DNA of 64,000 nucleotides, taken from Xylographa opegraphella (lineage: Eukaryota). The notes under the pieces are model-generated. The model saw nothing but the letters and a program-made list of their open reading frames with translations. It had not been told where the DNA came from and did not search any database. Position 1 is the first letter of the stretch, and the number at the start of each line of letters is the position of its first letter. Where the stretch lies: positions 248,001-312,000 of the forward strand of contig JALDZX010000013.1 in the NCBI GenBank assembly GCA_022813865.1, read 5' to 3'. The position numbers and the translations under genes were made by a program. Positions 1-64,000 of the stretch are shown here, in pieces.

Positions 1-2025
1 ACTATTAATTCCGATACTATCGAGGATCTATACAGTCCTCTCAAGCGTACCAGAGACCCTCCCTCTCCGCCTATAATCAGAAGAAGCAAGGCAGCATGTC
101 TGAAAGTAGACGGACCGCTTACGCCACCACGATCCGAATTACCTCCACCGTGGAAGTCTAAGAACGTGTCATTCTCGGAGACACTTGTGCAGATCATCCC
201 AGATCTTCTCTCTCAAATCCCTAATCCCAAAGACACATCTTCGGAAGACATCGATCGTTTTTTTGCAGAAGTCGTCCGCCCAATCGCGGAACAAGCGGAT
301 CGGTGGATAGAACAAGAACAATTACAAGAAGCAGACACAACGATCAGAGTCAAAGTGCCAATCATGGATTTCGCTCGTCCCATAGCACCATGGAAGCAAT
401 TTCTGACTGAGAAGCGAGATTTCAAATTGCAAGGCAAGCTGCTCCAAGAAATCAAACATGACCATCTCAGCAACTGCTTCTGGCCGTTATCTGGTAAAGC
501 AGAGCGCGCCCTCCAGTGGTCTCCCTTTCCTTCGAACCTAGCCAGAGTGGCAATAGAAGAATTCATAGATGATGATCCGGCCCTGGAAGAACTGATTACT
601 CAACCGGAACTTATCGATCCCATGACTTTAGTATGGAAACTGGATGGTATACGAATTATGGACAGCGAAGATTCGGATACAGCAGAAATTGAGGTTGGCC
701 ACTTTCCAGAAACCGTTGACATGAAGAGCCTGATCAGGAAGCGTAAGATGGACCTGCAAGAAGACATGATTAACTCAGGTTTGGTTCTGCCATCAAAGGT
801 TGTCAAAGATGATTTTCACGATGGGTTATCAAACAATTACGAGCTATTCGGGAGTTTCTTCTCCGCCCTTAGCGCCCTGGATCATTTCACAAGCATTCGG
901 ACCGGGGAAGTGAAACGGAAAAGGCTTGAGACGAGTTCATACCTTGCAAAAGGAACCGACATTGCAAGACCTGAACCGCATCCGACCATCAACAGTCCAG
1001 CTGTCATATCTATCCATACGCCTCTTCCAAGCCTCGACAGACCGCCAATATCTCTTCCCGAATTCATCATTCCAAGCTCGCCTCGCGCGTTCGTAATCCC
1101 TACCTCACTCCTACTTAAACGTCCGCTCTTCCGCTTGATTCAGAAGCTCTACCCGACCGCTGAATTTATCGAACGCGACTTTACTCTCCACAGCACCCCC
1201 AGCGTCCCCTTCGTGGCCTCCAAACAATATTCTAAGCCCCTGACTCCCACCAGCCCTCTCCTACATGAAGCCGATATCATCCTCTCTCCATCAACAGGCC
1301 TCTTTCTCGCCACTCTTGCTCAAATCGCGCAGCGCCCCCTTCCTGGTAGCACTGGCCTACCACCCATCTACGACCGCATCCTCCACACCGCACCACGCTA
1401 CGAAAGCCTTATCATCCTCGTCAGCGACCTTTCGGCCGCCAATACAGGAATAACAACCTCCCTGGCGCCTCTACGTTCCCTCCACGCCTTCTGCGCGTCC
1501 CTCCCACTTTCCACCCCGCCTTCCATAATCTTCGTCCCCGCCAGCACTCCCACAGCGCCTTCATCCCATCACGAGCCCCTTCTTCCGCTCGCAACGTACA
1601 CCATCCACCTCATGACCACGCACAGCCTCCCCTCAGAGATCATCTCGCTCTCCCCTACCGCACCTACCGCGCTGCGCCTCCATCAGGAAGAAACAACCTG
1701 GGAAGTCTTCCTCCGCCGCGCCGGGCTTAACGCTTTCGCCGCGCAAGCCGTGCTGGCGGCGCTGCGACCACCAGTACTGAACAGGGAGTGGGGTGAGTTG
1801 GATGCTCAAGCGGCTGGGACGAACGGAGTGAGTGTGGGTGGTGTTTTCGCTGACAGAAGGGGTTGGACGGTCAAGGATAGATGCGGGGAGGAGAGCACGC
1901 TGTGGGGGTTGGCGGCCTTTGTGCGGATGGGGCCGGAGGAGAGGATAAGGAGGTTTGAGGGCTTGCTTGGGGGAAGGGGGATGTTGGAGAGAGTGGGGAG
2001 GGCGTTGGATGAGCGGTGGGGGTGA
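1..2025 (+). CDS. Conserved fungal protein, 5'-truncated by the window edge; probable Zip2/SHOC1-like (XPF-like plus HhH-like C-terminus)
   Basis: Frame 1 is open from base 1 (TINSDTIEDLYSPL...LKVDGPLTPP) to TGA at 2023-2025. Motifs EFIERD, EADIILSPSTG, YESLIILV and EETTWEVFLRRAGLNAFAAQAVL. The CDS itself is solid; the family call is inference. Confidence 0.6.
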   Translation, partial: TINSDTIEDLYSPLKRTRDPPSPPIIRRSKAACLKVDGPLTPPRSELPPPWKSKNVSFSETLVQIIPDLLSQIPNPKDTSSEDIDRFFAEVVRPIAEQADRWIEQEQLQEADTTIRVKVPIMDFARPIAPWKQFLTEKRDFKLQGKLLQEIKHDHLSNCFWPLSGKAERALQWSPFPSNLARVAIEEFIDDDPALEELITQPELIDPMTLVWKLDGIRIMDSEDSDTAEIEVGHFPETVDMKSLIRKRKMDLQEDMINSGLVLPSKVVKDDFHDGLSNNYELFGSFFSALSALDHFTSIRTGEVKRKRLETSSYLAKGTDIARPEPHPTINSPAVISIHTPLPSLDRPPISLPEFIIPSSPRAFVIPTSLLLKRPLFRLIQKLYPTAEFIERDFTLHSTPSVPFVASKQYSKPLTPTSPLLHEADIILSPSTGLFLATLAQIAQRPLPGSTGLPPIYDRILHTAPRYESLIILVSDLSAANTGITTSLAPLRSLHAFCASLPLSTPPSIIFVPASTPTAPSSHHEPLLPLATYTIHLMTTHSLPSEIISLSPTAPTALRLHQEETTWEVFLRRAGLNAFAAQAVLAALRPPVLNREWGELDAQAAGTNGVSVGGVFADRRGWTVKDRCGEESTLWGLAAFVRMGPEERIRRFEGLLGGRGMLERVGRALDERWG

Positions 2026-2174
2026 TGGTGAAGGAAGCGCACGATAGTGATAAATATTCGCGTGGTCCCGGAGATCAATGTGATTCGTGGTGCGCTGACT
2101 AGGTCGTGCTCTGAGAATTTCAACTTTGCGTATTATGTCGGGTCGCTTCCTGACCTCAGCTTTGTCCCTCGCAG

Positions 2175-2194
2175 GCTTCGCTTCGCTTCGCTTC
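2175..2194. repeat. (GCTTC)4 microsatellite
   Basis: gcttcgcttcgcttcgcttc between two convergent genes. Confidence 0.8.
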
Positions 2195-2394
2195 TCGGTT
2201 TGGCAGTTGCGCATCCCAGCTTAGGCCAGCCCAGCTTCGCCTCGCCTAGCTGAGACGCTCTCCAGAACAAGCACTGTATATACTTCACACCCCACCCAAA
2301 TTACCCATCTCCCCCCATCACTTCCTCTCCCCGCTCTCGAATCTCCCCACCCCGCACCTTCCCAATCCCTTCCCCACTCTCACAGACCCGACAA

Positions 2395-4240
2395 TCAAAG
2401 CCCCCCACCCCCCCACACCCACCCCACGACCACCACGCCCCCCACCACCCACCAACTCAGCTCCCTCCCCCTGCCCACCCCGCCCAACACCCCCCCTCCC
2501 CAACCGCCCGTCCCCGTCGGCGCCGCGAGCGTCGTGCCCGCCATCGCCACGCCCCCCGGCCCCACCACCACCGTCTGGCCCCCCACCACGACCGTCGTCG
2601 CCGGCGCGCCTTGCCCGACCGCGTAGCCCGTGCCAGAGATGTAGGCTTCGCCCGAGGCGAGGGAGATGAGCGGGGTGGGGAGGAGGGTTCTTTGGGGGAT
2701 GAGACCGGAGGGGCCGGCGGTGAAGATCTCCCCGTTGATGGTGAGGGGTGTGCCTGCGTGGATGGGGACGGGCGTGCCGGCGATGAGGGCGAGGGTGGGG
2801 TTTGCGGCGAGGGGGTGCGCGGCGAGCGTTAGGGCCGTGAGGGTGGGTGCTGCTGCGGCGGGGAGGAGGGTGGTGGTGGAGGGGAGGAGGAGGGTGGTGG
2901 AGGGGAAGATGATGCCTGAGGGGCCGATGGTGAGGAGGAGGGTGCCGATGAGGGTGGTTAGGGCGGGGTGGGAGGGGGAGAGGGCGTAGGTGGTGGCGTT
3001 TATGATGGCCGTGTTGCCGGTGAGGGTGATGGGGAGGTTGGCGATTGTGGTTGTGAGGGGTTGTGCTGGTGGGGGTGATGCGGGTGGGAGAGAGAGGGTG
3101 AGGCCGCCCGGGGCGAGGACTTGGGAGGGGAGCAGGGTGAATGTTTGGCCGGATATGGTGACGGGCGTGGGGGTCGAGGGGGGCGCGAAGGTTTGCGTGC
3201 CGATGATGATGGCTGAGGGGGCCAGGGCGACGGGGATGTTGTTGATTATGAGGGATGTGGGTGGGGGGGTGGGCGGGTTTGCGGGGCTATGTCCGCTTTG
3301 TGGGGGGGTGCTGGCGGGTTGGTTGGATGCGCTGTCGGGTGCGCTGTCGGGGGGGGGTTGCTCGCTTGGTGGCGCGGGGCCGGGGGTTGGGGAGGTGGAA
3401 AGGCTGTTGAAGATCGACTGGATGATGGCCGCGAGGGCGGAGCTCGGGGTGGATACGGGCTGTTGCTCCGGGGAGGGCGCCGGTGCGCCGGGGGTGCTGA
3501 TGGCGGGCGCCGGGTTCAGGTCCAACGTCTTCGCGAGGTCGCCGAGCGGTGTCGGGGACGGCGTCTGCAGAATAACCACGGGCGTTTTCTGCACTCGTGT
3601 GAGACGCCATGAGTGGCGGCGCAGGGGGGAGGAGCTGGGGGGGGGGGTACGTTACCTTTGTCACGAGGATGGTGGAACTGCGGGATGCGATGTTGATGGG
3701 GCCGGTGGGGATCATGTTCGTTAGCGGACCGGTGTCTCCGCCCGGGCCGCCGTCGGAGTAGCTTTGGGAGAAGGCGATGTGGGAGCAGAGAGGGAGTGGG
3801 GTGATGTAGATGGGCGTTGGGGTGATGAGGGTGTTCGATAGGGTTATGGTCGCGGGGATGACGATCGTGCTGGTAACGTAGATGGCCAAGGGGTCGACGG
3901 TTCCGGAGCAGGTGCTTGTGGCGGGATTTGGGTCGCCTGCATTAGGATCGGATGGAGGGGCGTTGGGCGAGGGGGAGGCGGTGATGTGTAAGGGGGAGGG
4001 ACCGAGGTAATGATTCTCTGTTGTTATGGTGCCTGTTGTGGAAGGTTGTAGGGCGGTGGTGACGTTACTCGATAGAGAACTTGTCGCTGATGTGCCAGTG
4101 TCTGTTGTGAGGGGGCCTGCAATATCTGTAAATCGGGATCAATGATGCTAGTGAATGCACTCACGATTTGCGATTTGAGCGCCGAGCGGTGTGATCAGAG
4201 GCTGTAGTAAGAGGTAGAGAAACAGACACTTTGAAGCCAT
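2395..4240 (-). CDS. Secreted Thr/Pro/Ser-rich cell-surface protein, probably GPI-anchored (~579 aa)
   Basis: Exons 4240-4165, 4125-3656 and 3588-2395 join in frame across GT-AG introns 4164-4126 and 3655-3589. Signal-peptide-like N-terminus MASKCLFLYLLLQPLITPLGA, T/P-rich body, repeated T(I/V)xGxT units, hydrophobic C-terminus WWVVGGVVVVGWVW. Confidence 0.7.
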
Positions 4241-5792
4241 TTTCGCTGATTAAGGCTGCGTGAGAGTTGTCAATGAGATGGAAAGAGTGGCGAAGTTGTT
4301 GGCGTATAGAAGAGCGAATGCAACGAATGACAGAACGGACAGCAAATTAATCGTGATAGAACACGAAAGCAAAACGAATGAACGGACGACTTGACACAAG
4401 TCTGCAAAGAATGATAGAAGAGCTCTCGTCGGAAAACCGAGTAGAGAGGATGATAGAAGCAGAAACACCAGACGAGGTCACTCATCAACGGGATCCTTCG
4501 ACTGGAACCGCTATTTCGTCACCAACATAGGCTGATCATCTTCTCCGTTCAAGGAGTACGACTATCCGCATTCAGCGCAAGGCGTCGGAGTTGAGCTAAC
4601 ACGAAGAGCCCGCCATCGCCATGGAAAAAAGCTCAATCGAGAACCGGCCATTCTTCGTGCCACATTACCCTCAGCCGCCATGCGTACGAAGAATCAGATA
4701 ATCAACGACAGCCATAGGACGCAGAAGCAATTTGGTGACGTTGTAAGGCGTGGGCTGCAAGCTTCCCTGGATCTCCTCCCATGATCCCGGAAGGCCATGT
4801 TGCTCAGCCCCCCGTCCATCTGCAGACTGCAGCTAGAGAACAGCTCGTCAGAGAACCATGTAAGGCACAGCATCGTGATTGACATCAAGATTGGATCAGG
4901 GGCCGACCGAGCGTGGCTTGTGGCGAATAGTCGGCCCAATCGCAACATGTAAGACAGTATCCCGAAGAAGGTCGTGATACAACAGGGCGAAGATGATTCA
5001 GGGGCTGGACTACGACCAGCCCGTTAAGGTTCCGTCTAAGTCGAAGTGGTTTAGCGCGAGATCTGGACGAGCTTGATTCAACCTCAGCCGGCTTTTCTTT
5101 TCTCAACCTTTTCTTCTCAGCTTCTCAGCTTCTCAGCGTGCGACTCCGTGACGGCTACTCCGGTTGTCCTGCTGGCGTGAACAGCTAAGCATGCGAGCCA
5201 CGGACATGATCGCGTCTGTCACTACGGACATGTGCAAACACACTACTCGTAAGATGAAGTCGTGCTTCCGAGTAGCGCCACGTCCGAGATTGCTCAAGTA
5301 CAGTGCGGCGCAAAAAGTTAGGTAGCTGATTGATACACCCTAACCCCCAGCCGCACCTGCATTACATCCCAGCATGTTTGCTGCAATAGGCACATGGCTG
5401 ATGAATAAGGTAGATCGACCTTGGTTAAGAACCGTACGATGAGTCTAGCCGGGTTGAGGTTGATGGCCATGGCACGAGGATTTCGTCGCCATCTGTTTCA
5501 TTCTGTTCCGTTTCAACCATGCTCCTGCATTCCGTGGTGACAATGCTTGTAGCTGTGCTTGGGTATCCTTGTAATACCCAAATTTCGATGTTCATTTCGG
5601 CTTCTTTACCCGTGGAGGTCTTCAGATCTTACACAATTGCTCCTATTACCACGTAAATCTCGGTATGTTGATTTATGGTTCTTGAGTATCCACGCCTGCG
5701 ATTGTCTTCGACAGATGACTGGAACGACGTCCGTATGAGAATCGTTGCCAACTGTGCTACAGTTGATGCAGGATCCTTCGGCGCTCTTCAAG

Positions 5793-7785
5793 ATGCGTTC
5801 GCCGTCCGGTCTGGTGAATGAGCCGATTGTGCTGTATCTTGCGTCGGTCTTGTTGACCTTATGTTCTCTTGTTAAGGCAGCCAATCCTTCAGCCAACTCA
5901 GTTCCTGCACAGACGGAGTGGGTTGGAAATGATGGTAGTTGGAGCACGTAAGCATCAAGATTTTCCTTCTTCCGAGAGAAATGGAAATTCACCTTTATCA
6001 GTGTCACAATTCGCGTCGGAAACCCTCCTCAATGGCTCAATGTGTTGCCAAGCACTGCATCTCAAGAAACATGGGTGATTGGGCAGGACGGATGTGGACA
6101 GTCGGGACCTACTATATGCTCAACCGATCGTGGCGGTCTGTTCTCGGTGAATACCTCGAGTTCTTGGCAAACTGTGGGTGGATACGATCTCGGATTAGAT
6201 ACCCAGTTGTTTGGACTAGGCTCAGGATACTATGGCTATGACAATATAGCTCTTTCCGAGAATGTGTCTGTGCCGAGTCAAGTGATATCTGTTGTCAACG
6301 AAACACAATATTGGCTTGGATTCCTAGGCTTGGGAACGAAAGCAAGTAACTTCACAAACGTGGACAAGCCTACCTTCCTGTCATCGCTGGCAAATCAAAC
6401 TATTCCCAGTCTTTCATACTCATATACTGCTGGAGCGCCATATCGTAAGTTCCATTGATGATCTTTGCTTGCAGCAGCTTATATTTCCAGAGCTCAAACA
6501 GGTGCCGTCGTCTCTCGTTCTGGGAGGTATGGACTTGAATAGATACTATCCACATAACGCCACTTTCGCACTCGATCCGGATCTAAACCCTGTTGTATCA
6601 ATTAATCAGGTGACTATAGCCGCCAATCCGCCGCCAACGTCCAGCATCAGCAATTCATGGTCAGGGCAGAAGCCATATACGTTGTTCGAGACTTCAGATG
6701 CCGACCTTTTCACGATTGACTCGACCACACCATTCCTTTGGCTTCCTGAAGCGGTTTGCACAAGACTGGAAGCTGCGTTTGACATTGTGTACAACGAAGT
6801 TCTTCAGTTATATCTTTTAAATACGACTCAACAACAGACATTAGCGAACGCAAACATTTCATTCACCTTCGACCTCTCAGACTATCCAGGATCTTCGAAT
6901 GTTGTATCTCTGCATCTTAGCTACAACGCTTTCGATCTTGCGCTAAGTTATGGATTTCCAGGTCTTGAGAGTGTTTTCCCCCAAATGAACGCAAGTTCTC
7001 CAAGCGTTTCTTATCTCCCGGTGCGGAAGGCTGCTAATTCCACACAATATACGATTGGAAGGATGTTTTTGCAAGAGACTTACCTTATCGTGGACTACCA
7101 GAGAAACAACTTCTCTATCTCGCAGGCAAAGTTCGAATTAGATGCGATAGACAATCAATCTTTGATGGACATCGAACCCCCTAGCACCGACGCTGCAGCA
7201 GCAACCGATCAGTCATCCCAGGGGCTGACTGCTGGTGCATGGATAGCTACTGCGGTTGGGGCACTCGTCGGATTGGTGATTCTTACATTACTAATCTGCT
7301 TCCTTGTGTTCCGTCGCCGCGCACTGAGCAGGACTCGTCAGGGCCAAGCACACGATACAGTTATCGACCGATGTTTCACGAAGTGGTTTGTAGACAACAA
7401 GAAGCATGAATTTGTCGCTGAGATAGACATTGGCAAATCGGAGAAGCCAGCAGAAATGGACGCCGGTGAAGTCCCGGAACTGCCCACCGATTTGCACAAG
7501 GCGATAGAATTACCGATCAGTGAGAAATATCTGGGAAACTGTGTGGTTATCCCGTTTGGCCATGATCCCCAAGCGCCAATCGAGTTGCCTTCAGATGCTG
7601 CATCATTCCGAACTGCGAATAGAAGTTTGGAAGATGTCAGCCCTGTCTCCGAAGGAATGTCAGATCATTCGGTGCGAGAGTCCGATCATAATGGTAGCTG
7701 GTGGGACGAGTCATCCGAGTCGACGTCGCCTATATTCAGCCCTGTTGAGTTGGAGGCTCGAACGTTGAAGCCAGTGTATTTCTAG
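5793..7785 (+). CDS. Membrane-anchored pepsin-like (peptidase A1) protein, probably catalytically inactive (~630 aa)
   Basis: Exons 5793-5947, 6002-6444, 6491-7785. Signal peptide, then GNDGSWST, IRVGNPPQ, LGFLGLG, SLSYSYTAGA, SLVLGG, IDSTTPFLWLP, IGRMFLQETYLIVDY. One TM helix followed by RRR. Confidence 0.85.
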
Positions 7786-8548
7786 ATATCAAGATTCGAC
7801 TTATAATCTGCTGTTGGGAAAGGGGGGCAACGAGTCAATCTTGTCTCATCAATCATCTTCGAACACAAACGACATCTTCGAGAGCTTGGCCAAGCTCTTC
7901 GAATATAAGGGCACTCCAGGGCATGCTCCTTAATTTCAATAATATATCACTCTATATGAGTGAAGCCGCAGCACGAAGAAGATAGGTCGAAAGCATCTAA
8001 GGCCGTATGGCTGAGGAGGAATAAGAAACTGGTTTCGGGAAGTGCATGTCGACTATAGCCAGATGAAGGGATTTGAGTATTGGCTGGATCGCTTGTATTT
8101 GAACCTATTTCGACATTTGGAGTAGCCTCAGATCCAGCTATATTGACTCAAGCCCCTGAGGGCTTGTGCTGAGAAATGAGTCTGGCGCGTCTGTTCATAC
8201 TTCAATTCATGTCAACAACGAAGGCTCTACAATGTGGTTCTTGGATATAGAATGTCAAGGGGCATGTCGCTTACCTCAGTCCACTCGATTCACCATGCCT
8301 CGATCTATATCCTGCACGATGGTCAAGGAATAGTTATCTTGTACCTCCTACGAATATAGACGCCTTACAAGCGCGTTTACTTCTATCCACGCTATTGAAC
8401 GGGAACAGTCTTACTCAGGTCTGCCCATTATGGGCACAACACATTCGAACTCCACAGTGGTCGCCAACTTCTCTTACAAAATCCCATTCGAACCGGCCTT
8501 GTTTGGATTTATATCAGGTTGTTCCGACCTTGGTTGGTGGTTGAAATC

Positions 8549-10279
8549 ATGAGTTTTCCGCCTGATTTACTTGTATTCGCGCTTTTTATGAGTTTCACTA
8601 TGACCGTGATGGGAGCTCGACTGGTTATGCAGAAGTTCAGACATATCAAATTCAACAACGGAGATCGTCTCACAATATTAGCAATAGTCTGTCTTCTAGT
8701 CAGTCTGGAAAGTGCTATTATGGTTGGGTATTACGGAAGTAACAGTCGGTGGTCTACAGCTTCCTAATAATTGAGCTCGATCCTCACAGTCCGTGAGCCT
8801 AACTGACTCCAAACTCGACAGATATGTCGCCAGAAAATAGGAGGATTATCGAAACCACTCCTGAACTGATTTATCGCGCCCAAACAGGCAGTCAGTTCGT
8901 GGTAGTTCTTCGGGTCTTCTACACTACTTAGTGAGTGTTCTCCGATTCGACCATTTACGGCTCCAAACCTCAGTTATTTTTGTGAGCTGACATAGTGTGG
9001 CTTATTCTAGTCTATGGCTCCTGAAGTATATTGCTCTAGGCTTATGTAGACGCTTGATGCAAAGCACATCTGGGCATCGCAAGGTTTTCACAGCTTACAA
9101 TGTTATACTTCTCATTTCCTGGATTGCAGCTTTCATAACCACCTTCTCGGAATGTCGGCCCATTACTCTTTACTGGCAGGTCGTGCCAGATCCGGGCTCT
9201 TGTGTTCAGGCTAGTATCTGGAATTTCACGTATGGTAGGATGAGTTCTGGCGTTCGCGATTAAGCGTCAAGTGTTGACAATATTCTAGGGTCTCTGAACA
9301 TATTCACTAATGTCATTATTGTCATCCTTCCCTTGGCAACGCTTCTGAGAACTCCGTTCTCCAGGTCTCGGTAAGGCACTTCTGCTCCTCCCTTACTTGG
9401 GCGAGACGTACTGTATCTAGAATCTGGGTTCAGTATGCACAATCCGCGAATAACACCGCTGACGTTATATATGAAAACAGAAACTTGTATATTGCCTTAC
9501 TATATTGCGTCTCCATCTGTTCCATTACGTCAACCACTACACGCCTCATCTATTACACAAAGGACCCAAGCAATGTCTTGAATCAAGCGATTTGGGGTGG
9601 ATTAGAGTGTCTGACCGCAGCTCATATCGTAGTTGCGCCTACACTGTGCTCGCTGTTCAGCAGCCCGGCCGATAAAAGGAGGGACGAGCAAGTAAAGACC
9701 AATTCTCAAGGCATGGGAAACGGTAGCACCGAGAACATTATCTCTCCCATCTCGAATGCCCATGGAAATATGACCAGCAGCAACATCCAGGTCCGTTATC
9801 GTCCAGGTACTACAGCATGGAAAATGTGGCGCGGACACCTCCGTAGGGCTCAGCACTCTCAACACCTCCCTAGTGGCAGGGGAAGATCCATCAGAATGCT
9901 CAACATCCTCCATCCTCGCGCCCCCAGTCCCACAGCCGAGGAGTCATTGACCCATCCTCCGGGACTAGGTAATTACACCACCTGCTGGGCGAACTCGGGA
10001 TGCTTTGCGCGAGCTGGTACTGTCGGGATTATCCGCACTCGAGAAGTCCACGTCACGCGCGAAGCTTGGACGGAAGCGGATGGTGCACCGATCCAGCCAG
10101 GGCGACGCGGAACCAGTCCACGAGCGCTCCCTGTAAGTCGTGAAGCTTGGGCTGATGGGGACGCTGAGGCAGGCGAGGCAGGGCAGAGCCACACTTCGAG
10201 CGTGCGCACGGGGGCGAGCGAGACGGCGCGCAATGGGACAAGGACCTATGGGGATTACTTCGGTTCTTCGAAATGGTAG
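8549..10279 (+). CDS. PTH11-like (fungal rhodopsin-domain) multi-pass membrane protein without CFEM domain
   Basis: Hydrophobic exons separated by GT-AG introns (about 8745-8821, 8931-9010, 9235-9288, 9371-9480). Motifs GDRLTILAI, LWLLK, ECRPITLYWQVVPDPGSC, NIFTNVIIVILPL, WGGLE. Start is uncertain; there is an upstream ATG at 8430. Confidence 0.75.
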
Positions 10280-10704
10280 GACTCCGTGGGACTTGCTTTC
10301 GTAGGATGGCTACGCGCTCTCAAACACAAAACGCATGGCTGTTCTTTCATCTCAAGCCTTTGGGACTGGGTGGTTTCGAAGTTTGGGTCGGGGCTGGAAG
10401 TGATGTGCGTGTAAGGCGCGGTTGTACGAAAAGTTGGTGTGGTGATCATGGAAGCTGGACATAGAGAGCGTGGAGTGGGACACGAATGCTAGCTGAATGT
10501 TCCAGTGTATTTGTATGAGCATGCGACATTTGTTTATATCATCTAATGTAGCATTCATACCAAGGTCGGGAAGTCTCGACACCCAAAATACCCACCGCAC
10601 GGCGATGCCCCATCTATCCTCATAAAACCGCTCCACGCGCCCCGTGCCATGCAACCGAGTCCCGTCTGTCCGTCCCCCACCATCTCCCCTCGAGTCCCGA
10701 CCTC

Positions 10705-11653
10705 TCAACCCAGCACCTTCAACTTCCCCTTCTTCTTCTTCCCCCCCTCCTTCTCCCCCCCTCCCTTCCCCTGAAAATCCCTCCAGCTCCCGATGCGCCC
10801 CTCCCGGCTCTCCTCCCACGCGACCTCATGCTCCCTCTTCCTCTTCCGCGCCTCCACCTCCTCGTCCACGCGCCTCTGCTCCCGGCCCTCCTCCTGCATC
10901 TGCGCCTTCAGCTGCTTCCGCCGGCGGTGCTCGCTGTCGATCAGGACCTCGATCGTCTTCGTGCGCCACGCCTCGCGCATGGCGGCGTCCATGTTGCGGA
11001 TCTCCTCGCTGTCGACTGTGAGCTTCCGCTCGCGCATCAGCAGCATGCGCGCGTCCGCGATGCATTCGTCGAGGCGCGCTCGTGATTTCTCGTCCATCAG
11101 TTCTGTTTGCGCTTTTTTTAGCCGGTCGAAGGCTTCGGGCGCGAGGGGGTTGGAGGTTTTGTCGGGGTGGATGAGGAGGGATTTTTTGCGGTAGGTGAGT
11201 TTGATGTCGGATTCTGGGACGCCCGGTTGGAGGTCGAGCACGGCGTAACTGGCGGAGGTTAGTGAATGGCGAGAGAGAGCAGGGCAGTAGAGGTGGCGTA
11301 CGCGTCGAGCTTGAAGGCTTTGAGGATGCGGTCGATTTCCGCGTCCTAAGGGTGTGGTTAGACTGGGAGCTGGTGAGGAAGGCTGGGAGGGATTGTCAAA
11401 CCTTGTTAAATTCTTTGGCTTCGGATTCGAGAGCATCAAGAGCGGCGAGGCCGTCATTTTCTTCATTTTGCTCCGGTTTGGGTGTGGCTTTGGGGGTGGA
11501 TTTGAGCTCCGTTTTGAAGGGAATTCGAGGCTCGACTGCCGGCTCGAGTTTGGGCCTCACGGTTTGCTCAAGCTTGGATGGTACATCTTTGCCGATCCCA
11601 GGCTTTACGTCTTCCTCAAGCTTGGGATTCTGGATTTCGGGCTCCGACTTCAT
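10705..11653 (-). CDS. spf31: DnaJ-domain protein Spf31/DNAJC8 (~279 aa)
   Basis: Exons 11653-11402, 11345-11302 and 11248-10705 give EAKEFNKDAEIDRILKAFKLDAYAVLDL, a J-domain HPD (LLIHPDK), and a C-terminal WEESREGRIGSWRDF. Confidence 0.9.
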
Positions 11654-12153
11654 GGCTTGTTGTCTGATCTCGTGATTCCTGATTCCCTCGACCTCGATCC
11701 GAGCTTTTTCTCCAATGCTTGCAGCTCCGGTCCAGTGGCGCCCCGGTATCGGTGTAGAAAATGAATTTGAAAGCCCGTCAGCTTCTCCAGTCGTAGATGC
11801 GAAAATATGCGTGCTTCAGAGTCTTTGAGCCTTATGCTTCTCTTCTTGATGCTGCGCTTTGATTGCGTACTACCTCGAGCGGTTTGTTGGGGTAAGTAGA
11901 GCCGTAGCTTGTTCGGTATTGATCCATGAAATCCATTGGAGATATTAAGAGCTGGTGACAAAATCAAGGGGAGCTGAAGCAGTCTCACACGGTCGTTTTT
12001 AGTTGAAACGACAAGCGAGTCCCGCCCTTTCCGCCGCTGGGTCTACCGTTGTCGATAAGCCGAGGCTAGCCCTATGAACAAAAAGTTCCCAAACAGCCCG
12101 CATGTTTCGTTGACAGACTTGCAGAGCGATGGATTCATAGAAAGTGTGGAAAG

Positions 12154-14517
12154 ATGAGTGCCTCCCGTCTACCGCGCAGAAAATCAGCAGCTCATAAGCT
12201 AGGCGCTCGCCCGCTAAAAAGAAAGCGAGACGAGGAAGACCTTGCAGCTCTTGACCAACGAGTCAAGGACCTTGACCCAAAAGACGAAGTCAAAGCTTTT
12301 GCTGATCTGCCTCTTTCGCAGCCGACATCCTCTGGACTCGAGGCTTCCCACTTCAAGGCTCTCACCGATATCCAGCAAAAGGCCATTCCAATCGCACTAA
12401 AGGGCTCCGATATACTGGGAGCCGCGAAGACGGGCAGTGGAAAAACTCTTGCATTCTTGGTACCGGTGCTCGAGAATCTCTATCGAAGAAGATGTACAGA
12501 ATTAGATGGCCTTGGCGCTCTCATACTGTCGCCGACGAGGGAATTGGCAATCCAGATCTTTGAAGTGCTGCGGAACATTGGGCGGAACCACACGTTTTCG
12601 GCTGGCTTGGTCATAGGAGGCAAGAGTCTACAAGAGGAGAGGGAGAGGCTTAGGCGGATGAATATATTGGTCTGCACTCCTGGAAGAATGCTGCAGCACA
12701 TGGACCAAACAGCCGCGTTTGAGATTGATAATTTGCAAATGCTGGTCCTGGACGAGGCGGATAGGATCATGGACATGGGCTTCCAAAGCACTGTTGACGC
12801 TATAGTGGAGCATCTTCCGAAGTCGAGACAGACTTTATTGTTCAGCGCTACACAGACCAAAAAAGTGTCCGATCTTGCTAGATTGAGCTTAAAAGACCCA
12901 GAATATGTTTCAGTGCACGAGCAGGCTAATAGTGCAACTCCATCAACTTTACAGCAGCACTACATCATTACACCCCTTCCTGAAAAGCTCGATACGTTAT
13001 GGAGCTTCATTCGAGCCAATCTGAAGTCCAAAATATTGGTGTTTCTATCCTCAGGGAAGCAGGTACGCTTCGTATACGAGAGCTTTAGGCATCTGCAGCC
13101 TGGTATACCACTATTACATTTACATGGTAGGCAGAAACAGACAGCAAGACTAGACATTACCACAAAATTTGCAGCCACCAAGAACACGTGCCTCTTCGCT
13201 ACGGACGTAGTTGCGCGAGGACTGGATTTTCCTGCAGTGGATTGGGTCATCCAGCTCGACTGCCCGGAAGATGCAGAGACCTATATACACCGCGTCGGCC
13301 GAACTGCACGGTACGAGCGAGACGGGCGAGCCGTAATATTCATAGAGCCAAGTGAGGAGGAAGGGATGCTGGCGCGACTGAAGCAGAAGAAAGTTCCTAT
13401 TGAGATGATTAAGGTTAAGCAGAAGAAGCAGCAAAGTATCCGGAACCAGCTGCAGAACATGTGCTTCAAAGACCCCGAGCTCAAGTATCTTGGTCAGAAA
13501 GCCTTCGTGTCATATGTGCGGTCGGTACACATTCAGAAAGATAAAGAAATTTTCAAGATTAATGAGCTACCTTTGGAGGAGTTCTCTGCCAGCTTAGGCC
13601 TTCCGGGCGCTCCACGTATCAAGTTCCAGAAGGGAGACGATACAAAGACGCGTAAAAATGCCCCTCGACAAGCATTGTCGTCATCTGACGATGAGGATGA
13701 TCCTGTGAAAGGCAAGACCCTCAAGAATCAAGCAGAAGTGCGCACAAAGTACGATCGGATGTTTGAGCGTCGCAACCAAGACGTGCTTGCAGAGCACTAT
13801 GCAAATCTCATCGACGATGACACCAACCAACACGACCATCGCAACGGAGACGCAGATGAAGACAATGACTTCCTAACTGTAAAGCGCCGCCTCAGCAACG
13901 CCTCGTCATCCACCCACAGCATCTCACCCGAACCCACTAACACAATTCAACCCCAATTCAGAACCGTCCCCCTTCCCGGTGCAGCTCCCCTCATCATCGA
14001 CTCCAAGCGACGCGAAAAACTTCTCAAGTCCAAGAAAGCTATGCTCCGGCTCAAAGGCAAAGGCACCAAACTTGTGTTCGACGACGAGGGCAACTCGCAT
14101 GAGATTTACGAGCTCGAGGACGAAGAGCAATTCAAGCAGCGCGGCACGGCTGATGATCAGCGACAGAGATTCTTGGAGGCGGAGAAAGAGAGGGTACAGG
14201 AGGCGGATAGGGAGGATAAGAGGGCGGCGAGGGAGAAGAAGAAAGAGAAGAAGGAGAAGAGGAAGGCGAGGGAGAGGATGGAGGATGGGGAGGTAGAGGT
14301 GGAGGACGAGGATGAGGTGGGGGCTGTGTTGGTGCCTTATGAGGAGGAGGAGACCCCTAAAGATGTGAGTCTGGAGGAGATGCCAGTAAGGAAAAGACCG
14401 AGGAAATGGTTTGAGGATGAGGAGGAGGATACGGGCGAGCGAGAAGTGATGAAGCAGCCTATAGAACCCGAAACGTTGGAGGATCTAGAGGCCCTTGCTT
14501 CCGGGCTTCTGGGCTGA
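12154..14517 (+). CDS. DBP4: ATP-dependent DEAD-box RNA helicase DBP4 (DDX10; 40S biogenesis)
   Basis: Intronless 787 aa. [45 protein letters not shown]4-type [14 protein letters not shown] and KLVFDDEG. Confidence 0.95.
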
Positions 14518-15938
14518 AGATCGTTCGCTATACGACAATCCCATAGCGCAGTCCAGGTGACATTCACATACATCATACCAAGCATGTCGTGTATTTGCTT
14601 ACTGGCATGTCCACTGGATTGACATAATTCTGCATGCCCTTTTGTGTGGGAAAACACTGCCCTTCCATACAATGGAGCCCAACAGCTTCACACCACATGA
14701 CATGGGAAGCCCACCCTTTATCACCGAAGGCGCCCTCCAGCATAACAAAAGAAGCCGGGGCTTGACGTTGAAATAAGATTTTAGCAGATCGAAGACATCG
14801 ACATCTTTCCAGTACTACGTCGTACATTTAAACTTTTGGTGAATGGCCTCAACACAAATCCTGGATTTAGCGAACCCTAGCTATCAAACTCTAATAAGCG
14901 AGTCAAGGCTGGGGCAGCAGGCTAGGCCCTTCGAGAGAGTAGTGCATCAATCGCATGGGCTTTTATGTTAGGTATGGCGGAACTCGTGGTTTCGTGATCT
15001 ATTGGTGTGATCTGATGTGATATCATTGGAACGTCTGTTTATGGTAGTGATTTATGAGAAAACAATGGCAATGCGAAGGCTATTCTCGGAGAGCCATTGA
15101 TCGTTATTTTCTTCATTGAAATTAAATGTGTAGCTGTGATTCAATCTCAGCTAGCATAGAAGATATGTGCAAAGCTCTCCGTTGGTATCATAAGCAGTAT
15201 TCACGTCCGGCTCACTGCGCTTTCTCTTCTGGTCGCACGAAGACCAACGCTCAACTGTGTCAGTAGTATAAGTTGTAATTCGTCTACTAGGATGGACAGG
15301 CCAATGGATTGGTGTACACTCGATTTGGTGGCTCTACCGCTTTGTACTAGCAGTAGAAGGTCCAACGTTTGCTTGCGGAGAATTAAGAACCGTACAATTA
15401 TTTCAGAGTTCTCCCTGAAAGTGCTCACGCAACTCGAGCACGGGTGTGTTTCCGCTATCCGCATCGGTCATATCCAACGGAGATACTTGAATCATTCGAA
15501 ATGGAAACAAGTCTAGAACGGTTCTGTCAGGCTCTCTTGAGCCGGATACCAGCGTCAAATATCCAGGCTCTAGTATGTATGGTAGATATGACTACCGATT
15601 AAATATGTATATTGCAGTACAGTAATTTTTGCTGGAATCGAGAGATCTATCAATTTTTGGGCAGGGGTTTCGAATACAATGAATAATGCTCGATTGATTG
15701 TAGATGCTATGCTCTTGATACGGGGGTTATTCATGCCAATAATTTGGGTAAGGTAGCTGAAGGATGATGCGTAACAGTCACAAACCCTGAGCGGCTTCCA
15801 GGGTCTTATCCTGTCAGCCCTATATTTTTGCCCGGAAGGACCCCGCTGACGTTGACAAGGCTGCAAGGTAAAGTCGGGGCAGGTCCTCTACAAGCAACGC
15901 AGTTTACAGAAACTTGAGCGGCCATGAAACGAATCTGA

Positions 15939-16789
15939 ATGTGCAGTGTTGCAATGACAGAGGCTGCGCATGAGTCTTTGGCCAACGGAGTCGCAGACAG
16001 CGTCAATGGCAACGCCCCACTCCGGGCGCTCTGCATCTCAATACGCTCTCGCATTGAAGCATTTCTTCAGGAAGACCTCGAGACGGAAAAGTTGAGAAAC
16101 GTACAGGCGCAAACCCGGACAGCTCTCAATGTGATCCTCGAGGCTTTGAATAGATACCCGTACGGTGCACTCTTCCCTTCACCTCCAGTTGAGCTGACTC
16201 TTGTCGTTGGCCCGGCAGTCTCACCGCCCTATCGCTTTCCTACAATGGCGGCAAAGACTGCCTCGTCCTCCTTATAATCTACCTCGCAGCCCTCGCGGAC
16301 TATCCAGATCTCCCATCGAACCTCGAATCCATTTATATCGTCCCTCCTCACCCGTTTCCCGAAGTCAACGCCTTCGTCGCCTCCTCATCCATCTCTTACC
16401 ACTTATCCCTCACACATTTTTCTCGCGAGAGTATGAAAACCGCTTTCGCAGATTACCTGAAAGTGAAGCCGGAAGTAAAAGCGATATTTGTTGGCACCCG
16501 AAGGACGGATCCGCATGGGGGCAAGCTGACGCATTTCGATCCGACGGATGGAGGCTGGCCGCCATTCATGAGAATACACCCCGTTATTGATTGGCATTAT
16601 ACAGAGATCTGGGAGTTTATACGGCATTTAGAGATTCCTTATTGCGAACTGTACGATATGGGGTACACCAGCCTAGGAGGCACAACGGATACGAAGCCGA
16701 ATCCGGCATTAAGGAATGGGGAAGGTGGATATAAGCCGGCATACGAGCTAGTAGAGGATGATGAAGAGAGATTAGGGCGAGACCGGTAA
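15939..16789 (+). CDS. FAD1: FAD synthetase (PAPS-reductase fold, ~263 aa)
   Basis: Removing intron 16160-16218 restores LSYNGGKDC. Also GTRRTDPHG, DGGWPPFMRIHPVIDW, LYDMGYTSLGG, ERLGR. Start could be 15954. Confidence 0.9.
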
Positions 16790-17014
16790 CATATAAGGAA
16801 CTGGGGCGGAAATATTAAGCATATAGACCAATTTAGAAACATGGCTGTCGGTGCTATGTTCGAGATATCGAATTCTTGATAGCAATATCACACAGCCTTG
16901 AAATGCACGTAATTGTTTCAGTAGCATGCGGAGAAGTGTTGATCAAATCTGCAACAGACGGCGATTTCCTTGCGTTGAATTTCGAGCGGTAAAATTCATA
17001 ACAGGTCGTCTCTC

Positions 17015-18141
17015 TCAGCCCCTATTCAGCGTATTCCCACTGCCTTTAGGATTATCCTCTTTAAATTCATCCCATGATCTTGCCTTCAGGGTCTCTTTAT
17101 CAGCAGCATCAAAGTCATCTTCGTTCACGAGTGGCTGTATACCACTTTGTTCGCCACCGCCTTCGATAATACCTCCTCGCCTCTTCTCCTCAGCGAGATA
17201 CTCCTCGATAGTCATCGTGGGAAGACTGTGATCTGGTCGAAAGACCCCATCCCGCAGTTTTTGCCGGTTATCCAGCAGAGTAAACGGCTTCAGTGGCTTG
17301 CCATCCTTGCTAAGGATCGGACCAGCGTTACCGTTGCGTAATAATTGAGAGATGGGTGGATCGAGGCGAGTAGAGTATGAGTCTGTGATCATGCCAGTAC
17401 GGGAACGATAATCCCGTTCGAGAGCAGAAGGATCACGAGGCGGTGTAGGAGGAGCTGAAGCGATCATTCTAAACTCCTGAGCTATAAAGTCAAGAGCGTA
17501 GAAAGTCTGATGAGTGTGAAGAGCGAGCTCTGCATGGTATAAGGCGCGAAGAGCGGAGTCGTCATTTTCGAGAGCCGAGGGCGTTTGAGTTAGATACTGC
17601 ATGCGCTCGTCAGAGCTGCATATTTCGCGCAATAGGCTTGCTGATTTACCTCCAGTTTTTGTTTGAGGTCCGTTTCTTGCTTGAACCGCGCAATCTTTAT
17701 TTCTCTTCTAGTTGATATATCGGAGCTTGCTAGGAGAGTGAAGGCGTTTCGGTCCTCCAAGTATCTCCCATAGAGTTTTTTATCTTTCGGTGAAAGTATA
17801 CGATATGTGTCCAGAAGGCCGAGATAGCGCTCATAAGCTTGCCGGGAATCTTGAAGGAGGCGTGTTCGATTCTCGGCAATCTTCTTAACGATAAGATCCC
17901 CCAAGAAATAATCCATTGACAAATACTGTAGATCTCTGGACGAGATGTCCTCCTCCATCTCGTTTGGACTGAAGAGTGAAACATTGTCGGCAATCTTCCG
18001 GCATTCTTCCAGGGCAGCAATAGCATTCTGCAAATTTTCCTGGTAGGCTTCCGAAGTAGACTGTAATGATTCCAATTGCTTTCGTAGACCTTTGGCTCTC
18101 GCAAATAACGTACGAATATTGACATCCACCAATTCTGCCAT
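17015..18141 (-). CDS. TAP42: PP2A-associated TAP42/alpha4 protein (~357 aa)
   Basis: Exons 18141-17650 and 17596-17015. SLFSPNE, RREIKIARFK, VFRPDHSLPTMTIEEYL, KARSWDEFKEDNPKGSGN. Confidence 0.93.
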
Positions 18142-18367
18142 ATTTCCAGTGTGTAGTACCTGTTCCAGGTAGATGATCTAACAGGAATGTCAAGATGCGC
18201 CTTGGTCGCGCCTAATTTGACGCCGAAGCGACAATGTCATTCCGAATCACCGTCAGAAGCTCTAGATCCATCAGCACTTCGTATACAGAATATTACTCTG
18301 CATTATGTGTTCCGTAAAAGCTGCTGAGTTGGTGCTCGAGACTTATCAATGTCTAGCTTGAAGGTTC

Positions 18368-18385
18368 TCGTGATTTAAATCACGA
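18368..18385. promoter_or_regulatory. Perfect 18-bp palindrome in the TAP42/DCL1 divergent promoter
   Basis: TCGTGATTTAAATCACGA is its own reverse complement. It is flanked by the direct repeat GTGCTCGAGA at 18332-18341 and 18398-18407. Function is inferred only. Confidence 0.4.
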
Positions 18386-18676
18386 TTGAAGTTTGACGTG
18401 CTCGAGATCCAACTTAAGGGCGTTGAGAAGTCGCAACGCGACCGTTACCGAGACGGCTTAATTTTATAACACTTTTGACCATTGACCAAGTTCTTTATCT
18501 GTTTGTCTACCTACAATGTACATGTCACACTCGTCGTTCAGAGCAAACTGTGATGGTGGGGTAGTCGCTTGACGATTGGCTTTAGTTCATGTTGTCTCTG
18601 GCGATATAACGCCTTGACAACTTCTTCACTCATCTTCATACATTCTCTGGTTCAGATATAACCTCGTTTTGAAATA

Positions 18677-21600
18677 ATGGCAACTGTTACGATTGCCTCA
18701 CCTTTGCTTGCTGATATAGCCATGCCTGAAGACCCAGATGACCAAGTACAACCACAAGATACTTTCATAGCTATTCCAGCTAGTGCAAACAAACCAACTA
18801 CTCCCGTTTTGGAGGAACCGTTTGTTCCCGAGGGTCTTGACGAGACGGATAGTGAGCATGACGATGACTCAAGTCCGAGGTCGTGGCATGTCACAGAACA
18901 ACGACGTCTTCAAAATTCTATATTTTCTGCCTGGTATGAGGGAGTTCCTCACTGTAGTGCCGAAGAATGTTAACTTTACCAGGCTCTTGAAACGGGCTGA
19001 GAAGACAACGAAAGAAGAAGCCAAGGCCGTGCTTCAGAATGCTGACGATGAAGCTTTATCAATCCGTAATCTCATGGCCAAACAAGAGTCAAACGTAATC
19101 ATAGGTGATCCACGGGAATACCAGATCGAACTGTTCGAGAGAGCCAAGAAGCAGGACATTATCGCGGTTCTCGACACAGGTATGATTTGTCTCTCAAGTG
19201 TATAAATGCTCTAAAGTGGACTTTAGGCTCTGGAAAGACTCTCATAGCTGTACTGCTCCTGAAGCACATCATGGAACAAGAACTCGAGAATCGAGCGCTG
19301 GGAACCCCGCGTCGTATAGCTTTCTTTGTTGTCCGTATCCTCGAAATGTGGATATGCTTGCTAGCACTCTAATAGCCGTCAGGTCAACTGTGTGACTTTA
19401 GTCTTTCAGCAGTTTGCAGTTCTCGAATGTAACCTCAACCAAAAGATCGATCGATTCTGTGGCGATATGAATACAGATCTGTGGACTAAAGCTGTTTGGG
19501 ACAAGCACTTTCAAGACAATATGGCCATTGTTTGCACAGCCGAGGTCTTGTATAACTGCCTGTTACACTCGTTCATAGGCATAGACCAGATCAGTCTACT
19601 CATATTCGATGAAGCACATCATGCGAAAAAGAATCACACTTATGCAAGGTAAGAACACCTATCTGTTGACGTAATACCGGTCTGACTTAACTCTAGGATC
19701 ATTAAGGATTTTTATATAGCTGAACCAGACCTCAATAAACGACCGAAGATATTCGGGATGACAGCCTCTCCCGTCGACGCCAAGGTTGATGTTGTTCAGG
19801 CAGCCAGGTAGCTCCTTTGTCTCCGATCTATGAATCTCCAATTCTGATGAGACAACAAGAGAACTAGAAACCTTGCTACATTGCCAGATTGCAACCACTG
19901 CAGATATCTCATTACTCAGGACATCAATCAGCAGGCCGTCAGAGCATGTACTGCCATATCGGCAGTTGCCACCTCCTTACATGACGGCATTGTGTTCAGA
20001 GATCTATGAAAGGTTCAAAGACATGGAACCTTTAGTTCGCCTTTTACGCAGTTCTAAAGAGGCTACCTCTGATCTTGGAGAATGGGCCGCTGATCATCTC
20101 TGGTCCGTTGCACTAACAGATGACGGAGCAAGCAAAATGGAGCGTGAAGTCGAACAAACGTTCCTATCCGAGAAACAGCAGCGGCCAGTTGAAGACTTGA
20201 ATCAAACCGTGGCACGAGTTCGTGAACTCACAGAATTCGTGAGAAGTTACGCATTCCCACCCCTGTCCTTCGAAGGTAATAGTGTTAGCTCTAAAGTGAT
20301 CCGTCTTCATGAATATCTCAATAGCGTCTTTGAAAGGCCTACTGATGCACGTTGTATTGTTTTCGTGAAGCAGCGCTACACGGCCCGTCTTTTGGCTGAG
20401 ATTTTCAAGCGAATTGGAAGTCCCCATGTGAAGCTAGGACTATTGATTGGAACAAATTCCATGGAAGCTGGAGAGATGAAATTTTCCGTTAGACAACAGG
20501 TTCTGACGATCATGAAATTTCGGAAAGGAGATCTGAACTGTCTAGTAAGTGCATGAATTTCGACACTGACACTGGACTGAATTTATTAGTTCGCAACTTC
20601 CATTGCCGAAGAAGGACTTGACATACCAGACTGCAATACTGTCATTAGGTAATGGTTCTCTTACTGGTTTTCTTACACCAGGCTAACCTAGCAAAAGGTT
20701 TGATCTCTGTGCAACGTTGATCCAGTATATTCAAAGCCGGGGACGAGCAAGACACAAAAATTCCAAAGTGCGCCCTTGAGCCTACTCTGAAGATATGAGC
20801 TGAAGTGCAACAGTACGTACATATGATTGAACAGGGTAATCGACAGCACGCCCAAGCAGTGAAAGACGTTCGCGATAACGAGGTACGCCCCATGCTGTAA
20901 GTGACGATTATTGTCCTTGACGAAGAAAATCTAGGATATTCTACAAAATTTTTGTGAAGCGTTGCCAGCGGATCGATTGCTCTTGGGGAACGATTATGAT
21001 CTAGAAGAAGCACTCGCTAAAGAGCGAACTCATCGAACTTACACCGAGCCCACGACAGGGGCGAAATTGACATACCGATCCAGTATCGTAATACTGGCCC
21101 ATTTTGTGGGTTCTTTGGTAAGGAATTCTATATAATTTCTATATCTTCTATGCTGATGAACATAGCCCCACGATCATGACACTACCTTGCGAGCATCTTA
21201 TGTTATGTCCGTCGAAAGCAAGCAGTATGTTTGCGAGGTCATCCTGCCAGAGTTCTCTCCCATAGTATCTGTCGTTGGACGTCCCTCCCCACGCAAAGCT
21301 ATTGCAAAATGCTCTGCAGCATTTGAGGCGTGTTTGAGGTTACGGAAGGGAGGATACTTGGATAGTAATCTTCTACCAATATACCATAAGCAACTACCAG
21401 CCATGAGGAATGCGCAACTGGCCCTGGGCTTGAGGAAAACTAATGTTTATGATATGAGAGTAAAGCCCGACGTGTGGAAGCAGACTTGGGGAGCTATCCC
21501 GACTGAACTGTATATGACAGTTCTTGACGTCAAGGATGCTGAAGCCCTGGGTAGGCAATCGCAGCCGCTGGCATTGCTGACTCGGTTTCTGATGTCCAAC

Positions 21601-24068
21601 TTGCCTTCTTTTCCATTGCATCTTCGACCGGGCATAGCTTCTGAAATATCATGCAAGCCTTTGACAAATAGCATTAAGCTTACAGATTGCATGATGGGAA
21701 GGCTTACCAGCTTTACATTGCGCATTTACAAGGACATATTCAACAAGACATATGAGACTAACGAACCCAGCATGTCTTACTGGCTCGCGCCGTTGATCCA
21801 TAATCGGTCAACTAATCTTCCTGCCTGTGATCCTCGAACCATCATTGACTGGGCAGTTATGGATACGGTCCACAAAAACGAGGAGATTCCCTGGACAATA
21901 GATACACCTGTGGAAGACCTGTCGAATCGCTACCTTGTTGATCGATGGGATGGTGGACGTCGTTTTTTCTCTATCGGTGTCGCTCCTGGCCTGAATCCTG
22001 GCGATCCGGTGCCGGAAGGGTGCGCAGCTCATAAATACATGGATACAATCCTCGACTACACTGTCAGTCTCTTCTCGAAATCGAGGGCCAGGGCGACATG
22101 GAGGAAGGATCAACCGGTGCTACTTGCACATCGTGTTCTTCACCGGCGTAATTGGCTTGACGACTGGAGTGAGTCGGAGCAGAATTCGAAGACAATCAGC
22201 TATCTCTGTCCTGAACCTTTGAAGTTCTCAGCAGTAAGTCATCGAGCTGGAGTGTCAAAGAGATTATTCTCTAACGAAGTCAAGCTTCCAACTACTGTCG
22301 CTGCAACGGGGTACTTATTGCCAGCCATCATCTTTCGACTAGAGGCCTATCTTATTGTGCTAGAGGCTTGCACTAAGCTCGGGCTCATTGTCAAGCCCGA
22401 ACTTGCACTGGAAGCATTGACAAAGGACTCCGACAATACAGAAGAGCACAGGACTGAGCAAGTGCATTTCCAGCGTGGCATGGGGAAAAACTACGAACGT
22501 CTCGAGTTTATTGGTGACTGTTTTCTCAAGATGGCAACTTCAGTATCCCTGTATGCGCAGAATGCCGGAGATGACGAGTTTGAGTCGCATGTGAAGAGAA
22601 TGCTCATGATTTGCAACGCGAACCTCTTCAATGTTGCAACGCAGGTCAAGCTTTACGAGTACATACGTACGCAGGGCTTCAGCAGGTAAGCAAAGCTAGG
22701 TGACGATCGTAAAATGTACTAATCGAGACCAAGGCGCACGTGGTATCCGGAAGGCATCAAGTTGCTCGAAGGAAAAGGTCATAAAAAGACAGGAAACGAA
22801 GTATTCAAGCATCATCTCAATGATAAGACCATTGCCGACGTTAGCGAAGCTCTGATCGGAGCCTCACTGTTATCATATAATGACACGGGCGACATGGACA
22901 TGGCAGTCAAGGCTGTAACCGTCTTTGTGTCTAGCTCCGACCACGCTGCTGAGAAATGGGATGACTACTACAAGCTTTATCAACTTCCGGCATATCAGAC
23001 CGCTGCTTCGACCGCATGGCAGGTGGACTTAGCTGTTCAAGTGGAACGAGCACATAGCTACCACTTTAGATATCCTCGACTTCTACACTCTGCTTTCACA
23101 CATCCGTCATACCCGTGTGGAATCGGTCGAGATAGAATTCCGAGTTACCAACGTCTGGAGTTCCTTGGCGATTCGTTGCTAGACATGGTCTGTGTCAGCT
23201 ATCTGTTCTATCGGTATCCGGACCGTGATCCTCAGTGGTTGACAGAGCATAAGGTATATCATTGAGTCTCCTAGTCCTTAAATCCAGATAGGTGACTGAA
23301 TTGTATAGATGGCTATGGTTTCAAACAAGTTCCTCGGAGCTCTCTCCGTCAAGCTCGGCTTCCACAAGCACCTTCGTCTACTCGATTCATCACACATTCA
23401 CCAGATCCAAGAATATGTGTTGGAAATTACGGAAGCATATGCGGAGCTAAATGTTGCCAGGGATTATTGGACGACGACGAAGAACCCTCCCAAAGTAAGC
23501 GTTCTAGATCAGCCTAGGTGGACAAGAAGCTGATACTCCTCGCAGTGTCTTCCTGACATTGTGGAATCGTACATTGGAGCTATCTTCGTCGATTCTGAAT
23601 TCGACTACAAGGAGGTGGAGCGGTTCTTTGAGGATCACGTCAGATGGTACTTCGAAGACATGAGCATCTACGACACTTTCGCGAACTGCCACCCCACGGT
23701 GAGACACCCAAACAGGGCTGCGACTCATAATGCTGACTTCCCAATAGACCTTCCTGAGTAACCTCCTCACCCTGAACTTCGGCTGCACGAACTACCGTCT
23801 CATGTCGAATGAGCTACCAAGCATCATGGAAGGAGTACCGGCCCGCGTTGTTGCCGTCGTCATGATCCACAACGAAATCATCACGGATGGGGAGGCGGTG
23901 TCGAGCAGGTATGCGAAGCTGAAAGCCAGCTCCAAAGCTTTGGAACTGCTCACGGGGCTCGCGCCTTTCGAATATCGGATCCAGTACCGTTGCGACTGCT
24001 CGGATACGAAAGCAGGGGATAGGAAGGATGTGCAGCGCATGGAGGAGATTATGGGAAGTGCCATATAG
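18677..24068 (+). CDS. dcl1: Dicer-like protein 1 (helicase, DUF283, PAZ-like, 2x RNase III, dsRBD/Zn)
   Basis: About 15 short introns. [53 protein letters not shown], RNase IIIa [12 protein letters not shown], RNase IIIb [12 protein letters not shown]-terminal CDC. Confidence 0.95.
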
Positions 24069-25203
24069 GCGTTCATTTTTAGATAGCAAGTCTAGATCTC
24101 GCGTATGCGATGAGGTGTGGCGAGGGTCAAGATGTGATTTGTTCTGGGTTTCTGGGATTGGCCGGTATAGATGGTAGCGTAGATCACAAAATAAAAATCC
24201 GAGAGTATTGAATAAGCTTCATCTTTATCCTTGTATTTGAAATGCGTGTATGCTGCGATTATCAAAGCTCCTGTTTGTAGTAGCTTCCTGCAAAATAGAA
24301 AGAGAGCTCGGTAACGTAATGGCAGAGAATCGAGTGCCTGGTGGTGAAAGTCTCGAACACGAACAACACCCATGCACTGAAGAACCCTATTCCGGGCATA
24401 CACATAAGCCGACGACTATCCAGCTTCCAAAAGAAAACGAACAACCATCCCAAAAAGCCTCGAAGCAGCCCCCAAAAATTGCAAAAACATACCCGGAGGG
24501 ATATGAAACTCAGCCGGTGCTTGGTTTTTTCTATCTAAGAATATGTTTTGGTCAGTTGTCAACCCTGGGACTCGACCCCAGGGACCACAGGATGGCGTGC
24601 TCAGACATACGTCTGCATTCAGGGCACCAGCCGCGTATTGGTGATCAACTCCCCAACCGAGTATAGTTGGATCTTTGCTGGAATCGACCTGCGATCTAAA
24701 CCGGGCAACCATCCTGTGATGGAAGGAGTTGTTCATTAATAATTGATATACCTTTATTTTCCCACCACCCCCTTTAGGGACTGCGCTTCCACAACAGCAC
24801 CCCTTTCGCTCAGCAATGCTTCCCTTCGCTCTTCACCTGTCTACATCTTCCTGGTCTCTTGGTGCATGCACTTTTTCCTGACGATATCCATGCACTATCG
24901 CGCGATGATGCAAGTTACGTTCTTCTTCTTAACACTTGATGCACTCATTGATAACCTGTAAAATAGCTCGGTATGCTCGCACTATAACTGCCAGCAAAGG
25001 CAGTCTTGTCGTCGCAACTTGCTACCCAGCTTGTTACTGGGTCGCGACGATTTACACCGGTCCACACCCATCTATCTCAACAACAAGCAAATCGAAGACA
25101 TTATTTGAAGCACATCATATCGTTCAAATTAACAATTTTTTGATCTCAGTGTTCATGCATACATCGTGGCTTTTTCTTCTCACGCGATTTAAAAGGGATG
25201 CGA

Positions 25204-25894
25204 CTAATTTGGCGACTGAGCATTGGTAGACAGAAAAAGCACACAAGAAGCGACAATAGCAGTGGCTACGACAGTGAAGACCTGTTATGCCGTATCTCCG
25301 TCAGCATCGACCTCATCAAAGCTGAAGAATCTCTCATACAAATCGACCTACAATGGGAAGGGTTTTGCGAAGGAGCAACCCCCGCGCCGTTCCAAAGCTT
25401 GCGATACCGAGAAGGGCTTACCAGCTGTGTCTTCCAGCCACTTTGCACCAAAGCCCTCCTCCGTGCATACTTCTGCACTGTTTGTACATAATTCGCCGCT
25501 CCGCTGGCCAGACACGCAAGACTCAGAGCCCAGAATGTCAACCCGACCGGCAAGGCAATCTGACGTTCGATGGCGGTGGGTTGGTGCTTCAAATGGAAGG
25601 AGACCACTATGGCTACACTCACGACGGACATGTATATGGAGAGGCGCAGCCAGGAGAGGAACGTACGCTCATTGGCGCAGTGGTCGCGGGCATCGGAGGA
25701 GTTATTGGGGACCAGGAGAGGGGAGAAAAGAGGGAGTGGGTAAGAGCGGGAGGATGAGGAAGGTCTATCGGCGGTTAGCACAATCAGTTCAGGAACGCTC
25801 GGGAGCTCAATGGGGTCTACGTCTCGTATTCAGACTCGTCGACCGGGCGGATGCCGAAGGGAGAGGTTAGGTAGGCGATGATGGTGGGGGCCAT
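25204..25894 (-). CDS. DUF202 small membrane protein (~164 aa)
   Basis: Exons 25894-25821, 25764-25422, 25281-25204. Signature DARDHCANERTFLSWLR followed by three hydrophobic helices. Confidence 0.85.
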
Positions 25895-26355
25895 ATTGGC
25901 TGGAACAGTGCTATCTACTTATTTCTCATCAGTCAGGATCAAATTTAGATGGAATTGACATATAATCATGGAAAACCTGTGCCTGAAGCGCATAATCGGG
26001 TATCATCCAGAGGTTGAAGTAGATGCCACACATCGAGCCTAGCGCCGGACTTAGGGTTTTACACCAATGCGGGGCGGATAAACTTGCCGTTTCTGGAGCC
26101 TCAGCCCAGGGAAAAGCTTGTCTTATCGAAGGGCGCGCAGCTCTGACGTCGAATTGATACGACGGTGCATGCGAGGTACATACAAGGCTTCTGCTGTCAA
26201 TTACATACTTACCACTTTCTGATTGTGGGAGGAAACTTTTGGAAATCAATTGGGCTGGTAGTCATTCCGCAGCGCTTCAGCGAACCGATAATTCTGCAAT
26301 TTTAACCCAGAACTCGCTACCTTCTCCTACGAGATTCGAAATCTTGACCAAGGCA

Positions 26356-28766
26356 ATGTCATACTCCCCAGAGTCACCGAGCAATACCAAGCATCTCAGA
26401 CCAGGGCGACTATGGCAGACGCGTAGCCGCTCGTACGACAGCTCTGGGGCCTTCCTCGCAACTTCACCGCTGGCACATGCTTCCATAGCCCGCGACCTTG
26501 AAGCAGAACCGGACGAGGATCCGGACAACCCCATCGAGGAGTCAGACGACACCGACGATGCCTCCGACTCGGAAGCCTCTACCATACGTCCCATTGGTGG
26601 GAATACCATGAGCCACTCCATGGTAGGCTCGTTTCGAAGACCCAGCTTTTCCACTGCAGGCCCGAGGGCTACCGTTGTGCCTGGGCTTCTAGGTTCTGAC
26701 CGGTATCCTACTAAAAGAGAAAGACAAGAAGCACGGCGAGAAGAACGAAGTCTTCTGAGAGATAATGACGTTATACCGCCAAAGCATCCACAGAAAGGAG
26801 AAGCGACTGACAATATCGTTGCACGTATCGGGCGGCACCTGTCTGTCGCAGGCATACCCGGCGGCAACCGAAGGGTCATCAGTCCACACGACGAGCATGC
26901 GAACGAAGCCGCACCCGATGGCATTGCCGACCTCCCAGAAACAACGCCTCTCCTCGGCGATCCCGAACGCCCCTACGGTGGCCAGGCGGAAGCCGAAACA
27001 CTCAACAAGAGATGGGAGCAAGCCGTTGCGGCCGGCAAGATAAAAACAACCTGGCAGCGCGAAGCCAAAGTTCTGGCTCGTTACTCCGGGCCACTCATAA
27101 TCACCTTTTTACTACAATACTCCCTCACAGTAGCCAGCATCTTCACCGTTGGTCATCTCGGCACCATCGAGCTGGGTGCCGTCTCTCTGGCCAGCATGAC
27201 CGCCAATATCACCGGCTACGCTATCTACCAAGGGCTTGCTACGAGCCTGGACACCCTCTGCGCACAGGCTTACGGCTCTGGCCGCAAGAAGCTAGTTGGT
27301 AGGACTTTTGCATATATATAATTTTGAGGTCAACGACAACTAATTGCCTTAAAAGGTCTGCAAATGCAGCGAATGGTATACTTTCTCTGGGTGATAACCA
27401 TTCCCATCGGCGTGCTATGGTTGTGCGCCGAGCCCATCCTCATGCGGATTGTTCCTGAAGCCGACGTGGCCGTCCTCGCGGGACGGTATCTCAAGATCAT
27501 TCTGTATGTGCAAAATAAGTTGTGCTCAATAGAACCTGCTGACTAGCTTTCAGTATTGGAGCACCTGGGTACGCGGCGTTCGAGAGCGGCAAACGCTACA
27601 CTCAGGCGCAAGGCCTCTTTTCCGCATCTCTATACGTGCTGCTCATCTGCGCACCCCTCAACGCCTTCATGAACTGGCTGTTTGTCTGGGTACCCTACCC
27701 CGTCTCCCCTTGAACCTACGCAAAGATACTGATGCGCCTCCAGCAATTCGAATGGGGGTTTGTCGGCGCCCCCATCGCGGTCGCCATCACCGACAACCTC
27801 CTCCCCCTCCTCCTCGCCCTCTACGTGCGCCTCATCGCCGGCCGCTCCTGCTGGCCGGGTTTCACCCGGCGCGCGCTCCAAAACTGGGGTCCGATGGTCC
27901 GGCTCGCCCTCCCCGGCCTCCTCATGGTGGAAGCGGAATGCCTCGCCTTCGAGATCCTAACTTTGGCCTCCTCCTACTTCGGCACCACCCTCCTCGCCGC
28001 GCAATCCGTGCTCGCCACAGCCTCGTCTCTCACCTTCCAGATCCCCTTCCCCATCAGCATCGCGGCCAGCACGCGCATCGCCAACCTCATCGGCGCCACG
28101 CTCTCGGACGCGGCCAAGACAACGGCCCAGGTCGCGCTCCTCGCCGCCGTCGCCGTCGGCCTGCTCAACCTCTGCCTCCTCTCCTCCCTGCGCGAGTACA
28201 TCCCCCGCCTCTTCACCTCCGACCCGGAAGTCGTCGCCATCGTCGCGCACGTGCTGCCCATCTGCGCTGCCTTTCAGCTCTTCGATGCCCTCGCCGCCAA
28301 CTGTAATGGTATCTTGCGCGGCTTGGGCCGCCAGGAGGTTGGGGGGTGGGTCCAGCTCTTTTGCTACTATGTCGTCGCTATGCCTATCAGTATGGGTACC
28401 GCCTTCGGGGCTGGGTGGCAGCTGGCCGGTCTGTGGACTGGGGTTGCCGTCGCGTTGGGGCTGTGAGTCGTTTTCCTTTCTTTCCTCACCCCCCGGCACT
28501 TTTTGCCTTCCTCCTGCTCGTCATCTCTCCCGCCTCCTATCCTACACAGCCTCCCGACCGAGCATAAGAGCACAGCCTGTAGTGGTAGCGATTTTTTCCC
28601 CCCTCATCTATTATAACGTTCGCGCCCCTTTATCGCTCTGGGCACACAGACCGCTGATCCCTTTACTCGCATCTACAGCGTCGCGGGCATCGAGGCCGTG
28701 TTCCTGTACCGCACCAGCTGGGAGCGCAGCGTGGCGGACGCGCAGAGGCGGAATGCGCACGATTGA
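26356..28766 (+). CDS. MATE-family efflux transporter (ERC1-like)
   Basis: Introns 27299-27355, 27504-27553, 27690-27743, 28463-28678. [46 protein letters not shown]. Long acidic N-terminal tail. Confidence 0.93.
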
Positions 28767-29252
28767 TTAATTGGCGGGGCAGTGTGGTGCAAAAAGTGCT
28801 GGGTCAGGCGTTTTGGAAAAAGGTGATGTCGGGCGTTCTGGAGGAGGTGGGGGTTTTGGGTTTTCTTGGGGGGGCTAGATGGATAGACGCATGGCTGGAT
28901 GGGTGGGGTGTGTTGGAGTATGTTTGGGTTGTGTATGCTTGCGTGAATGGTTGGGTATGTTTGGATATATTTGTACATGCTTGCCGTGTATATCTGTACA
29001 TATCCGCATGCTTGCACGTCTCGCTATGCACATACCCACCTACACATCTCCACCATCCACCCACATCTCCACCATCCGCACCACCCGCTCCACGACTCCG
29101 AATTCGTCCATCCATCGGACGTGCATCAAGATCAGAGCGAAGTCAGCATCAGAATCAGCATCAGCGTAGCGGGATCTACGCGCCCGTCGTAGCTATCAGA
29201 TGTGCAGATGGCGAGGATTTCCTGCGTGATGGGTAGGTTTGCCTTGCTTTGA

Positions 29253-29293
29253 GGGATGGGATGAGATGGGATGAGATGGGATGGGATAGGATG
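29253..29293. repeat. (GATGG/GATGA)n pentanucleotide microsatellite
   Basis: gggatgggatgagatgggatgagatgggatgggataggatg. Confidence 0.8.
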
Positions 29294-29613
29294 TGGCCAG
29301 CTAGGATACGGAGCTGCCATCGAAGAGAGAGCCAAAGGGGGGTTTTCGTACAGGAAGGGGGGGAGGCGCACTCTATGGTTGGTGAGGGGTTTGTTGTATC
29401 ACTTCAGATGTCACGGCACATTTCACATGTCAGAGCACAGCACTGCCACATCCACGCAACAGTCTATCGTTCGTCATCATCGTGAAGCATAGCTACCCAG
29501 CACCGCTTCCCCACCCACAAGCGGTCCAGGCAGCAAGTAGCCCCAGAAGGGGCGTAAAAACAAAAATCCACGCCGCAAAACAATAGAAACAAGAAAAAGA
29601 AAGCGAACAGAAA

Positions 29614-29657
29614 TCACGCGCGCGCGTCATCAACCAACCCGACCCCGTCGTCGGAAG

Positions 29658-29688
<31 letters not shown>

Positions 29689-32600
29689 CTCGTCCTCGTC
29701 ATCGGAGTACAGGAAGAACTCGCCGTAATCTTCCTCCCTCTCCTCCTCCGCCCCCGCCTCCTCCGCCCCCGCCTCCTCCGCCGCCGCTTCCTCCTCCGGG
29801 GCCCGAGCCACCACAGGGCCAACAAGAGCAGTGACCTTGCACCCCGCCAACGCCTCCGAGTCCTCGAACGGCTCGTAGCCGCTGGTCGTCTGCGCCTCTG
29901 AGGCGAGGTGCTCTGTGCCCCATTCCGAATCATCATCATATACGCGCCTCCGGTCCAAGACGTCGGAGTGGCCGTCGTTGACGGCGGTGGAGGTGTGGAC
30001 GGTGCTGTCGTCGCCGTCGCGGAGCATGTCGAACTCGCTCGCGGCCGCGCTGCTGGCGGTGCCGGTGTGCACGTCCGGTCCGGCGGTGGAGAAGCCGGTT
30101 TCGGCGAGGGGGACGTTGTCATTGAAGACACCGCTCGAGCCGTCGTCGTTGCCGCCGGCCCAGAGGGGGAGGTACTTCAGCTCCGACTCGGTCAGGCACA
30201 CCAGGGTGTTCGTGAGTGCGAGGTCGAGGGCGTCGCGTTGTCCGGCGTCGGGCGATGCTAGCATCTCGGTGGCGACTGAGTGGAGGTGTCTCTCTACTTC
30301 GGTGAAGAATTGGGCGAGGTCGAAGGAGTTGCTTTGCGGAGCGGAGGGGGTGGGGTCGAGGGTGTCGGCTTTATATATGAACGAGTGGCTCGAAAAGGCT
30401 GGTGGAGGGGATGAGGATGTCTCCCGATTGTCCGATCTTGTAGCGGATGTTTCTGCATTGGAAGCTCCGAATCCACCAGCTGTAGAGGTCTTAGAGACAG
30501 GAGATGACCCTGCAACGAAAGTTTGCCTTGGCCGAAGCCCATCTGAGAGAAGGTTTTGTCCCAGAGAACCATGTGAAGCAGATACCGAGTCTTGGGCATA
30601 AGGATCAAAATTCCGATATGGAGAAGAAGATGGACTGCCGGTGCAAATTGTCTCATGGTGCTGCTGTCTCTCTCTCGAGGAAGAGCGATTCTGTCGATGT
30701 AAATCTTCCAGGTCAAGCTTATTCTTCCGAGCACGTCGTACGTGGCGAGCTTGAAGCCGAGGTGAGCTCTGTTCGGACATGTTTGAGTCAGATTGCTGAT
30801 ACGAACTCTCAAAATCATCAACATCATCTTCGCGACATTCATAATCATCATCATCAACATAGTACGCCTCATCATGCTTTGGAATGTTATATATATCTTC
30901 CTGTTGGCTCAGCATTGAAAACATTTGGCCGTGGTACTTCTTTGAAGCGTTACTCGGTTCGCCACATAGTGCATTTGGATTCGATCGAGAGCCAGACATT
31001 GGTGCATTGTACGAACTTTGGTTAGAAGAATGCTCTGGAACTGCGACATAGTCACGTCTCCAGTCATCTTCGGCGGATGGAAGGCTGATGGAGGAGCCAG
31101 TCTCGTCTGTCCTTGGCCGGTAAGCAATGTTAAAGGTTGGTGGATAATTTCTAGCTCGCAACTCCGCTGCATGACCTTGACCAAAGTGGGCGCCATTGTA
31201 ACCTTGCAAGTGTGATACGGTTTTTGTTGTTTCTTTCATCCCATTTTCGTGCAACGAATTGTAAGCATCAACCCTGCGGCGTAGTTCACCTGGATATATG
31301 TTCCTAAACACCCCAGTCTTTACCAGATCCCTGAGGAGATATGAAGTGCGGCCGCTGACGTGATACTTGTATCCAGGCTTGATACCATAATCTGGATTTG
31401 ACATAACAAGATGACAGCCACGAAGATTGATCCAGAAAGCTCGCGTGAAGACTCGTTCGTGATGTGTCAATAAATTCCAGGTAGAACAGAATTGAGTTTG
31501 CGGAAACAGTTCCGCGCCTTTTCCACTGTCCTCAACGGGTCCAGGCATAGTATAGTAATTTGAGCATAGCAGATAGTACACAACGCCACGTACATACGCC
31601 TTGAGCTCTTTCATAAGTTCAGCATACATGATTCGGTGGGGCTGCGAGCGGTGTGTGGGGACAAGTAACTTTTGACATTCTGGAAGCTCCTCTACCCAGG
31701 TCGATCCCACAGCGGTCAGCTCCTCGAATCGAGCCTTGACACGTTCTACCAAAGAATCTCGTGCATATTGTATACGAGTCATCCATGGCTCAAAGTGAAC
31801 CTCGTCGACGAATTCCCTTTTACGACCATGAACACTGTAGTGAGGGTCTGTGCTACCTCCTTCATACACGACCGCCAATGCTGCCTCTCCTACCAAAATC
31901 GCAAAGACATCTCGGCCGAGCGCTTGACAATGAAGCCCTTCGGCAATTTTCAGAACAACTTCCAGCTGAACTTCCATAAAGTAAGTGTTGGGGGAAGCTC
32001 GTAACCAGCGGACAATGTAGTCGGTAAGCAGACTGTCTCTGATGCTGAAGTGCCTTGCTACTGCAAAAGTAGTCCACATTTTGACAGCGGAGTCAATTTC
32101 CGGATCTCGCCCTTCTATGCCATGGAGAACCCGCTCTATCGCGAATCGGTGCCGAATCGGTGCGTAATCTGCTGGTAATTGAAGCATGCGACCATCGCGT
32201 ACAGTGCCTGTATGTTGATCTTGCAATGCAGGGGAGCTGTCACTGGTAGATACAGTGGACCTCTGTACTGGTGTCGTCGTTGCAGCGCCTGGGAGGTTTG
32301 CAGTATCGTTCACGACAACGGTTTCTGTTACCGTCCCTTGGCCATGAAACCACTGGATCTTGGAGGTTGGCTTGGCTGGGGTTACCGGCATTCTCACCCG
32401 GGACAGCTCATCTTGCCCCCCAACAAGTCCCTCGGAAATTTTCCAGCGGTCACGACTCAGACCCCATTGTCGGACACCCATCGTGCAGGAGAGATCTTGG
32501 GTGAGGTTTGCTGCAACGTCTCCTTCGCTGGGCGGAGTTAGGTCGAGAGCATAGATGATTCCGCGAGGAAGGTTGTTCACCAGTTTGCGGCGTCGAAGAA

Positions 32601-33261
32601 CGCGGAATTGAGCTGTAGAACTGAATAGGGAATCGAAGAAGGGAGAACAGAGACTCTTCAGTGTACTGCTTCTCACGCGAAATGGACGAAGATATCGAGC
32701 TTGGATTTCAGTGTAAGTAAATTGATCCTGGTGAGGCTGCTGGGCGGGAGCATCAATGAACACCAACGTGTCACCATCTGGAATATCAAGACGTTCTAAT
32801 GACACTGCACGTGACTGTCGCATTTCTGCAATGCAATCGTCGATCGTAACTCTGGCTGGAACCATTTTTACGTCGGCATCAATGTGAGTTGAAGTGCCGC
32901 CTTCGACGATGGCTCGCATCTTTGCTTGCAAGATTTCTTCGCGGCTAGGAAGCACAGGGGCACCGAACCTATCCAGCTGCATGGTTGGTCCTTCCCCGTC
33001 GTCAGTATCACTTTCGGTATTGCTGTTCTCGCGGTATCCAGAATATTCAGGTCTTGTGTAAGAATAAGGAGACGGGTCTGGATTCTCTGGATTTGGGTCT
33101 AAATGTGTGAGAGAGCTTTGAGCTTCCCAATTTTGTAGCCTGGCAGTGGAGTTACCTTGGCTGAGTTGTGAGCGTACTGAACTGTGAATTGAAGCTTCGG
33201 TTGCCCGCTGAATCTGAAGTTCATCCTCCGACTCCAGGTGTTGCTGCCGGTTTGAGGACAT
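29614..33261 (-). CDS. Conserved fungal hypothetical protein (1215 aa; possible BTB-like N-terminal region, acidic tail)
   Basis: Uninterrupted ORF with globular-looking blocks FRVRSSTLKSLCSPFF, YALDLTPPSEGD, PIRHRFAIERVLHGIEG and ELKYLPLWAGGNDDGSSGVF. Confidence 0.85.
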
Positions 33262-34301
33262 CTTGCTGGTCGTTGATGCTGCGTAAGACTGTCTAGGCCG
33301 AACAGCATGATAGAAAGAACTGATAATGGGAGCAGATGGGACTGATGATGCGAGCAGAACGATAATAGACAGGTAGTTGAAGGTAAGAAGAAGGTAAACT
33401 GTGTTGGAAAATCGTTGGCTTAAGACCGTAAGGTAGACTGTTACGCCGGTGAACTTCCGGTGAAAACAAAGTGAGGACTAGCGCCGGGCGCAAGCCCTTG
33501 GCGTGACCTAGACGCGGTGTTGATGTTTACCTGACACGACTCTGTCTTGGTAAAGCGGAGGCTGACGCAGGAAGGACGAGAGTGTTAGGATGTCCGAAAG
33601 AGATGAAAGAAGGATGATTGTTGGAACAGTAAAGAGTTCTGAAATAGATTGAGGAGCGAGATATAGTAGAAACTCTCGCATCGGTCTTTCAGTAAATTAA
33701 CCCGGGCAGTTCCCCAATAACTGGGGGCTGAAAGGTAATCTCCGGGCTTAAGCGGAAGCTTCAGTCCATGCGACACGACAATCACCGGCTCCAAGAGAGC
33801 GGAAATTGATGACGTAGAGTGAGGACGTAAGTTGAGAACGTAGGACGAGACCGCAGCCTGACAACGGAGGCCGAGCAGGTAGGATGAGACCACAGCCTCG
33901 GAACGTAGCTCCAGAACCCCAGTCCAGAAATATATAGCAAGAAAGCAAGACAAAAGAAAAGGCACAACACAAGCCACGAACCCAGCAAGACAAGAACTCC
34001 AATTCAGACACCACTACGTCGGCGTTCTCCAAGCACGCGTCCCTGACGCCCCCGACAGCAGACCGAACTGAACACCAACGAACCAAGCCCAGGCGGTTCA
34101 CACAACCTACAATATGAAGAGCAGGAAGAAACCAGGCATTGAACGATGAGAGAGTATAATAAAGTGGTTTAGAGAAGTTGAAAAGCTGAAGGATTTCGGT
34201 TCGTCGTTCAGGCTGCAGCCATACCTGGGATAGCTCCGTAAGGCTGCAGGTTCTCATCCCACGCTTTTCTCGCTCAGCCACAATGTATACTTACCTTAAG
34301 A

Positions 34302-34340
34302 TACCTACCTAAGTTCCTCCGTAGGTACCTTAGGTAGGTA
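34302..34340. repeat. 12-bp inverted repeat TACCTACCTAAG-N15-CTTAGGTAGGTA
   Basis: Arms 34302-34313 and 34329-34340 are exact reverse complements. Confidence 0.7.
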
Positions 34341-34994
34341 CAATGTACAAACCTGTTCTCCCCCGACTGACCATCCCACCCACCCCCACCCCCAACCCCG
34401 GCCAATCAGCCAATAGACGAAGTTACAAAACCAGATCCCAAAACCCTCAGCCTAAGATCCTAGTGAATATCAAACACGCAGCCATCAGGCAAAGCTGTTC
34501 TACTTCACCCCGATACCTGCTCACCCGCAAACAGTCCATTCGTCCGTTAAACAACCATCCAGTCATCGATCAAAGCAAGCCAACTCACCAAGTAGCGATG
34601 ACTAAAACTTAAAATATCGAAATAAACATCCAAGATCAAATATATCTCAACCAACGCGTGAAATCTAATCGAAAATAATGGATTCTCTCATATCATTCTA
34701 ATGTCGTCCAGCAGAAAACCCCCTACGCAGGTATAATAATAGCCACTAATAATAAAACTCGTAAATCAGACGCGACACCCTGCTGTGAGCCTACCTAACT
34801 AATACCTAGAACGGAAATACAACAACCCCCCCTTCCTCTGAGAATACATTTCATACCGAAATTTCATTTCACCCAGATTGAGATTTCTGATTTATTCCAC
34901 CCGATCGGGTTGGGTTGGTTTTCGATGATTTAGTAAGGTACTTTACCTACGTAAAGTGAATCCTATAACTACAGGCGGGCGCGGAGATTGAGGG

Positions 34995-35098
34995 AGGGAT
35001 GGATGTGTGGATGGTTGGATGGATGAATGTGTGGATGTGTGAATTGGATGGGTGGATGAGTGAAATGATGAATGATGCCGTGGGCGATGGATGCATGA
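34995..35098. repeat. Degenerate (GGAT)n microsatellite
   Basis: ggatggatgtgtggatggttggatggatgaatgtgtggatg... Confidence 0.7.
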
Positions 35099-35727
35099 AT
35101 CGAGTAATTCAATGCCGAAACAGCAGAACAATACCACAGGCACACCCAAACCCCCTCAACCCCAACCAACACCAGCATCCAACGCATGTAGCATCCTCAT
35201 CTACCCATCCAGCCAAACAACCAAAAACAGGTGTCAACGTTTTACACTCCAAGCCGCAGACTTCGGACATCTCTATCTCGCGGACTCAGCGAGGAAGATA
35301 TTACCATTAACATCTAAGATACCCACCCAACTATGACGCTAAAAAACCCGAAGAATGCTGGCAAAGCGCGAGAAAAAGAAAGCCTCACCACCGAACCGAC
35401 CACGCGCAAACGATGCAAATGCAGATTTGTGGGGGGTATAGTGCCGATGCAACAGTGCCGCCCAACAACGCTGCGCGAGAGAGAGGAGAGCCCGAGGGGG
35501 TTGGGTGGGCAAGCGCGAAGAACACTGAAGTGGGTAGAGCCCGAAGCAACTGAAATGGAGAGACAAGGAAGCCAAAGAAAACAAAGCGACCGACCCCCGG
35601 AAATGCTAGACTTGCAACCTGCCTCGCGGAAACGCAAAAAGACCTCCCGATAGCAACAAACGCCGGGAAATGCGTTTCGGCAACACACGCATCCGCCGAC
35701 AAATCATCAAAGCTGACATGCACCCGT

Positions 35728-38700
35728 CTATACCGAGCTCCGTTGCTCTCCCTCCGGCTCCTGAGCTTCGTCCACCCAGTCGCCAATCTCTCGTCCGGGC
35801 CCATCGCTGTGAATCTCTCCCTTTTCCTTCCCCTTCAGCTCCGACTTGAGCCTTTTCGACCCTCGCTTGCTGTATTTGTTGTTCCGTCGCTCGTCTCCCG
35901 TGCTGGCAACATCCACTTTCCTCAGCTCCTTCACCTCTTTGAGCACCTCTCGAAAGCCCTCCTCCATTGTGTTCATCCGCGCGAGCATGAGTCTGCTCAT
36001 CATGCGTTGGTCTTCCCCGCCTCCATCGGCGGATTGGTCCTGCCGCGGTCTCCGACCATTGTTCGCATAAGCCATCTGCGTCGCGAAGCTTGCCGGAACT
36101 GCTCCAATGAAGCCTCCCCCGACTGCTTTGTTGTCTCCGAGGTCGGACACAATATCCATAGCCATCGGAGATCGTCCCATCTCGCGGCGACTATCGAGAC
36201 CAAGCATGGCCCCGATATTAGGCGTTGACTGATACTCAAACCGAGGAGGCATTATTGGTCGAGGACGAACGATGTTGGTAGGGCGTTTCGGGGTTCGCCT
36301 ACCAGCCGACGCCGGTGTTTGAATTCCACTTCCTGGTGCAGTGTTTCTCGCGCTGTTCCGCGCAGTGGTTGCATTTCGGCTCGGGGACGACGAGGAATCG
36401 GCTTTTTTAACCGGCGGATTGTACAGAATCGTGTTGGTAGACAAGTTTCTCGTGTGGCCTCGGCGTGGCCGCTGCGGCCCAGCGCGTGAGTCAGGGCGGT
36501 CCCAGGGAGAATCTGCAAATGAGAGCGAGGGCTGTGGAACGCGCCCGGATGGGTTTGCCGATGGTGTCTGAGGGTTGAAGAAGCCATCACGATTTTCCTT
36601 ATCGGAATCATCAGCAGCGCCATCAGCGGTGGCACGCTCCAAGGTGGTGTCTTCATTGGTCACGAGTTCATCATCCCCATCACCGTCGGTTTGTTCCGGA
36701 AGGTCTTCCCCAGCGGTCATTTTCGAAACCTCACTGTCATCACGATAGTTCGCTGGCCGACGGGGGAATGGGAATTGAGTCCCGGCAAATTCTTCGGGGT
36801 CTGATGCTACGGACCGAGTGGTTGCAGTGAAGTCTCTTCCAGGTCCTTGCCGCCTACGGAGTGATCGCATGTGCAGTGGCCGACGATTTTCCAACCTGTC
36901 TACAACAGAATGGTCCTGTTCCGCGGGTGGACTAGCTGTGCCTTCCGGGCCCATGCTTTGCATCCAATTATTGACAGCGTTACTCGTCTTACGACGCTCA
37001 TGACTCTTCTGCGTACTCCGGATGGTGTTATCCCGAAACGGTTTCCTAAAGACCTCTGCCAGAGCACGGTCCTTGTGATATGTTGCCACCGACGGCTCTC
37101 GTAATTTGGGATGCCTGGGGCTGAACAGATTCAGACCGGAACCAGGAGTATCGAAGGCCTTCGCTACGCTATCACGTCCGCGTCGCTCCACAAGATCCGT
37201 AAGCTCGAACGCACTTCTTCTCAAGATCATTCTCTCGTATCCATATATGGCGAACAAGACCGGGAAGTGAGTAACCTTGATCACTGTCCGATTTAGACGG
37301 ACAAACTGACGAAACGGTAACACGAAACGCAAGGGTGTGAGCAGCCAAGCAATAACATTGGTAGGAGCGACGTAAGAGAACAGTGCGTCGGATTTGACCA
37401 TCGAGATCGTGTTTACTGCGAAGACAAATTGGTGCTCGTCGTTGGCATTCTGTACAATTGCCATGAAAGAATTGGTCAAGACTGTTATCAGTATCGTGAC
37501 AATGAGAAAGTGGCATATGAAAAGGAACAGCGTCAGGATTCCCTTGCCCAGGATATTGAAGTTTGACCACTGGTCCCAAGCTGCGGGTGTGAAGCCCATC
37601 AACATTTGAAATAATGCATATGCTACGCTGCCGCCATTGAAATCGTCATTACCAAAGGCAAGAGTGAAAGCAACGAAGAAACCGCTGCAACTTATGAGAA
37701 TCAGTATGAAAACTGCTATCAAGTCCACTGCCATCATCCTGAAAGCTATCAATAATTGCGAGAAGTAACGGTAATGGTCAAGGACGGAAAACAATCGCGG
37801 AAACAGGATGACCGCATTAGTGGCCAGGATATCGTAGGCCAGATTGGCAACTCGACGTTTCCGAAGGTCTGGCATCAGTATTCCATACAATCTCATGCAG
37901 TAATAACAGACCAGTAAGAGAAGGATTCCAAGGTCGAAAGTATTCCAGAAGCTCATGATGTACAAGCTGAAACCTTGCTCATTAAAGCCTACGATCTCGT
38001 CAAGCATGAAACCGGCACTCCAGAACCAGAAAATGACCTCCAAGGCGGTAATATGCAGCGACCTCTGGACAAGAACTGCAACGAAAAGGCCAAGCAGAAC
38101 TGCAAACGAGCAAGTGGACAAAAACTGTCGATAACGTGGGACACGCAACCTCGACAGCTTGAAGAGCGAAGCATCACGGGGGTCATAGAGCGTCACGGAT
38201 CGCCGTACCGTAAGCTCCACTGAGTCGATTCGATCGAGAGACTTTGCTTTATGCAAAAGTGTAGGGATTCGAGATTCTATAGCGCCGTATCTTCGAGTCT
38301 GATTAGGTGAGATCCTGAGTGGAGGACGATGTAAGTTATCGGCCGCGGAGTGAAAGACAATCGTCCCAGCCCAGATGGCCTCGAGCTGCTGAACCACTAA
38401 TGGATGGGCAAGAAAGCGCTTAGCCTGGGCCCTGATAGCTATCTCAAGTGTAGATATTCGGGCCGCACCCGTGTGCGGCTTGAAGTTCGGGGTGGGTGTT
38501 GTGCTACCGACAGATTGTTTGACGAGTCCTTGCAGTGGATAAAAGTCGTAGGATAATGCGTCTAAACATAAAAGCATTAACGAAAGCAGCCACTTGAGGT
38601 CTTGATCATGTATGGATGGTTGGCATACCAATCTGTCACTCCGTTAGTCGAACATCGCATCCGTGACACTCCATTTGGCATTCACTCTTACCAATTCTCG

Positions 38701-39294
38701 CGTGCTGAACTCCTTCAATAGCTTTATTGCAAGAAGCTCACACACCATCGCCCTGGTCTTGCTCGTCCCGCTATTACCTGGGCTTATCTGTGCCTCTTTA
38801 CTGAACTGCAAGCAGTTGGCCACTAGAGCATACAGTGTTGCTTTATTGAAGTGAGAAGCAAGGATCTGCTGTTGTATTGGCTTGACAAGGAACTGTGAGA
38901 CCTGCGGTGACCGCAGTTGATCCCACGACAGAGTTGTCTCGCATCTCGGGATAACGAGCAGACGGATGGTATGGGTGAGGTTATATACTGGAAGAGTATC
39001 TCGAACGCGCAGCACCGTTAGCGAACCTCAACGAATTCGAGCGGAAGACCAACCCAGCTGAGCGGCCTCAAATATCGGCAGTAGTGGCGTCAAGCCATCC
39101 TCTTCTTCATCCTCATCCTCCTCGTCCTCGTCTTCGTCGTCGTCCCGCTCTCCGGACTCCTCCCCATCTTCAGGGTTGTTATCACGTCTCCATGACCGCT
39201 GTCCACTCCTCAACGCCCGTGTGTGAGGCGACATCAAGGGACTCTGTTCGCTCCGCCAGCGACCCCCCTTCGCACGCAATATCGAAGACAACAT
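35728..39294 (-). CDS. TRP-like (Yvc1-related) non-selective cation channel (~1128 aa)
   Basis: Exons 39294-39054, 38999-38692, 38632-38629 (4 nt), 38561-35728. TLSWDQLRSPQVSQFLVKPI, RELIDALSYDF, STLEIAIRAQAKRFLAHP, SFWNTFDL, pore-like FQMLMGFTP, LITVLTNSF. Long disordered C-tail. Confidence 0.88.
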
Positions 39295-40095
39295 TCGGGA
39301 CTAAATCTCCATCAATAGATTGGGACTGTGGGTCGAAGCTGGTCGACGATCTGGTCAGCAGCGCTCGACATGCAAGTGGAATCCATTCACGCGTCGGTCG
39401 AGCGAACGGAGAGTCTGGATCATGATAAGGTATTGGCGATGCATTACACCTTCTCACACAAGATGAGCTTATCGTCCACTAGGCGGCACCATAGCGGGAA
39501 ATTTGGAGCAGCGATCAGATGATGGCATCCAAGGTGAAGCCGTGGCTGCATGACATGAGATCGGGTGTTTACCGCAAAGTGTGCTTGTCCAGAGTCAAAG
39601 CTGCAAGCGAATCACAGCCAATCAGATCGCCCACACCGCTCACCGCCGTCGCTTAGCCTTGTCGCACTTCTGCCAAAGGGAGGCAAGTCGGGATTCGACT
39701 ATGTGATAATGGTGACAAGAGGCCAACATGTGATCTGTGGAGCCCCGCCTTCCTTCATCGTCCACTGGAAGGTGGCATTTGGATATCTCCAGTGCAGGTT
39801 GAATCTAAGAGTGGAGAGAAGTACCTTGGGTACAGAATACATGAGGCGATAACACCGACACTCGAAATTCAACGATCCAGTTCGGCGATTTGCATCCTGG
39901 CAGCTGGTGAAAAAGCTTCCTGCATGCATCTGATGAAGGAGCCTGATGCTGATTGGTGGACACGCTCCGTGACCAATCACAGCCTAGCATCTGCAGGCTT
40001 TGCATCTTTAGCGGCCGCAATGGATCGGCCTGCTCGAACCCCTGGTCGGGAATATCAAAATGCAATTGTCCTCGAGAACCTGCGTGGATTAGTAC

Positions 40096-43000
40096 ATGAA
40101 AGTGATTCTTGACTGGTAATTGGTTTTCGGGAGATATAGCTGGAATACTTCAGCATTGAACAGAAGCTCCGGAATCTTTTCCTTTTGTCTGAGATTCCCG
40201 TGTGTTGCTTGATACTTGTAGATTTCCTGTCGTAGCGGCAGAAATTTTTTCGGTCTTTACTGGAATTCCTTCGATTGCCTCTGCACCAGCAGGATCCTTG
40301 TGTCCTCAATCCGAGCAATCTACCGACCGTTTGAAGTGTTTTTTTTATCGCTCTCTCAGGTAATGCAGTACAAGACAGTCAATTGAGGACAACACCCGTC
40401 TTCTTTATGAGACGGTTGGCCAACAAGGTGCAAATTCCTCAATGAAAATGGAACTGTCTCGCTTTGCAGCTGCTCATACACAGAGACCCATGATCCTTGA
40501 GTTGGAGGATGGCTCTTTTTGTCATGGCTGGAGCTTCGGTGCAGATCGAAGCATATCGGGAGAGCTAGTTTTTCAGACTGGTATGGTAGGATATCCGGAA
40601 TCGGTCACGGATCCCTCGTACCGGGGCCAGATCTTGGTCGTGACCTTTCCTCTTGTTGGCAACTATGGTGTACCATCAAGAGAAACCCGAGATGCACTTC
40701 TCAGCGACCTTCCTGCACATTTCGAAGCTTCCGGGATACACATCGCCGGCCTCGTCGTTGCTTCTTACACGGGGGAAGATTTCTCACATCACTTGGCGAC
40801 CTCGTCACTAGGAACTTGGCTCAGAGAGCAAAACGTCCCTGCAATACATGGGGTCGATACAAGGGCTCTGACCAAAAAAATTCGTAAGCAAGGAAGTATG
40901 CTGGGAAAGCTGTTGCTCGGGAAAAGTGATGTTGGCAAGCACAAAGTCAATGGGATTACGGCTGCGAGCAAAAACTTAAGACACGATCACTCTGTTCATC
41001 AGCGAGACAACTACGAGGATATTGACTGGGTAAACCCAAATGCCGCCAACCTCGTTGCAGCTGGTGAGAGGCTTCACTGTTTCTATGCCCGAATGTTCTG
41101 ACTGGTCTCTCAGTTTCCTGTCACGAGCCTCACCTTTATCACCCAATGAAATCCAATGCTTTATTTCATCCCTCTGGCCGACCTGTTCGCGTTGTCTGCG
41201 TTGACGTTGGATTGAAATTCAACCAGCTGCGTTGCCTATCATCGCGGGGTGTGGAAGTCCTAGTTGTGCCTTGGGATTATGACTTCACTCCGCTGGCTGG
41301 CAAGGACTACGATGGCTTATTCATCTCAAATGGACCTGGAGACCCTGCTCTGCTCGAAAATACGATCACGCACATCTCGACGGCCATGGCGGATGGTAGA
41401 ACGCCAATATTTGGAATATGTTTGGGCCACCAGCTGCTAGCTCGCGCGGCCGGAGCTTCAACCCTAAAGATGAAGTTTGGTAACAGAGGGCACAACATTC
41501 CATGCACAAATAAGCTCTCTGGGAAATGCTACATTACCTCTCAGAATCATGGCTATGCTGTTGACGCGATGAGCTTGCCAGAGGAATGGGAGGAACTCTT
41601 TGTCAATGCGAATGACGAGAGTAACGAAGGAATCAGGCATCGACACCGACCATATTTCAGCGTTCAATTCCATCCAGAGAGCGCCCCAGGACCACGAGAT
41701 ACAGAGTTTCTTTTTGACGTCTTTATTGATACGATAATGAAAAGCTTGTCCAGCGTGGAAACCTTGCTACAGCCGGTAACATTCCCAGGTGGGACTGCGG
41801 ATGAGAACGAATCGCTCCACCCTCGAGTGATTGTGAAGAAAGTCTTGGTACTTGGAAGTGGAGGTTTGAGTATTGGTCAGGCGGGAGAGTTCGATTATTC
41901 CGGCAGTCAAGCTATTAAAGCACTCAAACAAGAAGGCATCTATACCATCTTGATCAACCCTAACATTGCCACTATACAAACATCTAAAGGATTGGCGGAC
42001 AAAGTGTATTTCCTGCCTGTAACTGCGGAATTCGTGCGCAAAGTTATCATCCATGAACGCCCAGACGCCATATATGTAACCTTTGGTGGTCAGACAGCAT
42101 TGCAGGTTGGGATTCAGCTCAAGGACGAATTCGAAGAGCTCGGTGTGCAAGTACTGGGCACACCGATTGACACAATCATCACAACGGAGGACCGCGAGCT
42201 TTTCGCCCGCAGCATGGAATCCATTGGTGAAAAATGCGCCAAGTCCGCGTCCGCGAGCTCCGTAGAGGAGGGACTACGGGTAGTAAAGGATATTGGGTTT
42301 CCCGTTATAGTCCGTGCTGCGTATGCTCTTGGTGGCCTCGGTAGTGGGTTTGCGTACAACGAGAAAGACCTCGTGGAGCTCTGCAACAAAGCTTTCGCTG
42401 CTAGTCCTCAGATCCTGATCGAGAGGAGTATGAAAGGTTGGAAGGAGATCGAGTACGAAGTCGTTCGCGACGCACGGGACAACTGCATTACAGTCTGCAA
42501 CATGGAGAACTTCGATCCCCTGGGAATTCACACTGGTGATTCTATTGTCGTTGCGCCATCACAGACTCTCTCAGACGAAGATTACAACATGCTACGAACC
42601 ACGGCCGTGAATGTGATTCGTCACCTTGGGGTTGTTGGGGAGTGCAATATACAGTATGCCTTGAACCCCTTTTCTAAAGAGTACTGCATTATCGAAGTGA
42701 ATGCCCGGCTCTCAAGGTCCTCTGCGCTTGCCTCGAAAGCTACCGGATATCCTCTAGCATTCGTTGCTACCAAGCTAGGTCTAGGGATTCCTCTCAACGA
42801 AATATCAAATACTGTTACAAAGGTGACATGTGCCTGCTTTGAGCCTTCACTGGATTACGTAGTGGTAAAGATTCCTCGATGGGACCTCAAAAAGTTCACT
42901 CGGGTGTCCACGCAGCTTAATTCGTCAATGAAAAGTGTAGGAGAAGTCATGAGTATTGGTAGAACTTTTGAAGAAGCAATACAGAAGGCCATCCGAGCAA

Positions 43001-46000
43001 TCGACTTTCACAATCTAGGTTTCAATGAGACAAACGCCCTGATGTCGATTGACAATGAATTGCAGACTCCATCGGACCAGCGCCTCTTTGCGATTGCAAA
43101 TGCCATGCACTCCGGATACTCCGTGGATAAGATCTGGGAGATGACGCAGATCGACAAATGGTTTCTTCGTAAACTTAAAGGCCTGAGTGATTTTGGAAGG
43201 CACATGAGCACATATACCGCATCGACAGTTCCCTCAAAACTCATCTTACAGGCAAAGCAGTTGGGTTTCTGCGACCGACAACTTGCCAAGTTTTGGAGCT
43301 CAACCGAATTGGCCGTACGTCGGATACGTATAGAGGCGGGTATTACTCCTGTAGTGAAGCAGATCGATACCGTGGCTGCGGAGTTCCCGGCATATACGAA
43401 CTATCTTTACCTGACCTACAATGGATTGGAGAACGATGTCGAGTTTGAGGACCAAGGTGTTATGGTTTTGGGGTCTGGTGTGTATCGGATTGGATCCTCT
43501 GTAGAATTCGACTGGTGTTCGGTCAGAGCAATTCGCACCTTGAGAGATCAAGGGTTTAAAACGGTCATGGTCAATGTAAGTCATGAATTTCCTTTGGATT
43601 TGTCTGATTGGAGTGGGTTGGACCTCGTTCCTCACGGACCTACCGCTGGTGTGGATCTGGCAAGGGTGTTTCTCCCTGAGGCCTTGATGCGTGGTGACAA
43701 TGCACCAATATCCCCTGAGCTCTGACGAAATATTCAATTTGGCCGACAACTTACAAGACATGTACTGACTTTGTTCTTCAAAAAGTACAATCCCGAGACT
43801 GTAAGTACAGATTACGATGAGGCAGATCGGCTTTATTTTGAGAACATCAATCTCGAATCTGTACTCGATATATACCAAATGGAATCTTCCAGTGGCGTGA
43901 TCATTTCAATGGGAGGCCAAACCCCAAACAATATAGCATTGCCCCTTCATAGACTGAACGTCAAGGTATTAGGAACGTCGCCGGAGATGATAGACACGGC
44001 CGAGAATCGATACAAATTCTCACGAATGCTGGACCGGATATTCGTTGATCAACCAGAATGGAAAGAGCTGACGAGCATAGAGGAAGCCACAATATTCTGT
44101 GACAGGGTTTCATACCCTGTCCTCGTCCGGCCATCATATGTACTCTCAGGAGCTGCGATGAATACAGTCTATTCGCAAGACGATCTTGCAAACTACCTCA
44201 ATCAGGCAGCTGAAGTGTCTCGAGATCATCCAGTCGTGATCACCAAATATATTGAGAACGCGAAGGAAATAGAGATGGACGCAGTAGCTCAAGACGGGAC
44301 CATGGTCGGACATTTTATCTCAGAGCATGTGGAGAATGCAGGAGTTCATTCCGGAGATGCCACTCTGATCCTACCTCCCCAGGATCTCGATCCAGAGACC
44401 GTCAGGAGGATAGAAGAAGCTACTCGCAAAATTGGCAATGCGCTTAATGTTACAGGGCCATTCAATATCCAATTTATCGCAAAAGACAACGAAATAAAGG
44501 TTATTGAATGTAATGTTCGGGCGTCCCGATCTTTTCCGTTCGTCTCAAAAGTTATGGGCGTTGATCTGATAGAAATGGCCACGAAAGCTATCATGGGACT
44601 ACCTGTAGACGCATATCCGGAGACAAGTATTCCAAAGGATTACGTCGGAGTCAAAGTACCTCAATTCTCATTTTCTCGTCTCTCTGGTGCAGATCCAGTC
44701 CTGGGAGTTGAAATGGCATCAACAGGTGAGGTGGCATGCTTTGGTCGTGACAAGTACGAGGCATATATCAAGGCTTTGATATCTACGGGTTTCCGCTTGC
44801 CAAAGAAGAACATTCTACTTTCCATTGGTTCTTTCAAGGACAAATTAGAAATGCTTCCTTCCATCGAGAAGCTCCATCGAATGGGTTATAACCTCTTCGC
44901 AACAGCAGGTACAGCTGATTATCTTCAGGAGCATGGCCTTCCTGTCAAGTACCTGGAGATTCTGCGGAACGAAGAAGCAAATCAAAAATCGGAATACTCT
45001 CTGACTCAGCATCTGGCAAACAATCTTATTGATCTTTACATCAATTTACCGTCCAGTAACCGCTTTCGAAGGCCGGCTAATTACATGAGCAGAGGCTATC
45101 AGACGCGTCGTATGGCAGTCGACTACCAGACTCCTCTTGTAACGAATGTTAAGAATGCAAAAATACTGATTGAAGCAATTGCCAGGCACTTCGACCTCGA
45201 GATCCTGAATATCGACTACCAGACCAGTCATCGCACCCTAGTCCTACCTGGTCTTATCAATATCGCAGCCTTCGTGCCGAGTGTTTCAGTACAAGGTAGC
45301 CACGACTTACAGATAGTGACCAGAGCCTCAATTGCAGCTGGTTTCAGTATGATCCGGATCATGCCTATGGGAGTTGATGGATCCTTGACCGATGCTCGAG
45401 CTCTAAAGATAGCACAAATCAACAGTCGCCAGGGCGCTTACTGTGATTACAATTTCTCTGTTTCCGCTACCTCCACGAATTCAGAGCAGGTCGGCCAAAT
45501 TACCAACCAGGTTGGATCATTATTCATACCATTCAATCACTTGTCGGGCAATATTAGTAAGGTTGCAGCAATTACATCGCATTTCGGATCCTGGCCGATT
45601 CATAAGCCTATGATGACAGATGCGAAAACAACGGATCTAGCTTCCGTGTTACTGCTGGCAAGTCTACACGACCGGAAGCTTCACGTAATGAACGTGACTT
45701 CTAAGGACGATATCATGCTCATTGCATTGAGCAAAGAGAAAGGCCTCAAGATTACTTGCGATGTTTCGGTGTATTGCCTCCTCTTATCGCAGGAAGACTT
45801 TCCACAATGTTCCTTCCTCCCTACTAAGCAGGACCAGCAGGCGCTTTGGGAACATCTAAGCATTATCGATATTTTCTCAATCGGAAGTTTGCCCTACCAA
45901 GTGGCTATCGAAGCCAAGGCAGACGTGACTCCAGCCGTTGGAATAGCCGACACGCTTCCGCTTCTTCTTACTGCATTGTATGAGGGGCGTTTAAGCCTGG

Positions 46001-47489
46001 ACGATATCACCACTCGCTTGCATGACAACCCTAAAAGGATCTTTGAACTGCACGATCAAGCCAGCACGTCCGTCGAGGTCGAGGTTGACAGAGCTTACAC
46101 CTTACTCCCATCAGCTGTCTGGTCTCCTTTTGCTGGAAAGACAATGCGAGGGTCTGTCACCAGAGTGATGTTCCAAGACAAGACTGCGTGCCTTGATGGA
46201 GATCTCGTTATGGACTCGGCGCATGGAAAAGACATGTCTGCTCACAGTCTTTCACCAGCTTCACCTGAAATAAAATGTGCCGCATCTCCAGCCTTGCAAC
46301 CTCGTCCCGATAGCTCTCATGGGCGACGGCAGTCACTCCTTTCATCAAGACCCATCAATCGCATTCGAGCTCAGCTTGATGGCCAGCAGCCCGCAATCGG
46401 ACCAACATCTGCCATAGCCGAAGATCTTGGCCCACCCCTCTACCATCCGATTTCCACCACTGGCACCTCTCCCTCTCTGCTCGAGCTCCTCTCCCGCTCT
46501 CCTTTCAAGCAGCGTCATATACTCAGTGTTACCCAGTTTTCTCGTCAAGATCTCCACCTTCTCTTCACAGTTGCCCAAGAGATGCGTCTTGGCGTTCAAC
46601 GCGCCGGAGTTCTCGACATTCTCCGTGGGCGGCTCCTCTGCACCCTCTTCTACGAGCCCTCCACGCGCACTTCCGCCTCTTTCGATGCCGCGATGCAGCG
46701 TCTCGGTGGGCGCACTCTTCCTATATCCACCGCCCACTCCTCCACGCAGAAAGGCGAGTCGCTTCAGGATACGATTCGTACTCTAGCTTGCTACGCAGAT
46801 TGTATCGTCTTACGCCACCCGGACCCCGACTCCGCTCGCGTCGCTGCGAAGTATTCCCCTGTCCCTATCCTCAACGGCGGCAACGGAAGCGTCGAGCACC
46901 CCACACAGGCATTCCTCGACTTGTTCACCATCCGCGAGGAACTCGGCACCGTCACGGGGCTGACCATTACGTTCGTTGGAGACCTCCGCTACGGTCGCAC
47001 CGTGCACTCTCTGGTCCAGCTACTCGCCCACTACGCAGTAACCATTCAGCTCGTCTCGCCCGCTGTCCTCGCCCTCCCGTCCACCATCCGCGCCTCCCTT
47101 ATCAGCTCTGGCCAGCTGTCCGCGGAGTCTACTGCACTGACCCCCGAAATCGTAGCACATAGCGATGTGCTGTACTGCACACGCGTGCAGAAAGAGCGCT
47201 TCGAGGACGCTGCTGTGTACGAGAGTGTCAAGGATAGTATTGTCATCAACAACAAGGTGCTCAGGGACGCAAAACCGGGTTGCGTGGTTATGCATCCGCT
47301 GCCGAGGAACAATGAGATAGACGAGGAGGTCGATTTTGATGGACGGGCGGCGTACTTTAGACAGGTGAGCTTCACGGGTCCTGGGGCTGACATGTAATAG
47401 AGAAACGCGTGGCTGATAGTTATGCTCTACAGATGCGATACGGGCTGTACTGCCGCATGGCACTGCTGGCCCTAGTGATGGCGCCTTAG
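40096..47489 (+). CDS. URA2: Multifunctional pyrimidine enzyme GATase-CPSase-(cryptic DHOase)-ATCase
   Basis: [48 protein letters not shown], ATCase [22 protein letters not shown]. Introns 41064-41113, 43576-43785, 47365-47432; last exon [18 protein letters not shown]. The 5' start is uncertain (40096 via a leader intron, or 40442). Confidence 0.95.
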
Positions 47490-49217
47490 CGCTAGAATAG
47501 ACGAAGGGGGCGGACGAATCGATCGAATATGGTAGAGCAAAAGAGGGATGTGGTTGAGAGTCGACTCTGGGAGGAAGTAGTGGATTGAGGGTTCGCTGTG
47601 CGAGCGGGAGGCTTTGTCGGATTCGAGATTGTGCGAGCAGAAGCATTTGCTGTGACGGGCCGAGGGCGGCTGATCAAAAAAGTTTTGTTTGTACAGGACA
47701 GAAAAAGTTTAGAGATTGTATGGGCGAGTGGAAGATTTACATTGGGCGCGAGGGGGCTTTAGTATCTTGGTAGATTAAAAGTGATGGAGCTTTCGACGCA
47801 CAATCTGGTCGGTATTACAATATACGTCTGGAAAGGCACTGAAATGGAAGGGACGTGGCTAGACTTCACGTGACGTGTTGTTACAAACGGAGGCTCGTGT
47901 GAGTGTACGAGCCAGCTATACCCTTTAGAATCTCATGAGCCACGCGTCCTCGAATCCCTCTCCCGACTACTACGGGACCGCTCCGATTGCGTATATAGAG
48001 GGGGAGAGCTCTCCTAGCGAAACTGCTATATTGCGAGATATCCAATACGGAATGGAGTTCTCGACCCGGTAATCATCTTCTCAATTGCTACCTCCCACGC
48101 ATAATCTTATAGGTACGCAGCACGTTCTTAACTTGCATTTATTTATTGTAGCGAAGTTCAATGGAAATTTGCTTCTGTGATAAACTCTGCTGTTAGAAGT
48201 GGGCGGACTGACGAGGCTGTGTTTCGGTTCCTGCTGCGCAGCTGAGCTGTGATTGGATTGCTTATCTTAGAGTGCGGTGGCTGTCCAATCAGGAGTGGTG
48301 TCCTGGCAGTGGGCGCTGGAGTGGTTAGGGGGTTAGTCGACTACCGACATTTTGTTTGTAGGTATGTTGCGCGTCCGTAGCAGTCGCATCGCGGCAGCGG
48401 TGTTCGATCTTGGATTCTGGCATTGAGAGTAGATGTGTACTCGGTCCGGAGGTGAATAGCTTGGGCTCGCTGTTGCGGCTCATGCGCGCTCGATTATCAA
48501 ATCAGGCCGTCGGGACTTCCGGTTGATATCTCAACCCCTTTCCACCTGTGCATCAGATTAAACAAGCGCCTGAACCAATCGCCTCCGTCCTTTCCAGCCT
48601 ACGCACCGCGCCACACCAGAGACATGCATGTTTCCCAGACCAATCCTCCCCGGTGCTACTCCGCCCTCCGAAATAGGCATCTTTGCTGAAAGCGAGGTTT
48701 CATGAGCCCCGATCGGGGACTGCAGGCCTCGTGTTGTTCTGTACTTTATGGATGGAGCTCGTTTGCCAATCGTGGGTGATGGTTGGGTGTGAGACAGCTT
48801 GTGTGATCCTCTTTGGGAACTGGTCCTGCGTTGCGGAGCGGGTTGCTTGGGCGGTTTTGTCCCGGAATAAGGGTTCTTGTTCCTGCTCCTTTGATCCTTG
48901 ATTGCCTTTTTGGGCGGTGGGCATGTGATGGGGGACTGGAAGATGGTAGGAGGGTGAGATGGGGGTTCGCGTGGGCCTTCAAGGTGGGGGATGGGGGTAT
49001 AGATGGTCGTCTTGCCCTTCGATGTATAGTCACTTTGCATCACTTCTCGCCGTCTTTATTGTACCGGACTCGATTCAGCGTTCTCTTCTCCTGGCTCTTT
49101 CTGTTTACTATTCTACTTCAACACATCCACTTCCCCCTCCGCCTCCTCCTCTCTCCAATTCCCCCCCTACAACCACATCCACCACCACCAACTTCCCCCC
49201 AAAAATGCACCTCCCAC

Positions 49218-49350
49218 CCTCCTCCTCCTCCTCCTCCTCCCGCCCCTCACCCTCCTCTCCGCCCTCCCCCTCACCCTCGCCACCCCCCTCTCGTGGTTTC
49301 TCTTTTTTTCTTCTCTCTCTCTCTTTCTCTCTCTCGCTTCTCCCTCTGTC
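49218..49350. repeat. (CCT)n and (CT)n low-complexity tracts
   Basis: cctcctcctcctcc... at 49218-49240 and tctctctct... at about 49303-49350. Confidence 0.75.
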
Positions 49351-50590
49351 TGTCCTTTGGCAGTGGGGGTATGGGGTACACTTTCCTAACGACTCCCTCG
49401 GCAGGCCGGTATGGTAGCTTGCGAACGGGCAAGCAGCGTGTTAAGCAGTCTGGAGCGGGCGGTGCGCCTTACATCCTGTGCGCATCGGCCATAGCGAAAA
49501 GAGGGGAGGGAAAGGAAAGCCTGGGGCGAGGCACAAGACATCGTAATTCCGCAGCATATGCTCGAGTGAGCGTCGTTAATGGGTGCGCGGTTGGACGGTG
49601 GTGACGGGTTTTAAGCGCCCGCTTTGCTCCCAGCCGATGGGATATTTTGCTTATCGAGGGGGGGGGGAATGCTTTTCTGCTTCCCGAAGCAAGTGCGGCT
49701 TTCTAGGGCTTTGTGGTTATAGGCTGGTGTTCGTGCGTGGTGTTGCGGTCTGTTTGTTTTCGTTCGACTGGCGGGACTTAATTGGGAGGGATGAATTCGC
49801 AGTTCGGGTCTATGATCTTATCGAGTCGAGTTCTTAGAAGGCGGTTATACTTAATGGTGGATTTACCCCTTTTTATTAATAGCTGTGGCGATCTTGCGTA
49901 TGAGTTATGATTGCGGGCTTATAGCTGTCGGTTGTATGGGAGCACATATTCACTCACTCACTCACTTCCCCTGTATGCATAGGAGAAGAATCTGACCGCT
50001 ACCGTTGACGGAACCCTCCCTGCCTCCCGCCTCATAAAACCCAGGTGTATAACTACGAAAGCCGTACCGCCCCGTACCTCCCTTCCCCCCTCTCTCATCG
50101 TGGTACCAGGTCCGTCCACCGCCTGCACCCTTCACCCACTCTCTACGACCTCGGCTCCAATTCGCAAATCACGCATCTCCTTTCTCCCGCGCTACCCGCC
50201 TAGTCATTACATCAGACATTCCCTCTGAGTCACAAACAGCGAATCAGCAACGAGGAAGGAAAAGGGCGCAACTATTCTCCCACGAAGATTCAAACGCGAT
50301 GTATTTGGTTTTGTATTTGTGTGTTCGTTACGCTGTGCTAGATAAGAACTGAAAGCGAGGTACAGTTAGATACGCGGTGCAGGAAGTATGATAAGCATGA
50401 GCGCAAGGGGAGAAGGAACATGGTTACAGGTCTGAGAGGTGAAGATGTCTTGATAAGTTCATTAAAAGGATGGTGGGGTGAAAATCAGGAGGAGATTGTC
50501 CAACAAGGGGGAATAGGACGCCAACCACCTCCTCCATTCGGCCACACAAGCTAGGAAAGGCGAGCAGTATAACAAATGGTAACGAAAGCC

Positions 50591-52874
50591 TCAATCCACA
50601 AGAACGCTCCAGATACCTCCACTGCTATCATCAGCGCCACCAGCCCCGGCACGCAACACGCCCACTCGGTCGCAAACCACCAGGTCCCCTTTCTCGCACA
50701 CGAACCGCAGACTGACGCGCCGATCGTAGAGCAGCCGATCGATTGTTCTCGCCATATCTTGGGTTGCGTTCTCGAATGACACGCGGGTAGGTAATGGGTG
50801 CGTGCCGGTTGCGGACCACCGATCGTGCCAGTCCAGACAAGCGGTGTTGCTGACGGGGTGGCGGACCACCAGGGCGTGGGGTAGGGGCGAATCTGCCGTT
50901 GAAGTCGAGGCCGCGACCTCTTCATGCCATGTCACGGTTTCGAGTTCTTCCGCTGTGTGTGGAGATGGGAGGTGTTGGAAAAAGAGTCGTGAGGTGGCGA
51001 ATAGTGTGGGCGCGGAACCTGCCGGTGGGGGTTGTGTGCATATGAAGAAGTCGAATCTGGGAACGTAGGTGAGTGGCCAAATGCTCGGGCTTGTGCCGTG
51101 TTCATACCTGGCTGAAGTCGAGTCATGAGCTGGGAAAGTGTTGACCTGTGTATCACTGGTTTCGTGGACATGTTCGTCTTTGACGGCGGTCACCGGAAGA
51201 ACATCAAGATCAGCTATCAATAGAGTCTTGTCGATCTTGAAAACGACATCGTAGTTCTGTTTCGAGATGACCTCTTCTGACACAGGTAGGCCAGTCCCTT
51301 GACGCGTTGAGACAATCTTGCCGAAATCATCAGCTTTGCTGACAATCAAGTCACTGTCAGAAATCTCGGCGAATCCGCGAACTATTATAGGGGATTGATA
51401 TTCCGCTAAACCTCGCAGCTTTGCCATGTCCACGCTCCGAAGCGAACATTGCCCGACTGTATCTGTGCCAGGCCGCACGATCATACCAGATGGATATAAA
51501 TGCTCAAAAGAAACATTCATCTCTCCCCAGTTGTAGAGATCTGATTTCTCGCGGAAGCAATACGGTCTGTCGTTGTGATGGACCAGGTCATGGGTTAGTG
51601 CAACGTCCACGGCATGGACTGTTCGGTAGGAACCGTCAATGCCGACCGCGATTGAGCAATGCCAAGGTGTCATCCCGAGAGAGTCTGTACTTTGAGGTAT
51701 CAATTGTATCGGCAATTTTGTCTTGCCTATTGAAGGGTGGATGGAAAGCCGGACATAGTCCGAGAAGCTTGATTGTAAGGCTTTCGCGAATATCTGTAAC
51801 CGAGTACCAGTTATATTATGCTCTTACAAAGTGTAGAAATGTCGCAATCGACGCACCTTGCCTCGAACAATCATTGCAGTAGCCACATCTTTCACATGTT
51901 TCTTGAACTTCCCCTTCGTGCTTCTTACTTCTGTTGACGAACACTGTTTCAAGTCGACGGCGAGAAATTTCAAATATCCGCGGTAGGTCATACATGTATC
52001 CTTATCGTCGCGTATCTGCCTCCTGACATCGAAGTTCGGATCGTCAAACTTGGCAATAAGTTCTCGCCGATAACATGATGCATGGGTCGTATATTCCTCC
52101 TTCGCGAGACCATTGTGGTGGATGCCGAGCAAATCCAAAATGCGGGCAAATCTGATGTACCGAAAACCTTTGGATACTGCCATTTCTCGAAGGGATTCGC
52201 CATACGCCCAGACTTCTTCGTCCGGGACGCTAAGAATATCTACGCAGCTTATCAGTCCGTGTAAGTTGATTGTTGAGAATTAAAGAGTTCCATAATTTAC
52301 CACTGTAGACTATTCCATCCGAGAGGATGGTAATTTCAGCTCCAGGCTTATACACCTCGGTGATGGTTTCACATAAACCGTTGAGATGGGCCAAGGCCAA
52401 TTCTTCCCCAAGATCAGGCAGTGCGCCGATGACTTTGTCTACCTTGTTGGGAGACTTGAAAGGGAACGCTGGGAGTATCATTCGTACTGGCTTTCCAGCA
52501 TCAAGATATCCTTGAATAGCAGGCAGGAAGTCGAGTTTCCCAAGCCACAACTGTTCCGAACGATGCGTGTTGTGACCATAACGCTCTAGTATATCCAGTA
52601 TCAGTGACGCCACTGAGCATTGAGGCTTCTCAGGCTTCGGCCGCAGTGGAAGTTTGATGTCAGAAAATGTGGGCATATCGTGATCGAAACTCAGGAGAAT
52701 CTCATCTACTGTCGACGCCGGTGATTCTGGACCGCTATAGACCCTGCTGGAGCCAACCATAATTCCCTGCCATTCCAAAAGGGTTCGGACTTGCTTTTCA
52801 AGGATGGCAACGCGATCAGCTGGTCCATTGGCTAGAAAAGTCTCCATCACAGCTTCGCTTGAATCGTTGAACAT
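50591..52874 (-). CDS. Isocyanide synthase (Dit1/PvcA family) fused to a degenerate TauD-like domain (~719 aa)
   Basis: Exons 52874-52301, 52239-51857, 51793-50591. ICS motifs LPAFPFKSPN, LPDLGEELAL, SDG, VWAYGESLR, TYRGYLKFL, RLSIH, TPWH. C-terminal PIIVRGF, TLFATSR, LVVRHP, KGDLVVCD. Confidence 0.92.
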
Positions 52875-54855
52875 AGTTTGATAAAATTGAAAGTCTTAGA
52901 CGATCGATCGCACATATGTATTGTTGAGCACTGTAGTAATATCGTGATAGACGAAAACGACACATGCGTCTTTCGAGACAGGAAGGAGCTTAGGGACTGT
53001 CGTTTTTCGGCATAAACAACTGATGAAAGATGACGCCTGGTAAGAGATCACCTGCAGGAAATATCACAGACAACGCCAAAATAAAGCTTGATAGCGTACA
53101 GGATTACACAAGATTCTACGGAAGGAAGGTGCGCGACCAGCACGAATGGACTGGCAGATCCAGGCTCCGGTGTGTGATTATTGATGTTGCACTGGATGTT
53201 AGAATCCGATCTTATCTCCGCGAAAACTCTATAAATTTCTAATCAAGGAGATAAACTACATTCAAACGAGTGTAACGTTATAGAGAGTAGACTGCGTACC
53301 GACGTGCTAGCATAGTGGTGGTAAGATATTGTAAGAGTCGAAGGAAAGGCACCAAGCTTTAGTTCATTTCTGCAAACATCAACGAGCTGGGCAGTAATAC
53401 CGCTCTGCAAAGAAGAAAGGCATGGCTGACAGGTACTACACTGATTTTGTGATTTTGTGCCCAGTCGTGTCGGTACGGCTGGCGTTTGGAGAACAGCTCA
53501 GGCAAGAGTACATTGTGACAAACAGATTGTATGTGAACGGAGGTTATCTCACCGTGGTTCAGAGGCCAGTTTAAACAAATAGTAGCCTTAATCAGCTACC
53601 ATAGAGACAGGATCGTCACCCAAATTCTCTAATAAGAGAACTATGGTGGAGTCATATTTCTCAGCTGCACAGGTCCACCTTGGGCTTCGGCGGCATCCTT
53701 TGGCTTGCTGTGACACGATATGTTGTATTTCTAATCGGCGTGTCTTAAAATCCTCGCTCCGCTTACAATATGTAATGGATGCCGAGCGAGCAGTAGAGCT
53801 GGTTGCTGGCCGATGAATTGCTAATTGTGTTACCTCAAGGTCTTATGTACGAGTCCGATGTCCGCGGAGGTTTGAGTTCTGCAAATCTGGAAGCATTTTC
53901 GTGTTACCTTAAGACAGGTGTCATAGTGTCATTCGTCGTGGCAGATGGAAAGTGTGTTCCGCGTGCTCAGAAATTGGAGTACGTTGCACAAGTGTCAGGT
54001 CGAGCATGGGCCATCTGACCAAAATCAGAGTTGCGATGATATGCTTGGTTTAGAGCAGCTTCCAGGATAGAAATGCGAGAGCTTGAGTCGACTTGCTGGC
54101 TCAATCAGCTCCAATTCCAAAACCTTTTGACTAAGACAGCCAGATTTGTCGGCTAGGTCGCCAGCTTCTGGTGAGATATCGAGCTGCGGCACCACGGTAT
54201 GTCGAAAGCTATCGTTATGTAGAGCTTCGTGGATGCTCCACCGAAACAGTCTTAGTTCTGATCAATACCAAGACTTCAAATTTTTCTAGCATAGATCCAA
54301 ACATCTAGGTTCATGAGATGGAAAACGTCAATCTAGTAGTCTTTTCTCCTGCTTGTCGATACATATTGCTCCATGCTTTGGCTTCTGCGTTACGTCCTGA
54401 GCAGCGGATTTTTCATGCTTGCAGCTTTCCCGCGGCTATTTGTGGCTGCAAAGCCCACGCATCGAGCGATGTATCACTTGCATTCTGTCCCATCCAGAAT
54501 GTAGCCATCCCAATTGATGCAATTGAACAAATGATAAATTGTGGGAAAAAAAGTCGGCATAAGCATGACTAAGCTCTCCTAACGGATCAATTGAGATCGG
54601 CACCGAAGTACGGCCTTGGCGCAGACCCCGCAAATGCACCACATCAAAAGGTCTCTCTGTTGACTGTGGTAATCATGACCAAGCTTGGGGCCATTGTAGG
54701 CTCTTCAATGTCTTCCACGAAGATGAAGCACCACTGGATAGTCGATACTGTAAGCATTCCAGGCCCTCATCGCACAGTCACGCAAGCTTCCTGATACATC
54801 AGTTGTGGTCCACTATCTGACCGCGAACAGCTGCTGGCTGACCCCTTGAGCCGAA

Positions 54856-57154
54856 ATGCCTGTCTTCGTGGACAATGCAAACTCTTCGCGTGACCTTAGA
54901 GTGCTACCATCTCTTGCGCCTCCTTTGCCCTGCCTGGTAGAGGCATCTTCTTCGAATCGAATCAACGGTGTTAGCGAGGTTGAACGATATGATGTCGTCG
55001 TCGTCGGAGTAAGTTTGATCTTTTGCCCTTCAGAAGTCACTCTCTTGCGAATCTTGAACTAACACAAGGCGGATAGGCTGGTCCGTCTGGTCTCTTTCTC
55101 ACTCTTCTCCTCGCTCGGTATGGTCTTCGGGACGACCGATTGTTATGTCTTGACAGCAAACCCGGTACTTTGAAATCTGGGCAAGCGGATGGACTACAAC
55201 CACGTACGCTGGAGGTCCTTCATAGCTTAGGGCTTGCAGAAGAAGTCCTGAAAGAAGGATGTCAAATGTGGGAAGTGGCTTTCTGGAACCCGACAGCTTC
55301 TGGAGGGATTGAACGGACTAGTTACGTGCCAGATGTTGCTGTTCCAGCAATGTTTCCGCACGAGGTTACAATTCACCAGGGCCGCATAGAGAGAATACTG
55401 TCAGACGATCTTTCTCGGTACTCCCAGAGGGGCGTGAAGTACTCCTCCCGTGTGTCCTCCATTATCTTAGATGAGGGAGGCGACTCGCAGTACCCAGTCG
55501 TGATTGAATATGATACTATAGACACTGAACAAAAGGGAGACCCTCCTGCAGCCAGCGCGAGGAGCAAACATTGTGTCCGCACGAAGCACGTGGTTGGTGC
55601 GGATGGTGCCCATTCTGTTGTGCGGCGCTCAATAGGCCTGGATCTGATGGGAGAGTCGAAGGATCTCATATGGGGAGTTGTCGATCTCGTGGTCGACACA
55701 GATTTCCCGGACATTCGAAGGAGATGCGCTATCCACAGTAACGCGGGCTCCGTCATGGTAATTCCAAGGGAGCGAATTGCTACAGGTGATTACCTGACTC
55801 GCCTGTATGTCCAAGTCGGTATCGAGGTTCCAGCAGACGAAATTAGCGGAGAAGACGTCGCAGACCCCACTACAATGAGCTCTGAAGCACGGCAAAAAGC
55901 CCGGGAAAGAAGGAGCAAAATAACGATGGAAGGAATACTCAAGCAAGCTCAGACAGTCTTCCATCCATATCACATCAAATTGAAAGAAAATTGCAATGTA
56001 GACTGGTGGGCAGCTTACCAGATTGGTCAACGCATGACTGAGAAATTTGCTCAAAAAGACTGCACGGGTGTACCTAGAGTTTTCATTTCGGGTGACGGTA
56101 AATTCACCAATGAAGTCTCTTTGACAGACTTCTATCCCGCTCATATATGGCTGACTTATCGCAGCTTGCCACACGCATTCGCCCAAGGCGGGACAAGGTA
56201 TGAATGTGTCGATGATGGATTCATATAATCTTTCCTGGAAGCTTGCCTATCATCTTAATGGTCTTGTCCCCACTTCGTCCCGAAAAGCTGGTGTTTCAGC
56301 CGATCTTCTCGACTCGTATGAGTTTGAGCGACGCGAAATCGCACGCGAGCTTATCGAATTCGACACGAAGTTTTCGTCCATGTTCTCTGGTAGCATTGGC
56401 AAAGAAGACGATGACAAAGGCCTGACACATGAACAATTCGTGGAAGTTTTCTCGACCGGCAATGGTTTCACTAGTGGCTGCGGGATCGAGTATTCAGAGA
56501 GCGACTCAATATGGAAGGAAGCCTGCGCAGAAGGGAATCCAATACAGGGTACCGATTATCTGGGAGGAACTTTGAGGCCTGGCCGTCGATTGCTCAGTAC
56601 AAGAGTGATCCGGCATGCTGATGGTAATCCTCGCGAATTACAAGACGGTCGGGACTGCCTTGCTCTCTGAGCATCACTTCTCATAGCTTCGTGCTAATTT
56701 GCCAATAGATTTCTCATCAAATGGTAGATATAAGATTCTCATTCTTACCTCAACAGATCTTACCAAACCCGAAGGTCGTTCGTCAAAGGCGCTCCTTTCA
56801 GTAGCCGGGATCATGAATCAGTTTCCTACAAGCGTCATTGAGCTTGTGGTTTTACATGCTCTCGAACACACCCGAAGTATATCGTGGAAGGACTTGCCAT
56901 CCGAAATTAAGCAGTATGCAGAGATGCGTTTTCATTCTGCGTGGCCTGGCGAAGCACCGACGGACAAATTCCAAACACGAAATCACATGTACAAAGCTGA
57001 GGATGCATATGGGATTTACGGAGTAAGCAGAAAGGAAGGTGCTGCTTGCATAGTAAGACCAGACGGATATGTGGCCATGGTTACGTCTCTGGACAAGGTC
57101 GAAGATATCAGGAAATACTTTGAACGGTGGCTTCAACCCCGACAGATATTGTAG
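54856..57154 (+). CDS. FAD-dependent aromatic monooxygenase, phenol 2-monooxygenase family (~700 aa)
   Basis: Introns 55009-55076, 56098-56164, 56648-56708. VVVVGAGPSG, GQADGLQPRTLE, GADGAHS, TDFPDIR, YQIGQR, GDACHTHSPKAGQGMN, C-terminal VRPDGYV. Confidence 0.93.
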
Positions 57155-57726
57155 GGTATTAAGCCTGTCTTGAGTTCCTCGTAGCTTAGCATATAGCTTC
57201 ACTAGATGAACCAGATGCCTTGGAGAAGATGTTCACGATGAGCAAGTTGTGCAACCCTGACCCGGTCCAGTACCAACGTCTAACGCAGTTCAATATGGGC
57301 CGCTTCTTGAAGTGGCAAGGCGTGCTTCTTCGCTTTAGGGCAGTGGATATCGTCATGCTCGAGATGAGTGATTGCATCACGCCATCTCGGCCAGGCTTGC
57401 CATCACATCCAGGACGCAATCGGGCTACTGTCGAAGTGATTGGCTCATCTTCACGTCCGTGATGTCGATCTCCGAGTGAATACCTGTTTCGGAGGGGTAC
57501 GAGCCATGAAATCCAGCCGTCAATACCGCAGTCACACGCCTGGGCTTGACCCCACTCGACCATGAACGTCACAGCCTGAGTAGGAGGGGCGATGATGGTG
57601 CTACATAATTGACTTGGAAGAAGCACCCTGCAGCCTTCAAATCCATTCTTGACATCAATCTCTCATCTCTTTTAACAAACTAATTGAACTCTACACATCC
57701 AAATTCACCCAAAAACAACATAAATC

Positions 57727-58675
57727 ATGTCTGGCATCCACTTCAAATCCGCCGAAGAGCAGGCCGCGGAGGGCTTTGAGCCTCTCCCCAACAGCGGCTC
57801 CACCACCGGACAGCCCTCACTCATGCAACAAGGCTTTAACCCGTCCTCCGAATCCGACAGCCAGTTCAGCCAGGGTGGCTTTCGCTCCGCGGTAGACTCC
57901 GGCAACGGCGTTTCTCAGCAAGGTGAATCCAATCTTCTGATAACAAGTCTCGCTCCAACGATACGACATGCTAACGCAGACTCAACCAGGATTCCAAGAT
58001 TCCTCCTCCAGGGGCGATAACGAGTTCTCCCAGACCGGTTTCCAGCAGACCGGTTACCAAGACCCATCCTCAACCACGGGCGATAACACCTCCCGGAGCG
58101 GCTTCCAGCAGTCCGGCTATCAAGACCCATCTTCAACCACCGGCGACAACACCTCCTCCACTGGCGGCTCCTCCGACTTCAACACCTCCAGCGGTCGTAC
58201 ATCTGAAACTGGTCCCTCAGCCGAAAGGAGCGAGAACTTTGGCGGCGGCGTCTCCGGCCAGACAGCGGAAGATACCTCCGGCTCACAATTCAGCCAAGGT
58301 GGGTTCAAAGACACCTCTGACAGCGGCTTCAGCCAAGGCGGGTTCAAAGACACCTCCGGCAGCGGCTTCAGCCAAGGTGGTTTCCAAGACACCTCTCCCA
58401 ACGCCGGCTTCACCCAAAGTGGCTTCCAAGACACCTCGGACCTGACCTCGCGCCCCGACTCCGACACTCTGGCGACCGGTAAGACGGACCAGAGCTTCAG
58501 CGGGAGCGGGACGCAACGCAGCGAAAACGACTCCTCGTCCGGTATGTTGGGCACGACATCGCGCTCGACGGGCCAGGAGGCTGTGGGGGACTATACGCAG
58601 GGAGGATACAAGGATGATGACACCGGGGTCGGCAGGCAGGGAAACTTCGGCCACTTTGAGGAGGGCGGTCGTTAG
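57727..58675 (+). CDS. Low-complexity Gly/Ser/Gln/Phe/Thr/Asp repeat protein (~293 aa), probably disordered
   Basis: ATG follows an A/C-rich leader. Intron 57923-57989 (GTGAAT...GCTAAC...CAG) joins QQ|GFQD in frame. Repeated FSQGGF(K/Q)DTS. Confidence 0.8.
58037..58437 (+). repeat. Coding tandem repeats: 2x 63 bp and about 4x 39 bp
   Basis: 63-bp units start at 58037 and 58100 (GFQQxGYQDPSSTTGDNTS). 39-42-bp units start at 58289, 58328, 58367 and 58409. Confidence 0.85.
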
Positions 58676-59014
58676 ATTGGTTTCGGGGGCGTTTGTGATC
58701 AGGACTTGGATAAGCAGTGTGGGGAAGTCGGTCGTGGCTTTACCTTTGTGTAAATAGAAAAGGAAATGGATATTTACATTGCTACACCATGCGTTCGTGC
58801 ATCTTGCCTCATGTGATCATTGCTGCCTTGGCTCGGGAACCTTTTTGGGGACATATGTTATACACCGATACTCCATTCGGACATCAGGCGGCTATGTAAA
58901 GCGCAGGTACTCCAGCACTGCACACTACCCCTAAGCAACCTCATTCCCCCACGCCTCATCAGACTACCCAGTCGCCCCCTCCCAACCATCCAAACCCCGC
59001 GGCCCTGCCCCTCC

Positions 59015-61860
59015 CTACAACCGACTCTCCACGCCCACCAGCCCCTCCACACCCTTCCACTCCCCCTCGGGCCACACGCACCTCACCGCCTCCCAAATAT
59101 GCCCGACATGGACGATCTCCAACCCATCCTTAACCTCCGCCGGCAAATCCTTGACATCCTTGCGATTCGCCACCGGCAGCAACACGGTCTTGACACCCGC
59201 CCTCAGCGCGCCGATGAGCTTCTCCTTGATGCCGCCGACGGGCAGGACCCTGCCGCGCAGGCTGACCTCACCGGTCATGGCCATGGAGGGCGGGACGGGC
59301 TTGGCGGAGAAGAGGGAGATGAGGGCGATGGTGTGGGCGAGGCCGGCGGAGGGCCCGTCCTTGGGCACGGCGCCCGAGGGGCAGTGCACGTGGATGGCGC
59401 GGTCCTTCATGATGTCGTCGGCCGGGTGGGCGGCCAGGCCGAGCGCGTACGCGTGCGCCTTCACCCACGTGAGCGCCACCTCCACCGACTCCTTCAGCAC
59501 GTCGCCCAGCTTGCCCGTCAACTGCACGCGGCCCGAGCCCGGCATGTCCGCGACTTCGATGAAGAGGATGCTGCCCTGCCCGCCGGACGAGTAGGCCACC
59601 AGCCCCGTGACGATGCCGGGCGCCGACGCCGTCGCCGCGATCTCTTCGTCGAAGCGCTCGATGCCGAGGATGGCCTCGAGGTCCGAGGCGGAGACGGTGG
59701 GGTTGTAGGCGTCGGGGCGGGAGGCGTCCTGGGCGTCGGCGTACTCGACCGCTTTGAAGCGGCAGACGGAACCGATCTCGCGCTCGAGGTTGCGCACGCC
59801 GGCTTCGCGCGTGTAGGCGGTGATGATGGTGTCGACGACCGCGTCCGTGAAGGCGACTTGGCCGGGCGAGAGGCCGTTGGTGGTGATCTGCTTGGGAATG
59901 AGGTGCTGGTTGGCGATGTGGCGCTTCTCGACCGTGGTGTAGCCGGAGAGGGCGATGGTTTCCATGCGGTCGAGCAGCGGGGGCGGGATGGTATCGAGGG
60001 AGTTGGCGGTTGCGATGAAGAGGACTTTGCTCAGGTCGATGGGGATGTTGACGTAGTGGTCGGTGAATGTGTGGTTCTGTTCCGGATCCAGGACTTCGAG
60101 CATGGCAGCGGAGGGGTCGCCGTGGAAGTTCGATCCTCCAACTTTGTCTATCTCGTCGAGAAGGAAAACCGGATTTGCTACTCCGACCTTTTTCAAGCCA
60201 TTGACAATCAAGCCTGGCATAGCTGCAACGTACGTTCTTCGGTGGCCTCGTATCTCGGCCTCATCACGGACACCTCCTAGCGATATACGATGGAATTTTC
60301 GACCTAGTGCTGTTGCGACAGATTTGGCCAGACTTGTCTTCCCCGTTCCTGGGGGTCCTACAAGTAGAAGGATCGGTGACTTGTCAACCATGCGCCGACT
60401 TTTCAGAACCTGTACTTTGGTAACGTCTGCGTCCGAGGATGAATCGGATAATGGATCGTCCAGATCGTCACGCCTCCGTGATGCCGCCTGATCAATGGCT
60501 CTTTTGGTTTCCGCTTCGATATCTGCATTGACTGCTTGTTTGAGCTTCAAGACTGCCAGATACTCCAAAAGTCGCTTCTTGATCTTATCGAGGCCATAAT
60601 GATCGTCATCGAGCTGTTTCCGAGCTCGTTTCAAAGTCTCGACACCCAGCTGGTCTTCCGTCATGGCCGTCCACGGGATCTCGGCCAGATTCTCCAAGTA
60701 TGTTCGACAAACCCCATACTCTGCCTGAGCTGGATTCATCTTCCTTAGTCGCTTGAGCTCTTTATCCGCGACTTTTTGCGCTTCGGGTGTCAGTTTCGCC
60801 TCGTCAAGCTTCTGCTTCAATTCATCGACCTCGTTGGCTTCCTCCTCGCCATCGTTGTTGTCACCGCCCCTTCCTGAAAAGCCTGGTGGTAACTGACCAG
60901 AATTGAAGCCGCCTATAGCCCGTCGCATCAGTGTATCTCGTTGTTGCTGTGGTAGATTCGTGATATTGAGACCTTGTCCAGGAATTGTCGTACTTGTTAT
61001 AGAAGTAATCTTGACGTTACCCTTGATACCCTGCACCTGTCGACTTAATAGTTCGTTGACCCTTTCAAGTCTTTGATGTATATCCAAGGCGGAAAGGACA
61101 CGGAGTTTCTCTTCGAAGGATGCTTCAACCACATTTGCCATAAAATCCGCCAGAATACCCGCCTCGTGTAGTTCCTTTCTGGATATGAATATCTCTAACC
61201 GTCTTGTCGTTATCGCCGAAAATGGCGATGATACGCGCGGGAGCAGGGAGGTGAGTCGGACAAGAGTAAGAAGCTCTCGGGATAGCTGCTTCAATTCGTT
61301 GAATAATTCTCGAGCCGTGTTGTCGTCAGGACTGGGCACTGCGGAATGTATGATCAGCCATTGCCCTAAGCGACAGAAGACTTCGACCGACCATCTTCGT
61401 CCAAATAAACGACTTCAGCCTCCATATAAGGCTTGAATTGTGTAAATCTCTCTATCCTAAATCGCCGCAACCCCTCCACAACCAAGGCAAGTTCTCCGGG
61501 CCGCCTTCCCTGGACGCCCGATATCTTGGCAACGGTGCCATATTCAAACAGGTCCTTCTCGCCGGCTCTGCCTGGATTCGCCGCCAGATGCTCTGCCGTT
61601 TTCCGCACTCTGATCTCTGCATCCTCGAGGAGGTTCTGGCCTTCCGGGCTTAGGAGTGGCGAACACAGTGGAACACATCCAACAGAGATCGAGGAGGTAT
61701 CAGGCTTCGGAGTAGCAGCTCTAGTGTAGATCGATGAGAGGAGGGCGGGAATGTCGGGACGGTTCTGGACCGGAACTCGTAGAGTTACGCCGGGCAATAG
61801 GACCGAATCTCGTGCCAGCGGAATCAATGGGAGCAGCTTGTGCTTCGGTGAAGTCGCCAT
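59015..61860 (-). CDS. Peroxisomal Lon protease (LONP2-type, ~930 aa)
   Basis: Exons 61860-61392 and 61338-59015. Lon N-domain VLLPGV, Walker [16 protein letters not shown], catalytic KDGPSAG and GGIKEK. C-terminal PTS1 -SRL. Confidence 0.95.
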
Positions 61861-62990
61861 GATGCGAGATTCGCCTTGTCACTAGAATATATTATGACAG
61901 TTTGTGATTGATCTCGACGCTCGGGAGGATGGACCACACCGTCTTGTTCAACATCGTCATTATCCTGCCATGGGCTAAGAGCCGAGGCACGACCTTACCT
62001 TAGCCTCTGCGCGATATACTCGACCTTCCTTTACTCCTCTGCCATGTCCAATCACTCCTTCCTTCGGCCGCTTCAACTTGCCTTCATGCAGGCAGTACGG
62101 AGTATGTCATGGTCATTGCACCCATCCGTTCTCTTTCACAATTGCTAGTGGATCACTGTTGCCTGCATTAGGCAAACGGTGATAAAATCCCATCATCCAT
62201 ACATTTTCATGCACAGGCTCGCCTACCTGCTTCTGACGGAGTACATCTTGCTAAGCTGCATTGAGCGAGCTAACGGATGCATACGTCCTTCGCTCTGAGC
62301 TGGACGGATTCAGACTGACGCTGGCTCGCGCTCGTTCGTGCCCCGCGCAATACCGAGCGCTTCGTCGTAGAGCCCACTCGTTTTCTGATTTGGGTCACGG
62401 TCGGTTGATGCGCTCGCTTGCTTGCTTCTAGATAGCACTGCTCCAGCAGTCGTTCAACGTCTCCACACCAGGCTAACTTAGCGATTCGACTTCAGGTTAT
62501 TGCATCGCAACTAACTGCCTACCCAACTCCTCCGCCCCGTCGGCTACGTACCTCCCTTACATACCTTACTTTTAGCACTGATCTAAGCAAGTCATCTTTC
62601 AACGTCATGAAGGAGTTTATCCCTGAATAAGCCTTAATAATCCCAGCAGAATGGCTTTCGATGTACGCCATTTTGTGGGGAAGCAGCCTCAACGACAGCC
62701 AGTGGGCAAACGCCGTGGAGGTCCCACTCCTTGGCTAGCCGTTAAGCTTCGAAAATTACCTCTCACTGCTCTTCCCATTTGTCATCTCTCCCCCGGAGAT
62801 CCGAACTGAGTCTCGTCCGGCACGGGTCTATTCCTGTCAAGGCCGATGGCGGTTCAGTGCTTACTGAGTTTTGCCTGTTCTGGCAATACGTGCTAGTTAC
62901 ATACGCATGCATGGACGGCCGGACATATAAAAAGGCGGCAGCCGCCGTGCCATTTTCTTTAGAAAAGCCGTGTCTTGCAGGGGTTCTAGA

Positions 62991-64000
62991 ATGTCTTTTT
63001 CTGCTGGTGAAAGGGCCCATGCCTCTATCATTGACATTCGCCGTGATGAAATTCAGTTCTCCATCCTGGACGACATGCAGCGAAAGTTACGCCCGGCCAA
63101 GCACGAGGAGAAGAAATTACCTACTTTGCTGCTGTACGATGAGAGAGGCCTCAAGTTGTTCGAAGAGATCACTTATCTCGACGAGTACTATTTGACCAAC
63201 GCGGAAATAGAGGTCCTGAGTCGCTACGCAGATCGGATTGCTGATCGTCTGGTGGATGGCTCGCAGCTCATAGAATTGGGAAGTGGGTATGATACTACCA
63301 CTCCCGTGCTCCTGGCTTGAGCGGAATCTATCACCCGCGTTTGACTGAGTCTGGAATACTGATGCACACCAGCAATCTGCGCAAGGTCGTCATTCTGCTG
63401 AATGCGATTGAAAGATCCGGCAAGCGCGTAGACTACTATGCCTTGGACCTGTCACTTTCGGAGTTACAGAGGACACTTTCGGCAATACCCGAAGGGGCCT
63501 TCAAGCACGTACGCTGCTACGGCTTGCACGGAACTTACGATGATGGCCTTGAGTGGATGAAATTGAAGGGAAACGCAAGCAAACCGAAATGCGTTATGTG
63601 GCTTGGGTCATCGGTTGGAAACTTCACCCGTGACGAGGCAGCAAGCTTTCTGAAGGGGTTCGCGTTAGCTCTACGTCCTTGTGATACGATGCTGATAGCC
63701 GTCGACGGCTGCCAAGATGCACAGAAGGTCTACCACGCTTATAATGACCGCGAGGGCAAGACACATGAATTCATTCTCAATGGATTAACCCACGCTAACA
63801 AGCTCCTGGCCAAGACGGTCTTTCATCCGGAAGACTGGGAAGTCGTAGGAGAGTACGATGAGATTGCAGGACGACATCAAGCGTTTGTTGTCCCTAAGAG
63901 GCACCTACAGGTCGACGATATTCACGTCGCTGCTGGGGAGAGAGTACGAATCGAGGAGAGCTATAAGTATTCGGCTCTCGAGATCGAACGTCTCTGGGAA
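62991..64000 (+). CDS. egt1: Ergothioneine biosynthesis protein 1, histidine trimethyltransferase domain (3'-truncated by the window edge)
   Basis: IIDIR, LPTLLLYDERGLKLFEEITYLDEYYLTNAEIEVL, ELGSG|NLRK across intron 63287-63372, YYALDLS, GTYDDG, WLGSSVGN, EESYKY. The sulfoxide-synthase half lies outside the window, so an EasF-like stand-alone methyltransferase is not excluded. Confidence 0.85.

What the first reader, a model, noticed from the sequence alone, without database searches (positions are those of the whole stretch)
50591..57154. Candidate minimal isocyanide biosynthetic cluster: ICS-TauD fusion head-to-head with a flavin aromatic hydroxylase
Seen: an isocyanide synthase gene and a phenol-2-monooxygenase-family gene diverge from a shared 2-kb spacer and sit among housekeeping genes (URA2, Lon, egt1). 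Known: Dit1/PvcA enzymes convert an amino-acid amine to an isocyanide, and in the Pseudomonas pvc pathway the tyrosine isocyanide is tailored by an Fe/2OG oxygenase (PvcB) and a flavin hydroxylase (PvcC/D). Inference: this pair could make a hydroxylated aromatic isocyanide, perhaps a metal chelator, using a single-component flavoenzyme. I see no NRPS-like, P450 (dit2) or transcription-factor gene next to it, so it does not match the dit, xan or crm layouts I know.
Basis: partly seen in the sequence, partly recalled or inferred. Interest (0 to 1): 0.78.

Follow-up and report, generated by a model that had tools for sequence, protein, structure and literature searches.

The report
Isocyanide synthase with dead oxygenase domain
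A lichen fungus carries an intact isocyanide synthase whose fused iron-oxygenase half has lost its metal-binding residues, next to an ordinary, widely conserved phenol hydroxylase gene, so a two-gene isocyanide pathway is possible but not shown.

Summary
Two intact genes diverge from a 1,981-bp spacer: an ICS-TauD fusion (50591-52874, minus) and a phenol 2-monooxygenase-family flavoenzyme (54856-57154, plus). They lie among URA2, Lon and an Egt1-type methyltransferase. The flavoenzyme is 100% identical to a Xylographa opegraphella protein.

Three results change the interpretation.

1. The TauD half has lost the Fe(II) ligands. 27 of 27 outgroup fusions keep H-x-D and the distal His. The window has Ala, Leu and Arg there, and all 7 Xylographaceae-clade members are defective. 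The ICS half keeps 55 of 56 invariant positions; the TauD half keeps 24 of 45. So there is no PvcB-like step.

2. The flavoenzyme is an ortholog of a gene conserved across Pezizomycotina classes. It keeps 107 of 107 invariant positions, and its closest solved relative is a catabolic hydroquinone hydroxylase.

3. Locus tags place the pair within four genes in 4 of 4 Xylographaceae species that have both. One species shows only the flavoenzyme and one only the ICS. No PHOX-type gene flanks ICS genes in 35 metagenome loci.

No RNA data exist. A functional cluster is possible (about 0.2) but unproven.

The parts
50591..52874 (-). ICS-TauD gene. Exons 52874-52301, 52239-51857 and 51793-50591 (stop included); 719 aa.
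   Evidence: Pfam on the exon ORFs. Splice model with GT..AG introns of 61 and 63 nt. Matches annotated P0001 except for 17 residues.
51596..52517 (-). Isocyanide synthase (DIT1_PvcA) domain, apparently intact.
   Evidence: PF05141 at 112.2, 111 and 65.4 bits. PvcA 3E59 at 118.6 bits and Tyr/Trp isonitrile synthase 9DHM at 106.9 bits. Keeps 55 of 56 positions invariant in 27 outgroup fusions.
50594..51433 (-). TauD/PvcB-like domain, degenerate: fold kept, metal site lost.
   Evidence: PF02668 at only 29.8 bits, cut-off 27. Foldseek best hits are PIsnB 7TCL (E 1.3e-11, TM 0.70 by target length) and PvcB 3EAT/4YLM. Keeps 24 of 45 invariant positions. The frame is open, with 0 stops against 6-13 in the other frames; 1 of 20,000 shuffles is open.
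51197..51223 (-). Site of the lost H-x-D motif. The window reads LLIADLDVL where 27 of 27 outgroup fusions read MPMH[YF]DGMF-like.
   Evidence: Alignments. It lies in a stretch of about 78 residues (51071-51304) with pLDDT near 30 and no secondary structure.
50645..50671 (-). Site of the lost distal His. The window reads DRVGVLRAG where outgroups read DNxxMLHTR. The conserved C-terminal RELWRIH is also changed, to GGIWSVL.
51057..51107 (-). In-frame 51-nt segment (GTATGA...CCCAG), read as an intron in the public annotation and as coding in the annotated orthologs.
   Evidence: P0001 lacks these 17 residues; P0002 and P0003 keep them. Sequence shown. No RNA was available to decide.
52875..54855 (.). 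Shared 1,981-bp divergent spacer with no detectable gene.
   Evidence: No ORF longer than 87 aa. 7 of 7 ORFs tested have no Pfam match.
54856..57154 (+). Phenol/hydroquinone hydroxylase-family flavoprotein monooxygenase. Exons 54856-55008, 55077-56097, 56165-56647 and 56709-57154; 700 aa.
   Evidence: Pfam FAD_binding_3 plus Phe_hydrox_dim. The model is identical to P0035. PDB matches: 8R2U at 386.7 bits, 1PN0 at 348.9 bits. GAGPSG, GADGAHS and GDACHTHSPKAGQGMN motifs are present. Asp89, Tyr295 and Arg267 are conserved.

Best explanation
The region holds two intact, divergently transcribed genes of a Xylographa lichen fungus, and they probably work independently. Gene 1 is an isocyanide synthase whose fused Fe(II)/2-oxoglutarate oxygenase (PvcB/IsnB-type TauD) domain is a catalytically dead relic. 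Both iron-binding His residues, the Asp and the C-terminal Arg-containing motif are replaced. The segment that should carry H-x-D is predicted to be disordered, and the domain diverges about twice as fast as the ICS half. Yet its reading frame is kept open in the window, and full-length fused proteins are annotated for four relatives. Inferred: the enzyme behaves like a monodomain ICS and releases a saturated alpha-isocyano acid rather than a vinyl isocyanide. By precedent (recalled: PvcA, XanB, Dit1) the substrate may be tyrosine. The relic would have only a structural role. This looks like an intermediate on the ICS-TauD to monodomain route proposed by Nickles et al. Gene 2 is the local ortholog of an ancient, slowly evolving Pezizomycotina phenol/hydroquinone hydroxylase with all conserved residues intact. 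It most likely ortho-hydroxylates small phenols. On this reading the pair stays adjacent in the family mainly through inherited synteny. Shown: gene structures, domain identities, loss of the triad, orthology of the monooxygenase, and locus-tag adjacency in four species. Inferred: loss of activity, the ICS product, and the independence of the two genes.
For: Triad loss. In an alignment of the window with 31 homologs, 27 of 27 outgroup fusions have H-x-D and the distal His. The window, X. soralifera, X. pallens and Lambiella do not. In a wider census of 124 sequences, 79 are intact and 25 have no TauD region. The other 20 include all 7 Xylographaceae-clade members. The pairwise HMMER alignment to 7TCL shows the distal His replaced by Arg and no His or Asp opposite the template's H-W-D, although it places that motif elsewhere in the divergent segment.

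Rates. The ICS half keeps 55 of 56 invariant columns and the TauD half 24 of 45. The TauD/ICS identity ratio is 0.42-0.76 within the clade, against at least 0.77 (mean 1.10) in 351 outgroup pairs.

Fold. AF2 gives mean pLDDT 70, with exon-3 residues 164-241 near 30. The best Foldseek hits are PIsnB and PvcB. The frame is kept open.

ICS tree. The clade (8 rows, SH-aLRT 99) is sister (98) to a group that contains monodomain ICSs. Nickles et al. propose loss-of-function routes to monodomain ICS (passages of PMC10153163).

Monooxygenase. It is 63-65% identical to orthologs in Leotiomycetes, Eurotiomycetes and a Dothideomycete. Its tree follows classes, with Leotiomycetes 8 of 8 and Eurotiomycetes 13 of 13 monophyletic. 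It keeps 107 of 107 invariant and 264 of 285 near-invariant columns. Its best solved relative is TvMNX3, a hydroquinone 2-hydroxylase induced by aromatic substrates. Arg267 occupies the pocket position of PHHY Arg266 in 102 of 104 orthologs.

Independence. X. bjoerkii has the monooxygenase at 91% identity, but no ICS-clade ortholog was found among proteins of 220-2000 aa. For X. soralifera the reverse holds. Among 35 metagenome ICS loci, 0 carry a PHOX-type gene.
Against: Source locus tags and equal contig lengths place the two genes adjacent or within four genes in 4 of 4 Xylographaceae species with both: X. opegraphella 2626/2627, X. trunciseda 3068/3069, X. pallens 5897/5901 and Lambiella 1029/1027. 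That spans a divergence at which the ICS half is only 67% identical. I could not measure background synteny, so selection for linkage is not excluded. Among Lecanoromycetes, both the ICS clade and the monooxygenase ortholog appeared only in Xylographaceae in the lists returned, which is a weak co-distribution signal. A paper notes that X. vitiligo has a very reduced set of aromatic catabolic pathways (passage of PMC13094099), so a purely catabolic role is less self-evident here. TvMNX3, TvMNX4 and AnPhhA hydroxylate para-substituted phenols such as p-coumarate, so the proposed chemistry is feasible for this family. One metagenome contig (L020) has a distantly related FAD_binding_3 gene head-to-head with an ICS-TauD gene. 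Inactivity of the TauD domain is inferred from sequence only. The apparent absences in X. bjoerkii and X. soralifera rest on annotated proteins, not on genome DNA.
Confidence: 0.55

Rival explanations
1. One reading: a minimal two-gene isocyanide cluster. The ICS makes an aromatic (tyrosine-derived) isocyanide and the neighbouring single-component flavin hydroxylase adds an ortho-hydroxyl, giving a catechol-type isocyanide. With the fused oxygenase dead, the flavoenzyme could be the only oxidative tailoring step.
For: The genes are head-to-head on a shared 2-kb spacer. Linkage holds in 4 of 4 Xylographaceae species with both genes. Within Lecanoromycetes both genes were seen only in this family. 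Relatives of the flavoenzyme accept para-substituted phenols. Another contig, L020, pairs an ICS-TauD gene with an FAD_binding_3 gene head-to-head. The relic domain is closest to PIsnB, which was solved with tyrosine isonitrile bound.
Against: The monooxygenase is an ancient ortholog with all 107 invariant positions kept and a class-congruent tree. Arg267 at the pocket position goes with inactivity on p-coumarate in PHHY and in TvMNX4 L219R. Presence is discordant in X. bjoerkii and X. soralifera. Intervening genes separate the pair in X. pallens (3) and Lambiella (1). No PHOX-type neighbour occurs in 35 ICS loci. The usual ICS-cluster partners seen in other loci, namely DJ-1/PfpI, P450, transporters and transcription factors, are absent from the flanks here.
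Confidence: 0.2
2. The whole ICS gene is decaying, a pseudogene in progress, and makes no product. Only the monooxygenase is functional.
For: The TauD half diverges fast, including within the genus at 56-66% identity. Two unnamed orthologs are annotated as shorter proteins of 531 and 583 aa carrying PF05141 only. X. bjoerkii appears to have lost the gene.
Against: The ICS half keeps 55 of 56 invariant positions and is 87-88% identical within the genus, similar to the monooxygenase at 88-91%. The full 719-codon frame is open, with canonical splice sites. An open frame in the relic arose in 1 of 20,000 shuffles.
Confidence: 0.08
3. The degenerate TauD domain keeps a non-canonical function, such as substrate capture or channelling, oligomerisation, or metal-independent or differently liganded catalysis. 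The fusion is then functionally distinct from both ICS-TauD and monodomain ICS enzymes. This is compatible with either reading of the neighbouring gene.
For: The frame is open in the window, and full-length fused proteins are annotated for four relatives. Several blocks remain conserved, including SPIIVRGFA, TLFA(T/A)SRLFFQHLP, VVRHPV and LYDRRV.LR..EKGDL. The core strands are modelled at pLDDT 85-95.
Against: 21 of 45 invariant positions are lost, and about 78 residues around the former metal site are predicted to be disordered. The sister lineages do without the domain altogether.
Confidence: 0.17

Closest known systems
[quoted passage not shown] Aspergillus fumigatus XanB and IcsB (Lim et al. 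2018, PMC5974471, passages; Nickles et al. 2023, PMC10153163, passages)
   Same: It has the same architecture: PF05141 followed by PF02668 in one polypeptide of about 700 aa. It is homologous over the full length to many such fusions at 30-43% identity.
   Different: The oxygenase half lacks the 2-His-1-carboxylate site that 79 of the 99 homologs with a TauD region keep. The neighbourhood has no P450, isocyanide hydratase, transporter or transcription factor. The presumed xan-type representative (A. fischeri P0229; the xan assignment is my guess, not tested) is only 30% identical and lies on a distant branch.
Pseudomonas aeruginosa pvcABCD (paerucumarin) and Photorhabdus IsnA/IsnB. PvcB and PIsnB structures: 3EAT, 4YLM, 7TCL (PMC9467999, passages)
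   Same: The ICS half matches PvcA (3E59, 118.6 bits). The relic half has PIsnB and PvcB as its best structural matches. The idea of isocyanide formation plus a flavin-dependent ring hydroxylation parallels PvcA plus PvcC/D (the pathway is recalled, not taken from a call).
   Different: There is no working PvcB equivalent. The flavoenzyme is a single-component group A phenol hydroxylase, not a two-component HpaB/C-type enzyme (recalled). No functional link between the two genes is shown.
Monodomain fungal ICSs (Dit1, IcsA-type)
   Same: It is predicted to be functionally equivalent, with ICS chemistry only. The sister group in the ICS tree contains monodomain enzymes.
   Different: It still carries a translated relic domain of about 280 residues.
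Phenol/hydroquinone hydroxylase clade of group A flavoprotein monooxygenases: TvMNX3 (8R2U), Trichosporon cutaneum PHHY (1PN0, 1FOH), A. nidulans PhhA (PMC12915361, passages)
   Same: It combines FAD_binding_3 with the Phe_hydrox_dim dimerisation domain. It scores 386.7 and 348.9 bits to 8R2U and 1PN0. The catalytic Asp (QADG) and Tyr (RLY) are conserved in 104 of 104 orthologs, and Arg occupies the PHHY Arg266 position.
   Different: It has an N-terminal extension of about 40 residues. It carries 21 lineage-specific changes at otherwise near-invariant positions. Its substrate is unknown. It sits next to an ICS gene.

Membership tests
Isocyanide synthase (DIT1_PvcA, PF05141) | Significant match across the full profile | tested here: met
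   Three exon ORFs cover profile positions 1-267 of 273 at 112.2, 111 and 65.4 bits, cut-off 26.4. PvcA 3E59 scores 118.6 bits.
Isocyanide synthase (DIT1_PvcA, PF05141) | Retention of the family's invariant residues | tested here: met
   55 of 56 columns that are invariant in 27 outgroup fusions are kept. The catalytic residues themselves were not identified from any source. A literature search found no structure-function paper on this family.
Fe(II)/2-oxoglutarate oxygenase, TauD/PvcB type (PF02668) | Profile match and double-stranded beta-helix fold | tested here: met
   The match is 29.8 bits against a cut-off of 27, covering profile positions 106-244 of 267. Foldseek to 7TCL gives E 1.3e-11 and TM 0.70 by target length.
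Fe(II)/2-oxoglutarate oxygenase, TauD/PvcB type (PF02668) | [quoted passage not shown] H) | tested here: not met
   The window has Ala, Leu and Arg at the three positions, while 27 of 27 outgroups have H, D and H. The 7TCL alignment agrees on the lost distal His and puts no His or Asp opposite the template's H-W-D. It is therefore not filed as a catalytic member.
Fe(II)/2-oxoglutarate oxygenase, TauD/PvcB type (PF02668) | Conserved C-terminal Arg-containing motif (RELWRIH in the fungal fusions; its role in 2OG binding is recalled) | tested here: not met
   The window reads GGIWSVL.
Phenol 2-monooxygenase clade of group A flavoprotein monooxygenases | FAD_binding_3 plus the C-terminal Phe_hydrox_dim domain | tested here: met
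   98.9 and 55.5 bits for FAD_binding_3, and 70 bits for Phe_hydrox_dim.
Phenol 2-monooxygenase clade of group A flavoprotein monooxygenases | GxGxxG, DG and GD fingerprints, and the catalytic Asp and Tyr described for PHHY and TvMNX3 | tested here: met
   GAGPSG, GADGAHS and GDACHTHSPKAGQGMN are present. Asp89 and Tyr295 are conserved in 104 of 104 orthologs. Their roles are taken from PMC12915361.
Fungal ICS biosynthetic gene cluster (in the sense of Nickles et al.) | Co-regulation of the backbone gene with its neighbours | not testable with these tools
   No RNA run holds the stretch.
Fungal ICS biosynthetic gene cluster (in the sense of Nickles et al.) | Neighbour conserved with the backbone across genomes beyond background synteny | tested here: inconclusive
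   Locus tags link the pair in 4 of 4 Xylographaceae species that have both, but 2 species have only one of the genes. Background synteny was not measurable. Among other ICS loci, 0 of 35 carry a PHOX-type gene.
Fungal ICS biosynthetic gene cluster (in the sense of Nickles et al.) | Typical accessory genes: P450, isocyanide hydratase (DJ-1/PfpI), MFS, transcription factor | tested here: not met
   None was found within 20 kb on either side. They are common in the 16 other loci scanned: DJ-1/PfpI in 4, P450 in 5, transporters in 6, transcription factors in 2.

The most novel reading that the evidence does not exclude
After its fused Fe/2OG oxygenase domain died, this lichen ICS lineage recruited the adjacent ancient phenol hydroxylase as a replacement oxidative tailoring enzyme. 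The result would be a two-gene pathway to a catechol-type (DOPA-like) isocyanide metallophore in Xylographaceae, a family that includes wood-dwelling lichens (ecology recalled). That would be a new minimal layout for a fungal isocyanide cluster, and an example of a catabolic enzyme captured by a decaying biosynthetic fusion.
Probability: 0.12. Interest if true: 0.7.

Novelty: new variant of a known kind. Interest (0 to 1): 0.4.

Why it matters
ICS-TauD fusions are one of three known backbone types of fungal isocyanide clusters. Nickles et al. proposed that monodomain ICSs arose from them through loss-of-function mutations. This lineage looks like a living intermediate. The oxygenase half is still translated, but it has lost all its metal ligands, and the lineage sits next to monodomain relatives in the tree. 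That makes the transition testable, and it raises the question of what a dead fused domain still contributes. It is also a practical warning. Domain-based mining would score this gene as a desaturating ICS-TauD and predict a vinyl isocyanide, and adjacency-based mining would call the neighbouring hydroxylase a tailoring enzyme. Neither call is justified by the residues. If the pair does prove to cooperate, it would be the smallest fungal isocyanide pathway known, and the first described from a lichen fungus as far as my two literature searches show.

Tried and rejected
- Whole genome of the window: none is held, so I could not look for paralogs, ring-cleavage genes or wider synteny.
- Earlier findings of this scan: nothing by place or by sequence.
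- RNA evidence: no RNA holder is listed for 50400-57300. Only one DNA run, the likely source, holds it.
- Hidden gene in the spacer or between URA2 and the ICS: no ORF longer than 87 aa in the spacer and no Pfam match. Only low-complexity ORFs lie in 47400-50590.
- Direct sequence match of exon 3 to PDB oxygenases is weak: 7TCL at E 0.02 and 3EAT at 0.14. The fold search was needed.
- Alternative H-x-D/E motifs elsewhere in the relic (HVHE, AHDS, WHEE) were considered. None lies in the column of the family motif, so I rejected them as replacements, though no structure-based test was possible.
- Literature on degenerate ICS-TauD domains: a search for 'isocyanide synthase' plus 'facial triad' found only PMC9467999, which concerns bacterial PIsnB and PvcB. 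A search for ICS structure-function papers found none. The supplements of Nickles et al., which list the domain content of each cluster family, were not opened, so a cluster family with a FAD_binding_3 partner may exist there.
- Horizontal transfer of the monooxygenase: the tree gives no sign of it, but it is only midpoint-rooted and has 28 rows.

Full report
OBSERVATION

On the minus strand, three adjacent stop-to-stop ORFs match consecutive parts of the Pfam isocyanide synthase profile DIT1_PvcA. The scores are 112.2, 111 and 65.4 bits against a cut-off of 26.4. The last ORF also matches TauD, but only at 29.8 bits against a cut-off of 27, and only over profile positions 106-244 of 267. Two GT..AG introns of 61 and 63 nt join the ORFs in frame into a 719-aa protein.

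On the plus strand, four exons joined by GT..AG introns of 68, 67 and 61 nt give a 700-aa protein with FAD_binding_3 and the phenol hydroxylase dimerisation domain. The two start codons are 1,981 bp apart.

The spacer has no ORF above 87 aa, and 7 of 7 ORFs tested have no Pfam match. The surroundings are housekeeping genes: URA2-type CPSase/ATCase, Lon, an Egt1-type methyltransferase, YVC1, Dicer, an SPB4-type helicase, TAP42 and PAPS reductase. The ORFs of at least 150 aa that I scanned gave no P450, NRPS-like enzyme, transcription factor, DJ-1/PfpI protein or MFS transporter.

ORGANISM AND PUBLIC ANNOTATION

My monooxygenase model is identical over all 700 residues to a protein that its source names as Xylographa opegraphella MMC26_002627. 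The ICS corresponds to MMC26_002626. The only difference is that the annotators spliced out an in-frame 51-nt segment, which the annotated orthologs of X. soralifera and X. pallens keep as coding. No RNA run was available to settle this.

THE ICS-TauD PROTEIN

The ICS half looks fully functional.
- It matches PvcA (3E59) at 118.6 bits and a Tyr/Trp isonitrile synthase (9DHM) at 106.9 bits.
- It keeps 55 of 56 positions that are invariant in 27 outgroup fusions.

The TauD half does not look functional.
- In an alignment of the window with 31 homologs, all 27 outgroup fusions carry MPMH[YF]DG and, near the C-terminus, DNxxM(L/M/E)HT(R/K). These are the H-x-D and distal His of the Fe(II) site. 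The window reads LLIADLDVL and DRVGVLRAG, so the three ligand positions are Ala, Leu and Arg.
- The conserved C-terminal RELWRIH has become GGIWSVL.
- A pairwise HMMER alignment to the solved PIsnB (7TCL) also shows the distal His replaced by Arg and no His or Asp opposite the template's H-W-D. It places that motif elsewhere in the divergent segment, so the exact register there is uncertain.
- A wider census covered 124 sequences: the window plus 123 homologs of at least 300 aa. Of these, 79 have the intact triad and 25 have no TauD region. The other 20 include all 7 members of the window's clade (window, X. soralifera, X. pallens, X. trunciseda, Lambiella insularis and two unnamed ENA proteins). 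They also include some truncated fragments and a few apparently independent degenerate cases (P0028, P0186, P0199, P0200, P0218).
- Two metagenome loci, L004 and L010/L011, also lack the ligands.
- The relic keeps 24 of 45 invariant positions. Its identity relative to the ICS half is 0.42-0.76 within the clade. The mean is 1.10 and the minimum 0.77 in 351 outgroup pairs.
- An AlphaFold2 model built on a 40-sequence alignment has mean pLDDT 70. The core strands reach 85-95, but 78 residues around the former H-x-D strand are near 30 with no secondary structure.
- The best structural matches are PIsnB bound to tyrosine isonitrile (7TCL, E 1.3e-11) and PvcB. The relic therefore descends from the isonitrile-desaturating oxygenases.
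- The frame remains open: 0 stops in 280 codons against 6-13 in the other five frames, and 1 of 20,000 shuffles gave an open frame. The domain is dead as an oxygenase but is still made.

In an ICS tree of 42 rows (midpoint-rooted, SH-aLRT support only), the clade has support 99. It is sister, at 98, to a group containing a degenerate NACHT fusion and monodomain ICSs from Penicillium, Alternaria and Colletotrichum. This fits the proposal of Nickles et al. that monodomain ICSs arose from ICS-TauD ancestors by loss-of-function mutations (passages read).

THE MONOOXYGENASE

- It is 88-91% identical to orthologs in three other Xylographa species and 78% to Lambiella, measured over exon 2. It is 59-66% identical to well over a hundred proteins from Leotiomycetes, Eurotiomycetes and a Dothideomycete. 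In all, 1,179 proteins scored E <= 0.001, of which the best 120 were listed.
- A 28-row tree follows class taxonomy. Leotiomycetes are 8 of 8 in one clade at 99, Eurotiomycetes 13 of 13 at 94, and Xylographaceae 5 of 5 at 98.
- Against 99 orthologs from other lineages, the window's protein keeps 107 of 107 invariant columns and 264 of 285 columns conserved at 95% or more.
- The best solved relative is 8R2U at 386.7 bits, followed by Trichosporon cutaneum phenol hydroxylase at 348.9 bits. VibO, the biosynthetic member of the family, scores only 176.5 bits.
- 8R2U is TvMNX3, a hydroquinone 2-hydroxylase of aromatic catabolism that is induced by 4-hydroxybenzoate and p-coumarate (passages of PMC12915361).
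- The catalytic Asp and Tyr described in that paper are present in 104 of 104 orthologs.
- The pocket residue is Lys in TvMNX3, Leu in TvMNX4 and Arg in PHHY. It is Arg267 here and Arg in 102 of 104 orthologs. In that paper PHHY and the TvMNX4 L219R mutant do not act on p-coumarate. This suggests, by inference only, a small-phenol substrate rather than a tyrosine-sized one.

LINKAGE

Adjacency was read from the sources' locus tags and from equal contig lengths, not from DNA.

| Species | ICS-clade ortholog | Monooxygenase ortholog |
|---|---|---|
| X. opegraphella | 2626 | 2627 |
| X. trunciseda | 3068 | 3069 |
| X. pallens | 5897 | 5901 |
| Lambiella insularis | 1029 | 1027 |
| X. bjoerkii | not found among proteins of 220-2000 aa (only a 37% paralog with an intact triad) | 3551 |
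| X. soralifera | 1664 | not among the listed proteins of 596 aa or more |
| X. vitiligo | not found | not found |

The pair is thus linked in 4 of 4 species that have both genes.

Outside the family, the two species that appear in both lists show no linkage. Penicillium riverlandense has tags 134 and 2498, and Xylogone has the genes on different contigs. Their ICSs are only about 40% identical to the window's, so they are probably not orthologs.

In 35 metagenome loci with ICS homologs (320 kb), tblastn with the monooxygenase found only one weak match. In L020, at 28-38% identity, an FAD_binding_3 gene without the dimerisation domain lies head-to-head with an ICS-TauD gene that keeps H-x-D.

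I then ran Pfam on 16 of the 35 loci: those of at least 6.6 kb, with one taken per near-duplicate set. From these I scanned 171 of 218 ORFs of at least 110 aa. The 47 left out lay in the ICS genes themselves. The scan found DJ-1/PfpI in 4 loci, P450 in 5, transporters in 6, transcription factors in 2, FAD_binding_3 in 1 and Phe_hydrox_dim in 0. Several of these loci are near-identical to each other, so the counts are not independent.

INTERPRETATION

The best-supported reading (0.55) has two parts.
- The ICS works as a stand-alone isocyanide synthase carrying a dead, structurally retained oxygenase domain.
- The neighbour is the local copy of an ancient phenol/hydroquinone hydroxylase that keeps its ancestral function. 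Adjacency would then mainly reflect inherited gene order.

The linkage is conserved, the family's chemistry could accommodate para-substituted phenols, and lichen fungi of this genus are reported to have reduced aromatic catabolism (passage of PMC13094099). Nothing positive ties the two genes together beyond position.

Decay of the entire ICS gene (0.08) is contradicted by the conservation of the ICS half. A residual non-canonical role for the relic (0.17) is open.

NOVELTY AND SCORE

The gene families and the fusion architecture are known. What I did not find in print is an ICS-TauD lineage with a translated but ligand-less oxygenase domain, or a conserved ICS/PHOX pairing in lichen fungi. 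The relevant searches were made, and the supplements of Nickles et al. were not read. I rate the finding a new variant of a known kind, with interest 0.4.

Noticed in passing
L020:639-1866 (-) and L020:3455-5487 (+): A metagenome contig carries a distantly related FAD_binding_3 monooxygenase (28-38% identity, no Phe_hydrox_dim detected). It lies head-to-head, about 1.6 kb away, with an ICS-TauD gene that keeps its H-x-D motif. This may be an independent pairing of an ICS with a flavin hydroxylase.
   Followed up: partly
L004:10337-11108; L010:4009-4813 (L011 is near-identical): These further ICS-TauD genes have a changed distal His (DNIATKTAF; DDNFAMLRTRT) and no H-x-D motif. Together with P0028, P0186, P0199, P0200 and P0218, they suggest that the oxygenase metal site has been lost repeatedly in fungal ICS fusions.
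   Followed up: partly
window 51057-51107 (-): An in-frame 51-nt segment with GT..AG ends is spliced out in the public annotation of this gene. The annotated orthologs of two sister species keep it as coding. It lies in the disordered part of the relic domain.
   Followed up: partly
window 57724-58675 (+): Just downstream of the monooxygenase lies an ORF pair encoding a Gly/Ser/Gln-rich protein with repeated FSQGGF(K/Q)DTS units. It has no Pfam match and is probably an intrinsically disordered protein.
   Followed up: no
window 47400-50590: The 3.2 kb between URA2 and the ICS stop contain no convincing gene. There are only low-complexity, proline-rich ORFs (e.g. 48807-49604) and strongly skewed composition (GC skew -0.43 at 49000-49499).
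   Followed up: partly
window 59000-59999: GC content rises to 0.69 inside the Lon protease gene, against about 0.5 around it. Long open frames appear on several frames there.
   Followed up: no
proteins P0056, P0064, P0082, P0084 and others: In many Aspergillus annotations the ortholog of this monooxygenase is fused in the gene model to an MFS/sugar transporter (PF07690, PF00083). This implies a conserved transporter neighbour in that genus.
   Followed up: no
proteins P0016, P0021: X. vitiligo and X. bjoerkii carry a second, paralogous ICS-TauD with an intact metal site, 37-38% identical to the window's protein. It belongs to a different clade, together with other Lecanoromycetes.
   Followed up: partly
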